From contig BCGN01000004.1 of the NCBI GenBank assembly GCA_001599295.1, forward strand, positions 1,241,676 to 1,305,675: 64,000 nucleotides of DNA, read 5' to 3'. Source of the stretch: Sporopachydermia quercuum. Lineage: Eukaryota. Positions 1 to 64,000 of the stretch are shown one piece after another. The first letter of the stretch is position 1. Each line of letters starts with the position of its first letter. The notes beneath the pieces were generated by a model. It made no database searches. It was not told the DNA's origin and saw only the letters and a list, made by a program, of their open reading frames with translations. The translations under genes were made by a program, and so were the position numbers.

Positions 1-133
1 CTCATTCTTCTCTTTCTAATTAATAAGAAAAGGAAGGAGAAGAAGGAAAAAGAGTAAGAATTCTAATACAATTCTTCAATTTTTCTTAAAATTCATTTTA
101 TTTTACTGAATGATGTATGATCAGACAGCAACA
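1..133. repeat. Palindromic tRNA-upstream element, copy 1 (truncated by window edge; end of left arm, centre and full right arm present)
   Basis: Aligns without gaps to 60006-60138 with 4 mismatches and 1 N over 133 bp; ends ...ACAGCAACA 9 bp before tRNA-Ile. Confidence 0.9.
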
Positions 134-142
134 TTAACAAGC

Positions 143-216
143 GGTCTCTTGGCCCAGTTGGTTAAGGCACCGTGCTAATAACGCGGGGATCAGCGGTTCG
201 ATCCCGCTAGAGACCA
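143..216 (+). tRNA. tRNA-Ile(AAT)
   Basis: Acceptor stem GGTCTCT/AGAGACC, anticodon loop CT-AAT-AA, T-loop GGTTCGATCC, downstream oligo-T terminator. Confidence 0.97.
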
Positions 217-923
217 TATCATTTAATTTTTTTCTTTTTCTTGTTGTGATTCATTCGATTTGGCTTGAAATGTAAGAAGAAATGGAAGAAATGGAAGAAA
301 TTCCTAGAAATACGAAGATATAAACATTTATGGTTGCANTGAAGGTTATGAGATGTCCAGGGTTGTTTGTTCGAGGAACAAAGGTACCAAAGAGATTGAA
401 TATGCTTACAGCAGTTCACTTATTTGATGATTAGCTATTAATTAGAAACTATGCTTGTAATCTAGTTGAAAATTCATATTTATTCCTTTTTTTTTATAGG
501 TAAACACCTGTTATTGCTGATAAATTTTATATGGCATTATTGACCCATTGACGATTAGTTTGTAATACACCATCTATCTTTTGACCAAAATAAGAAGCAA
601 ACCACGTTCTTCTATTAATATTTGATTCTAAGAAAATCAATACGTAATCCTACAAAAGTGATAGTAACATAGATATTGAAGCGTCGAATATTTTTATACA
701 TTCGTAACTACATAATCATAAGAACACACTAAGATGACTCTTCCAGTGATTGTTCCAATGATTTCAGTGCAGTCGGTAGGTAAAATGAAAGAGGGAACCA
801 AAACAAAAACAAACCAACGGATCATTTTAAACTATCATAAATAACCTTCTAGGTTTACAAGAGTACCTGTCGATTATTGATAGATAACATGACAATGAAT
901 TAGTAATAACTTGGTTAACTCCT

Positions 924-2216
924 TTATTGTAAGGAAGAAGCACCAGTAATGATATCGACTAATTCGTTGGTGATAACGGCTTGACGAGTTCTGTTGTATA
1001 AAATGGAGTACTTAGAAATCATATCACCAGCGTTTTTGGAAGCATTGTCCATAGCATTTCTTCTGGCAGAAATTTCAGAAGCATGTCCTTCGGCCATGGC
1101 AGAATAAATGGAGTTTGTCAAGGAGTAATCTGACAATTGACTGTTGATGCTGTCTTCCTTGGATTCATCAATTTCGAAAACGTTGATGTTGCTTGATGCA
1201 GAAATTTGTTCTTCGGTGAAAACTGGGGCAGTTGTTGGTTCGAAAGAAACACCAGAAATGAACTTATTATAGAAAATCTCAACGGAGTCGTACTTAGAAT
1301 CTAATCCATTGATCTTATCAGAAATAAGGGCGGCTTCGTAGAATGTAGGAGCTTCCTTACCAACGCCGGAGATTCCAAGAACTAAATTGTCGGGATGAGT
1401 TCTAGATAACTGAGCCTTAACCTTTTCACCAACAGCAACGACATCGGCAGTAGGAACCTCAGCTAGTCTCCTTCTGGCAGCCTTACTGACTTGAGAGTGA
1501 ATAGAACCGCAAAGACCCTTGTCAGAAGAGATAACAATGATCAGAGTTTTTGGTTCAGTTCCTTCTGCAGCAGCGGCAGCAGCAGTTTCTGCCTTTTCGT
1601 AAAATTCCTTGTCTGCAGCTGAATACACTCTTGAGACACTCATAGCCTTTTGAGCCTTACCTAACTTAGTGGAAGCAACAATCTTCATAGTGTTGGTAAT
1701 CTTCTCAATGTTCTTGATAGACTTTAGTCTAGTCTCAATTTCTCTGAGAGTGGCATATGTTCTAATCGATATGTTAGTATATTACTTGTTGTATTAAGTA
1801 GCATATGCTGAATTAATAATCCTCAATTGTAGAGTATCCACTTTATAGATGATCAATCAACTGTATCGTAGCACCTTCGTCCATTGATTCCCGTCCCATT
1901 GTGCCGTGCAACTTAAGTAAATCATCGGTAGCAGTATTACTTTATAGCGCTAATCTATTGTTGATTCGACTACATTGTTCATCCCCAGTAGCAATTGCAC
2001 CATCAGTCCCCATCTTAATCTCAATCCCAATCCCCATCGCAATTTATATCGATTAATTTCTCCCAATTATCATCAAATATCGTGAAATATTAATTATCAT
2101 AGTTCTCATATCATCTATATATACTGGTCCACCACTTCTATGTGTGCATCATTAACTTACCTCACTGATGCCTGGGCGGCACCACAGGCGGATTTCAATC
2201 CAGTACGAGCAAACAT
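924..2216 (-). CDS. ATP3: Mitochondrial F1-ATP synthase gamma subunit; exons 2216-2161 and 1761-924
   Basis: Motifs ATLREIETRLKSIKNIEKIT, SSDKGLCG and RTRQAVITNELVDIITGA; intron 2160-1762 (GTAAGT...TACTAAC...TAG) joins presequence MFARTGLKSACGAAQASVR in frame. Confidence 0.96.
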
Positions 2217-2489
2217 TTTGAACTTCTAACCGAAAAATCAAAACAACACAAGTTCAATATCGAGAAATGTATCGTCCTGTCTCAAAAACACGTCAATTAG
2301 CAAACTCCAAATGTGTATTATTTGTTCATGTATGCCTTCCACCTATTGAAAAAGGGGAAGAACTACCAAGAATTGTCGACAAACATTTCCGGCCGTATAG
2401 AATCTACAGAAATAAGTGTGAATGGGTGTAGGAACAGCTACCCCCTGTTCTTAGTTTGTGATGGGCTTAATATGTGATAGATTTCACTT

Positions 2490-2499
2490 GTTACCCGGA
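2490..2499 (+). promoter_or_regulatory. Reb1-type site GTTACCCGGA upstream of ATP3
   Basis: Matches Reb1 consensus TTACCCG; the same 10-mer occurs at 39156-39165 (minus, upstream of SPT7) and 53188-53197 (AAR2/ILS1 divergent promoter). Confidence 0.55.
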
Positions 2500-2851
2500 A
2501 AATAGGGTCTGGCTTTCGAATACTGTTGTGCTGATAATGCCAAAGCGGATTCTGCATATAGGTGTTAGGAATAATATAACGGTGATATTTGAAGGGTCTA
2601 TTGGGAATTGAGTTACTTTTTAAAGGGTCTCATTCTGGAAATGCGACGAGGCAAACCATAGAATATAGCGACTACATTGACAAGAAGAGATCATAAGAGA
2701 TAATATTGATAATGCTTATAGCAGTAACATCCACAAGAGCTGAAACATAGATATGAAGTTTTACTATCTTTGAGTTTTATTTTGTTATGAAACGAGAAGG
2801 AAGCTAACGAGTTTGAAAAACCATTGACCCATGGTGATTATTTAATTACTC

Positions 2852-4069
2852 TTATCGGTAGTAGTTGGGGGTGACAAAAGGGAGTTTGGTCACTTCACCA
2901 GGTCTCTTCTTTCCTCGGACTTCAATATTTACTGCAGTACCTGTTTTTCTGTACTTCTTATCAACATATCCCATTGCAATGTTCTTACCAAGAGTAGGGG
3001 AAAATGAACCCGATGTGACTTCACCAATGAGAGTTTCACCATCCTCGGAGAAGATTTTAGCATTTTCCCTAGCAGCAGGTCCAGTAGCGAAAAGACCCAC
3101 TCTTGCTTTAGTAACTAAAGATTTATCATTCAAGATTTTCAAAATGGTATCAGAACCGTTGAACGTAGCAGTTTCTGGTGTTCTTCGGTTTTTGCCGATA
3201 ACCCAAGTTAGACCAGCTTCAATTGGATTGATTTCTTCAGATAATTCATGTCCATAAAGACACATACCTGCTTCCAAACGTAAGGAGTCTCTGGCAGCTA
3301 GTCCAATTGGTTTCACATAACCAGAACTATCTCCTAATAATTCTTTGGCAAAATCAACAGCTTCGGGACCTGGAATAGCGATTTCTACTCCATCTTCACC
3401 TGTGTAGCCACCTCTTGAAACGTGATACTTTTCTTTCTGACCAGCAAAATCAATGAAATCAACATGCCCAAACTTCAGATCTTTCAAGTTGTAATTTGTG
3501 TATTTTTGTAAAACGTTTACAGCTTCGGGACCTTGTAGAGCCAATAATGAACCTGATAATAGATCATGCTTGACATCCTCCTTGCCCTCAAATGCGCTCA
3601 ATTGAGCAGCGATGAATGCCAAATCTTTCTCTCTGCAACCAGCATTTGTTACTACATAAAAATCAGTGTCAGAGTGTTTAGCGATAATCGTGTCATCAAC
3701 AATTCCAGCTGATTTATTCAAAATGACTGAAAGTGTAGATGCATTCTTAGGCAATGTGACCAAATCAGCTGGTGTGAAACTCTGCAGAAATTCAAGAGCT
3801 TTCGGGCCAGAAAACTTATGTTGCAACATATGAGAAACATCAAATAAGCCTGCTTTGGTTCGGGTCCAATTGTGTGATTCAATATGGGTTTGATCTTTGT
3901 ATAAAACTGGCATCTCGTATCCTGCATAAGGCACCATTTTACCACCTAGCTCTATATGTAGGTCATAAAGTGCTGTTTTAGCTAATGGTCCATTGCTATT
4001 AAATCTCTTCAAACAAGAAAATCTGGAAGCCCCAGTATTCAACAGTCTTGCTGCTTTGTTCTGAAACAT
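2852..4069 (-). CDS. GCV1: Glycine cleavage T protein (aminomethyltransferase), mitochondrial
   Basis: KTALYDLH, GLFDVSHM, GYTGEDG and GLAARDSLRLEAGMCLYG motifs; basic N-terminal presequence. Confidence 0.97.
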   Translation of the reverse strand: MFQNKAARLLNTGASRFSCLKRFNSNGPLAKTALYDLHIELGGKMVPYAGYEMPVLYKDQTHIESHNWTRTKAGLFDVSHMLQHKFSGPKALEFLQSFTPADLVTLPKNASTLSVILNKSAGIVDDTIIAKHSDTDFYVVTNAGCREKDLAFIAAQLSAFEGKEDVKHDLLSGSLLALQGPEAVNVLQKYTNYNLKDLKFGHVDFIDFAGQKEKYHVSRGGYTGEDGVEIAIPGPEAVDFAKELLGDSSGYVKPIGLAARDSLRLEAGMCLYGHELSEEINPIEAGLTWVIGKNRRTPETATFNGSDTILKILNDKSLVTKARVGLFATGPAARENAKIFSEDGETLIGEVTSGSFSPTLGKNIAMGYVDKKYRKTGTAVNIEVRGKKRPGEVTKLPFVTPNYYR

Positions 4070-4915
4070 CTTTCTATATCGTAATTTGAAGTACCCTCCT
4101 ACAATTGACTATTATGTATCTTATTCTTATCTTGTACTACTTGATTTTGGTGTTCTAAGATTACTGTGATAAGGTTCCCTCCCAGAAATATCTTATTCTG
4201 TTTCTCCTAAGTTTTACTTGAGCTTCAACAATTGTAAAAAAAATAATACTCGATATCAGATTGTTGACAACCACTTACTTTTTATATTTATTTCTCATCT
4301 CCAATTTGTCCATGTTGCTTAGTTAATGTAGGTTGTAACTATTTACTTTTTCTGACCCGGAGTCTGAACTCTCCTCCACCGAGTCACATTACCTCTTCTT
4401 GTCTTGATACCCTTGGGTGTCTTTAGCTACATGTGAATAATAGTTGATTTATGAAGTCCCTACAAAATGACACATGGACAGTACTCGATAAGAGTTACAT
4501 ATCATTCTGCTGCATGATTCAAAAGCAAAGAGATGATACCGGGATATTCAAAAGAGAAAGTGGTTATTCAACTACAAGATGCTTTTACCCTTACATCTTT
4601 GCAAGTTATAAGAGTAAATCGAAATCGAATAGTTGTGACAAAAATAAACTCTAAGTTAAAATTAAGGTTTAACTTTGTTGCACTCACGCATATAAACCAA
4701 ACGTTAATCAGATCCTNGGGAATATCAACTTCGTTCTGCTAACTGATTTTACAAGTAGATTTTCTCTATCATTTGAGATTGACACCAAGCATAAAAACTG
4801 AAATGTAAACTGTTATTACTGCTATTATCATTACTATTATTATACAGAAAAGTGATTACACACAAACTCATATTGATGCAAAATCGTTATTGCTTTTTGG
4901 TGGATCTGAGATCGA

Positions 4916-7768
4916 TTAGCTTGAACCGCTAACTCCTCCAGAGAAGGCTAAAGCCCAAGTTCTACTCATACCATCATCTAGCCATTTATCCTGGAATCCT
5001 TCTTGAGCGAAGAAATTGTAAGAAGAGACCGGATCAAATAATGCTTGATTCAATTTGAGAATACCTGTCCAACCGCTATCAACATTTGATAATATTGGTT
5101 CAATACTATCAGTCCATTCTTGACTAACAAAATCAGGGCTTCTGATATTTGAACTGACAGGTGTAATAGGTAACATATGAATACCATGAATGTATTCTTC
5201 ATTTGTTCCAAAGTATGTGGTGTGATCAATTTTGTTATCAAATAGAATGCCAGATACTCTGTTGACAGTAATTTCACTCGGTTGAATTGTATTTCCATCG
5301 GAGTATAGAAAGTAAAGGTTAAGACTTCTTTTCATAATAGAAATCATTAAATCACCTCTATATTCCATCGACTTATCACCAATTACTTTACCCCATAATT
5401 TCATACCGTAAGCAAAGTTATAATCTTCAGATGTTGATTCTTCATCTTTACCGTCTGCACTTTCAAATAAACCTTTAGCCCAGGAATGTCCAGCAAACCA
5501 GTCAAACGATCTAGAAACAGGGAAGTAAGTGTCAGCAGTTGAAGGATTGGCAACATCTCTTATTAAAGAATTTACCCAATCGGCATTTTCAACTGCCCAG
5601 GTTCCGTCCCCATACTTTTGATCAACATAACCAACTATGGCTGCTGCGTGAATGAAATAACCGTAATGAAAATGATGATCATTATAATAAGGAGAACCAA
5701 AATCTTCTAAACCATTTCCTGGCTGGCCAGCAGACGAAGTGACACCCTTGAACAGTGTGTCATAAATCAAAGGAAATTGTTGATTGTTGGAAGTGAACTG
5801 AGCGAAAGCTTTTTTCAGTTCGTCTAAAGTATTCTTAGTTACGTCCTCATCCTTAATGATATCACTTAAAACCAAAAGAATATAAGCATATTTGTCAAGC
5901 ATCTTTCCAGAAAAGTATGTGGAGGATAAAAGAACACTTGAAGGGATATCAACTGAAAGCTCTTTATTGGCTACTTCAGCTAAAAGACTCAATGCATCTC
6001 CATCATAAGTAAGAACCGATCCTAACTGTTGACTCCAAGGTAAAAATTGAATATCAGTGTTCAGAGTTTCAGTCATTTCTAAGACATTTGCAAGATATCC
6101 TGTCATAACTCCTTTGGTGGTTGAATCTAATTTTAATCCAGTATAACCAGAAGAAGTTTTTGATGTTAATGAAGATACGTGATGAGGCAATGCGTACACC
6201 AGAATCTTTCCAGAAGAACTCGAACCGACGATATTATAATTGATAGCATATGTTGCAACAGAACTATCAGAGACAGAGCCAGAGAGGGAAGCAGATGTGG
6301 GATAAGCTCCTGCTGCACTATCAATAGCAGAAGTTGAAACAGATGAGTCAGTTGGAGTAGCAGCAATTTGAATTATCAGTCCCTCAATATTTTCGGAGCC
6401 TTGAAGCTCAAATGCATCTTGAGATTCCAATACAAATTTTTGCTGGCTTGGGACAGTTACATAAATAAGCCATGTTGATCCATCGAATAGCTCTGCTTCA
6501 TACTTTTGCATGTTTCCCTCCGATGTTTGCGCAACAACTGAGTTGAAACCAACTTTACTTTTGATTGTGGGAACCAAGTCACCATGATAAACAACAGTTA
6601 CCAATCCCATTCCTTGAGCAATAGGACATTCAATGTAGTCGTTTGAATTTATTGATAGTTTTGCATTTACTGAGAATTGTTGTAAATTACTCAAGGATAA
6701 CTCAACGTTAGAACTATCAAAATCAGTAGCGGAGAAAATAAACGAGCTGACGCCAATAGGTTTGAAGTAATATTCAGTGTTTCCGCTTTCTGTTGTACCT
6801 CCAAACACGGCTTGAGAAGATGTCATATGAGAAACAGCGAGTCCATAATTATCAGACTTATCCCACCAGAGGTTATAAGGATAAGCAAAAGCTGTTTGAG
6901 TTTGACTTCCCAAAAACATATTGGCGTAGAATTTATTTGTTTCAATAGGATTACCATCATTTTGAACTGAACCTGTTAACACAAAGTTCAAGTCTTCTCT
7001 AGGGAAAACACTTGGTGGTGCATCAACAGAAATAGGTTCAAATAAAGAACCTGAGAAGTTGTCAACTGGTTTTGGATCTGATACGACCCCTGTTGGTGAT
7101 ACTATCACAACTGAAGACGACGTGACTTCTTTTTCAATGGAAGAAACTATTTCTGAAGATGTTGCTATTGTAATGAAAGTAGAAGAGGTTTCTGTCCATT
7201 GAGAACTATAGGTCTTTGTAGTAGACTCAGAAACAAATGTGAAGACAGAAGTACTTGTTGCGGTAGTTTGGGTTGGAATAACTGAACTTAACACTGAGGT
7301 AGAGGTAACTGCTTCAGACGTTGTAAAAACTTCTGTTGCTGTTGAAGTGGATTCAGAACGTTTAGGATCTAATTCCACATCTGAAACAAGGGTAATTCCT
7401 TCAGAAATGGTGCTGGTTTCTAAAGAAGTTTCCAACTCTTTTGATAGCGTAGGTAAATCAGTGATCAATGGCTGTTCTGTAATTATACTATCAATTGTTG
7501 AAATTAATGTACCGGAGTAAATGGTCTCAGGTATCGATGTTGCTTCATATATTGTGGAGTTTTCACCAAACTCCACTGTAGTTGATAGTTTAGTAACATA
7601 AATAGTTGATTTTGGCTCTTCAGCTGTAACTGTAACATATGTCAACGGCAGTAGACTAGTTATTATGTTCAGTTCAGTTTCCCATTCAACTTGTAAAGCT
7701 GATTGGGCCATGGAACAGTAATAACCAAGAAAGGCTATTAGAAGAAATAGTTTACTTTCATTCGTCAT
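4916..7768 (-). CDS. DSE4: Secreted endo-1,3-beta-glucanase, GH81 (Dse4/Eng1-like)
   Basis: Signal peptide, Ser/Thr-rich stalk, and PIETNKFY, YNDHHFHYGY, GHSWAKG, DEESTSEDYN GH81 motifs. Confidence 0.9.
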   Translation of the reverse strand: MTNESKLFLLIAFLGYYCSMAQSALQVEWETELNIITSLLPLTYVTVTAEEPKSTIYVTKLSTTVEFGENSTIYEATSIPETIYSGTLISTIDSIITEQPLITDLPTLSKELETSLETSTISEGITLVSDVELDPKRSESTSTATEVFTTSEAVTSTSVLSSVIPTQTTATSTSVFTFVSESTTKTYSSQWTETSSTFITIATSSEIVSSIEKEVTSSSVVIVSPTGVVSDPKPVDNFSGSLFEPISVDAPPSVFPREDLNFVLTGSVQNDGNPIETNKFYANMFLGSQTQTAFAYPYNLWWDKSDNYGLAVSHMTSSQAVFGGTTESGNTEYYFKPIGVSSFIFSATDFDSSNVELSLSNLQQFSVNAKLSINSNDYIECPIAQGMGLVTVVYHGDLVPTIKSKVGFNSVVAQTSEGNMQKYEAELFDGSTWLIYVTVPSQQKFVLESQDAFELQGSENIEGLIIQIAATPTDSSVSTSAIDSAAGAYPTSASLSGSVSDSSVATYAINYNIVGSSSSGKILVYALPHHVSSLTSKTSSGYTGLKLDSTTKGVMTGYLANVLEMTETLNTDIQFLPWSQQLGSVLTYDGDALSLLAEVANKELSVDIPSSVLLSSTYFSGKMLDKYAYILLVLSDIIKDEDVTKNTLDELKKAFAQFTSNNQQFPLIYDTLFKGVTSSAGQPGNGLEDFGSPYYNDHHFHYGYFIHAAAIVGYVDQKYGDGTWAVENADWVNSLIRDVANPSTADTYFPVSRSFDWFAGHSWAKGLFESADGKDEESTSEDYNFAYGMKLWGKVIGDKSMEYRGDLMISIMKRSLNLYFLYSDGNTIQPSEITVNRVSGILFDNKIDHTTYFGTNEEYIHGIHMLPITPVSSNIRSPDFVSQEWTDSIEPILSNVDSGWTGILKLNQALFDPVSSYNFFAQEGFQDKWLDDGMSRTWALAFSGGVSGSS

Positions 7769-9777
7769 AACTTCAAATGATGTGTGCTGAGATATGAACT
7801 TAGTGTTGCTACTCTATATGAAGTTTTGATGATGAGGTATATAAATAACTGAATAATTAACCTGCGTTTGTTTGAGTAAGAGACTCTGAAATTAACGGGT
7901 TGTTTGATAGAAGGAAAGATTTTAGTTGGCTGTGAATGAAAGAATGACTTAAGTTAGAAATGTAACTACGACTTTTAATTTTGGTTTAATATATCTAAGT
8001 AGTATGGTATATGCGACAGTTAGATGTAAAAAAAGAACTGTTGTTCATAAGGTGGTGGTTGTTCCATTATATACTAGACATATCGGAATTTACTACGTCC
8101 AACTGAAGATAGCTGTCAGGTGAACAAAATGGAATAAACAATCAGCTATTAAATAAAATGCTCTGAAAAGGACAAACTTGGTAATAATCGTTTAATAGGT
8201 GTACCTTTATAGCTGACAATGGCTTGATGTTCACTCAGTGGATGGCAGATTTAACCATTAAGGGCTTTTGACATACTAAATAATTTACGTTTGACTAATG
8301 ACATCCCAAAATGGTAACGAAACTAGCCATTTTACCAATTTTTATGCAATTTATAGTGACATCTTACTAATAAGGAAGGTGAATAGTTTATGGACTCCCA
8401 AATATGGAAGCAAATTATTTAAGGTTTGAATAGTAAAATTCCTAGTTGAGTAATATAATCGATGGAGGCTTGTCGTTTATTCTGAAAACCGTTAAACTTT
8501 CTTACATTAAAGATTACTTCTATACTCATTTGATTTTGACAGATCGCATGGAAGAAAGAAGAGAACTAACTATATGTACTATGATTGTAGACATTCAAAT
8601 GGTTGATAGGTTTGAGGTTTAACAGATTATAAATTGGTTTAGTTCATCAATAGCGTAAAGACAAATTTGGAATCTAGATATGATTTAAGCTAGCNAATGA
8701 ATCAATCGATATCAATGTACCACTCAGTCTAACAAANGATCTTCATAAACTAACGGATAATACTAATGATGATCTTACTGAGTGGTAAAATAAAGTCCAT
8801 TTCCCTGTAATTAATTACCAAAGATCTCTTGATAAATCTTTACCTGAATAAGTCTCCCTAGACTAATTTTTTGCCATTTTCAGTTGCTGCAAAGTTCTAA
8901 CCAATACTTTGTTTACCGTTTCAATTAATTTATGCTTGAAGAATACATTTCATAAATCACGCTAGGTATTGTCAGTCTATATTCTAATTAGATGCTTGGT
9001 TCCCTCCTTAAGAATATGTATAAGAACTATGCATTACAACAAGAAGTCCTACTACCAGATTCTATTCTTCAAACAAAGCACTATCAGTTGCTATCCGAAC
9101 AACCCAAGAACTAACGTTCTAGCTTCAACATAGAGAAACTAGTGGCACCACTAGACAATCATTATACAACACAGTTATCGCGAATAGTCATTCTCAGCTG
9201 CTGTTAGTATTGGAACGCATAAACTTAATGCAATCCATAACAATAAAAATCCCAATAAGATGTTCTACAGATCACAAACTCTTCTTTGTTTCAGTATAGT
9301 CAATCCTTCGAGATCTACCTCGTCCCCTTGAACTAAGCTTATTTTAAAGGTTGATTAAATCTGATTCATAGCGAGACACTGGGTTAAAGTTCTTATATGC
9401 AGGGTGTGCAGAATCAGGAAAAACTTAATCTATTTAAAGCTATTGGATTTAAACAAACAACCGTTTCAACCTGGAATAGGATCTTCTTGGCTTAGGAAAT
9501 CATTTTTCTAATTATAAGTAATTATCAGTTGGGAGTGTCTAAGGACGAGAGGCGAAGCCGATAAGATTTAGAGACTACAATTACTCCATGATTTAACAAC
9601 AGAATCAATTGTATGAATATTGAGACTGGGCTATTTTCTTATAAAAAGCTTGAATTTTCCTAACTATCGGCATTTTACTTCAGACCTCTTCTCATCAAAT
9701 AAATTTGGCGATCTTAATGCAAATCAATGGCACACTGATCTAATGAAAAGGACATCAGATACAACACGGACTTCAAA

Positions 9778-10269
9778 ATGAATTTGATTGATACAGTTCT
9801 CAGACTAACTATTTTTTTTCTCACCTTTACTGGTGTGAAGTCAGATACAGTGGCACCTGAAGAATTGTCTTTCGTTGGTGAGCTGTACTCCGATATCCAA
9901 TCAAGAGGATTGGATGAGTATATTTCATACATGTCAGCTCACACAATAGCTACACCTCTTGACCTGGTTTTATATCTGAACTCTGTGTTAAATGAATATG
10001 ATTCTGATGTCACAGAGATAACTGAATATTTGGCTACAGCTACTGATGTTCCTATTGATCGAATATACTCTTTTGGTGGAAATTTTCCATGGTTGGAAGC
10101 ACAAATTACTTCTATATCAAATGAGGTAGCCAGAGAGACATCACCATCTTCTGCTGAGAATACAAACTCTGCTGTTAGATTTAGCGATTCAGGGGACAAT
10201 CTGATGGTATATTTGCTTCCTGTCGTGATTATATTGACTTTAACTCTTAACTCGGTTGCTTTGTGGTGA
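9778..10269 (+). CDS. Small GPI-type cell-wall protein, probably Srp1/Tip1 (Pau/Tir/Afb1-like) family
   Basis: N-terminal signal peptide, 'ELYSDIQSRGLDEYISY...FPW' pattern, hydrophobic C-terminal tail. Confidence 0.65.
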   Translation: MNLIDTVLRLTIFFLTFTGVKSDTVAPEELSFVGELYSDIQSRGLDEYISYMSAHTIATPLDLVLYLNSVLNEYDSDVTEITEYLATATDVPIDRIYSFGGNFPWLEAQITSISNEVARETSPSSAENTNSAVRFSDSGDNLMVYLLPVVIILTLTLNSVALW

Positions 10270-10331
10270 AGTATAGAGTCTTAAAGTCTTCTAATATTAT
10301 ATTGATTGTGTAAAGCTGATCATCAAATGAT

Positions 10332-11360
10332 CTAATGATCAAATGATTTTATTACCGATTCAAGCTTTTCCACATAGCTCATGAATTGTTCATCCTCCAG
10401 CTTTGAGATAATCCACTGTTTTTCTGCTTCAGAGTCCAGCGGATTGTCTATTGGTACTTCAGAACTGTTTTTTCCTGCTCCTGTAGCCCATAATTTCTTT
10501 GGTAAAGAGATTGAAGTATATGAATCTGATTTTTTTCTTTTATTCGAANTTTCCGTAGGAACCGCCTTATCAGCTTGATCACCGCTAGTGTCAGTTACGA
10601 ATGAATTAGATATCACAAACTGATTGCCAACAAGTCCTAAGTTTTGATTCATATGGAGTGTACTCTGGGAATTGATACTCTGCGGTTGAGAGATAGAATT
10701 AGTATTCGCTTTAGCCATTTGAACGTTTGCTAGTTTCGACATGAAACCAAATTGGGAGAAAGTAGAAACGGCCAGATCAAATTCATCTCTTTCTTTAAAT
10801 TTGAACTGACATCGATTCATCTATATTGAACCTGTTAGAAATTTACCAAAAAGACTGTATATACAGGTACAGCAAAAAAAGTTTTTCTATACCATTATTT
10901 CTCCATCTTTTTCAATCAGGTATTTAAGTCCAATAGAAGGCCATCCAAAGATAACTAAAACAGGTAGACTGAACTGATCACTTCTCTCCGAAAACTGCTT
11001 AAATGCCTTCTGAATTTCAATCAAGCACTACAACTGATGTTAATAACAATATTCATTATGTGAATATCGACACAGGCGTCAAGACAGTGTTCAAACCAAT
11101 TTTCTATCTTGATAGTTGATCTGCAAATTAGGCGTGGAATTTGAGTTTGAATAAGCATTGTTCTCTGTATCATCTTGCTTGCTATCTACAAAAATCAGTC
11201 TTAGATTGTTCTTGTACGGGCAATGAATCCATTTATTTTGTTTCCCTTTAGCTTTCTCTTCATTTTTAGCAGTATCCTCAGAATTGAATAGCAATCCGTG
11301 TGGCGACGGAACCATATCTCTTAGATATGAGTACTTTTCAATCTTTACCTCTACATTCAT
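10332..11360 (-). CDS. REC114: Meiotic double-strand-break protein Rec114; exons 11360-11097, 11027-10893, 10820-10332 (~295 aa)
   Basis: N-terminal 'IEKYSY...PHG...KWIH', middle 'PSIGLKY...RCQFKF...EFDLAV' and C-terminal 'IISKLEDEQFMSYVEKLESVI' resemble Rec114 signature motifs; two phase-0 introns with branch-like TATTAAC/TTCTAAC and TAG acceptors join two ORF-track fragments. Confidence 0.8.
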
Positions 11361-12275
11361 ACTGTTATTGATCTCAGTTCATCTGCTTAATCCCACTCCA
11401 ATTATTACTAGAGCTTTGAATCTCAATTGACATGCTCCACTTTTCCATCAGCCTACTTCTTTGTAATAATACTCATAGTCTCCGTACTCTCACGACTTGT
11501 CTACTAATATAACTCATCGCTCAAGAACTCCTCAGATAAATAAAAACATCATCCCCCTTCTCTCAATTAAACTTCTGCTCACACTCCACAAAATTGCACA
11601 GACTTGTCGATTAATGTTTGTGGTATATTCCCCCAATTAAGGTTAAACGTTACATTCATATCATAAACCTTAACCTTATAAAACGATAGAATTGCAATTG
11701 TATTCACCATCTTGCACAATTTTTAATACAAACCAAGCTCTTAATACAGAATACATATTTGAAGTGAGTGAAAAATTTACAAAATAAACAAATAAGATAT
11801 ACAAAAAGGTAAGGTAGGTAATTTATTGTTTAGAAGTTAAAGAATTAGAAATGGATATTCAAGTTAGCCACACTGAGAAGAATATATGTATATAATGACA
11901 TTTGCAATTCATCTAACTGCATTAACGTCACGTCTCGTCTCGTAAATGTACCGTCCCATGAGCGATATATCTTGTCCCTTTCTATCGCTAAACAGGATGC
12001 GATGATAAGGAAAACACTGCAAATTGCGCAAGCGCCAAAAGTAAGAAGAAATGACTTCCATCATGTCAAATGGCGTTCTGCTTACAAATATAACGATGGG
12101 TATTGTAAATCTAAATGAACAACAAGAAGAGATTATAGTTTGAAAAGAGAAGTTCCATAAATAATGAACTTATGACTTAATTAGTTGGTTTCATGATTAT
12201 ATATATAGACATATGGGACCCTACTTAACTTTTGTTTAACTTGACTCTGGTGACATACCAAGTATATCAAATGAC

Positions 12276-14090
12276 ATGAGTGATCTAAATACTCTCACAG
12301 TCAATGATCAAGGGGATCAACTCAATAGTGATACATCAGAATTTGAAGGCACATCCAACAAGCTCGANAATCCATTCTCTGACCAAACAGAGATAATAAA
12401 CGGTGAGAATAATTTAGAACAGAGAAACACTACCGATGATATTGCTATGATAACAATGGGACACAGAGATAGTTTTAAAACTCCTTATGGACAAGATGAC
12501 GAAGGATCTGAACGTTCATGGCTCTTAGACAGAGAAAATAGTGATAATGATCTTTCATCGATAGATAATAAAGATGACGACTTGATACAAGGAGTAAAAG
12601 AACGCGATCGTAATAGAAGAATGTCGATGTTGAATATGGAAGAGATTCCCCAAGGTAGACATCTAGGCTTATTTTCAACTGTTATAATTTTCATATCAAG
12701 AATCGTTGGATCAGGAATTTTTGCAACCCCGGGAGGTATCTTCAAAGATGTAGCAGGTTCACCAGTATTATTTTTTCTTGCGTGGTTTATTGCTATGGCT
12801 TTATCATTTGCAGGATTGTATGTGTTTCTAGAACTAGGTTCACTTTTACCCCGAAGCGGAGGTAAGAAAGTATTTCTGGAATTCATTTATTATAAACCGA
12901 AAATGCTCATGAGTGTTATCTTTTGTTTTTACAGTGTTATGTTTGGTTTCTCTGTTTCAAACTCAATCGTCTTTGGTGAATATTTAATGCATGCAATTGG
13001 CTTACAAACTAATGAAAGGGTTGCAAGGTTTATTGGTTTTCTTCTTGTTATATTCTCAACATTTCTACATGGTTCAACAATTAGAGGTGGCGTTTTAGTT
13101 CAAAACTTCCTTGGTAGCATCAAGCTTTTTTTACTATGCATTATGGCTATATCTGGTATTTACGCTCTAGTGTTTCCAACTTCTATCACGGGTGTAACAA
13201 GTCAACTTTCGGTTAAGTCCTTTTTCAGCGTTCCCAATCCTGTCAGTGTTTCAATGTTTGGTACTGCTGTTATTAAAGCCATATATGCTTGTACTGGCTG
13301 GGATAGTGTTCATACTGTTCAAAGCGAGATAAAGAATCCTGTGAGGACATTGAAAATCGCTGGGCCGTTATCTCTAGTTGTAGTTTTCCTGAACTACATA
13401 TTTATCAATTTGGCTTACCTAGTTGTGATTCCTCACGACGAGATGTTGAACGGAGGTCAAATGGTTGGAACAATTCTATTTAAACGCCTTTTTGGTGATT
13501 TCTTAGGGGAAAAACTGCTAACATCATCTGTTGCTATCAGTGCTGCTGGTAACGTTTTAGCAGTTGCTTATTCTGTGTCAAGAATGAATCAGGAAGTATT
13601 CAGAGAAGGTGTTTTCCCATTCTCTACAGTGTTAGCGACCAATTATCCATTTGGTGCCCCTTTGGCTGCACTATTAGTTCACTTACTACTCAGTGCCTCG
13701 ATTTTGCTGTTACCACCACAAGGCAATTTATATGATACAATCATTAGTATTGAAGGATTTGCTGGTCAATTCTTCATGATTCTATTATCATTAGGTGTAT
13801 TTATACTGCGTTCAAGACATCCTGAATTAAGAGCACCAATAAGAGGTTGGAGAATTGCTAACTGGTTACTTTTCTTCACATCAGTGGTAATTTGTCTAAC
13901 TCCATTCACNCCAGGGGGAAATCCTAGTCATGCTCTATTTGCATTTGCATTTTTATTTATAGGGTCAACTTTTTGGGTATTTAAATTTAGAATTTTACCA
14001 TACTTTGGTAAATATATTTTGGCAGAAACAGAGGTTCAATTATATGATGGGTTAACGGTCAAAAAATGGGTAAAGGTTTATAAATCATAG
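12276..14090 (+). CDS. MUP3: APC/LAT-family amino-acid (methionine) permease
   Basis: PQGRHLGLFS...RIVGSGIFATP, ELGSLLPRSGG and SEIKNPVRTL motifs, ~12 TM segments; convergent with a YBT1/VMR1-like gene like MUP3-VMR1 in S. cerevisiae. Confidence 0.8.
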   Translation: MSDLNTLTVNDQGDQLNSDTSEFEGTSNKLXNPFSDQTEIINGENNLEQRNTTDDIAMITMGHRDSFKTPYGQDDEGSERSWLLDRENSDNDLSSIDNKDDDLIQGVKERDRNRRMSMLNMEEIPQGRHLGLFSTVIIFISRIVGSGIFATPGGIFKDVAGSPVLFFLAWFIAMALSFAGLYVFLELGSLLPRSGGKKVFLEFIYYKPKMLMSVIFCFYSVMFGFSVSNSIVFGEYLMHAIGLQTNERVARFIGFLLVIFSTFLHGSTIRGGVLVQNFLGSIKLFLLCIMAISGIYALVFPTSITGVTSQLSVKSFFSVPNPVSVSMFGTAVIKAIYACTGWDSVHTVQSEIKNPVRTLKIAGPLSLVVVFLNYIFINLAYLVVIPHDEMLNGGQMVGTILFKRLFGDFLGEKLLTSSVAISAAGNVLAVAYSVSRMNQEVFREGVFPFSTVLATNYPFGAPLAALLVHLLLSASILLLPPQGNLYDTIISIEGFAGQFFMILLSLGVFILRSRHPELRAPIRGWRIANWLLFFTSVVICLTPFXPGGNPSHALFAFAFLFIGSTFWVFKFRILPYFGKYILAETEVQLYDGLTVKKWVKVYKS

Positions 14091-14729
14091 TGTTATAAAT
14101 AGATCAATTTTATTAGGATAATTATTAAGCAATATGTATATAATGTAATAACAGTAGTGTGATGATAGATTAAGCATAATACCTACTAATAATACTATTA
14201 CAAAATACGATTTCAATATGATTTAACATGGCATTCTACTACCAGCAGCTAGATTCTAGATTCTGTTATTTTAGCAGCCAATTGTAGCACCAATATAACT
14301 CTCACTTCTAATCCTGCTATCCCATTTGATAGTCTAGTTAGCTATTTTCCTATCCTGCTTCAACTCTTCAGCATATACAACAGCAGCATCAACCACATTG
14401 ACGACAATAGAAATGATCTTTAAAAGATTAAGGATCTATTCAGCTTTGANAAAAGAAGAAAGCAACAGAGCAACAAGTTGAGAGGAGACTTACAATGCTA
14501 CATTTTCAATTGGACATAGTAACCTGGCAGCAACAGCAATGACAACAATAGTACTGTTCCTCAAAAATTGGTAATAATTGCTTCACCATAAGACAAGCAA
14601 TATAACATCCCAGACCTGGTTCTCTTCTTACGTGNAAATGCGATCGATGTTTAAACTAGTAAATTTTATTATTTTTTAGAACCCTCATATTAATCTTTCC
14701 TTGTTTCTTGCTTTCCTTTGATTTCCCTT

Positions 14730-17700
14730 TCAATATTGGGATTTACCTAGAACAAATGCCTCTTTTGCAATATCTAATAAAGAATCAAATTCCCCACTAT
14801 CAACACACATCCCTCTGAATAAAGAGCTCTCATCTGACATCAATTTATACGGATGATCATATTCAACAACTTCACCGGCGTCCATAACCAGAATCTTATC
14901 ATAATCTGCAATCGATCTCAATCTATGAGCTATTGTAAGAATAGTACTATCTTTGAATTCATTTCTAATGGTTTTCTGAATCCTAGCGTCTGTTTCGTAA
15001 TCAATTGAAGCGGTAGCTTCATCTAATAATATAATCTTCGGTGCTTTGAGTAATGATCTTGCTAAACACATCAACTGACATTGCCCTTGAGATAAGTTTC
15101 CTCCTCCTTCAGAAACAGGATTCGTTAGATCTAGAAATTGATTCTCATTATCACTACTATAATTATTACTAGTACTATCCTTTGACTCCTTCGACTCACT
15201 TGACTTGTTTGATTCATTGGAACCAGATGACCCAACTACTGCGCTACTACTCTCTGCCACGGTATCAGTCTCAGAAGCTTCAGGAATCAAATGAACTCTT
15301 CTTAATGCTTCAAATATTTGGTCATCCATGAAATCATTAAAAGGATCTAAATTTGACCTTATAGTTCCTTCAAATAACGTTGGATCCTGGGGAATAATTG
15401 ATAACCCTCTTCTTAAATCTTTAACACCAATACTTGCAATGTCAACACCATCAATGACAATGCTACCAGTGTCAAAATTCAGGAATCTAAACAAGGCAGT
15501 AATAATTGTTGATTTACCAGCTCCTGTCCTACCGACGATTCCAATATTGCTTGACGGTTCCACATGGAAACTGACGTTCTTGATAACTAAAGGATTCTCA
15601 GGGGCATACCGCAATGATAAATCGGTCACGGTTATTTCACCTTTATCTGGCCAATTCGCTGGGGGTCGATTCGTTTCGATAACACCTGGTGGTTCTTGCT
15701 CAACATTCAAATACTCTCTTACTCTTTCAACAGAGTTCATCCCCATTTCTAAAACCGCGTATAGTCTTACAACCCATAAGGCATTCTCACTGAATGTTAA
15801 TGCATATGAGATTGATAACCCCGCTAAACCAGCGTCAAGCCTGTTAACATTTAATAGAACGAACGCTGCTGAGAAAAATGAAATCAACGCTCCTGTACTA
15901 TCAGCTCTGAAGCCTAACCAACGATTGGCAACCCATAAATAGAAAAATGGCCGATTATTAGCATCTATACGTTCCATATTCTCACGAATGAATCTCCGTT
16001 CATCTCCATAAGCTCTAATAGTGGAAACACCAACTAATGTCTCAGAAAAGTGTTGATGAATAGGAGACTTCGTCACTGAGTCCAACCGTTTCAGTTCTCT
16101 TGAATTAGCAAGATAGAAAGATGCAACAAAATAGTACAATGCTCCAATGAACACAGCAACAAGTAGAAACCCAGGAGTGATAAAAGTAACCAAAATTAAC
16201 GTAGAGATACAACCCAACACACAGTATAATGTAGCTTCAGCATATGGAGCCAATTCTTGATCAACTGACTCAATATCTTTTGAAAACCTGTTTATAATTC
16301 TTCCTGCTGGTGTGGAATCAAAAAACCGTACTCTAGCATGAACCACACTACGAAGAAGATTCTCAAATATTATTCTAGAGGCTCTGATACCACCAACAAA
16401 CGTTAATAATGATCTAATACTTGCTAAACAGGCATATACCAAACCAATGACACCATAAAGAACAAGGTAAAACACAGTAGAATGGCCTGAAAGCTTTTGG
16501 AAGAAAGAATCATAGCTAGTAGTTACATAATTGACGGTACTAGTAATAACAGCAATTGACGCAGATGTTATTGTGGATTTGATAATAGATAAATGAATAG
16601 GAAGAGGATTCTTTGCTTGAGTTTCACTATCAGCAGCCCATTCACGAACCCACCATGATTGAAAAATATTAGTTAGAATAACAACACCAAAGAGTCCCAA
16701 CAGCATTAACCAAAAAGTAATTGAACCAAAACTTCGTATGTAATCAGAATAAACAGCAAGATCAACTGCACCTTCGGATTTATGCTCATCTTCAACTAGT
16801 TTGCCCAACGCTTGTTTGGCATCAACAGTATCAGAATCTTCATCAACAGGATTCTCTTGGTCTTTGACGTTGGATAATCTTCTCAACCGTTTAGCAAGTT
16901 TATTAGGATTTAAAACATGTGAATTCTCCTCATTGGCCATACTTTGAAGATTGACAAATGAAGATGTAACTGATGATAAAACACTGGTTGCGATACTTTC
17001 ATCATTTCCTAAAGCTCCGAGCTCATACACTTCTTCTGGCGTCCCTTGAGCTTTAACATGACCATTAGCCATAATGATGATATGCTGAGCTTTTTGAATC
17101 GTTAGCATGATATTATGAGATACTAGTATGCAAGTTCTACCTTCCATTAAAGGTCCGGTAATACAATTGTCATAAATCCATAGAGAAGTGTGAGAATCAA
17201 CGGCCGATAAACAATCATCAAGTAATAGATGTCTTGAGGAAGAGTATAACGCTCTAGCTAGAGATATTCTCTGTTTTTGACCCCCTGATAATGCGATACC
17301 TTTTTCTCCAATTTCTGTTTGGTCTCCTGCTTCAAGAATCTCTAAATCTCTTTCTAATCCACAGGCTGAGATGACCTCATAGTATCTATCTTCATCGAGT
17401 GGAGAGGAAAAAGTTATATTATTTCTAACGGTATCATTAAGTAGCCACGCTTGCTGTGAACAATATGCAACTGTTTCTGCCAACCCTGTTTCATTGTCAA
17501 TAGCTACGTCTTCTCTCGCTTCGATACCTGGAAGGAAAACATTACCAGAAACATGTTTCATTTCCCCTAATAGTGCCATCAACAAGGATGTTTTTCCTGA
17601 TCCTGTGGGTCCATAAATCACATTGAGTTGCCCAGTCTTGAATTCAATGTTCAAATCATACAATCTGAAGTCAGTTGAATGATTTCCCCATGTGAACGTC

Positions 17701-20035
17701 GCATTATTTTCAAATCCAATGTATGGAGAACTAGGACCTCTTGGTGTAACTAATTGATGGAATTTATTTGACTCCTCTTGATTTAGAAAGTCTTCAATTC
17801 TATCTAATGACACCTTGGATTGAACAACACTACTGAGCATATCAGCTAATTGATCCAGAGGAATTCTCAGGAGATTAAATAATGATAATGCAGTAAAAGC
17901 TACAGGGGTAGTTAATGTTTCACCAGCAACTAGAATATAAAATCCAAAGGAACACAATGTAACTAATGAAGGAGTGACAACCCATATAAATGTGGAGATA
18001 ACCCAAGCATAACTTCTTTTCTTGATCGCATTCATTTCGTCATTTCTGATTTTCATAACGTTCTCTTGGAATTTTTCCTCCCAAGCAAAGTACTTGATTA
18101 TTCGAATGCTTTGAAGGATTTCATTGATCTTCTGGATCCTTTTATCTGTATGTTTCATTAATTCCTTCTGAATAACTCCGAATATGTTATTCACATAATA
18201 ATTCAAAGGAAAGACAATAGCGAAAACCGTTGCTCCAAATAGTGCACTCCAGCCTATTAGTCGGTATAATAGATATATTGCAATTATTGTCATTAGAATA
18301 CCAGAAACAAAGAAATGTAGATATGCACATAATTCTGATACCTTAAACGAATCAACTGACATCAGATTAATAATAGCACCAATATTCTTTGAAGATGTAA
18401 GATCATCAGAAGTAGGAGTAGAATCAGAACTCGAACTGGAGCTAGCTGATTCATCTTTCTTATCTTTCTTATCTTTCTTATCTTTCTTATCAACAGCCTT
18501 AATTTTATCATTTTTACCGTCAGTTGTTTCTTTAGTTGATTCATCTTCACTTTCTGATTTCTCTGATACAGTAACTTTCCGCTTGAGTGCTTTAGTATAA
18601 ATCTCACTGATCAAAATAGCTCTCATTTGAACACATATTCGACGACCAATGAAAAGAGCCAATCCATTTGTCAATGTATCCAAAACACTTAAGCCTAACA
18701 TACACATAACATAAAACCAAGCAAGGCTTTTCATTTCCGGCTTAGGGTCTTCAACATATTCTAGGACCTTTTTCATGATAAGAGAAGGGCAGAAAATAAG
18801 ACAGGCTTCAATTCCGGCCCATAAGAATTGCAGTAGAATCTTCTGCTTGAAATATGATAATAATTTGATAGTGAATCTTGCCTTTGATTTGAATCTTCTC
18901 CAATTATCTAACACAACAAATGAATAATCTGCTTCTCTTAAATCCCATACATCTGATTCTTCTAATGCTTGTTTATAACCTTTAATCAGTAAAGATGTTA
19001 TCCATTCATACGTAACTAATGATAATAAAGGTGTGATGGGTTCGGGAGAAGGAATCAATTTAGAGTTGCTATCATCAATTATAATTCGTGCCGGTTCATC
19101 AGACACTTTAGCTGTGTAGTTGAGAATAGTTAATATAGAAATGACAATGAAACTTGAGATATAGAAAAAATGGGACTCCACAGTTGTATGGTTGAAATAT
19201 GCTGATCGAAAATTCAACATAGCAGGAACCCATAAAACACTGTAGATAATTGTAGAATGTCTCCATAGGTGGGGTAATGGGAAAAGTTTTCTTTTAGAGA
19301 AAGCATTGATAACCCTCATCGAAACCAGAGCTAATAGATACAACCAGAAACCGATATTAATCAAAGGAGTTGAATATGACTGTTCCCATTCAGAATTTAA
19401 AGATGAATCAAAAACAGTAATAGCCCATGAAGCAGTTTGATACAAAACTAATAGTAATTCTAGACAGATCCTGAGTTTACCCATAGCGGAAACGTAAATG
19501 ATATCAACATGATGTTTCATGCTAGAGCTTGGTGATAACAAAGCTTTCATAATATCAAACCTACTATCAATTATATCATCAACAGTAGGATTTTCATTTT
19601 TTGTTGTTATTCCTGAGTGAGATCCATAATTATTGCTGCCGTTACCATTACTATTGCCATAACTATTACTACTGCTATTGTTGAGTAAAGTATCTGATGA
19701 TAGTAAAGGAGCATTCTCATCTATAGGGAACTCTGAACCATTCTCAGGAAGTAAATCTTCGTCAATGGTTTCACCGTTAAGAAGTTTTTTCTTCACCTTC
19801 AAAAATTGTACCGGAGATTTTTGATGATATTTGCTTGTTGAATAAAGAAGCAATAAAATTGATACTGTGAATATAGCTAACGGTATTTGAGTTTCTAACA
19901 GTCTATAGTAATGTTAGTTAGATATGCTACCATTTGGTGTACATATAATGAAAATGGCTGATTATGCCATACTTACCTATGCCTTCCACAGGCTGTAAAA
20001 TCATCAATTGACCAAATCTTACAGTTATCAATCAT
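14730..20035 (-). CDS. YBT1: ABCC/MRP vacuolar ABC transporter (Ybt1/Vmr1-like); exons 20035-19977 and 19902-14730 (~1743 aa)
   Basis: Two NBDs (GPTGSGKT/LSGGQKQR and GRTGAGKS/LSQGQ); intron 19976-19903 (GTAAGT...ACTAAC...TAG) adds N-terminus MIDNCKIWSIDDFTACGR typical of Ybt1-like proteins. Confidence 0.9.
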
Positions 20036-20597
20036 TATAGAGACATGTGTGTGTATGTAATTCTACTACAACCGATAAATCAATTGCTGATTTAATGTAC
20101 AGAAATTAACTACCGGTGAATGCCTCGATAGTAATGATAATACTAACAACAATAATAACAATAGTTTAGTTTTTCACCAATCAATCAATCTTCTAGTTGT
20201 ATTCTATTCTAATGTTTAAATTAACTTTCATTTGAATATTTCTTGCGAAATTATTTGCTGCTGTAACGAATACTGACTAACTACGGCTCTCCCTTTAGTA
20301 CTGATCTGGGTATAATTTATTCATCAACGAACCTAATCCTTTCTAAGCCTAAAGGGTGGATTATTATATTGACCTGGCAAAATAACCCTCTGCAAACAAA
20401 TAACAATAACTCTCAACCTGAATTCTCAGTAGAATATAATAGAATTATGACTAGAAAGAGAAAAGAACTGATGAACTACACCCTCTCTCGCTTGGTTGCT
20501 CTTGAAAAGGTCTGAAATGAGGCAAAAACAGAAAAAACGTTCCTATGAGGAAAAGTTAGGTACATAAGGCCTGCATGCTATCGCAGTGATAATATAG

Positions 20598-20604
20598 TGA
20601 GTCA
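20598..20604. promoter_or_regulatory. AP-1/Gcn4-type site TGAGTCA upstream of the YBT1-like gene
   Basis: Perfect TGA(C/G)TCA within GTGAGTCAC, ~560 bp upstream of the ATG. Confidence 0.4.
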
Positions 20605-21722
20605 CCTGAAGAAGAAGGAGAGTGATATGAAGTGTTCGCAACTTGACATTTTTGTATAGTCGGAAATAAGTAGTTTAGATATGTTTTTGAAAAGACTATA
20701 TTTAAGAATAATAGTAGTATGGTTTATTTTTCATGACTATGTTTCAGAATGATGTTCGAAGATTTGCCCCTTGTAAGAGACAGTAATAAACAATAAACAC
20801 TACATATGTGTTTTGTACCCTTTCCTGTGCTAACTATGCAGGGTAATGTATTCATACTTAAAGTTCACATGTCATTATTGCTTAAGGTTACCATGAAAAG
20901 AACTTACAATAGTTCTATAGCAATTAACAGATACTAGTGAGAAAGTACATTACTGAATAGTATACAGTGAATAAACTTTTCACCAGTAAGATTTTTTTTG
21001 AATAGAGAATTTAAATATAAATACTGTAACAATATTCTGAGAAGTTGTTAAGCTGTTCTAAACCCATTAATAAACAGAATATCTCCAGCCAGGAGCCAAG
21101 AATTTACCAATCGTAGAATATGTTTCTTAATGAGGAAACATATTTCACATAACTCACAGAAGGAGAATAAAGCCCAGGAAGCGTACGAAGTGAATGGAAA
21201 ACGCGATCTTGAGAAGCGGAGAATATTTAAATTCGAATAAGAACGAGGGACTGGAAGGCTCAAAGTTGGCAAATGGCTCTCTGTGATGTACCAAGATCAT
21301 GTTCTTGCAAATCTTTATCAGTTGAGCTTCTTAGAGGTAAAGAGAGATTGAATGTGAGAGTCCGCCTCGCGAACTGTCAAACACAACTACGAAGCTATAG
21401 AAAAGCATTGGCTCCTTCTTTTAGTATTGTAGGAGGCTTCTAGCTTAAAGTATTTTTATATCTGTATTCAAGGTCTATTTATTCAATCATATATCGTTTA
21501 GTGCCATTCTTATGTTGCTCGTAAAGTGAATACTTCTCTTGACAATGTGGGGTTGCATTGTTCACGTGATAAGTTCCAAGTTTGTTCCTGCATGTACCTG
21601 CGTCATTATGCATGAACTATGAACTACTAAACGGTACTTACAATCAATTAACCATATGTATATCCATTGAAATATCTATTTACCCATTAATATATAACCA
21701 TTGATAATTACTATTTATAATA

Positions 21723-24353
21723 CTAAGTAACAATTTCCCTTATAAGGTTAATTACTGTCCCCGTAGCCCAAAATCCCACAGTAGCAATTCCTATTTGCTT
21801 ACTCATAACCCATCCATTCATAGGAACAGAAACCAATAAGAATACTAATATAACAACAAGAGTAATTCCTGAAATTATCAAACTAACAGATAAATCTAGA
21901 TGATACGAGAAATCACCTAATGAAAGATCTCGTGATAATAATACAACTGTACCACTGAATCCTATACCAACTAAAATATTCAGCATAGGTCCACCGAAAC
22001 AAGCACTTAAAGCCATCATAGGGTACCCCATTTTTGCTACAGTAATATCTGCTACAAGATCACCAAGAGAATTACCAAGGGCAAACACCGTAAGACCCAG
22101 TATAGCATCTGATATACCTGAGATAACTCCAATAGCTTTTAGTATACCAACGACTTCATTAGCGATAGCAGAAATCCATGTGATACTAACGAAGAAACCC
22201 CAGAAACATAGAATAGAATTCAAAGTGCTTTTCACTTTCTCTCCTTTGAGAACTGTACTGATTAACACTGTAGTTCCTGTTAACATTATTGATACAGATA
22301 GTGCTATTATCATAGGCTTAAGTAAAGGAATATCAAAGAATAAAAAGAAACACACCAATAAAGGTCCTAGAAATGATTGCAGCCAGATCAACCAATATCC
22401 AGGTTTTAAATCTTCTACTGGTTCCTCATCTTCTTCAGTAAGTAATAGTGCACCACCCTTAGAGTTGTTGATAATATTTATATTACCAACCGGTACACTT
22501 GTAGTTAGCAGGAATACAAAAGGGGCACTGACTAATCGGGAAACCTTATCAACAATAGAACTGTGATTGAAATTAACCATAGTTGGGAAAAGTATGTGAT
22601 ACCATTTTACACTTCTTGGGTCAATAGTAGCTGCCATTTCAATTTGAGCTAATTGATCATTAATTTCATTTTGGTCGCCTTGTTTAGAGTATTTCTGCTT
22701 CCATTTCTTCCACAACTTCTTAACTCTGTTGTGATCATTCTCTGTCGCTGTTGGTACCTCTTCCAAATCGGTTAAATTAGTTGTCGAGCCTGTTGCTTCA
22801 CTCGGAACAACAGTATCACTAACTAGTCCTGAGTCAAGCGATATTATAGAAGCATCATCTGTCGCGTTGTGGAAATCATCAAATACATTCAAATTATCTT
22901 CTCCTGGTATTTCATCAAGCTTTATCATATATTTTCCTGCACCCTGATTTTGTTCTAAACCTTGTAATACATTTCTAAACTCCAAAGCCCCTAATAAAGA
23001 TGGTCTAATGTTCTTTCTAGATGTTTGATCAGTGTTTAAAGACATTCCTCTGGTCAATAACCAATAAGCATTTTCTTCGTTCGAATTTCCATTCTCAGTA
23101 TTGTCTTCAGCATTAACGCTTTCTATATCTCTTGTACCTCTGAGAAGTTCATTGTGTTCCTGGTCAGCAAATTCAGTATCTAACCCACTTAAATCAATTC
23201 TTTGTGATAGAATATCGTTCTGATTATCAACAATCTCTTCGTCAGGATCAATTTCTCTTTCGTGACCTTCTTCTACATAGAAACTTCTTGCTTTGGCATC
23301 AACTAAATACTGACGTCTTCTTCTGGTTCCGATGACTTGCCATCCAACAACAAATACAACGTAAAATGCATAAAATAACAACATTAATGAACATTTCCAA
23401 AATGTAAGGCTTCCAGTACCAATGGAAATTAATACCACAACGATTGCAGCCAAAAAGAAGGAAACATCCCGCACAAATGATTTCCTTGCTACTTTAAAAG
23501 GAGAGATAATACTCATTGAACCAGCAACGACACCTGATATAAATGCTGCTGCTCCTAATAGTTCACCTATTGCCAATGAACCACTACCAATTTTCATAGC
23601 GGCAAAAGTACTAAAAACATCAGGTGAACCATTTCCAAACGCAAGAAATGTCACACCAGCTAAACTTTCAGACATTCCCATCATAACGGATATGCAGTTC
23701 AGGTTGGGACATAAAAAATCTGACGCTGCCAATCCCAAAGTTAAGAAGAGAACTCCTAAGAAAAATATCATAAAACAAGTGACAAACCCTTTTGTTGCAC
23801 CATTACCGCAATAATACATTTCAAGGTAATTGAAAAACCCAATATGTTCATCATCACAGTACTCTTTCACAAATCTGCACATATCTGGTGCTGAATGAAC
23901 TTCTTCACACGTTAATTCATCGTCTGGCTCAGGTAAGTCGGGATCATCGTCACTATCATTATCCTGGCGTTTGGTTATAGTTTGAACAGTCGGTTTGAAA
24001 ACATTGGCACTCAAAAGGTCCAGGGAACTAGTTAATTCACTCTCAACGCTGTAGTTATTTTCGATAACAACTAATGTAACATCTTGATACGTAGTATAAG
24101 AAAGTTTAAGCAGAAATAATGCTAACAAGCTGCCACTAAGAGCTAATAGAATCTTTCTTCGAAGTGAAAACAACCTTATGATTTTCTGTCTGGTATCACT
24201 CAATTTCAGGTCACTACCATTCAAACATCTATTGTTAACTTCTCTTGATTTGATTGCTACCTCTTTTATTCTTTGTTGATTAGTATCACCTTCTTGTGAT
24301 TTAGCCAATTCATCATAATAGTCTCCAGAGACTAAATGAATCATATTAGTCAT
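21723..24353 (-). CDS. ECM27: Ca2+/cation exchanger (CCX/NCLX family)
   Basis: Alpha-1 repeat AGVTFLAFGNGSPD and alpha-2 repeat GLTVFALGNSLGD; next to ADO1 as in S. cerevisiae. Confidence 0.88.
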   Translation of the reverse strand: MTNMIHLVSGDYYDELAKSQEGDTNQQRIKEVAIKSREVNNRCLNGSDLKLSDTRQKIIRLFSLRRKILLALSGSLLALFLLKLSYTTYQDVTLVVIENNYSVESELTSSLDLLSANVFKPTVQTITKRQDNDSDDDPDLPEPDDELTCEEVHSAPDMCRFVKEYCDDEHIGFFNYLEMYYCGNGATKGFVTCFMIFFLGVLFLTLGLAASDFLCPNLNCISVMMGMSESLAGVTFLAFGNGSPDVFSTFAAMKIGSGSLAIGELLGAAAFISGVVAGSMSIISPFKVARKSFVRDVSFFLAAIVVVLISIGTGSLTFWKCSLMLLFYAFYVVFVVGWQVIGTRRRRQYLVDAKARSFYVEEGHEREIDPDEEIVDNQNDILSQRIDLSGLDTEFADQEHNELLRGTRDIESVNAEDNTENGNSNEENAYWLLTRGMSLNTDQTSRKNIRPSLLGALEFRNVLQGLEQNQGAGKYMIKLDEIPGEDNLNVFDDFHNATDDASIISLDSGLVSDTVVPSEATGSTTNLTDLEEVPTATENDHNRVKKLWKKWKQKYSKQGDQNEINDQLAQIEMAATIDPRSVKWYHILFPTMVNFNHSSIVDKVSRLVSAPFVFLLTTSVPVGNINIINNSKGGALLLTEEDEEPVEDLKPGYWLIWLQSFLGPLLVCFFLFFDIPLLKPMIIALSVSIMLTGTTVLISTVLKGEKVKSTLNSILCFWGFFVSITWISAIANEVVGILKAIGVISGISDAILGLTVFALGNSLGDLVADITVAKMGYPMMALSACFGGPMLNILVGIGFSGTVVLLSRDLSLGDFSYHLDLSVSLIISGITLVVILVFLLVSVPMNGWVMSKQIGIATVGFWATGTVINLIREIVT

Positions 24354-25566
24354 TTTGTTCCTGCTTTTAAGTATATCATCTAGAAACCATTTTAACCGTA
24401 TAAAGCTACCAAATTGGTTGATCTTAATATGAATATAGCAGATTAAATGTTTGGCTTTAATGTCACTTTTTGTAGATAGAAAACGAACAATGATAATGAA
24501 AAGGCTGGCAAATTATAGAGGAGTTTGATAGTTGACCCTGAAACAACGCCAGAATCGTGAAAATAATGAAATGTACTGATTGCAGGACACTGCATAAATT
24601 ATACATAGGTATTATTGAAGGACAGAAAGGGTCACTAGTAGAGTTAATGGAAAGGAAATTCAAAGAAAATGCGAATGACAACTGAAATAAAACCAAAAAT
24701 TAACAAATTCGCGCCAAAATTTATGAGTTTTATATGCTTTATAACAAAGCCGCTGAACTCAGTTACTAATGGTTATATTCTAGCAGAGTATGGAACAAGA
24801 CATACTATGTGTTTGCTTATTCAACCTAATGCATAATTATGCATAGTAAGAGATTTTAGGAAGTCCGTCGGATATAAACTTCGGATTGACTGATCGGTGT
24901 TACTTGATAAAGAATAGAAATACAGAAGAATTAAAGAATTCAATTCAATCATCTAGATATCTATAAATTATTCTATACTAGAAAACGGACCACTTATTCT
25001 AATTATTATAGACCATCAGCTAGCATCAATTGATAATACATATGGTCTTATAGAATTAATGACTGTTAAATCAGTCATTGAGTTAGCAGCAAATAACTTA
25101 TGCACTTACATTTAGATCTCCATTAGTATTGAGCAAATAACTTAGAGAAATGCAGTTGAAAACATTTATTAAAATAGTAATTAGAGTACGGCATTGCCAA
25201 TTGAAAATAGGAAACATTAATATACAGACATGCTTTAAATGAAATAAACTAAGACCAAAAGATAGTTCAATCGATAAAAAGATCAAACCTCTAGATTGAA
25301 AAACCCAAACATGTCACCAGAATCCCATGATATTATCCAAATAAAAGTGACTAAAAGCAATAAAGATAACCTGTTGGAAATGAAGAAAAAAGGAAATGTG
25401 AAAGTTTTGAAAAAATTAATAGAAATCTATGCATTAAACCAACTGACATAATTGAAAAACCTCTGTTGAAAATGTTAATTAACTATGTCTAGCGTTCAAC
25501 ACATTCAATGCTGGTATATCATGTGATATAATATATACAATTTTCACACGCAATCTAGAATATGAT

Positions 25567-26848
25567 TTAGGCGGAATAAGTTTTCTTGGGGAAGGGGAAT
25601 GAAGGACCAACCTCTTGAACAGACAAAGCAGCTAACCATTGACCTTGAGCAACTGATTCCTTAAGAGACTTGCCGGAAACAAGGCCAGCCAAAAAACCAC
25701 CAGCAAAAGCATCACCAGCACCATTGGTATCGACAATCTTTGAATCGGCGACAGGAACAACTGGGTAGCTTTCAACAATATACTCAGAAGAATCTTGACT
25801 TGACTTTGTAACAACAACGGTTGGTTCTAATCCATGTGTGAAAATAACAGCTCTAGGTCTAGAAGTGTTGACCTTTGGTAAATCAACAATTTTCTTGGCA
25901 ATTTCAACCAAATCTTCGGACTTGATATCATGAGCTTCAGCATAAGCAGCAGCTTCAGTTTCATTACCAATAAGAATATCCCAGTAAGGAGCAGATGCAT
26001 CCATAGGCTCCTTGAAGAATTGGCATAAGAAGGGAGCACTAAGGTTCATAATGAATGGCTTATTAGTGCTAGCAGCATGTTCAGCAAGGGCTTGAATAGC
26101 AGGAGGACAAACAGTTAAGTGGAAACCTCCAACATAGAAAAACTTTGCATTTTCAACAAATTGCCAGCTACTTTCCTTCTTCAAATGTTCAAGCTTGTAA
26201 TGATTGGCAGCAGCCAAATCAGTAGCCAATGATCTATTATGTCCAGTGATTAAAGCGGCACACTTACCAGTTGGATAATCTTCTTGAACCATATATTCAC
26301 TTCTGACACCGTATTCTTCGTTGGCTTTTCTTAAAGTATCAGCATATTTATCGTTACCAACAGATCCAAAGTAAACAACTGATTTTTCGGGCAAACTATA
26401 AGCGGCACCTCTAGCAGCATTCTGAGCAGCACCACCAGCAATCAAAACAGTTCCTGGCTTAGAAAAAACTTCATCAAAAATTGGCATGTGCTTTTCCTCA
26501 ACGAGAATAGCATCGTTCGCCTTTAAATCATATTTTTCAAGATAAGAAGGTTCACTGTTGAATTTGTTAATATTACTGTATATTAGCAAAACACTACACA
26601 AGATTTCAATTGCAATTATCATGACTCCATCGAATATGAACATTTCCCAACGTAATAATTCAAAAAAGTTCTTTCTCACTTACACATTAGCTTGAAGATC
26701 TAGAATATAATGTTAGTAGCTTGATCGTTCAAAAATTAGTATATTGTACAACTTCATTCATCAAGTACGTTGGTTGGTAACAACCTCTTACGTTGGATTT
26801 TGACTTACCAAGCAATGGGTTTCCTAAACACAATAAAGGATAAGACAT
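25567..26848 (-). CDS. ADO1: Adenosine kinase; exons 26848-26809, 26699-26684 (16 nt), 26554-25567 (~347 aa)
   Basis: Spliced N-terminus MSYPLLCLGNPLLDLQANVEPSYLEKY restores the conserved GNPLLD motif; GGAAQN and DTNGAGDAF PfkB motifs; two GTAAGT introns. Confidence 0.95.
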
Positions 26849-27773
26849 TTTGTAAACACAGAGAAGCTGAAAATACGAAATCAATTATTAGGATATGAGA
26901 TCTTAATTAGTCGTAGATTGTACGTCAGTTAACAGTTAATCTCCATACAATTAGCAGGAAAGTTCTTAAACATTGTGAATGAACACGAAGAGAAAAGTAA
27001 CAATGAATTAAATTTTCATCCGAAAGCAACCAAATGCACGTGTAAGAGGAGACGTAGTCTAACAGAGAAAATGATCGATTATGTGATATGAAAACGATTA
27101 AAACCCAAGACAAGGTTATGTTATGTCTTGTCGGATATGTCAAGTCAGAAGAACAACGAGGGCGAAGTCGCTATACAGTAAGGAGGTCGCAGATTGGAGA
27201 CTCTTAAATAGGGAACTAACGTTCTGATCTATTTGATCATTATAAATCTTCTATAAATTCACTATAAATCTATTATAAGTCCATCTATTGAGTATCATAT
27301 ATATGTAATTTCTGTACTCTAGATTTTGAATCAAATGCACATTATTTATCCACGATTCCCCACTACACGTTCCAACGACATACTGTTTGTCTCATGTCTT
27401 GTCTCGTATATGCAAACCCTATAAACAAAAGGAGACAAACCAGCTTGAATTGAATCAATTCTTGATCCCAAGGTATATCTTGATCCTATTCAAACAACTG
27501 TGGTTCTACAGTGCACTGAACAAAAGAGGTCGAACAACATTCTTCAATTAATTCATAGCTTTTCATTGCTAACTATTCATGAATTAGAGAGCTTGAGTTG
27601 TTGTTGAACCACATTGTTGCTGAGATCGACTATATATCGTCACTGAAAGCACCACTGCTGTGTCAATTGACAGGTGCACTTGATGAGGTCTATTTATTAA
27701 GTAAAGTAGGCACAGTGCAAATAAACTTTTAGAGGAAATAAGAAAAGTCAGTTACAGTATCAATTGGATCGAA

Positions 27774-28619
27774 ATGGCAATCCCAGATCTTTATAATGAT
27801 CCTTTACAATGGCTGAGGCCGTTTCCTGAAAATCCTAGCACCCTGGTTGAGGCCCATTGGCATGAGATCATCTTATCAGCTATATTCTACCAACTGATAT
27901 TCAAGGTATCAGGGATTATTTCTCCGTACCTTTTCCCAAATGTTTATCCAAAGCTAAGCAAAGCAGATCAAAAGAATTTTGATATTCACAATGTGTCAAT
28001 GATCCAATGTATCATTAATCTTTCTATTATCGTCCCCTTATTTGGCGATAAGGTACTAGCTTTGAATCACGTTGAAGCAAGCACTCCATATAGTACCATG
28101 GTCGGTGCTGTTGCCTGTGGTTATTTTGTTTGGGATATATATGTTTGTCTGGCCTATTATGACATATTTGGATTNGGATTCTTAGTCCATGGTGTTGTAA
28201 GCGCTTCAGTCTTTTCGCAGACCTTTAGGCCTTATTTACAGTATTGGATTCCAGGATTCTTGTTATTTGAAGGTTCTACACCATTTGTTAATTTTAATTG
28301 GTATGCAAGCAAAGTCCCTGGCGCTGTATTCTCTGAAAAGTTTGTAGTTATCAATGGTTTATTGTTGATGATCTCTTTTTTCCTCATTAGAATTGTTTGG
28401 GGATGGTACGCCATGTATTGGGTTTTTCATGACATTCTTGAACACTTAGATGCTGCTCCAGCTTACATACCCATTCTAATTGTTGGATCCAATTTTTTGC
28501 TAGACACTCTAAATGTTTACTGGTTTCATAAAATGGTTAGAATTGCTATTAAGAAAACTAGGAAGGCAAAGCCTGCATCTGCTTCCGCATCTGGTGGTTC
28601 TGAAAAGAAGACAAACTAA
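27774..28619 (+). CDS. TDA4: TLC-domain membrane protein (Tda4-like)
   Basis: HWHEIILS..FYQ, GYFVWD, FEGSTPFVN and FFLIRIVWG TLC motifs; adjacent to STE24 as in S. cerevisiae. Confidence 0.8.
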   Translation: MAIPDLYNDPLQWLRPFPENPSTLVEAHWHEIILSAIFYQLIFKVSGIISPYLFPNVYPKLSKADQKNFDIHNVSMIQCIINLSIIVPLFGDKVLALNHVEASTPYSTMVGAVACGYFVWDIYVCLAYYDIFGXGFLVHGVVSASVFSQTFRPYLQYWIPGFLLFEGSTPFVNFNWYASKVPGAVFSEKFVVINGLLLMISFFLIRIVWGWYAMYWVFHDILEHLDAAPAYIPILIVGSNFLLDTLNVYWFHKMVRIAIKKTRKAKPASASASGGSEKKTN

Positions 28620-29466
28620 AACCATCCTTCATAGTCCCCTTTCATCAGCATTAATGATTCATTTAGTATTTTATTATCTTTTCTATCGAGGCAAGATAAT
28701 AGAATTTACAATTATGACAAGTCATCTCATGACATTTTGTGTCGTTTTGAGAGTTACCATATACTCTACATCAATTAAGCATTCTTAAATCTCGGTTCTG
28801 AACCATCATTTAAGTCGTCACTTCTAAAACTCACTTCCATACAATCTGCTTCAAAATTTCAACTATTTGCTGTCAGAGATGTACCTTATTTCATTTATAT
28901 CGCGTTGGCGTTCATTCATTTATTGTTATCATAGATTAGTACTAAATTCCACTACATTATATCATACCTTTGTGGTGCATGATATGACATTCATTCGACT
29001 ATATATCAAGTGCAAAAGTTTTATAAATATAAACAAGTCAAATAAACACAATAAATCCAGCACATTCAGATCCTATTCCACCTTCATGTTTCACCGTACG
29101 ATCATATCAATTATAAAAATAGTGAATTCATCACACAAATGATGAAATACTCACTTTTCCAAATTTTACTCTATATTCTACTTCCTACCACAAAATAGAA
29201 TTTGGTTCTTTGTGGAGAATTTCGGAATAACCTCAGATTACGATATCGGAAACAGTATCTCCACATTATATAGTTTCCGAAATTCAGAGCTCCTCATTTT
29301 CCAACTCGACATATTTTGAAACTCTCCATACATCAGGCTTTCCTCCTCGCAATTAATCATTAAGTAACTATCATTTTTATTAAACCTTTCAGAGAAGAGA
29401 ATTGAGACGATCAATTGATATTTACTCTACGTTAGAAATCATTTGGTTGATATAGTTTATTCAAGA

Positions 29467-30994
29467 ATGTCGATTCTTAAGGTATGTCAAGGTCTTGTAA
29501 TGACAGGTGTCGTCATGCCGATGTTCGTCTGATGATTGTGATCATGGGTACCATACTATACAATAACAACTACAACTGTGATTCACTAGAAGCATTCATT
29601 GACAGATAAACAGATTTTTCCAATAAAATGACCAACATCGCTAACATTTCTTCTCACTGATATAGACCCTTGCAGGGTTATTGGACAAACCGTCAATTAA
29701 CTGGAAACTGGTTATTTTTGGTTTCACATCTTTCAAGTTCTTATTTGAAGGATACTTAACATTCAGGCAATACCAAGTGTTGAAGCGAAAAGAACCCTTA
29801 CCTGAACTGAAAGATATTGTAGATAAGGAAACCTTTGATAACTCTCAATCTTATGGTAGAAGTAAAGCTATATTCTCCATTATCTCTAGTGTTTACAGTT
29901 TCGCTCAGTTCGTTCCTATGATTTATTTCAACGTTAATCCATGGTTATGGAATATTTCTGGAAATGTTTTGAACAGTACTGCCGTTAAACTGTTACCATT
30001 CTTAGGAACGGGAGAGATATCTCAATCAATTGTTTTTATGTTCTTGACTAATGTATTTAGCACTATTACTGCACTACCATTGGAAGCTTATAGAACCTTT
30101 GTTTTAGAAGAAAAATTCGGATTCAACAAACAAACACCAAAATTATTCGTTGTTGATAACATCAAATCGTTTATTCTCACTAACGCCATTGGAAGTCCTT
30201 TATTAGCTGCTTTTTTGAAGATTATTAACTATTTTGGTGAATCTTTCTTTTATTATGTCTGGTTATTCATGTTTGTTTTCCAGATCGCTGCTATTACTTT
30301 GTATCCCCTTTTGATTCAACCGCTGTTCAATAAGCTCACTCCTTTGGAAGAAGGTGAACTGAAAACATCCATTGAGCAACTTGCAGTTAGAAACAAGTTT
30401 CCCTTGACTAAGCTTTACGTTATTGATGGATCCAAAAGATCATCTCACTCGAATGCTTATTTCTATGGTACCCCTTGGAGTAAACACATTGTTATTTATG
30501 ACACTTTGATAGAACAATCATCAGTTCAAGAGGTAACTGCTGTGTTAGGACATGAAATCGGGCATTGGGCTTTAAGTCATACTACTAAAATGCTTTTGAT
30601 TACTCAAGTACATTTGTTTGGTATTTTCGTATTATTTTCTGGTTTTATTAATAATGCATCATTATACCAATCTTTTGGTTTTGCTCCTGGTGTTAGACCT
30701 GTCCTGGTTGGTTTCTCATTATTTTCAGATATTTTGCAACCAGTTGAAACTGTTCTTTCTTATGCTATGAACGTCTTATCAAGAAAGTTTGAATACGAAG
30801 CTGATGAGTATGCTGTAAAGCAAGGATATACTAATGAGTTGAAAGAAAGTCTAATTAAGTTACATGTCAAGAATTTATCATCTATGCATGTGGATCCTTA
30901 TTATTCAAGTTATCATTACTCTCATCCTACTTTACCTGAGAGATTGCATGCTATTGATGAGAAGGAGAGTTTGTTAGAAAAGAAGACAGAATAG
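29467..30994 (+). CDS. STE24: CAAX prenyl protease (zinc metalloprotease M48); exons 29467-29481 and 29666-30994
   Basis: HEIGH zinc motif, GSKRSSHSNAYF, HYSHPTLPERL; intron GTATGT...GCTAAC...TAG supplies the ATG (MSILK|TLAGLLDKP). Confidence 0.96.
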
Positions 30995-31108
30995 AGTCCT
31001 CTATTCTTTAATTTCTATTTTTACAGCTATCTATAATATGAATTAGTTATAGCTATCAAACTGTTAACTAGTCCTCTATTAAGTTACTTATATGTCTGTT
31101 TATGTGAT

Positions 31109-32179
31109 TTATGATATTCTCGCTCGTTGTAATGCTGTTGTTACATCATACTTATTGAACAAAGGCATATAATTCTCCATTCTCAGATTCCCTAGTAAGT
31201 CGAATAAAAGTAAACGCTCATTGAATAAATGTAAGCCTCCAAATGATTCTATCATTGATTGAATCTCAATCGGATTCAACTCGGATTTATGCTCCCCTGT
31301 CATACACAACCGTTTATTATTCCCCAGTACTAAGTCTATAGGTATATCTTTGGAATATATCTCATGGATATTATTGATCATTGAATTGTCATATTTTCCA
31401 AGTATCGATTTCAATGACTTAGAGTCTTGAGCAATGAAGCTCTGTAATACTTGTTCAAGAGCCGCTCTATAAATTTTATGGGAGTATGGGCTATTACTTG
31501 AACTAATTGAAGATATAGTATTGGTTGACTTGATTATGTTGCTTCTTAAGGAGTCTTCAGTTAAAACTGTAGGTTTTACGTATAAATCCATGGAAACAAA
31601 ATCTCTCATGGCTTCTTGTTTCTGTTGTGATAATTCTGGTTTGGCTTTGAATACTGCTGACAGAGCATTGTTCAATTCATTTATAAGTAAACTATCAGAA
31701 GTTGCATGCATTTGTTTGTCTGGCTCACTCTTAACATGATTTGACATATCTCGGCTGTCGGATATAGATTTTCTACTATTTGTGCAGGACATTCTTGCTT
31801 TAAGATCAATCATAGACAACATATTAGAATTCTGAGACGCTTCAATCAGTTTTGAGATTTTATCTCCTTCTTGTTGTATATGAGTAGACAATACATGATC
31901 ATCGATCGTCTTAGTATGATTCAAACAAGTATCATGATATTCTTTGAATTGGGTGCTGAGATATCTGATAAATTCATCAAGAAATAGTGATCTTTTAGTG
32001 TGGTATCTGGCAATTGATTCTTTCCTCAGTCTATAAGTTTTCTGCGCATTTCTTACTTGAGCTCTTCTTTTCTCGCTGGGGCCATCATCAGTAGAGTTCA
32101 GTCTTGGGCGGCCCGGTTTTTGTTTGGGTTTCTCACCAATGTTTGGATAACTAGTTTCCATGTTGAATAGAGAAGGCAT
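31109..32179 (-). CDS. bZIP-like transcription factor, paralog A (~356 aa from first ATG)
   Basis: AT-hook-like PGRPR followed by basic region KRRAQVRNAQKTYRLRKE; first in-frame ATG at 32179 (the ORF track extends from a non-ATG start). Confidence 0.72.
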   Translation of the reverse strand: MPSLFNMETSYPNIGEKPKQKPGRPRLNSTDDGPSEKRRAQVRNAQKTYRLRKESIARYHTKRSLFLDEFIRYLSTQFKEYHDTCLNHTKTIDDHVLSTHIQQEGDKISKLIEASQNSNMLSMIDLKARMSCTNSRKSISDSRDMSNHVKSEPDKQMHATSDSLLINELNNALSAVFKAKPELSQQKQEAMRDFVSMDLYVKPTVLTEDSLRSNIIKSTNTISSISSSNSPYSHKIYRAALEQVLQSFIAQDSKSLKSILGKYDNSMINNIHEIYSKDIPIDLVLGNNKRLCMTGEHKSELNPIEIQSMIESFGGLHLFNERLLLFDLLGNLRMENYMPLFNKYDVTTALQRARIS

Positions 32180-34366
32180 GATAATCTTGTCAGGAAAGCA
32201 GAGAGAAGCAATTATCAGCTTAACAAGAAGACCAGTGAGATGAACAAAGTGAAGGAAATCTACTATCTTCCTTAATTGGTAGACTACTGTGGTGTAAGAA
32301 TATTTTTGCCAAATGTGAGTAAATGAAAGAAAAGAAGGCAATTGTTCACTGCCTTCCTATATTGATATTATAACAATTAAATGTAGAACTAAATTTTATA
32401 ATACTGAGTGCTTCAGAAAGTGCTGTTTGTTGAAAGGATGATAGATTACCGAACGATCAATGTTCACTCACATATTTGGCTAAGTAGACCTCTGTTNTCT
32501 TGAAACAATATTGATCTACGCGAAAACTATCAAGATTATATACAGCTTTGAGCTAGAAGAATCTCAAAGACTTATCTATAAATTATGAATATCTAAATCA
32601 ATGAATACCGGCTGAATGACCTTGTTTTCTTGAACTACTCTTTCAAATGTTCATACAATTTCTTGTGCTCATCTTCGGAGGTTACTATTTAAGTTTACAT
32701 GATGAGATGTATTATAATAACTTTAATTAAAGTGTATCAACTTTTTCAGTTATGTATGGGATAGAAAATAGAAGATATTATCTGAATACAGTGGAAAATA
32801 ACGATGAGTAAAAGAATATAACATTTCAACGCTTTGTTTTATATAACCAACAGCATTTCATTTTTGAGAAACAAAAGCGATTCTTACTAATCTCGTTGTA
32901 TTTACTTGACATATGCGATTATCTGTATAAGGGATATAATCCAACTTAAGATTTAACTTCATAACGTTAAATTTTAACCCAACTTTAATTTTCTTCCGCT
33001 TGCCCCAGAAAACATTTGATTCTATCGAAACCAACTCTCATAAAATACTCTGAAACTTACCATTATATTGAAAACAAGGAATATTAACCAGTTTTAAATA
33101 AATACTCTCTCTTAATAATATGAAAAATTATAAGTTTATAAGTTTTCAATATCTACAAAATAAGTGCAATCCTGTTCTCGGTACTGCAATCTATCACATC
33201 CATTGATGCATAAATTCCACTAGTATTCTTCAATCCACCATTTTCAATACTTCGTTTACTCTTTAGTTAAATGACTTCCTATATCTGTTCTGAGTATATG
33301 AAAACTCTCCGTTTTATTATTTCGAATTGGCACATTTCCGAAGATTGCTTATCCGTTTCTCTATATTATACCGAATTCTTTTCTTCTCACTACACATCAC
33401 ACTAATTAAGAACCTCCATCCCTTTCACCTGTTCTTTCCCCTCAAATCGAGACGTGGAGTTTAGCTCTTACCTTGAATTGAAATTACACTCCGTGTTACC
33501 AATAGTTTGCTGGATTTCAAATAGAAATCAAATATGGAATGCTATTTGATATGAATTATTCAAGATTAACTTATTGAACAAATAAACATATATGTATATT
33601 TTATTCTTGCGGTCGTTATTATTTCTTGTGGGTAATGTATTNTCGGGAGGTATAGTTATTTCCTTTGTCTCCCTAACGTTCATGTCAGTTTCATGTCTCC
33701 ATTTAGACTAAAGTTCACGGAAAGGACATGCAGTGTCATGCAACACTTTGACCACGACAAAATCCGCCGTGTCTTCGATAGAAAATATGACATCAAACTA
33801 CACAGCAATGACGGGGTTCTCGGTCCGATGAGATCCTTTAATCAGTAGTTATAATTGGAATTGACTACGACCCTTCAAACTGGATATTTGGGTTTATTTA
33901 TTCTACCGTAAAATAATTTTTATCTTTGTTGGCGAATTTGTGGATTTAGTCTTTTACATGGTTCACTATTGAACTGACTTAACCGCTCACAGTTGTCCGT
34001 CTGTCCCTGTTCCTACTGACTTCAATGTTCATGATACAAGAATTATCGGTATATTAGTTGATGTTTTCTTATAGCTTTATGAACCAGAATTGGTCATCAC
34101 ACAGACATTATACAGTTGAATATATACTTGATTTCTACCATCTAATAATAATATATACTTGAATGATATGATATATCTTGCGCTCTAAAATAAGTTTCTA
34201 TATACAAAGGCTGATTTTTCTTTCTGCTTCCCCGTCTTATTCTTGCACCCACTTTGAAAATGATATCAAGAGTTTTAGAATCATATCTGACTCTCTCAAT
34301 ACATTTTCCTTCTTTTTCTTTCCGCTACTCTCTTCATAACATTAANGAATTCGTTTACTTCCATCT

Positions 34367-36703
34367 TCAGAGCTTAATTTTAACAGAATCCAAAAACGAA
34401 CTAACCCATTGAGTATTAACTCTAGGTAAACCTCCAACGACTCTCATATTAGCAATTAAAGCAGAAATCAAGGCATCAACATTAAACAACTCTAGTCCTC
34501 CTAAATCGTTGATCCGCTTCTCCAGATTGATCAGACTTGTCCAACCAGGAAATTCATTATCATCTTCAATTTTGCCCAACCATTGAGATCCTGCGACTGA
34601 GATTGGTAACTTTAAAACGTTCTGTATCTTTGGAATGAAAAAATCCGCGTCAAACTTCGGGGGGAATACTATATCTAATTGTTTTGTATTTCCTTGAATA
34701 AACAGTTCCAAGGTTGCTTTAGCTGCCAAACGGAATACTCTCTCTGCAAAAGACCATTGACAAAATACTGGCGTAGGAGGTAAATCAGATAATAACTCCA
34801 TCGTAGTACAAACTAATTCTGAGTGAGAACAAGTATTAGGCTCAACAATAGAAGTAATACATTTCACAACAGGAACTCCAACCAAATACTTTGGTGTATT
34901 GGGTGCTTCATTCTTTATTGTTTCAATAGAATAAGCTGCTGTAGAGTTGGTAGCAAAACCTGATGTGCATGAAGGATGGAAATTAAAGGTTCTGAAAGGC
35001 NAGTTTGTCAGTTGGTTCCATATTGTAGGATGAATATGAATACCTCCATCTGATCTAGATAAAGACTTCGGATTTGGAAAAGTGTTGAAGTAATGGTTGT
35101 CAGGTCCTGCAGATGACGCTGGTGAAATTAGTTGTTCATATTGTTGATGTTTGTTTTCATTTGGCAAATAGGATTGATTGTCTTCACTATTACCATCAAT
35201 GCCACTACTTTTCCCACTAGCTAGATCTTGAGGAATAGAGCATGATGCGATAGCTCTTGCGTGAGCACTAACTTTTTCAGTCATTTCATCACTATAAGAA
35301 GTGTCGGTTAATTTCTCAAGTACACGCCCTTGATCTTGAACGTTATTTCTTATGGGATGATTACTTTGGTTGTTAATAGTAATGAAATTAGTAGTATTAT
35401 TGCTATGGCCTTCAGTAGTAGAGTCTGGTGGTGAGCTCCAAGAAGGTATTGGTTGTCCCCCTGTTTGAAAATGTGATTGATGTTGATTTGCCATTGGGTC
35501 TTGAGAATGAACCATAGTCATTGGAGTGCTATTGACTCTTGAAAATACCGACAAGTCCACCTGTTGCGCTAACTGATTGATATTATCACTTGAAGAACTA
35601 TACCACGTATGACTTAGTGTTGATAGAACATTGTTGTCAATAGGAGAGTCAGGGGTATAACTAGCACTTCGCACCAAGCCATTTTGAATGCTGTTGTTGA
35701 TAGCAGAGCTCATATGTCTTGAGGTTGGAGTAGGGGTCCACCAATAGCCACCTTTACCGTCTTCCTCAGACGATGAAATAGTGCCTGTTGCGTTATTATC
35801 GTTACTTTGCTGTTGATGCTGGCTGATTGCCTGTAAATGGAGATGATGCTGCAACATNTGTGATTGAAGTAGTGATGATTGTTCACGATGTTGAAATTGT
35901 GCTTGATGTGGTTGTTGATGCAAATTAGTTAGCGATTGATTTTGAGACTGATGGTAANTAGTGCTACCACGAGGACATGCATAACTAGCAATACCAACGT
36001 TATTTCTATCGCTGGCATTACCATTAGCCACACCTTCCATTCGGATTGATTCGGAAGGCTGTAAATTCGTCTCTATCTCATTTGATAACGTTGTATCATT
36101 CGTAGGAAGTTTGCCATCGATTTCTTTAGCCTCTAATGCATATTGAAGCTCAAATTCATTCAAACTTTGGTAAGGTCCAACTTGTAGAAAATCTTGACTT
36201 CTTTTGATATGCAAACCGATCTTGTTTCCTAACCTACTGAATAATTGCATTACTTCAGTATTATTCTCCTTTACTGCTATTCCAACGCTTGTTTCATAGA
36301 ATTCAGAGAATAGGGTTTCGATATCATCGATTGTTGCCATGAGATATCTGGTCCTTTTGCGATAATACTCGGTTGCTGATTCTTTCTTCATACGATACGT
36401 TCTTTGAGCATTTCTTATCTGTTCTCGTCGTTTCTCGGAATGCTTATTATCTGACTCGTTCAAGCGAGGCCTGCCATATTTCCTTCGTTTGGATGATGAA
36501 ACTGTCTCACTCAAACTATCTCTACCGCCATTATTTGAATTCGATTTTCTCAAAATTGAATCCACGCTTGGCGATTCAGTTCTATTTGTTGATGTTACTG
36601 ATTTCTTAATTCCTATTTCATTTTCAACCTCTTGTGATGAACGCGCTGAGTCACTGAACGAAGATGGCGTATCCGATGGCGGCGCCATTTCGAATTTTAA
36701 CAT
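34367..36703 (-). CDS. bZIP-like transcription factor, paralog B (778 aa, Q/N/S-rich middle)
   Basis: YGRPR plus KRREQIRNAQRTYRMKKE basic region; C-terminal block similar to paralog A (GGLELFN/GGLHLFN, ANMR/GNLR). Confidence 0.78.
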   Translation of the reverse strand: MLKFEMAPPSDTPSSFSDSARSSQEVENEIGIKKSVTSTNRTESPSVDSILRKSNSNNGGRDSLSETVSSSKRRKYGRPRLNESDNKHSEKRREQIRNAQRTYRMKKESATEYYRKRTRYLMATIDDIETLFSEFYETSVGIAVKENNTEVMQLFSRLGNKIGLHIKRSQDFLQVGPYQSLNEFELQYALEAKEIDGKLPTNDTTLSNEIETNLQPSESIRMEGVANGNASDRNNVGIASYACPRGSTXYHQSQNQSLTNLHQQPHQAQFQHREQSSLLQSXMLQHHLHLQAISQHQQQSNDNNATGTISSSEEDGKGGYWWTPTPTSRHMSSAINNSIQNGLVRSASYTPDSPIDNNVLSTLSHTWYSSSSDNINQLAQQVDLSVFSRVNSTPMTMVHSQDPMANQHQSHFQTGGQPIPSWSSPPDSTTEGHSNNTTNFITINNQSNHPIRNNVQDQGRVLEKLTDTSYSDEMTEKVSAHARAIASCSIPQDLASGKSSGIDGNSEDNQSYLPNENKHQQYEQLISPASSAGPDNHYFNTFPNPKSLSRSDGGIHIHPTIWNQLTNXPFRTFNFHPSCTSGFATNSTAAYSIETIKNEAPNTPKYLVGVPVVKCITSIVEPNTCSHSELVCTTMELLSDLPPTPVFCQWSFAERVFRLAAKATLELFIQGNTKQLDIVFPPKFDADFFIPKIQNVLKLPISVAGSQWLGKIEDDNEFPGWTSLINLEKRINDLGGLELFNVDALISALIANMRVVGGLPRVNTQWVSSFLDSVKIKL

Positions 36704-39544
36704 TTACTACTGGCGTTGCTACTACAGAGACCAATTCACGGTATCTCATAAAATTATTCTAATTAGCATTCCTACCTCTTATCAAGAATTAATTAATACT
36801 TGATGTTGAAAACTGTGGATGCTCTATGACGCTGTATTGTAGGCTTCAATAAAGACAATAACAACGAGTTTTTGAATGAGTAATATTATATAAATCACTC
36901 CTGAAAATCAATAATATAAAAACTTCTTCTGTTCAAATATACCAGTTTATTACTTCCAAAACCATTAATTTATTCTTACTTCTATCATTTGCTAATAAAA
37001 TAAAAGAAATTCGTTTTCCTCCATTCATTTAAAACCAAACATTTCATATGCATTAGGCTGAGTATATCAGATGGGTTAACACACACAATATTGAAACAAT
37101 AGGAAATTAAAGGTGCGAATGACAAACAAGGCCAAGATTTGCCAGATGGGTACAGAATTGTAGTGCGAGGTTGATTACAGAAAAAAAATGGTAATAAAGT
37201 TAGAATAAATCTCAGCTAGCTGAGGATAAGCTTTCTGAGTTTAATGGTACTTCACCAGTTTTCAGGAGAAAATATTCTTCAGGATATCTCATAGGAAAGG
37301 AAAATGATTTATTAACTTGACTCAATGAATTATTGAGGATTAGGAGAGAGAGAAAATGAGTATGTAAATTGCTTTATAGCACAGAAGTTTTGAGGAGATT
37401 TGAATAGCACGAAAATGGTGAAGATAGATACTTAATTAGAAAAATAGATTGTGTGTTGGTTTAAGGATGGCACTNGGAGCAGGACGGTGGAGAGCGAACA
37501 AAATTATCATTGGTACCTTGCTCGGAGTATATTTTTGATATCAATAAGGTACTGTTAAAGAATGAAATGAGTTATTAAAGTAGTAAAATAGAAGGTTGTT
37601 CAAATCAAGACTTGAAGAGTTCCTAATAGAGTAGACAGGAATTAACTAATAATCGGAAATCTTATCCTCGGAACAACTTTTTGGCGACAAATCAAACGGC
37701 GGTATCTAATGTCAAATGGGGGTTTCCATTCGATTCCTTTTGATCAAACTAAGGTGATGGTAGTTTAATTTCAATTAGGCTTTGCCACCTCAAACTTAGA
37801 CAGTTTGGATTGCTGATTTTTTTGGGCAAATCCATTTTTGAAAGATGGCATTTGGATTACTTCTATTATTTCGAAGATGATAATCGAAAATTGTAATTTC
37901 AACTAACTATAGAAATATGAGATCTTGTCAAACTTCGTAAAGAAAAGGAGAACGATGAATTAAATCCAAATCAGGTAGGTCAAATGACATTAACTGTAAG
38001 GTCTAATTAAATATCTTCTATTTCATGACCCTCGATTAAATAAATTCACTTAAGAATGACAGAGCTTTCACAGTAGCATTGAGAAGTCCGATATTCGCGA
38101 GAAACCTCGGGCTGATTTTAGAGATAGCACAGTGCATTGAATCAATATTCACTTTCAACCTAGCTAATGAATGAATAATTTTGTTCCTATTATTATTTTG
38201 GTAATATTTCAATGATTAAATAAATAATGACTGGTAGTTTATTTTTGGGAGTATTCAAAGATACATTGATAATGAAAGATCGCTGAATTGAACTGGATAA
38301 GGTTCTAACCGTTGAAACTTAGTGAGGCTTCATTTTTGTTTAAGGGAAAACAAAATAATTTCAGATGGCAGAGATAAAATTCTAAGCCAAAGCTTGAAAA
38401 CTTTCTTTAACTCTAAAAATTGGATATGCGCACAGTTATTTGATCTTGCACGTTGACAAAAAGCTTAGCATGTTTGTTATGAAACTTATAGTAGAAAGAA
38501 CATCAAAGGAAATGATGAAACGAAACACAAACTATAAGGTGATATGAGAACTGTCGAAACAAACTGTTATTTTTCATTATCCTATTACTTTACGTTAAGG
38601 TTCAAACTAGAGTTATTGCTGTAATCTTATTTGGTACTGTAAATTGAATTATAACTGAGTGTGTAGGTAATAGATAAATTATCTTTGTTGAGTGAATGAC
38701 CCATTTCAGGACATCTTTAGATATATCTTACTTACTGAATATAAGGGAATAATTCAACCATAGTTCCCAAAATTTTTCGTAGTTCTACATAAGCTATATC
38801 TCCTTTCAATGAACAGATCTTCGAGTGTGCTTCTCCAAACTAAAACCTATGACCTAACTTTGTTAGGTTTCTCTTCACCATTCTTCGTCATTACCTCAAA
38901 CCCTATTTCATTGCTCTTCTCAATACTCAACACATCTCATTACTACAATGTAGTTACTAAAGGTATCAAAGACGAAACAATGAGACAGGCATTCAATCTT
39001 AGAAGATTTAAATAATAGAATAATAAAGGCTGGCTCATATATCAAATTCTCATAGACTGCTTTATACGCTAAGATCACCAATAATCATGAACTCATTGAA
39101 CTTCAGTAACTTCCTTCTCACATTATGTCTCCCTTCATGCACCTCTGATGTCCATTCCGGGTAACTTTACTTTCCTTCAGTTTGTGATTTTGGTACATTT
39201 GTAGATGATTAACCAAATACAAACAAATTGATAACAATGGATTACTACGTTAATGTATCAATTGGTGTATAATTATTCATCGTTGATAACCTATAAGTCT
39301 TATTGCAATCAGGGGGTTCTTGGTGGAGTTTTTTTATTACAGGAGATTCAGCTACTTTTTGGATGTATCATTGAAGTCAGAAAGTCTATTAGGATATCCA
39401 AGTAAGTAGCTTGGACTTGAATAGTGCCATAGAAAAAGTCAATGTGTCATCCACAGTTAGAAGTAATATAAATCAAGAAAACTATTCATTTTAATTCAGT
39501 TGATTGATAGTATAAAGTAAGATTTTTGGATCTGGATTGTCAAG

Positions 39545-42500
39545 ATGGTTGGCTCTTCAAGGTTGTCTCACGATATCACATCGTCTCTTCTGCAGCAGAA
39601 TATTGATAGTAAGGGTATCGGTCATGGAAGAACGAATCGTCTAGGTAAAATCAAACATGTGGACTTAAATCATGTATTGAACCCTTCTACAGATCTTTTA
39701 AATGTTTGGAGTGATAGTGATTACGAGAAGCTTTTTTCTTTAGCTACAGCAATTTTACAGAAAGAGTTATGGCGGCCTTACTTGTCAATGCAAGAATTCG
39801 AAATATTCAAACTAATAATTACTCTGAATGATTATCAATTATGGGAACAACTGTTAGATGGTCAATTGGATTTTGTTTTCTATAAGAAATCGAAGAAGAA
39901 AACAAATAAGCATGCCAGCTCAGAACTAAGTCGGGGGTATTCTATGGGTCATGACAGTTCTATAGATTTGAATGGTGATCACAATACCGGCACTAATGGG
40001 GTGGGTGGTTTGCCTACTGAGTCAGATATTGATTCAACTCGTTCTGCTACTCCCGGTATTCCTGATGCTGATATTGGAACAATATCGGGACTTCATTTAG
40101 ATGGAAAAGAGTCACTAATGAAAACTTTGAATTTGTATGCTGATCCTATTTCATTGTCTTTCAAGCTAAGATACATGTTATATGAAAAATCATTAGATAT
40201 AATGTACCTAGGTTTATTACATGATCGTAATTTAGATCTTTTGGCGAAAGAAAAGGGTCTATATGCTTTTAATGATCATTCTACTTTTAAGATTGCTGGA
40301 GACAATGACGATGAAGAAGATATAAGGGAACAAAGCTTGATAGATTATGACATATTGCTAAAAGTACACAAGTTTGCCAATGGCAGAGCTGAGAAAGGAG
40401 GTATCATTAAAATCAAAGNTGGAAACCATTCAACTGATGGCTCTAGGGTTTCGATAAGCAGTGGAATGAAAGAAATGTCAGCTTCAGTTCCAGTGATTGA
40501 ACAGACAAGGGATGAAGAAGATGATTATGATTTCGATCAAGAAGGTTCCAATGAAGAGAATAGCAAAGATGACCCTTTAAATACACCTACAAAGACAACT
40601 GGTACAAAAGTAGGATCGGAGAACATTTTACATGCTAATAATAATCTCAACTCATCAAGTAAAGAAGAAGATATGCAAACTGGAACGACCCCTCCTGATT
40701 CGGAACGGAAAGAGGAATTTCCTGAAGAAGAAGGAGTTTTTACCAGTGACGAGAATGGTAAAACATATCTAAAAGTAAAAATACGTAATCCGACAACCAC
40801 AGAAATTAAAAAGCATGAGGATAGTGTAAAACGAACTTTGGGAAGTGTTTTCCATGGTTATGAATACGATAAAGAAAGTATACTTAAACGCAAGCAACTT
40901 GAAGAATCCGATCGACAAATGGATAATGAATCTGAAGATATGAAACTAGGTTCAATTAATTTGGGAGCGGCCAATCTTAGTTTAAAACATTTACTTTCTT
41001 CTATAGAGGAGAAACGGGAAACGCTGGGTATGACTGATACAGAATTAAAAAATCTGATATTAGATGTTCGAAAGAATAGATCGAAATGGGCAAGCGATGA
41101 AAGAGTGGGCCAAGAGGAATTATATGAAGCAGCAGAAAAAGTAGTATTGGAATTAAGAGGGTATACTGAGCATTCCACAGCATTTTTGAATAAAGTGAGT
41201 AAACGTGATGCGCCAAACTACTTTAATGTTATTAAGCATCCAATGGATTTGAACACAGTGATGAAGAAATTGAAGTCTTTCCAATACAAAAGCAAAAAGG
41301 AGTTTGTTGATGATGTAATGCTTATATGGCAAAACTGCCTCACTTATAACTCAGATCCAAAGCATTTTCTAAGAGCCCACGCCATAGCTATGCAAAAGAA
41401 AACATTGACTTTAATTCCACTAATACCTGATATCGTTGTTCGTGATAAATCAGATATGGCTAATGATTTAGGAACACCAGCTCCAGATGAGAAAGAAGAA
41501 GTAAATGAAGAACAGGCAAGCAAACATTCTATTTTTGGAATGAGAGGCACATCAAGGAAAGGTGAAGGACATAAAAGTAAAAAGAGGAAACAGGAAGCTG
41601 ATGACTCATCTCAAACTAACAGTTCTGAATCCAATGAGGCTAAAAATAGTGATACAAGAGAAACCTCTACTGCACGTTTAGAATCGCCGGAAGCTAATGA
41701 CACATCACAAGCTAATCCTCTAGATGAAACTGAAGAAGAAAGAGAGGGTGCAGAGAAAGATTTGTATGTTCAAACATGGAAGAACCTTACGGGTAAAGCA
41801 AGAGCAACTTTGAGTATTGCAAGAGGAGAGCTGTTCAAAGAAAATCGTATTCATTCTGATTCTAAAGCTATTTTCACATCTCCTGAAAAACTCAAAGAAC
41901 TGCAACTCGAAGAGAACCCAAAAAATATGGAGTTTGTTTTCACCAATTTGGACGAAATGGGTGTAAATCAGCCTTCCAGCGTACTTTCATTTAATCGAAG
42001 AAGAACAGATCTGAATAGTAATGGAACTAATAAGAGAAGTCGTACAACTTTACTAGATTCCATTAAATCATCTGAAGAGAATGGATCTAATGATTCCTTG
42101 ATGATAGAATATGAAGGTGGACCTGGAGTTCCAGCGGTTGAATTTTTAGGTAAAGATCCTAATCATGATGATGATTCCATGATCACTGGGTTTATGGCAG
42201 AAGGGGGAGGCAACAAAAGATCAGGATTTGCCGCACCTGTGAAAGGATTGAATGTAAAATTAAATGAGAATATACACGAGATTCAACAGATACGTAAGAT
42301 CTGTCATAAGATTTGGGTTTTAAGACAAATGCAGACACAAGCATTTATTCATCAAAATCAATTGACTGCTTATGAACCAGAGAAGCTGGAGGATACAGAT
42401 ATTGATTTGGAATCAAAGTTACCTAATCGTGATGTGTTCAATGATCAGGTTGCCAGAGTTGCTATGACAAGGGTGACCTCTAAACTGGCAATGCATAAAG

Positions 42501-43462
42501 GATTTGAGTCAACTGCTCCTTTTGTCTTGAATGCATTATCAGATATAGCATGTGATTATATGGCAAAGCTTGGTAGGAGTATGCAGATCCAGTTAGAAGG
42601 TCAAGGAGCTCATCGTATATTGGGAAACAAATTATCCTTGGAAAAAATACTTATGCTTACTTTATCAGAATGTGGTATATCAGGGCCTGATGCTTTAGAC
42701 ATTTATGTTGAAGAAGAGATCTTAAGGTTTGGATCTAAATTGCAAGAACACAGGAAGAAACTTTCTTCCTTTTTGGCCGATTTATTAAGACCAGGCTTCC
42801 AGCTATATACTGATAGTGCATTTTCTGATAATAGTGAACAGTTTATGACGGGTGACTTTTCTGATGAATTGGGTGAAGATTTCTTTGGCTTCAAAGAATT
42901 GGGTTTAGACAAAGAGTTTAATTTGCTCACAAGCTCTGTTCCATTACATTTACTACATTCTAGAATGACTAACTCATTCAACTTTTTCCAGGGAAATAAC
43001 AGAGGTTCAAACAAACATAAGGCTGATGAGCTATCTGAATATCCTAAGTTAGATCGCAGCATTGCTGAGAAACAAATTGAACTTATAAAACCATTTCTAC
43101 TTCATAGAGTTGAAGTTTATAACAATCAGTCGAAGTATGCTAATTCGATGAACAATGCTATAGCAAATATGGGACCCGGAAATGCACCTAAAGTGTTGGC
43201 TTATAGTGATGTTTGGGCATTGGATGATGACGATCTTTCAATCAAACAACGAAACCAACGGCCAAAGCTACCACCTACTGGTAAGATTTTGGGAGTGAAG
43301 CGGAAACTAATTTCGAAAGGGTTTTTCTTGCCTGAACCTGAACCCAAACCTGAACCCAAACCTGAACCCGAGTCTAATTTTGATTCATCATCTGTATCTA
43401 TTGAGTCAAGTAGTCTAGATGTTCCCTCAATATCGATATTGGTGAAGACTGAAGTTGTATGA
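39545..43462 (+). CDS. SPT7: SAGA complex subunit Spt7 (bromodomain plus histone fold)
   Basis: RKNRSKWASDERVGQEELYEA, bromodomain AFLNKVSKRDAPNY...PMDL...NCLTYN, and EDFFGFKELGL. Confidence 0.95.
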   Translation: MVGSSRLSHDITSSLLQQNIDSKGIGHGRTNRLGKIKHVDLNHVLNPSTDLLNVWSDSDYEKLFSLATAILQKELWRPYLSMQEFEIFKLIITLNDYQLWEQLLDGQLDFVFYKKSKKKTNKHASSELSRGYSMGHDSSIDLNGDHNTGTNGVGGLPTESDIDSTRSATPGIPDADIGTISGLHLDGKESLMKTLNLYADPISLSFKLRYMLYEKSLDIMYLGLLHDRNLDLLAKEKGLYAFNDHSTFKIAGDNDDEEDIREQSLIDYDILLKVHKFANGRAEKGGIIKIKXGNHSTDGSRVSISSGMKEMSASVPVIEQTRDEEDDYDFDQEGSNEENSKDDPLNTPTKTTGTKVGSENILHANNNLNSSSKEEDMQTGTTPPDSERKEEFPEEEGVFTSDENGKTYLKVKIRNPTTTEIKKHEDSVKRTLGSVFHGYEYDKESILKRKQLEESDRQMDNESEDMKLGSINLGAANLSLKHLLSSIEEKRETLGMTDTELKNLILDVRKNRSKWASDERVGQEELYEAAEKVVLELRGYTEHSTAFLNKVSKRDAPNYFNVIKHPMDLNTVMKKLKSFQYKSKKEFVDDVMLIWQNCLTYNSDPKHFLRAHAIAMQKKTLTLIPLIPDIVVRDKSDMANDLGTPAPDEKEEVNEEQASKHSIFGMRGTSRKGEGHKSKKRKQEADDSSQTNSSESNEAKNSDTRETSTARLESPEANDTSQANPLDETEEEREGAEKDLYVQTWKNLTGKARATLSIARGELFKENRIHSDSKAIFTSPEKLKELQLEENPKNMEFVFTNLDEMGVNQPSSVLSFNRRRTDLNSNGTNKRSRTTLLDSIKSSEENGSNDSLMIEYEGGPGVPAVEFLGKDPNHDDDSMITGFMAEGGGNKRSGFAAPVKGLNVKLNENIHEIQQIRKICHKIWVLRQMQTQAFIHQNQLTAYEPEKLEDTDIDLESKLPNRDVFNDQVARVAMTRVTSKLAMHKGFESTAPFVLNALSDIACDYMAKLGRSMQIQLEGQGAHRILGNKLSLEKILMLTLSECGISGPDALDIYVEEEILRFGSKLQEHRKKLSSFLADLLRPGFQLYTDSAFSDNSEQFMTGDFSDELGEDFFGFKELGLDKEFNLLTSSVPLHLLHSRMTNSFNFFQGNNRGSNKHKADELSEYPKLDRSIAEKQIELIKPFLLHRVEVYNNQSKYANSMNNAIANMGPGNAPKVLAYSDVWALDDDDLSIKQRNQRPKLPPTGKILGVKRKLISKGFFLPEPEPKPEPKPEPESNFDSSSVSIESSSLDVPSISILVKTEVV

Positions 43463-43685
43463 ACTTAGTGCTTAACTTCTAAACACTCACATTGTATCAA
43501 TAACGTGTATAATTTTCAATCTGTAATGATATTTTTCATAATATTCGACTATCAGAGTCAATGTATTACTGATTGTAGTTCCATTTAATCATTTCAAATA
43601 CAATGATAAATTAGAAAAACTAAAAAGTTACAGAGATATTATGAATATAGATATGGAAACTAATCTGTTTGTTCCCACACAACAA

Positions 43686-43757
43686 GCCGTTGTAGTATAG
43701 TGGTTAGTACACTTCGTTGTGGCCGAAGAAACCTCAGTTCGATTCTGGGCAACGGCA
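43686..43757 (+). tRNA. tRNA-His(GTG)
   Basis: GCCGTTG/CAACGGC acceptor stem, CTTCG-TT-GTG-GC-CGAAG anticodon arm, GTTCGATTC T-loop, oligo-T downstream. Confidence 0.96.
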
Positions 43758-44879
43758 TCAAAAANTTTTTTAAGACATATTTTTGTTATTTTTTCTTATT
43801 ATCCAAGTAATGCATACTAATTCAAACAACTATATTGTCAACGATATGTAATGTTTTAGTTTCTGTGATATGACGAAACAGAATGATTTTCTCTTGCAGG
43901 ATGACTGAGAATTATATGTTGTATAGAACAGGTGTCTTCTGGTCAATCTTACTCTTGAACGAAATGAATCGAAATCAAAGAAATCAAGCTACAAATTACC
44001 GTCAATAGTACTTTTTATTTAGATCACGCAAGAATTATATACTCTCATTTAATCTATGTTTACTGTTTTACTGTTCTCAATCATGCTTCATATAGAGTTT
44101 GATCATATAGTTTGATGAACTTCCTTTGGTAGTCTCATATGTCATTTAATGACTCCCTTTCACTACCTCATTGATCCGAAGAAATTTGCAATAGTTACAT
44201 AGGATGATTTAACGAACCGTAAAAAGTATGAATATTCTTTCATTGAGCTATTGAACTTTCTTAATTTCATCCGAAATGGAGGTTTCTTCATGAATATTTC
44301 AATTTCCAACAACCCTTCTTAAGATGAATATCTGCATATGGAATAGAAATTCTATCATTGATTCCTCGGAATGAATTAATTTACATGTAAAATTCGTTGC
44401 CTGCATATGTCCCGCATAAACCTTGAAGCCTAAGTGAAATACTCGCAAAACTATTTTGAGAGACGAAGCTGTTTGAGTATTGAAGCAACATTCTTATATA
44501 CCACAAGAGTTTATAAAACAATTAGAGCACTTACCTAATTGTCCGAAAAACTTTTCTGATATTGGCATTCAGTGCCTACCAGATATTCTCTATTCTTTTC
44601 ATGTAGTCGTTAGTTCTATGATGCTCTCGAACAATCTTATATTTTGTTTCCGTACACTTTCTAAACTGCTTGAGTGAGCTCAAACGTTAAAGCACACCAC
44701 ACCATCCAAAGTTAGGAGAGTCTATCATCGACTAAAGAAAAGGAAAAGGAATAATATCATAAATCAGTTAAAAGCAAGTAATAATTGAAGAAAACAGGGT
44801 CTATGGTAAACGCTTTTTATTGTAGACACTCAGAAAATAAAATACACTTTCAGTACGCATATCATTCGTTGCAGTTAGT

Positions 44880-44919
44880 TTCTTTCCACGGCGTTACNTA
44901 NGTAACGCCGTGGAAAGAA
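44880..44919. repeat. Perfect 40-bp palindrome (18-bp arms around nTAn)
   Basis: TTCTTTCCACGGCGTTAC-nTAn-GTAACGCCGTGGAAAGAA. Confidence 0.9.
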
Positions 44920-45551
44920 TGTCTGATCTATTTCCACCTTTCAAGCTCAATTCAAACCAATAATCTTGATTAAAACCGTACCATTTAATACGGTTTTACA
45001 AGTATAGATCTTTATATCTTTTCAAGTCAACTCAACAATAAAATTCCATTTCAAGGAAACAGGCAAGTAGTGAAATCATTGCATATATTTAACGTATCAC
45101 AGTATCTCGATCATCATCTGTACATGATGACATCCTCTTGGTATATATGCAGCTTTATGTATCACTTCTCATATTGCTGGATTTGACTTGTACTTTTTCT
45201 TGGGATAGTTAATGAAAGTGCTCTCAATCGCACTTTGTTCCTCATCAGAGATTAGTATATGCTACTATAATACATAAGTTTTTCTTGGAATTTACTTTTC
45301 AATAGCAAAAAAAGAAATAAACATTGTCAACTTTACTGTCGTTACATTAATATAAGTTGAGAAATTAGTGCAGCATAGTAGGTTGTTGTTAGAATAGTTA
45401 CGATAGTCACCACAAACGAACAAGCGGTTGCTGGTAAAATTATAGTTCAGCGAACTGTGAATCTTTGGAAATAGCAAAATAAATACTTCAAAGCCAGCTA
45501 TCTAGTTGCTGATATGAAAGGTTTATTGGATTAATTGATCAATTGAAGAAA

Positions 45552-47231
45552 ATGAAAGGCTCTGTGTATGGATTGTTAAGTTTGGCACTGCTATCATCTA
45601 TAGGAGGTGTTAGAGCAGTACCAGATTTGAGGAAATTAGGTCAAGTGGTCTTCGGCAATGTTAGAGGTGCTATCAATGATCTTAAAGGAAAGCCGTCAGA
45701 TTTATTCAATGAATTATCCAGTCAAATAAGTGTCTCTGAGCATGAATCTGAAAAACAGGAAACCGCAGAAAGTTATGAGGATTTTCTGAATTCTCTAGAA
45801 GACGATATCGATGACCTTGGTTATTTGACGCCATGGGAGCAAGCCAGAGAGCGAGAAACGAAAGCAGCAGAAGAATTATATGACGACGTTTCAATTGCCC
45901 ATTATTCAACAAAAGATCCAGCAGACTGGCCAATAGATTTAACACAGTACGAAAATGATTTTGTCGTTAGATTTCATACCACTGATAGAGAAGATCGAGA
46001 GATACTAAAGATTGCAGCAAATGAGCTGAGCCTTTCAATTTGGGGCTCCTCTAAAACTTTTGTTGATATTCAAATGAATGAAGACACTATGGCAACACTA
46101 CTAGAAAGTCTTCAAGGAAGAAGATTGACAATTCCAGGTGAAGGTCATTCAATGTTAATTGAAGATTTGGCCCAAGCTATTTACGAAACATACCCTCAAG
46201 AAGATGTCTCTGTACTAGATTTTGATTTCCTTGTAAAAAGACATGAAGATGGAACATTAGATGCTGCCTCTTTTCATAATTACACCAAAACTGTGTTTTT
46301 CAAGAGTTTTCAAACTTTTACGAATTTATGGAAATGGTTGGATGGTCTTCATGAATTATATCCGCAACTAGTTACTGTTAATTATGTTGGCGAGACTTAT
46401 GAAGGACGAGGTCAACGTATTTTTGAAATTAGTGAGGGTGACGATGCCAATGCACATAAGAAGAAACAAGTATTAATCACAGCTGGCTTGCATGCCAGAG
46501 AATGGATTTCATCTTCAACAGCTTGTTACTCAATCTATAGATTAGTCACTGAGTATGGTGTTAAAAAAGGTGCAACAGAATTTTTAAAACACCTGAACTT
46601 TGGTTATATTCCTGTTGGCAATCCTGATGGGTATGAATTCTCATGGAACACTAATAGATTATGGAGAAAGAATAGACAAGCAACTCTTGCTAAAGAATGT
46701 TTTGGTATTGATATTGATCATTCGTTTGGTTATAAATGGACACATTCGGATGATTTACCTTGTGGAGAAGATTATTCGGGTGAATATCCTTATGCTGCTC
46801 GTGAAGCCTATAATTGGGCAAAGGCTTTGAATTCATCAGCAATTTACGAGTTTGATGCTTATTTGGATTTGCACTCTTACTCTCAGGAGATTCTTTATCC
46901 ATATGCTTACTCTTGCGAGGAAGAACCAAAAGATTTAGAGAATCTGGAAGAATTAGGATATGGATTAGCCAAGGCTATCAGATTGTCATCCGGGAAGAAA
47001 TTCAGCGTTTTATCTGCTTGCGAAGATAGGGATTTATTTGGAAGTATTAGTGGTGGTAGTGCTTTGGATTTTATGTATCATGAAAAAGCAAGATTTGCCT
47101 TCCAAGTTAAACTACGAGATACTGGAAATCATGGATTCCTTTTACCTCCTAAGTTTATTATTCCTGTTGGAAAAGAAATTTATGCTTCTTTGAAGTATTT
47201 CTGTAAGTTTTTGATAGAGCCTCGCGTATAG
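45552..47231 (+). CDS. ECM14: M14 metallocarboxypeptidase-like protein (Ecm14, catalytically degenerate)
   Basis: Signal peptide, HAREW, WRKNR, DLHSYSQ, GIDIDHSF; Lys at the catalytic Glu position (QVKLRD) as known for Ecm14. Confidence 0.92.
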   Translation: MKGSVYGLLSLALLSSIGGVRAVPDLRKLGQVVFGNVRGAINDLKGKPSDLFNELSSQISVSEHESEKQETAESYEDFLNSLEDDIDDLGYLTPWEQARERETKAAEELYDDVSIAHYSTKDPADWPIDLTQYENDFVVRFHTTDREDREILKIAANELSLSIWGSSKTFVDIQMNEDTMATLLESLQGRRLTIPGEGHSMLIEDLAQAIYETYPQEDVSVLDFDFLVKRHEDGTLDAASFHNYTKTVFFKSFQTFTNLWKWLDGLHELYPQLVTVNYVGETYEGRGQRIFEISEGDDANAHKKKQVLITAGLHAREWISSSTACYSIYRLVTEYGVKKGATEFLKHLNFGYIPVGNPDGYEFSWNTNRLWRKNRQATLAKECFGIDIDHSFGYKWTHSDDLPCGEDYSGEYPYAAREAYNWAKALNSSAIYEFDAYLDLHSYSQEILYPYAYSCEEEPKDLENLEELGYGLAKAIRLSSGKKFSVLSACEDRDLFGSISGGSALDFMYHEKARFAFQVKLRDTGNHGFLLPPKFIIPVGKEIYASLKYFCKFLIEPRV

Positions 47232-47562
47232 ATTTTATTCTCTGTCTATCTATACTCATTCCTAATGATTAATGGTTTGTTCTATTCCTCTTGTATGTGT
47301 CCTTGAAATGAATTGTAGCGCATATAATTAAAAATAATTTATTCTCTAGTTTAATATAAGGGAAATGTCTATAATATTCCCATAAGCCAATTGAGAGGTG
47401 AAATAGTAATTAAACCATAGAAATGCGGCATCAAATCATTCATTGTAAGCTCTATTGCTAAGAAAAGAACAGAGCGGCCAACGCTAAAATATTCAAATCT
47501 ATCTCGTTCTTTCTTCAAATAATTGTAAGTTAACAACTTTATATACTTGCTACAGTTCAATA

Positions 47563-47603
47563 TTCCTCTTGCTCTTCCTCTTGCTCTTCCTCTTGCTCTT
47601 CCT
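47563..47603 (+). repeat. 12-bp tandem repeat (TTCCTCTTGCTC) x3
   Basis: Seen directly in the intergenic sequence. Confidence 0.8.
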
Positions 47604-47918
47604 TTTCATAGTGTTCATTTATTCCTTTCGTAATATTCACTTATCATCGCTTCCCATTCTAGACCCCATACTATCACCTGTCCCATTTCGCGTCCCACTT
47701 AACTTTGTCATACAAATATTCATGTGATAAAAGTAAAACTATCAGCTAATCAATCCCTGTTCTCCCTTATCATTGCCACAAAGAAAAGAAAGAAATTATT
47801 ACTTTTATGTTCATATTGAATGTTCATACATAATCCTAATTGTGCTTATGTTAGAGAATTGATTGCAAACAGTGCACAGTTCTATTGAGTTATAAAGTTT
47901 TCTTTACTAGTGTCGAAA

Positions 47919-48691
47919 ATGAGATTCTATGCATGTTTATTATGTATGATGGGGTGGGCTATTGCTCATGTGATGGGTAAGTGATGATATAAAGGACGAG
48001 AGCAATATTAGGTGTGGATCGATAGCTGATAGGTATAGAAACTGGTTTATGTAGGAAATTCATAATGGTTTACTAACGGAATTATATCTGAAAGGTGCCA
48101 AATATATTGTTATGTTTAACGATGATTCAGCAATAGCAAAGAGGTAAGTGAATGGTGATACATTTGGTTTTCTCTGCATTTGATTGTGGTTGTAGGTTGA
48201 AGATCATTAGTTCGGTCATTATGGCCATTTACTAACAATCTTATCTTTACAGTAGTCTTCCAGTTGCTATTATGGCTATGGAGAGAATAGGGGGAAAAGT
48301 TGGTCATGTTTATGAAACATCATTCTTGTAAGTCATGTCATTGTTTATAAAGACAGTTCATTGTGAAGGAAATACGTGAAATGAGTCCGTTTGGTGTCAG
48401 TATAAAGGAAGGAGGTTTCTCAATATCGAAGAGAGTTGTATTCTAACCAGGCAATAATCTAGTGGATTTTCAGTTGAAGCCCCTGAGCGAATTATAAAAC
48501 TTTTTGAACTTGAAGCGCAAGGTAGATTAGCTCCGTTTACCATATCACTGGATGAACCAGTTGGTAAGTATCTGTTGAATTCAATTGGCAATGGCAATAT
48601 TGGTTTCATTCCATATAGGCTATAGAAGCTATTTCCTTTTAGAGATAATCATCTAACGTTTCTTTCTTTAGGTACTTTCAAGAATGATTGA
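47919..48691 (+). CDS. Secreted I9-family (subtilisin-propeptide-like) protease inhibitor, Pbi2/YHR138C-like; exons 47919-47976, 48095-48143, 48253-48327, 48463-48563, 48672-48691 (100 aa)
   Basis: Four GTAAGT introns with CTAAC branch points give the in-frame protein MRFYACLLCMMGWAIAHVMG-AKYIVMFND...IGGKVGHVYETSFFGFSVEAP...DEPVGTFKND*; YIVxF, GGK..H.Y and GFS are I9 hallmarks. Confidence 0.85.
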
Positions 48692-48896
48692 CTATTTGAA
48701 CGACCATTGTCAAATAAACTAGAGATGAAGAAACCAAAAACTNAATGATGGTAAATTCATAATCAAATATAAATACATAAATACGGAATTAATGGCTTGA
48801 GCATTATGAGCAGGATTTAAAGGGTATAACAGTTAATGATAAGTTTTCTTAATATTTCATAAATCTATCTAGTACACATAGTAGAAACCAAATGCC

Positions 48897-49455
48897 CTAT
48901 TTCTCTAAATTGATCGAATCACCAAACTTTGAATATAGAATACTTTTGAGCTCATCCATTCTTCCTTTTATGGAGTCAATCACTTCTTGTTCTGATTCAA
49001 TTCGTTGATCTATTGCTTCTAAATCTTTCTCTATCNTTTCTTCAACATCTTCTTTTGATAGAAAGATAAACGACTCGCCAATCTTATATTGGACTTCCTC
49101 GTCATCAACCAACGCAATTTCCATCGTCACATCCTCTAAGTATTCCTTCTCAACTTCCAAGTTCTTGACAGATTCTTCAAGTCCTGTGATTTTAGAGAAT
49201 AGTTTTGAAAATTCATTGATGTTCTTTTGGTCTTCCCATAGCACGTCTATCTGGGCTTCTTCATTTTTTGATAACTAAATTTAAAGCAAATTCCACGTTA
49301 GAAAGGTAGGTTCAGGTATGTTCCAATATACAGAAATTTCTCCAAACAGGCAATCAATAATGATGAGTTGTTATTCTAGTTCATAAAATTGAATCCAATC
49401 CCCCTTTTCCTGAATTGAAGTATTTAATACACATCATTTAACATACCATCTGCAT
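48897..49455 (-). CDS. GIM3: Prefoldin subunit 4; exons 49455-49447 and 49274-48897 (128 aa)
   Basis: EDQKNINEFSKL, YKIGESF and LYSKFGDSINLE; intron GTATGT...TCTAAC...TAG supplies the MQM start. Confidence 0.93.
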
Positions 49456-50158
49456 TTTGTCTTAGATCAGGTACTAACAGCTACTGAAACCCCAAGCAAA
49501 TTAGATACAATTAAGCTTGCAATATAATCTAATCTATAACAATAGAAAAAAAGGATACGTCAATTAGTTTTTTTTTGTTCTAGCTTATTCGAGAAAACAT
49601 CAATCAAAATAAGTAGATAGATGCCTATTTCTGGGAGTCAGAACATTTGGTGGAGAAGCCTTCGTATCTCACCTTGTAGAGATTCGAAACACCGGTGTGA
49701 TTGATTGATTTGTATATGGAGTTATTCTCATAATATATATCTATGAAGATGCATACATAGGTATTACCCCATTTCTATTCTCTTTCACTTTCTCGGGAAA
49801 ACACATAAAAATATATTACTATAGGTGCTATAGAATACAATATTAATTGGCTTCATTAATTCCATATATTCTTTTCTTCCCTTAGCTTTCCACATTCTCA
49901 TAAACTTCATATTCAAACAGAAGTACAATGAAAAAAGATGAAAAGCGAAGAAAGTTAAGAGAAGCACCAAACATTAAATTGATTAGAAAAAGGAATGTTT
50001 GCCCAATTCAAGAATAGAAACGTATTTACTAATACTAGTAGAATAAAACAGAAGGCTGTTGAGGAATAACATTATACTGATAGATGCACTAATAAGTCTC
50101 TTAATGTATGCTTGACGTTTTTGGTGTAATGCCTGATTACTGGTAAGACAAGAGAATA

Positions 50159-51622
50159 ATGAAACAAACAAAATGGTTAGCCAAAAGTTCTACTACCGAT
50201 AGATTCAAGCAATTAGTTTATCAATCGTTTCCTCATAATGAAAGCATACCCAAAAGAGTTGCTATTGCTGTAAGCGGTGGTGTTGATTCCATGGCATTGG
50301 CCTTCCTATGTACTCGTTCTAAACTATTTGACATTGTAGCAATAACGGTTGACCATAAAGTACGGGAAGAAAGTAGTCAGGAAGCAAAAAGCATACAGAA
50401 TGAATTGAAAAGGATAGGTATAACGAATCACGTTATATCCACGCTGGATTGGAATGGTGAAAGCTATGATGTGCCAAATTTTGAAAGTATAGCGAGAGAG
50501 AAAAGATACAAAGCTATCTTTAAAGAATGCGTTTCAAATAATGTGAACCATTTACTGGTAGGGCACAACCTTGATGACCAAATAGAAACAATGATAATGC
50601 GACTGAACAAAGGAAGTACACTGTTTGGGTTAGTTGGAATGTCGAGTTATAGTATGTTTCCATTTCAGTTTAGGCCAGACTATCGAATAAAAATGGTAAG
50701 ACCTTTATTGCCGATACTGAAAAGCGAATTGATAGACATCTGTGAAGAGAATAATGTAAAATGGTTTGAGGATAGAACAAATCAGGATATTTTAATGACA
50801 GAGCGAAATGCAATTCGGTTCATGCTGAATCCAGAGAATAGTGATCTACTTCCACCAGTGATGAATAAATCATCGTTGATTCGTATTCATAGAAGTATTG
50901 TAAATAAAGTGAACAAATGGAATAAAAAATGCGAACAGATAACGAAGGAGCTGCAGAAAACTAAACAAGTCACTTTGAACGAAAAGTTTGGAACATTCGA
51001 ATGCTTTTTACCCAACTCTATCCTTGAAGATACTGGATTGTTAGTGTTATCTCGTTTTTTGTTTTATCAAGTGAGTAGAATCTCTCCTCTGGTTTCCTAT
51101 CCACATAAATTTTCGACTCTAGTCAGGCTTGTTGATAGAGCNGCTCATAATAGCACATCTTCAGAAGAACAGGCTACAGCACTAGGACTTTCATGGTCAT
51201 TTGAGAAAACAGGCCAAGGTATCCAAATCACAGCTAGGAGACAACAATTAAGTAAATTCAAGCTTTATGATTATCCCATTGTTTCAATAGAGGGCCCAAA
51301 AGCTGGGTGGGGTTCAGATTGGGTCCTCTGGGACAACAGATATTGGTTCAAAATCAGTTTTGATAGAGATTTGATATCACGTATCTCCATTGAGATGTAT
51401 AATCCTCACGTACATAAGAAGCAACTATCAGCGAGAATCAAAGCACTAAAACTCAGACTGAAAGATATTCAAGGATGCCCGATTGCAATGATACATTACA
51501 GAAATGGCAAAAAAAAAGCCTTTTTTTCCACAGACTCTACGGACCACAATGAGAAACAATCAGCTAGTCATAAATCATTCAAAATCCAATGGGTGCTAAA
51601 ACCCAGTATATATATTATATAG
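50159..51622 (+). CDS. tilS: tRNA(Ile)-lysidine synthase (TilS/MesJ family), probably mitochondrial
   Basis: PP-loop AVSGGVDSMAL, TVDHKVR, ESIAREKRY, GHNLDDQIET.IMRL, RPLL, WFEDRTN and RNAIR motifs. Confidence 0.9.
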   Translation: MKQTKWLAKSSTTDRFKQLVYQSFPHNESIPKRVAIAVSGGVDSMALAFLCTRSKLFDIVAITVDHKVREESSQEAKSIQNELKRIGITNHVISTLDWNGESYDVPNFESIAREKRYKAIFKECVSNNVNHLLVGHNLDDQIETMIMRLNKGSTLFGLVGMSSYSMFPFQFRPDYRIKMVRPLLPILKSELIDICEENNVKWFEDRTNQDILMTERNAIRFMLNPENSDLLPPVMNKSSLIRIHRSIVNKVNKWNKKCEQITKELQKTKQVTLNEKFGTFECFLPNSILEDTGLLVLSRFLFYQVSRISPLVSYPHKFSTLVRLVDRXAHNSTSSEEQATALGLSWSFEKTGQGIQITARRQQLSKFKLYDYPIVSIEGPKAGWGSDWVLWDNRYWFKISFDRDLISRISIEMYNPHVHKKQLSARIKALKLRLKDIQGCPIAMIHYRNGKKKAFFSTDSTDHNEKQSASHKSFKIQWVLKPSIYII

Positions 51623-51627
51623 CGATA

Positions 51628-52833
51628 CTAAATATCTACAATAACTGGAGCATATTCCCCTGTTTCCAGATCTTCATCATTATCATCATCATTATCAACG
51701 TCAAAATCATTACCTAACTCGTCAAATTGTAATTGCCGTGCATCTTTTTGAATGTTTATTCCCAGGTTTCGTTTGACGGAAATCGAAAGGTCTATTAAGC
51801 CCTGATATAGGTTAGAAATGAATTTGTTTTCTGCATTGTTCTGAGCTAACGATGAAACAGTGAAATACAAATGACTTAAAAACTTGCCAATTAACCTTGT
51901 GTCGAACAGTTCTTCAATGTACTCTTCTGGTATATGTTCAATTTGAAGGCAGATTGTATTTAGAAATAAATCGTAGAAAGATTGAACGTCTTTTCTATCA
52001 GATAACAGGAGATCCTCTACTTTACATATCAACTCTAATATTCTTGTCCATTGAACACACGATGAATAGTTGGCAAATATTATACCCAAGAAAAAACATA
52101 ATTGCATCTCCCCTAGCAGCAGTTTATAATTATTATTTCTTTTTGATGCAATCAATGAGTTTAAGTACCATGATTTATCAATCGAATCTTTAGTAATGGT
52201 TCCTGGAGACTTAGGGTTAAAAGATTTATTAATATCTATTGTAAGAAAGGTCATTTCTTCTTTACTTTGATCCACCAATGATTTTATCAGCTCATCATCA
52301 TTGAACTTTGTACTTTGTTTCAAACTTCGTGCTTTAGCTGAATCATGCAAGACTTTTAGTAATATTTCATTTTCTTGTTTGGACGTGCTTGTTGATGATA
52401 TCAGAAACTGGGAACTGGGAAATATCCAATTTAGAAGTGTTTCATTTATACAGTGAGCCATTTGTTTCCAAGTCTTATATTCCATTGGGACAGGAGATTC
52501 TTTTGGATAAGCAACCATATATGAATAGTAGTCTCCTAATCTTGAGCATTCAGCTGAAACGTTTAATTCTCCAATTTGACTATCAATAAGCATTTCCTCT
52601 TTGCTTTTATCCCATTTCATAATAATCACCTGATGACTATGAGCAATAAATACAAGCCCAGTACGTATAGCATCCTCTGTATTTGGCGACCAGTGAACCA
52701 CATGGAATCCCTCTGGTATTAATTTAACACCTTTGAATAATTCATTAGAATTGAAGAATGAAAAGTCAATTCCCACTGAGTACCCGTGTGGTACGTCAAG
52801 CATTACTACTGTACAATCAGGTGGGACACTCAT
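51628..52833 (-). CDS. AAR2: U5 snRNP assembly factor Aar2
   Basis: VGIDFSFF...FKGVKLIPEGFH, TKDSIDKSWYL and LLGEMQLCF...ANYSSCVQW motifs; near ILS1 and ATG8 as in S. cerevisiae. Confidence 0.9.
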   Translation of the reverse strand: MSVPPDCTVVMLDVPHGYSVGIDFSFFNSNELFKGVKLIPEGFHVVHWSPNTEDAIRTGLVFIAHSHQVIIMKWDKSKEEMLIDSQIGELNVSAECSRLGDYYSYMVAYPKESPVPMEYKTWKQMAHCINETLLNWIFPSSQFLISSTSTSKQENEILLKVLHDSAKARSLKQSTKFNDDELIKSLVDQSKEEMTFLTIDINKSFNPKSPGTITKDSIDKSWYLNSLIASKRNNNYKLLLGEMQLCFFLGIIFANYSSCVQWTRILELICKVEDLLLSDRKDVQSFYDLFLNTICLQIEHIPEEYIEELFDTRLIGKFLSHLYFTVSSLAQNNAENKFISNLYQGLIDLSISVKRNLGINIQKDARQLQFDELGNDFDVDNDDDNDEDLETGEYAPVIVDI

Positions 52834-53243
52834 ATTGGACGAAATGAATGATCCACCACTTTCTGATCAAGTCTCTTATCTACTTTATCCTAACCAGCAT
52901 ATTTCAAAGCCCTCAGTCTAATCAGACCAAATACCACATTTTATCAGTCTACCACATTTAGCTCAGTAATCCTTTCAATTCCAACGTGTACTTCCGTAGT
53001 ATTTAAAACAAGTCTTTAACTATCAAATCAACTCTGCAACCTCAGAAACGAACAATAGCCACCATCTCTTCGCATAAGCTCATTAAGAACATTTGTGATG
53101 CTCTCTTAAGTTATATTAGCATAGTGTCTCCTCTCAGCAAAAACACACCATCACTACATCTCACTCCAGTACAGTCTTAGAGTTAGTGTTACCCGGATAA
53201 GGCTTTCAGAAGGCTTTTTGACAATCTTGAAAAAATGTACTCA

Positions 53244-53252
53244 ATGACTCTT
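53244..53252 (+). promoter_or_regulatory. Gcn4-type site ATGACTCTT upstream of ILS1
   Basis: TGACTC core ~310 bp upstream of the ATG, next to a Reb1-type site. Confidence 0.5.
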
Positions 53253-53562
53253 TTGATAGGCAACGATTGTAATTCGATCAAGCTATCAGATCAACAGTTG
53301 GAAGTAAGCATTTCTACTCTATATTTGATACCTCAACTTACCAGTTTCTGTATTATGGAATGAGATCTACTAAAGCCTCTGAAAGAAGCTTGATAGTTGT
53401 AGATAATTTTTGCTCTAAGACTATAAGCATAACTGAATTAGGCTGAAAACTGTTTAATCAGGTTTAATAATATTAAAGTAGTTAGGAGCTAATAGAAATT
53501 GGTATTGGATAATTGTACTTGTTTGATTATTAAATAAATATTTCTTACCAACGAACGACAAA

Positions 53563-56500
53563 ATGTCTTCAATTAGTTTCCCAAAAGAAGAGGAACAAGT
53601 GTTGGCACTATGGGAGGAATTGAATGCATTCCAACGTCAATTGGAATTGACCAAGGATATGCCTAGATTCACATTCTATGATGGTCCTCCATTCGCTACA
53701 GGAACTCCTCATTACGGTCATATTTTGGCCTCCACTATTAAGGATATTGTTCCTAGATATGCTACAATGACTGGTCATTACGTTGAGAGAAGATTTGGTT
53801 GGGATACTCATGGATTGCCTGTCGAACACGAAATTGACAAGAAATTGGGTATCAGTGGTAAGGAAGATGTGATGGCAATGGGTATTGACAAGTATAATGA
53901 AGAATGTAGATCTATCGTTATGAGATACGCCGCAGAATGGAGAACAACTATTGGCCGACTTGGTCGTTGGATTGATTTCGATAATGATTATAAAACTTTG
54001 TATCCAACTTTTATGGAATCTGTATGGTGGGTGTTCAAGCAATTGTTTGTCAAGGACATGGTCTATAGAGGATATCGTGTTATGCCTTACTCAACTGGTT
54101 GTACTACTCCTTTAAGCAACTTTGAAGCTCAGCAAAATTACAAGTTATCACTGGATCCTGCTATCACTGTGGCCTTCCCACTTGTTAATGATCCCAAGAC
54201 TAAGCTACTTGCTTGGACTACCACTCCTTGGACACTTCCAAGTAATATAGCATTATGCGTTCATCCTGATTTCGAGTATATCAAGATCTTAGACGAGAAG
54301 ACTGGTGATAATTACATTTTATTGGAAAAACTTTTGACAACCATTTATAAGAATCCAAAGAAGGAAAAATTTCAAATTGTGGAAAGAATCAAAGGTAAGG
54401 ATATGGATGGTTGGAAATACGTCCCACTATTTGATTATTTTGTCGACGAATTCAAAGAACATGGTTTCAGGGTTTATGCTGACACTTTTGTTGATGATGA
54501 AAGTGGTACCGGTATTGTTCATCAAGCTCCTGCTTTTGGTGAAATCGATTGGAATGCAGCAACAGAAGCAGGTGTTATCAATGATAGAAGACCTCCTCCT
54601 AATCCCGTTGATGATAACGGTAAATTCACTTCTGAAGTAACAGATTACGCTGGAATTTATGTCAAGGATGCTGACAAAAAGATTATCAAAGATATCAAAG
54701 AAAAGGGAAGATTAGTTCAACAAGCTCAAATCAGCCATAGTTACCCTTTCTGTTGGAGATCTGATACCCCTTTATTGTACAGAGCTGTTCCCGCTTGGTT
54801 TGTCAGAGTCAAAGAGATTATTCCTGATATGTTGAGTGCTGTCGATGACACAAGATGGGTTCCCTCTAACATCAAAGAAAAGAGATTTGCTAATTGGATT
54901 TCTCAAGCTAGAGATTGGAACATCAGTAGAAACAGATATTGGGGTACTCCGTTACCTTTATGGGTTAGCGATGATTTAAAAGAAGTTGTTTGTATTGGAT
55001 CTATTCAAGAATTAGAAGAATTATCTGGTGTCAAGAACATCACTGATATACATAGAGATAGTATTGATGGTATCACCATTCCTTCTAAACAAGGGAAAGG
55101 TGTCTTAAAAAGAGTAGAAGAAGTATTTGATTGTTGGTTTGAATCTGGTAGTATGCCTTATGCTTCTCAGCACTATCCTTTCGAGAATAAGGAAGTTTTC
55201 GAAAAATCTTTTCCAGCTAACTTCATTTCTGAAGGTTTAGATCAAACTAGAGGTTGGTTTTACACTTTAACGGTTTTGGGCACTCATTTATTCAAGAAGT
55301 CTCCTTTCCAGAATTGCATAGTTAGTGGTATTGTTCTCGCTTCTGATGGTAAGAAGATGTCAAAGAGATTAAAGAATTATCCTGATCCAGGTATTGTAGT
55401 GAACAAGTATGGTGCTGATGCTCTCAGACTTTATCTCATCAATTCACCCGTTTTAAGAGCAGAAACTTTGAAATTCAAAGAAGAAGGCGTTAAAGAAGTT
55501 GTATCAAAGGTATTACTTCCATGGTGGAATTCATACATGTTTTTGGAGGGTCAAATTGCTTTGATTAAAAAACTAGAAAACATTGATTTCAAGTATGATG
55601 AAAGCTTAAGAAGCCAAAATGTAATGGATAAATGGATTCTCGCCAGCTTGCAAACTCTAGTTGCCTTTATTCACTCTGAAATGAATGAATATAGACTTTA
55701 TACTGTTGTTCCAAGATTATTGAGCTTGATTGATGATCTAACGAACTGGTACATCAGATTTAACAGAAAGAGATTAAAGTGCGAAAACGGTTCTGAGGAT
55801 GCTATCAAGGCTTTGAATACTTTAACTGAAGCTTTGTTTACTATGGTCAGGGCTATGGCTCCATTTACACCATTCCTAGCAGAGACGATTTATCAACGAT
55901 TACGTCCTTTATTTGCGGAAGGATCTATTCAAGGTACCGACTTGTCATCAGTTCATTTCTTACCTTATCCTGATGCGAAAGCTGATCTTTACGATGATAA
56001 GATTGAAACTGCTGTCAAGCGAATGCAATCTGTTATTGAGTTAGGAAGAGCTATTAGAGAAAAGAAGACCATTGGTTTGAAGACACCTTTGAAGAGTCTA
56101 GTTATTCTTCACCCAGATGCTGATTACTTGAAGGATATCGAAGAACTTAAAAATTATGTTATTGAAGAATTAAATATTCGTGATTTGATCCTTACCAGTG
56201 ATGAGAAGAAGTATGGTGTTATATACAAAGCTAACGCCGACTGGCCTGTACTAGGCAAGAAACTTAAGAAGGATATAGTTAAGGTTAAGAATGCCTTACC
56301 AAATCTTTCATCTGAAGAAGTTGAGGAATTCATGAAAACGGGAAAGATTGTTGTCAATGGAATTGAATTAGTTGAAGGTGATTTAACTGTTACAAGAGCT
56401 CTTTCTGAATCAGAAACCGAATCAGGTCATGAAGTCAACACTGATAATGATGTATTGATCATTCTTGATACCAAGATTTATGATGAGATGAAGACAGAAA

Positions 56501-56841
56501 GTTTTGCAAGAGAAATCATCAACAGAGTTCAAAAGTTAAGAAAGAAGGTTGGTCTTCAAGCTACAGATGATGTACATGTTCAATACTCAGTTGTTCAAGA
56601 AGATAAGAATGTTGGATCTGTTGATAATATCGTTGAAGAACACGAGGGCTTATTGGTAAAGACTTTCCGCAGGAAACTGGGGCAAATTGGTGAAAAGCTT
56701 ACAGAAGCTCACGAATCTTTGTGGAAGACTGTTGCTCATGAAAAAGCTCAAATCAATGATGCCATCATCGAATTTAAATTGTTAAAGATTGCTTCTCACA
56801 AGAGTGATGAAGAAACTAAACCTTCTTCTGAAGACGAATAA
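53563..56841 (+). CDS. ILS1: Cytosolic isoleucyl-tRNA synthetase
   Basis: DGPPFATGTPHYGH, WTTTPWTLPSN, DWNISRNRYWG and KMSKRLKNY class I motifs. Confidence 0.98.
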   Translation: MSSISFPKEEEQVLALWEELNAFQRQLELTKDMPRFTFYDGPPFATGTPHYGHILASTIKDIVPRYATMTGHYVERRFGWDTHGLPVEHEIDKKLGISGKEDVMAMGIDKYNEECRSIVMRYAAEWRTTIGRLGRWIDFDNDYKTLYPTFMESVWWVFKQLFVKDMVYRGYRVMPYSTGCTTPLSNFEAQQNYKLSLDPAITVAFPLVNDPKTKLLAWTTTPWTLPSNIALCVHPDFEYIKILDEKTGDNYILLEKLLTTIYKNPKKEKFQIVERIKGKDMDGWKYVPLFDYFVDEFKEHGFRVYADTFVDDESGTGIVHQAPAFGEIDWNAATEAGVINDRRPPPNPVDDNGKFTSEVTDYAGIYVKDADKKIIKDIKEKGRLVQQAQISHSYPFCWRSDTPLLYRAVPAWFVRVKEIIPDMLSAVDDTRWVPSNIKEKRFANWISQARDWNISRNRYWGTPLPLWVSDDLKEVVCIGSIQELEELSGVKNITDIHRDSIDGITIPSKQGKGVLKRVEEVFDCWFESGSMPYASQHYPFENKEVFEKSFPANFISEGLDQTRGWFYTLTVLGTHLFKKSPFQNCIVSGIVLASDGKKMSKRLKNYPDPGIVVNKYGADALRLYLINSPVLRAETLKFKEEGVKEVVSKVLLPWWNSYMFLEGQIALIKKLENIDFKYDESLRSQNVMDKWILASLQTLVAFIHSEMNEYRLYTVVPRLLSLIDDLTNWYIRFNRKRLKCENGSEDAIKALNTLTEALFTMVRAMAPFTPFLAETIYQRLRPLFAEGSIQGTDLSSVHFLPYPDAKADLYDDKIETAVKRMQSVIELGRAIREKKTIGLKTPLKSLVILHPDADYLKDIEELKNYVIEELNIRDLILTSDEKKYGVIYKANADWPVLGKKLKKDIVKVKNALPNLSSEEVEEFMKTGKIVVNGIELVEGDLTVTRALSESETESGHEVNTDNDVLIILDTKIYDEMKTESFAREIINRVQKLRKKVGLQATDDVHVQYSVVQEDKNVGSVDNIVEEHEGLLVKTFRRKLGQIGEKLTEAHESLWKTVAHEKAQINDAIIEFKLLKIASHKSDEETKPSSEDE

Positions 56842-57152
56842 TTTTTTGAGCAAATCATATAATTTAAACTTCGTATTGTAGAAATAAATATAAATATATA
56901 TTGGCAGTTATGCTTTATGTAGAGAGCAAGGGTAGTGTTTGTATCCAACTAGCTGAATACACTTTGGCGGAAACATCCTTTTGCTATAATGCATGTACGA
57001 GATACAAAATTGCCGCTTATATATTTACAAGTTTTATTAAACGTCATATCTCTTGATTCCATTAATTCCAAATATGTATAACTTGACTAAAAGCCTTGCC
57101 ATTCCAAATGGTCAAATACTAAGAATATTAACTTTCTCTCCATTTCAACCAT

Positions 57153-57422
57153 TTACCATTTCCTTCCCAAGTTGTTTTCCACACATTGCTTGAACACTAT
57201 AAATTCAGCAGCACAAGTGTCTTTGGTCACAGTAGCGTAGGTGGCTAGTATACATTTGCCATACATTGATGCCTAATGATTTCGTTAGAGCAATATGCTC
57301 AGGACACATCACTTGTAATTTATCTTTCTCATCACCGCAACATAACATACCTCAACTGAACACTTACCAGCAGCAGCGAAAAACTTTCTAGCCGGACGAT
57401 TAGCTAACTTATTCTGTTTCAT
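57153..57422 (-). CDS. Twin CX9C mitochondrial protein, NDUFAF8-like; exons 57422-57351 and 57272-57153 (63 aa)
   Basis: Intron GTATGT...CTCTAAC...TAG gives MKQNKLANRPARKFFAAAGKCSVEASMYGKCILATYATVTKDTCAAEFIVFKQCVENNLGRKW* with two exact CX9C motifs. Confidence 0.85.
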
Positions 57423-58389
57423 TCTTAATCACTAGCAACAAAAAAGAGTCGCTCAATAACAAAACGTATATATACAAATCTTCGATGCACATGTGTAGAT
57501 TTTGTTCAAGGTATCATGGTACCACATGGTACCATTTACTTTCTTTTCTTTGAAGAAGTCATAGGATTGTATTGTTGTTGAAATTATTTGTCTCATAAGA
57601 GGTGGTCCCTATCTGATAAACACATGACTTGAATCTGTAATTTCATGCACGTGATTATTGATATGAGCATCGATATCGGCAGATAACAGATAGAAATGTT
57701 TACCGATAAACTAAAATGATAAGGAAATGAAGTGTTCATAATTAGGATGAATGGCACTAACAAGATTAAATGAGGTATCAACGTAACATCTGGGAATGAT
57801 TTCTCAGCTCCCTAAAAAATTAGAAGCTGAAAAAAAGAAATGAAGCAGTTCGTTTAACTGAATAATGCTTCGTACTGGACGAGTTAGCGATGAATATATG
57901 ATTAATTAAATAACAATTAACAGTGGATAGATGCAATTCCCGAAACCGGAATTGTACTTTAATTGCTTTTATTGAAGCATATCCATTGGTTTTGAATAGG
58001 AAAAGAAAATATGACTCATTAATAGTAGTTTGAAAAGAAACCCAATTATCTTTCAGTCAATATGTGTATACCAGATGATAGGAATTTTGTAATTCTAAAA
58101 GTGAGAATCGCGCAATATGGCAGAATGCTTCCTACTATTTAATTTCAGTGACTAATGTAGAAGGCTTTTGAAACACATCTACCAGAAACAAGGAAACAAA
58201 AAGCAGCATGTGAATAGCTCTATAAGATGGATTGATCAGGAACCAAATTTATTAGTATTGATATCCGCAATTTGGTTTCCTTGAAGATTCTTTCCCCTTT
58301 TTCCTTCATTCTGAATTATAGAGCGAGTTGTATCGTACCTCTCCCCGTTATTAAGATGGTGGGTGATATTAATCGAATCTAACCCCCGT

Positions 58390-58721
58390 GATAAGAGACG
58401 CCCAAAGGTTACAGCGTCACCAACAGCTATTGACCTTATTAGTTATTCATTCCTATCGTTGTTCATATTATTATGATTGAAAAAATTTATAAATGTAGAT
58501 AAGTATCAGAGTAAACCATAATAAAAATTCTTGTACTTTTATTTTTTGTATTTCATAAGTTGTACTCTATTATTTCTGTTGATACAACAACAAGCAATTA
58601 TTATTATTGGTGCGTCAGTTGTGGCGCTTTCTGGGGGTATTCTAGTGATAGATAAGGTTGTTTACTGCTCTTATCAGGCAATTTGCCCATCTATTCTCTT
58701 TTCTTTCTTCTTAGTGATAAG
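58390..58721. promoter_or_regulatory. Cluster of five GATAAG motifs upstream of ATG8
   Basis: GATAAG at 58390, 58498, 58651 and 58716, and CTTATC at 58670. Confidence 0.55.
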
Positions 58722-58989
58722 TATGGGGTTAACATAGTGGTAAACAAAGAATTAAATTATTGATAACATTGGAACGCGAAGACATGAAATAAGCTCTTGA
58801 ATAGATTAGGTAACTTGGTTTTGACTCTTTTTTACTTGTTAACTGGTTGAATCTCTTGAAGTAAGACTCAGTTATTCGCTGTCACTCTCGTCTTGTACCT
58901 AAATTGTACACGTTTGTTGGTTTAAACAGTCTAGAAAGAATTTCCACAAAATTTAAAGATATTGAATATCTTCACAATAGAGAATAAGG

Positions 58990-59512
58990 ATGGGTAGATT
59001 TCAATTTAAAGACGAGATTCCATTTGGTATGTTCCTTTTCCTCTTCTGTTAAATTGTATCAACGATTACGATTGAATGAATACTAACACGAAAATGGTAC
59101 TAGAGAAGAGAAAAGCAGAAGCTCAAACGATTTTGAGTAGACACGAGAATCGCATACCAGTAAGTTTTGTGTACTTTCAAGACATTTTTTCATTCAGTGA
59201 TTCAAATACTAATAATAATGATTTGTTAAGGTTATCTGTGAACGTGTTGAGAATTCCGATATTCCAGAAATTGATAAGAAGAAGTACCTCGTACCAGGAG
59301 ATTTAACTATTGGTCAATTTGTTTATGTTATCAGAAAAAGGATCAATATCTCATCTGAGAAAGCTTTATTTATATTTATCGATGATCTACTGCCTCCAAC
59401 TGCTGCCTTAATGAGTTCCATTTACAAAGAGCATAAAGATGAGGATGGCTTTCTATACGTCTTTTATGCAGGGGAGAATACATTTGGCAAGGTTTGTGCA
59501 GAGATTAGTTAA
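58990..59512 (+). CDS. ATG8: Autophagy ubiquitin-like protein Atg8; exons 58990-59026, 59104-59159, 59231-59512 (124 aa)
   Basis: Spliced protein [19 protein letters not shown]...RIPVICE...DKKKYLVP...[11 protein letters not shown]...DEDGFLY...GENTFG plus tail KVCAEIS. Confidence 0.96.
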
Positions 59513-59826
59513 TCTGTGAGATCAATCTTTTCATGGCTTTTTTCTATTTACTTTGTCACGTAACAACATTTGGTTCGTGAGAGTTACACTTTTTCTTTTC
59601 TCTTTATGTCATATTTAAATCGGGTCTGAACTTCTATGTGTTATCAGATCAATATATAGTATCGTTTGGCTCAACATATATTGATTCTGTTCTATAAGGT
59701 TTTTCCTTTGAGATACTGCGAGTAAACTATACAAAAAAAATATAATACGAAAGAACTCTGATGATGAGATAAATTAATAATATAGCAATAAAAATAATGG
59801 AAGAGTAGGCAAACAANAAAATGATT

Positions 59827-59900
59827 TGATTCGACCCAGGATCGAACTGGGGACGTTCTGCGTGTTAAGCAGATGCCATGACCAACTAGACCATCGAACC
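59827..59900 (-). tRNA. tRNA-Val(AAC)
   Basis: GGTTCGA/TCGAATC acceptor stem, TCTGC-TT-AAC-AC-GCAGA anticodon arm, GTTCGATCC T-loop. Confidence 0.96.
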
Positions 59901-59911
59901 AACTTTGAAGA

Positions 59912-60138
59912 TGTTACTGTCTGGTCATATATCATTCAGTAAAATAAAATGAAGTTTAAGAAAAATTGAAGAATTGTATCAGAATTCTTACTCTTTTTCC
60001 TTCTTCTCATTCTTCTCTTTCTAATTAATAAGAAGAAGAAGGAGAAGAAGGAAAAAGAGTAAGAATTCTGATACAATTCTTCAATTTTTCTTAAAATTCA
60101 TTTTATTTTACTGAATGATGTATGATCAGACAGTNACA
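59912..60138. repeat. ~227-bp palindromic (foldback) element between divergent tRNA genes, copy 2 (complete)
   Basis: Arms 59912-60008 and 60042-60138 are reverse complements with 3 mismatches and 1 N over 97 bp; pairing continues toward an AT centre; TGT...ACA termini. Confidence 0.92.
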
Positions 60139-60158
60139 AATAGTAACAAATAGTTAAT

Positions 60159-60231
60159 GCCTTGATGGCCAAGTTGGTAAGGCGTAACACTAGTAATGTT
60201 AAGATCGTCGGTTCGACTCCGGCTCGAGGCA
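60159..60231 (+). tRNA. tRNA-Thr(AGT)
   Basis: GCCTTGA/TCGAGGC acceptor stem, TAACA-CT-AGT-AA-TGTTA anticodon arm, GTTCGACTC T-loop. Confidence 0.96.
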
Positions 60232-61089
60232 ATTTGTTTCCCCNCTTTTTTACTACTATTTATTTTTCTCGATCTGAATAGATGGTTGATGTTTGACCCT
60301 CAATCATTATTTGAGAATCGCCTGTCCTTATCTAGGCTATTCAATATTATTGTCGTATCGCCCCTCTGCTGCTACTTATGTTTCTTCTGGTGAGTGCAGA
60401 AGGTTATCTATTACCTGATACTTGAGGTATGGTCTCTTATCTCACGTGGTTTACTTACCTATCATTTGTCGTCAACGGTGATAAAGAAGTAGTTGGCGAA
60501 CAGAGCAAAAATAACAATATTATAACACAGTAATTTTTTAATTCTAGCAACTTTACAGATTTAATCAATAATACTTGGCCATTCATCTTTTTATACATAC
60601 TTTTGAGCTCATATTTATTGCTCAACCACGGTCTTCTTCTTTCCCAACTGTCATTCTGCTGGGTAAGCATTACTTGATGACGTACTCAGTTATAATAACT
60701 TAAACTTCAGTACAAAAAGGGAATCTTGTGAAGCAACAACTTATCAGTTTCATTGTGAGGTAAGCCTGTCTTTTCATACCTGTAAACAATTAGGAGGCAA
60801 TTGATTGGTATTGAACCATTGAACGTTTACAATATATATGTGCACCATTAAGTTGAGCATGAGAACAAGAAAGTGCTTCGCTCTATTTAACGGTATTTGT
60901 TAACGAAGCTTTGCATACNTACAAGTCNTAAGGGTACACCCTGATTTCTTATAATCTATATTCTCACTCAGAGGTTACTGATTCTTTGACAAGATAAGAG
61001 CGATATCCGTTCAAAAGTAATACAAAATATAGAAACAAATCATCTACTGTTTGGCAATTATTTTGATACAAGAAAAGAGCAAAAATAAG

Positions 61090-61680
61090 ATGAAACTTGG
61101 AAGCATCATAATTGGCACCTTAGCGTTGTCTGGTGCAACAATAGGATTCCCCGGGGTAGATACTGAAGTTCAAGCCATTCATCAGGTACAAAATTTCATT
61201 GGAGGTATCGTCAGTTCAATCAATAATGCGTTTAAACCTTCAACTTCAACTTTTGTATCGATTTCTGATACTCCAATCCCTGGTGGATCTCCAGTTGCAC
61301 TGTGTGACGAATCAGCAGCTCAATTAATTGATATTGAATCTGTGATGATCAAACCAAATCCTCCTGAAAGGGGTCAAAATTTAACAATTGCTGCTTCGGG
61401 GCTGCTGAAGAAAACTATCGTAAAAGGTGCTTATGTTGATGTCCATGTCAGTTTTGGTCTAATTAAACTTTTGACTCAAACATTTGATCTCTGTGAAGAA
61501 GTTGAAAACATTGATATGAAGTGTCCTATTGAGAAAGGTTATATGACTTTACTCAAACAAGTTCAATTACCAGAAGAAATCCCGCCAGGAAAGTATACTG
61601 TGGTGGCTCAAGCCTACACTGTTGATGATGAGCTTTTAACTTGTATTTCGGCTACAGTTGAATTTCCTGTGCCTAATTGA
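61090..61680 (+). CDS. NPC2: ML-domain lipid-transfer protein (PG/PI-TP, Npc2)
   Basis: Signal peptide from the ATG at 61090; PNPPERGQNLTI, GAYVDV, QTFDLCE and EIPPGKY motifs with conserved Cys. Confidence 0.92.
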   Translation: MKLGSIIIGTLALSGATIGFPGVDTEVQAIHQVQNFIGGIVSSINNAFKPSTSTFVSISDTPIPGGSPVALCDESAAQLIDIESVMIKPNPPERGQNLTIAASGLLKKTIVKGAYVDVHVSFGLIKLLTQTFDLCEEVENIDMKCPIEKGYMTLLKQVQLPEEIPPGKYTVVAQAYTVDDELLTCISATVEFPVPN

Positions 61681-62025
61681 AAACAAACAAAAGGAGGCAG
61701 TTATTTTATCATATTCTCTCAACTTTTTTTCTCCAATGAATTAACCTTACTTGAAAGCAAATTTTTGCATTACTATATGATAGTTACTTAATAAACGAAT
61801 ATAAATAATTCATTCAGTATTAAAATGTACTCAAGTAGTAATACAAGAATACACGCTGGTTCAAAATAATAATTGAGCCTTTTAATTATATACAGCACAT
61901 TAATTTCTTACAATCCAATTCCATTCGACCATTACCATCACCATCACAATTACCATCACTATTATCTGATTACCCTTTTTACGGAAAAGCAGCCAGTCAT
62001 AAGAGCCAATCCTTCATTGAACTAA

Positions 62026-63435
62026 TTAGGTTACAAGAGGGGTGCCGCTGGTTTGACTTTCAGTAGAAGGTCTTGCCTCTGAACCAAATGCAGTAGATGT
62101 TCCATACCTTGTTGTTGTTGAACTCTTTTTACGTCTAGCAAGCTGTGTAAGGTATTTCAGGGCTTCTTCATTCCTTTTCTCCCTCTTTGCTATTCTCTTC
62201 TGTTGTAATGCCAAAGGGACGAAAGGTAACCTGTTGTATTTCTCTTCATACCATAAATTGTAAATAACAGCTATCACAACATACCAGTAGATATTATAAG
62301 AAATAACAGAACCATAGGTTGCAGAATTTTGCCATCCAAGGATGGCATTGAAAATCATCCAACCTCCATCTATTTCACCATTACAACAGTTTACATGCCA
62401 TACACTTTTCGATATGTCGTAACTACCAGGCCCAGATCCAACCTCTGACAAATCTTGTCCAACTGCANTGATGTACTGCTGTAATTCAAAAAACCAGACT
62501 CCTTTAGAGAATAAACCTGCAGCAACAAGATATAAGAAACAAGTAGATATAATCAAAAACGTCTTTAGAGAAAGATTGTTTCCTCCTTTGTACATCAAAA
62601 AGCCAACACCAGCACCGACAGATAAGCCAGCAAGAATAGCTAACGGGAATGCAGATACAGGTTGGTTGACACCAATACCTCCAATAAATACTACGGCTTC
62701 TAGTCCTTCTCTCAAAGTAGTGACAAAAGGAAGTAAAGCCATAGCATACTTTTCAGTAAACAATTTGACATAGTGTTTCCATTTCTTTTTTCGTCTTGTT
62801 GCAACAGACGCAACAGTTCCAACTCTTGTAAACCCTCCTCTATGGAAATCTTCATTGGCAAATAATGACTTTGCCAGTTTCACTTTCCATTTATTTTGAA
62901 GCTTATTAACTCTCAATAGAGCCAATCCCATAACCGATATAACTAAAGATGAGACAATAGAGAAAACTGCTTCCCAATACCTTTCTGTTGCTGCATATAA
63001 ATCAGTATGAATAGTATAAAAGACGAAGATGAAAAACCCACCGACTATCATACAGATAAATAATCCTCCAAATGCTCCGACCCAAATTTGATTTCTCAGA
63101 GTTTTATAAATATTAGCTGAAGTAATAGCAATTCTTTCACTATCTGAATCTACCTCATTACTCTGCTCAATAACATCTGATAAGGGAACATTTGTAGAAC
63201 TAATTCTCCGTAATTCATTATCGTCATCAGCATCAGCATCAGCATCACCTGACAGCAATGCTTGATTGCTCGTATCATTGTTTGCTTGTTGATCTTCACG
63301 GGCCTTTTTCAGACTCTCTGGGCTCAACTCTTGCTTCAGATATGATAACAATACTGATATGATGATTGCTGATTCTAAGGTTTCTCTTAGAATGATGAAG
63401 AAAATTTCTACTGAGAAATAGTCTTCTGCAACCAT
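62026..63435 (-). CDS. FTH1: FTR1-family iron permease, vacuolar Fth1 type
   Basis: RETLE and REGLE iron-binding motifs, GSGPGSYDI..SVWHVNCCN, long loop after TM1 as in Fth1. Confidence 0.85.
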   Translation of the reverse strand: MVAEDYFSVEIFFIILRETLESAIIISVLLSYLKQELSPESLKKAREDQQANNDTSNQALLSGDADADADDDNELRRISSTNVPLSDVIEQSNEVDSDSERIAITSANIYKTLRNQIWVGAFGGLFICMIVGGFFIFVFYTIHTDLYAATERYWEAVFSIVSSLVISVMGLALLRVNKLQNKWKVKLAKSLFANEDFHRGGFTRVGTVASVATRRKKKWKHYVKLFTEKYAMALLPFVTTLREGLEAVVFIGGIGVNQPVSAFPLAILAGLSVGAGVGFLMYKGGNNLSLKTFLIISTCFLYLVAAGLFSKGVWFFELQQYIXAVGQDLSEVGSGPGSYDISKSVWHVNCCNGEIDGGWMIFNAILGWQNSATYGSVISYNIYWYVVIAVIYNLWYEEKYNRLPFVPLALQQKRIAKREKRNEEALKYLTQLARRKKSSTTTRYGTSTAFGSEARPSTESQTSGTPLVT

Positions 63436-64000
63436 TTTGTCCAACCTTCGTTCCTCTCAAAAAAACAGCAAACTGCGATTAACACCAACTTACTGATTTT
63501 CACAAGCAAGGTGTCACCCCAATTCTTACTTTCTTCAATTTCAAACCCAAATGCTCTGCCTCGTTGTAATAATATCTTATCTTTATTGAAGAAGCTATCA
63601 AAATAGTGCGATCAATTTGTTAAATGGGTGCTGTATGGTTCTGATAGAGATTCAGATTACTTGTTCATCAAATGGTCGTTCGATGGTATACCAATGCTAT
63701 GCTTCATGAAATATAGAAAAATACTCGAAATAGGCAGGTNTTAATGGTAAATCAAGTAAATCAGCGAATAAGAGGCAAACTAATCATCTATCAAACGAAA
63801 TGTTTCGGCATTTATATCCTTCGTGAGCCACGATTATGAATTAGAAGAAAGTGTCCCAGAACCCCTTTTCATTCTCATTTATTTTTTCTTTTCACCTTGC
63901 CTTGAATGCTCATGGTATAATAGTAAATAAGGTTCAACCATAAATGAGAAAAATGCATAAACGTTAAAGCTAAAACTAATTAGACTGAAGAGATGAAGTG

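Follow-up and report, generated by a model that had tools for sequence, protein, structure and literature searches.

Several Ty3/gypsy elements of yeasts occupy the Pol III start position of tRNA genes (PMC5911963; PMC7175516). Insertions of the Ty3 type are located 0–20 bp upstream of the gene, near the transcription start site (PMC7175516; PMC6673722), and strand transfer by Ty3 takes place at most 1 nt from this site, which in S. cerevisiae is an A at about −13 within the sequence TCAACA (PMC6673722). In one review table, all tRNA-targeting elements listed are retrotransposons, either LTR or non-LTR (PMC5911963). The TGTNR termini of gypsy LTRs are shared by the Ginger transposons (Ginger1 and Ginger2/Tdd, with a gypsy-integrase-like transposase), which have inverted repeats of 40–270 bp and include non-autonomous copies (PMC2836005). 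According to this source, Ginger elements duplicate 4–5 bp of target sequence, either CCGG or AT-rich, have no reported association with tRNA genes, and are represented in fungi by a vestige in Malassezia only (PMC2836005). MITEs and foldback elements are small, non-coding, hairpin-forming and multi-copy, and use an enzyme provided in trans; they are rare in budding yeasts, where the first to be reported, in 2014, was mRover1 of Lachancea waltii (PMC4316626).

The locus described here lies in a window of 64,000 nt, by which we mean the whole stretch of DNA that was analyzed. It has a G+C content of 35% and carries ordinary, intron-poor housekeeping genes. A profile search matched 15 of 19 ORFs to ordinary cellular Pfam families, while the remaining four (162–778 aa; 31109–32179 (−), 34367–36703 (−), 9778–10269 (+), and 10332–10820 (−)) had no match at E ≤ 1e-5. 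The best named relatives of the encoded isoleucyl-tRNA synthetase (53563–56841, +) are 71–73% identical and come from budding yeasts of several families; the yeast thus belongs to a Saccharomycotina lineage that has no closely related annotated member in the database searched. A single N occurs at 31 window positions, once every few kb (e.g., 59817, 60135, and 60244), including one in the terminal hexamer of the element described below; these scattered letters may represent ambiguous or heterozygous bases of the source assembly.

ARAGORN predicted four tRNA genes in the window, three of which were confirmed by Rfam at gathering scores (Table 1). The fourth, tRNA-Val, was not reported by Rfam cmscan even when its stretch was searched separately; its cloverleaf is canonical when drawn by hand. 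The tRNA-Val and tRNA-Thr genes are divergent, and the palindrome that is the subject of this report lies between them.

Table 1 Features of the palindromic element and of the tRNA genes in the window (window coordinates).
Feature	Position	Strand	Evidence or remark
Second copy: centre and right arm, truncated by the window edge	1–133		BLAST and alignment
tRNA-Ile(AAT)	143–216	+	ARAGORN, Rfam
tRNA-His(GTG), control without element	43686–43757	+	ARAGORN, Rfam, BLAST
tRNA-Val(AAC)	59827–59900	−	ARAGORN (59826–59901), hand-checked cloverleaf, 74-nt multi-copy contigs (~4–5x depth)
Complete copy of the palindromic (foldback) element	59912–60138		Repeat search, self-BLAST, folding
Left arm	59912–60016		Variants at 59923, 59930, and 59954
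Imperfect palindrome centre	60017–60033		Identical centre in second copy
Right arm	60034–60138		Near the family majority sequence
10-bp tandem duplication (GTNACAAATA, GTAACAAATA)	60133–60152	+	Sequence
tRNA-Thr(AGT)	60159–60231	+	Rfam; ARAGORN (60158–60232)

The complete copy is a near-perfect palindrome of 227 bp, with arms of 105 nt each that are 95% complementary and separated by a 17-nt spacer. In a BLAST comparison of the element against the window, its self-reverse identity was 93% across 228 columns. Folded as single-stranded DNA, positions 59916–60134 form a single hairpin of −101.2 kcal/mol, compared with a mean of −20.7 kcal/mol for shuffled sequences (z = −26; 0 of 200 shuffles equally stable). 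The 227 bp leave no space for an ORF of ≥60 aa. In its form, the element is thus a short (under ~600 bp), non-coding sequence with terminal inverted repeats, as are MITEs and foldback elements. In contrast to MITEs such as mRover1 (PMC4316626), the inverted repeat here extends over almost the full length of the element, and its termini are integrase-type. Each arm has as its inner third (within 59985–60065) a tract of ~30 nt, polypyrimidine on one arm and the complementary polypurine on the other, and these tracts enclose the AT-rich imperfect centre (CTAATTAATAAG). Below threshold, many Rfam microRNA-precursor models matched 59954–60096 on both strands; we read them as the generic matches that any long hairpin would give.

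Both ends of the complete copy face a tRNA gene at close range. The spacer to the mature 5′ end of tRNA-Val is 11 nt (59901–59911) and that to tRNA-Thr is 20 nt (60139–60158). The latter includes part of a tandem duplication, perfect apart from one N, that is made up of the last 6 nt of the element and 4 nt of flank; with one 10-bp unit removed, the spacer is 10 nt. A second copy is located at the window start, where positions 1–128 are 97.7% identical to element positions 95–222 (BLAST); the homology continues to position 133, 9 nt before the start of tRNA-Ile. The window edge cuts this copy 18 nt left of its centre, placing its left arm and left neighbor outside the view. Since the centre is common to both window copies, the whole palindrome is the repeated unit. 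Thus, all three element ends visible in the window, at 9, 11, and 20 (10) nt from a tRNA 5′ end, fall within 0–20 bp upstream of the coding sequence, and three of the four tRNA genes carry the element. As tRNA genes plus 20 nt upstream make up ~0.1% of the window (by arithmetic), this arrangement is not due to chance.

These results agree largely with an earlier note on this DNA, which had described, from the letters of the sequence, a near-perfect inverted repeat with TGT...ACA ends filling the gap between tRNA-Val and tRNA-Thr. The repeat was recovered by repeat search, BLAST and folding, and the claimed spacings of 11 and 20 bp (10 without the duplication) were reproduced from the sequence and the tRNA calls. 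The note gave the arms as 97 bp, which the repeat search corrects to 105 nt. Its second copy, said to end 9 bp from an unrelated tRNA-Ile gene, is real. The homology between the two copies stops at the element end, and their flanks and tRNAs differ; a segmental duplication holding both copies was rejected on these grounds.

The element begins with TGTTAC and ends with GTNACA (TGTTA...TAACA). TGTTA is compatible with TGTNR, and the termini have the TG...CA form that characterizes Ty3/gypsy LTRs; together with the 105-nt arms, they also correspond to the TGTNR termini and 40–270 bp inverted repeats of Ginger elements. Five ends could be seen, four of which read TAACA and one CAACA. The terminal hexamer is GTAACA at −17 to −12 before tRNA-Val and GCAACA at −15 to −10 before tRNA-Ile. 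Before tRNA-Thr, the GTAACA at −16 to −11 is that of the second duplication unit; the hexamer that ends the element itself is found at −26 to −21. The element therefore ends at precisely the point where transcription is expected to start and, if the terminal five bases are its own and not those of the targets, brings a start-like motif with it. A Tc1/mariner-like alternative, in which the element would be bounded by CTGTCTG...CAGACAG with a TA duplication, was rejected because the further TGT/ACA is common to all five ends and CA replaces TA in one copy.

At three of the five ends (60133–60152; 128–139; contig loose end 59912), a second TAACA/TGTTAC is present 6–10 bp outside the terminal one, in the first case as part of the 10-bp tandem duplication. 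These extra motifs could be start-like motifs of the tRNA genes themselves, products of slippage, or traces of repeated insertion. We prefer the tRNA genes' own motifs or slippage over excision footprints, because the element-free tRNA-His also has a CAACAA (at −6 to −1). The sequence immediately preceding the tRNA-His gene, CACACAACAA (43676–43685), resembles the S. cerevisiae TCAACA.

The copy number was approached with contigs from three public runs of two studies (here X1, X2, and X3), compared over 59000–60918. X2 and X3 are from one sample, and the assembly may derive from one of the three runs. X1 had flank depths of 34.4 and 33, left-arm contigs at 607 (59917–59960) and 590 (59931–60012), and a summed depth of 1124 in the bin 59896–59959. 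The corresponding values for X2 were 101.7 for the flank, 2000, 495, and 1509 for left-arm contigs, and 3796 for the same bin, and X3 had a flank depth of 22.5 and a left-arm contig at 320. Across the three runs, individual arm contigs (44–117 nt) reached 14–18x the single-copy depth and the summed depth 33–37x; the sum is a rough proxy and not a copy number, as both arms collapse onto the same words. This suggests ~12–37 arms, i.e., ~6–19 palindromes, as a very rough estimate. An 82-nt arm contig stands at ~17x single-copy depth, so many arms are near-identical over that length, which points to a recent spread. The depth and the 97.7% identity between the window copies are those of a family with many homogeneous copies, as is typical of MITEs and foldback elements. 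Together with the differing flanks, the depth in all three runs establishes a repeated element, as the earlier note had proposed, and not a mere pair of copies within a larger duplication. Exact-pattern scans with two conserved arm parts returned 0 matches in metagenome and prokaryote contigs, collections that probably do not contain this yeast, so that this result carries no information on how widespread the element is.

The contigs also inform on sequence variation within the family. All of them read T at 59954 and 59980, where the left arm of the window has G and C, respectively; the family majority therefore resembles the copy at the window start. The variants in the outer half of the left arm (59923, 59930, and 59954) are missing from both the right arm and the second copy. 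Furthermore, the left-arm version recurs, with one difference in 42 nt, in a single-copy contig that comes from a different locus (X1 record 3). Such mixed arms fit different origins joined by recombination or gene conversion; given the few sites, simple mutation is possible.

Occupancy of tRNA genes by the element is patchy, the pattern expected of insertions and unlike that of an obligatory promoter. At the outer element end (59911/59912), contigs show two further flanks. One of them (X2, loose end 59911) reads, in reverse complement, as a 12-nt spacer followed by a tRNA-like acceptor and D-arm (by-eye reading of 30 letters), and the other has no resemblance to a tRNA. The tRNA association accordingly comprises three window ends and one contig flank. 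Conversely, three other upstream flanks of tRNA-Val (loose ends 59900, 59903, and 59905) are all free of the element. From these flanks and the ~4–5x depth of the tRNA-Val contigs, it follows that the tRNA-Val family has several members, at least three of which lack the element. BLAST and the upstream sequence likewise revealed no element copy upstream of tRNA-His, in line with the earlier note. Since it is missing from other members of the tRNA-Val family and from tRNA-His, the element is not an obligatory promoter.

These observations bear on the idea that the palindrome is a host upstream promoter module, i.e., a bidirectional TFIIIB platform that is not mobile and that duplication or gene conversion carried from one tRNA gene to another. 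Such a module would explain why the element end coincides with the expected start motif and supplies G(T/C)AACA, why the arm is AT-rich upstream, and why each end of the complete copy faces, and perhaps drives, a tRNA gene. Native yeast tRNA upstream regions similarly have TCAACA at about −13 and an AT-rich TFIIIB region (PMC6673722), comparable to the G(T/C)AACA at −17 to −10 and the AT-rich upstream sequence of the element. However, native upstream regions are not 95–98% identical over ≥100 nt between genes for different tRNAs, unlike the element copies, and this identity indicates recent spread instead of old constraint. Gene conversion would require flanking homology, which different tRNA species do not have in common, and neither the element-free tRNA-Val and tRNA-His genes nor the contig end with a non-tRNA-like flank are expected of a promoter module.

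The earlier note had offered the ATATAT at about −30 of tRNA-Val in support of a portable promoter. This box occurs in the left arm only; at the corresponding place, both the right arm and the second copy have GTATGA. The high-depth contig 59917–59960 differs from the left arm by three letters. Because the ATATAT is private to one arm, the promoter-module idea loses its main support, and we consider it quite unlikely. Of the two readings in the note, the mobile, Pol III-targeted one is strengthened by the repeat family, the end positions and the termini, and the portable promoter module is weakened by the private ATATAT and the element-free tRNA genes.

We also considered that the head-to-head layout, or the palindrome itself, might have been created by a short-read assembler that joined two tRNA-adjacent repeat arms via their shared sequence. 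The first letter of the window is 18 nt away, on the left side, from the second copy's centre, a position very unlikely for a random cut; this suggests that the contig underlying the window starts there and that the assembly broke inside the palindrome. The coincidence would be rare otherwise and speaks for assembly trouble at such sites. The same is true of two findings from the contigs, namely that none of them, in any of the three runs, spans the element (60019–60134 skipped as repeat) and that, at 59954 and 59980, every contig departs from the window letter. However, contigs drop rare variants, and the second arm was skipped as repeat. With several differences between them (95% complementarity), the arms do not resemble those of a fold-back artefact, the same centre occurs in both window copies, and high-depth contigs extend 12 nt into it (X2 record 13 and X3 record 20). 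Even a wrong join would still leave the arms beside tRNA starts. An assembly product is, in our view, very unlikely.

The nearest described elements are the LTRs that share the tRNA-proximal position: Ty3/sigma of S. cerevisiae, beta/Tca8 of Candida albicans, Tyl3, Ylt1 and Tyl6 of Yarrowia, and Tj1 of Schizosaccharomyces japonicus. According to the sources (PMC5911963; PMC7175516; PMC2836005; PMC6673722), they resemble our element in the Pol III start-site position, the TG...CA (TGTNR) ends and the patchy presence among tRNA genes. The element ends 9–12 nt from the mature tRNA, which is at the near end of the 0–20 bp range described for Ty3; the Ty3 duplication extends as far as the start site at about −13 (PMC6673722; PMC7175516). 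The palindrome could thus be a solo LTR or LTR remnant of a Pol III-targeting Ty3/gypsy retrotransposon, an ordinary member of the sigma, beta and Tyl class with an unusually palindromic sequence. Its TGTNR/TG...CA ends, a size in the range of LTRs and the start-site position match the yeast Ty3/gypsy elements in this respect (PMC5911963; PMC2836005). Unlike Ty3-type elements, the element is a palindrome over all of its 227 bp (95%), has no ORF, lacks a U3-R-U5 layout and shows no 5-bp duplication.

The flanks of the complete copy read AAGA/AATA (4 nt) and GAAGA/AATAG (5 nt) and provide no target-site duplication, which agrees with the earlier note and contrasts with the 4–6 bp duplication expected for a solo LTR. 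Recombination between copies could have erased such a duplication. In addition, the flanks shown by the contigs do not have the look of a primer-binding site or polypurine tract, and no gag/pol ORF is present in the window. We know of no palindromic LTR, and none is described in the open-access literature that we searched. Taken together, a solo LTR appears unlikely.

We favor the interpretation that the palindrome is a non-autonomous, multi-copy foldback (MITE-like) element that was inserted at Pol III start sites. We assign this reading a probability of about 0.5; its mobility is what we infer from the features above. Several points count against it, namely the missing target-site duplication at the one complete copy, the finding that one of the two other contig flanks is not tRNA-like, the use of summed contig depths that are not copy numbers, and the fact that the palindrome is not spanned by any contig. 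Moreover, we know of no mechanism by which an RNA intermediate of the LTR type would allow a perfect palindrome to be copied, and from budding yeasts there are, to our knowledge, next to no reports of Ginger-type transposons. No autonomous element, integrase or transposase gene was found in the window, and none of the 19 scanned ORFs matched a transposon or retroelement family. Under the foldback reading, the element would be mobilized in trans by the product of a gene at another place in the genome, either an integrase of the gypsy/Ty3 type or a transposase related to it. By docking on the Pol III initiation complex, this enzyme would insert the element at the transcription start site of a tRNA gene, thereby replacing the gene's whole upstream region. 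The terminal G(T/C)AACA may then substitute for the start motif, so that the gene would still be expressed.

The head-to-head tRNA pair calls for a second step, because insertion at a single start site leaves ordinary DNA next to the opposite end of the element. Insertion into an existing divergent tRNA pair was rejected, as the two genes would have been 21–31 bp apart and would have left no room for two upstream complexes. Recombination may have produced the pair instead. Palindromic copies are homologous in both orientations, and if one copy next to tRNA-Val and another next to tRNA-Thr crossed over, the intervening segment would be inverted. The predicted products are a tRNA-palindrome-tRNA arrangement that retains the two original spacers and lacks a matching duplication, and a reciprocal copy without tRNAs. 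The recombination model fits the missing duplication, the flank without tRNA resemblance and the three-site divergence of the left arm.

A bolder version of the foldback reading can be formulated, in which both ends of a foldback DNA element, being identical, would serve as substrates of a Ty3/gypsy integrase or a Ginger-like transposase, and each would be aimed at a Pol III start site. It would then be the first non-retrotransposon, non-autonomous element known to target tRNA genes, would replace their promoter and start, and, through two-ended targeting or recombination, would wire unrelated tRNA genes head to head and so reshape tRNA gene order in this lineage of yeasts. In its full extent, we regard this version as doubtful.

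Our search of the open-access literature turned up no account of palindromic repeats next to tRNA genes in yeasts, and a palindromic, non-coding element at a tRNA start site is probably new among tRNA-targeting elements. On the practical side, palindromes of this kind break short-read assemblies at tRNA loci and should be taken as a warning. If the foldback interpretation is true, start-site targeting could be exploited by a parasite of a parasite, and the element would be a natural case in which tRNA genes obtain their upstream promoter and start site from mobile DNA. Inversion between palindromes would, furthermore, provide a mechanism that shuffles and pairs tRNA genes.
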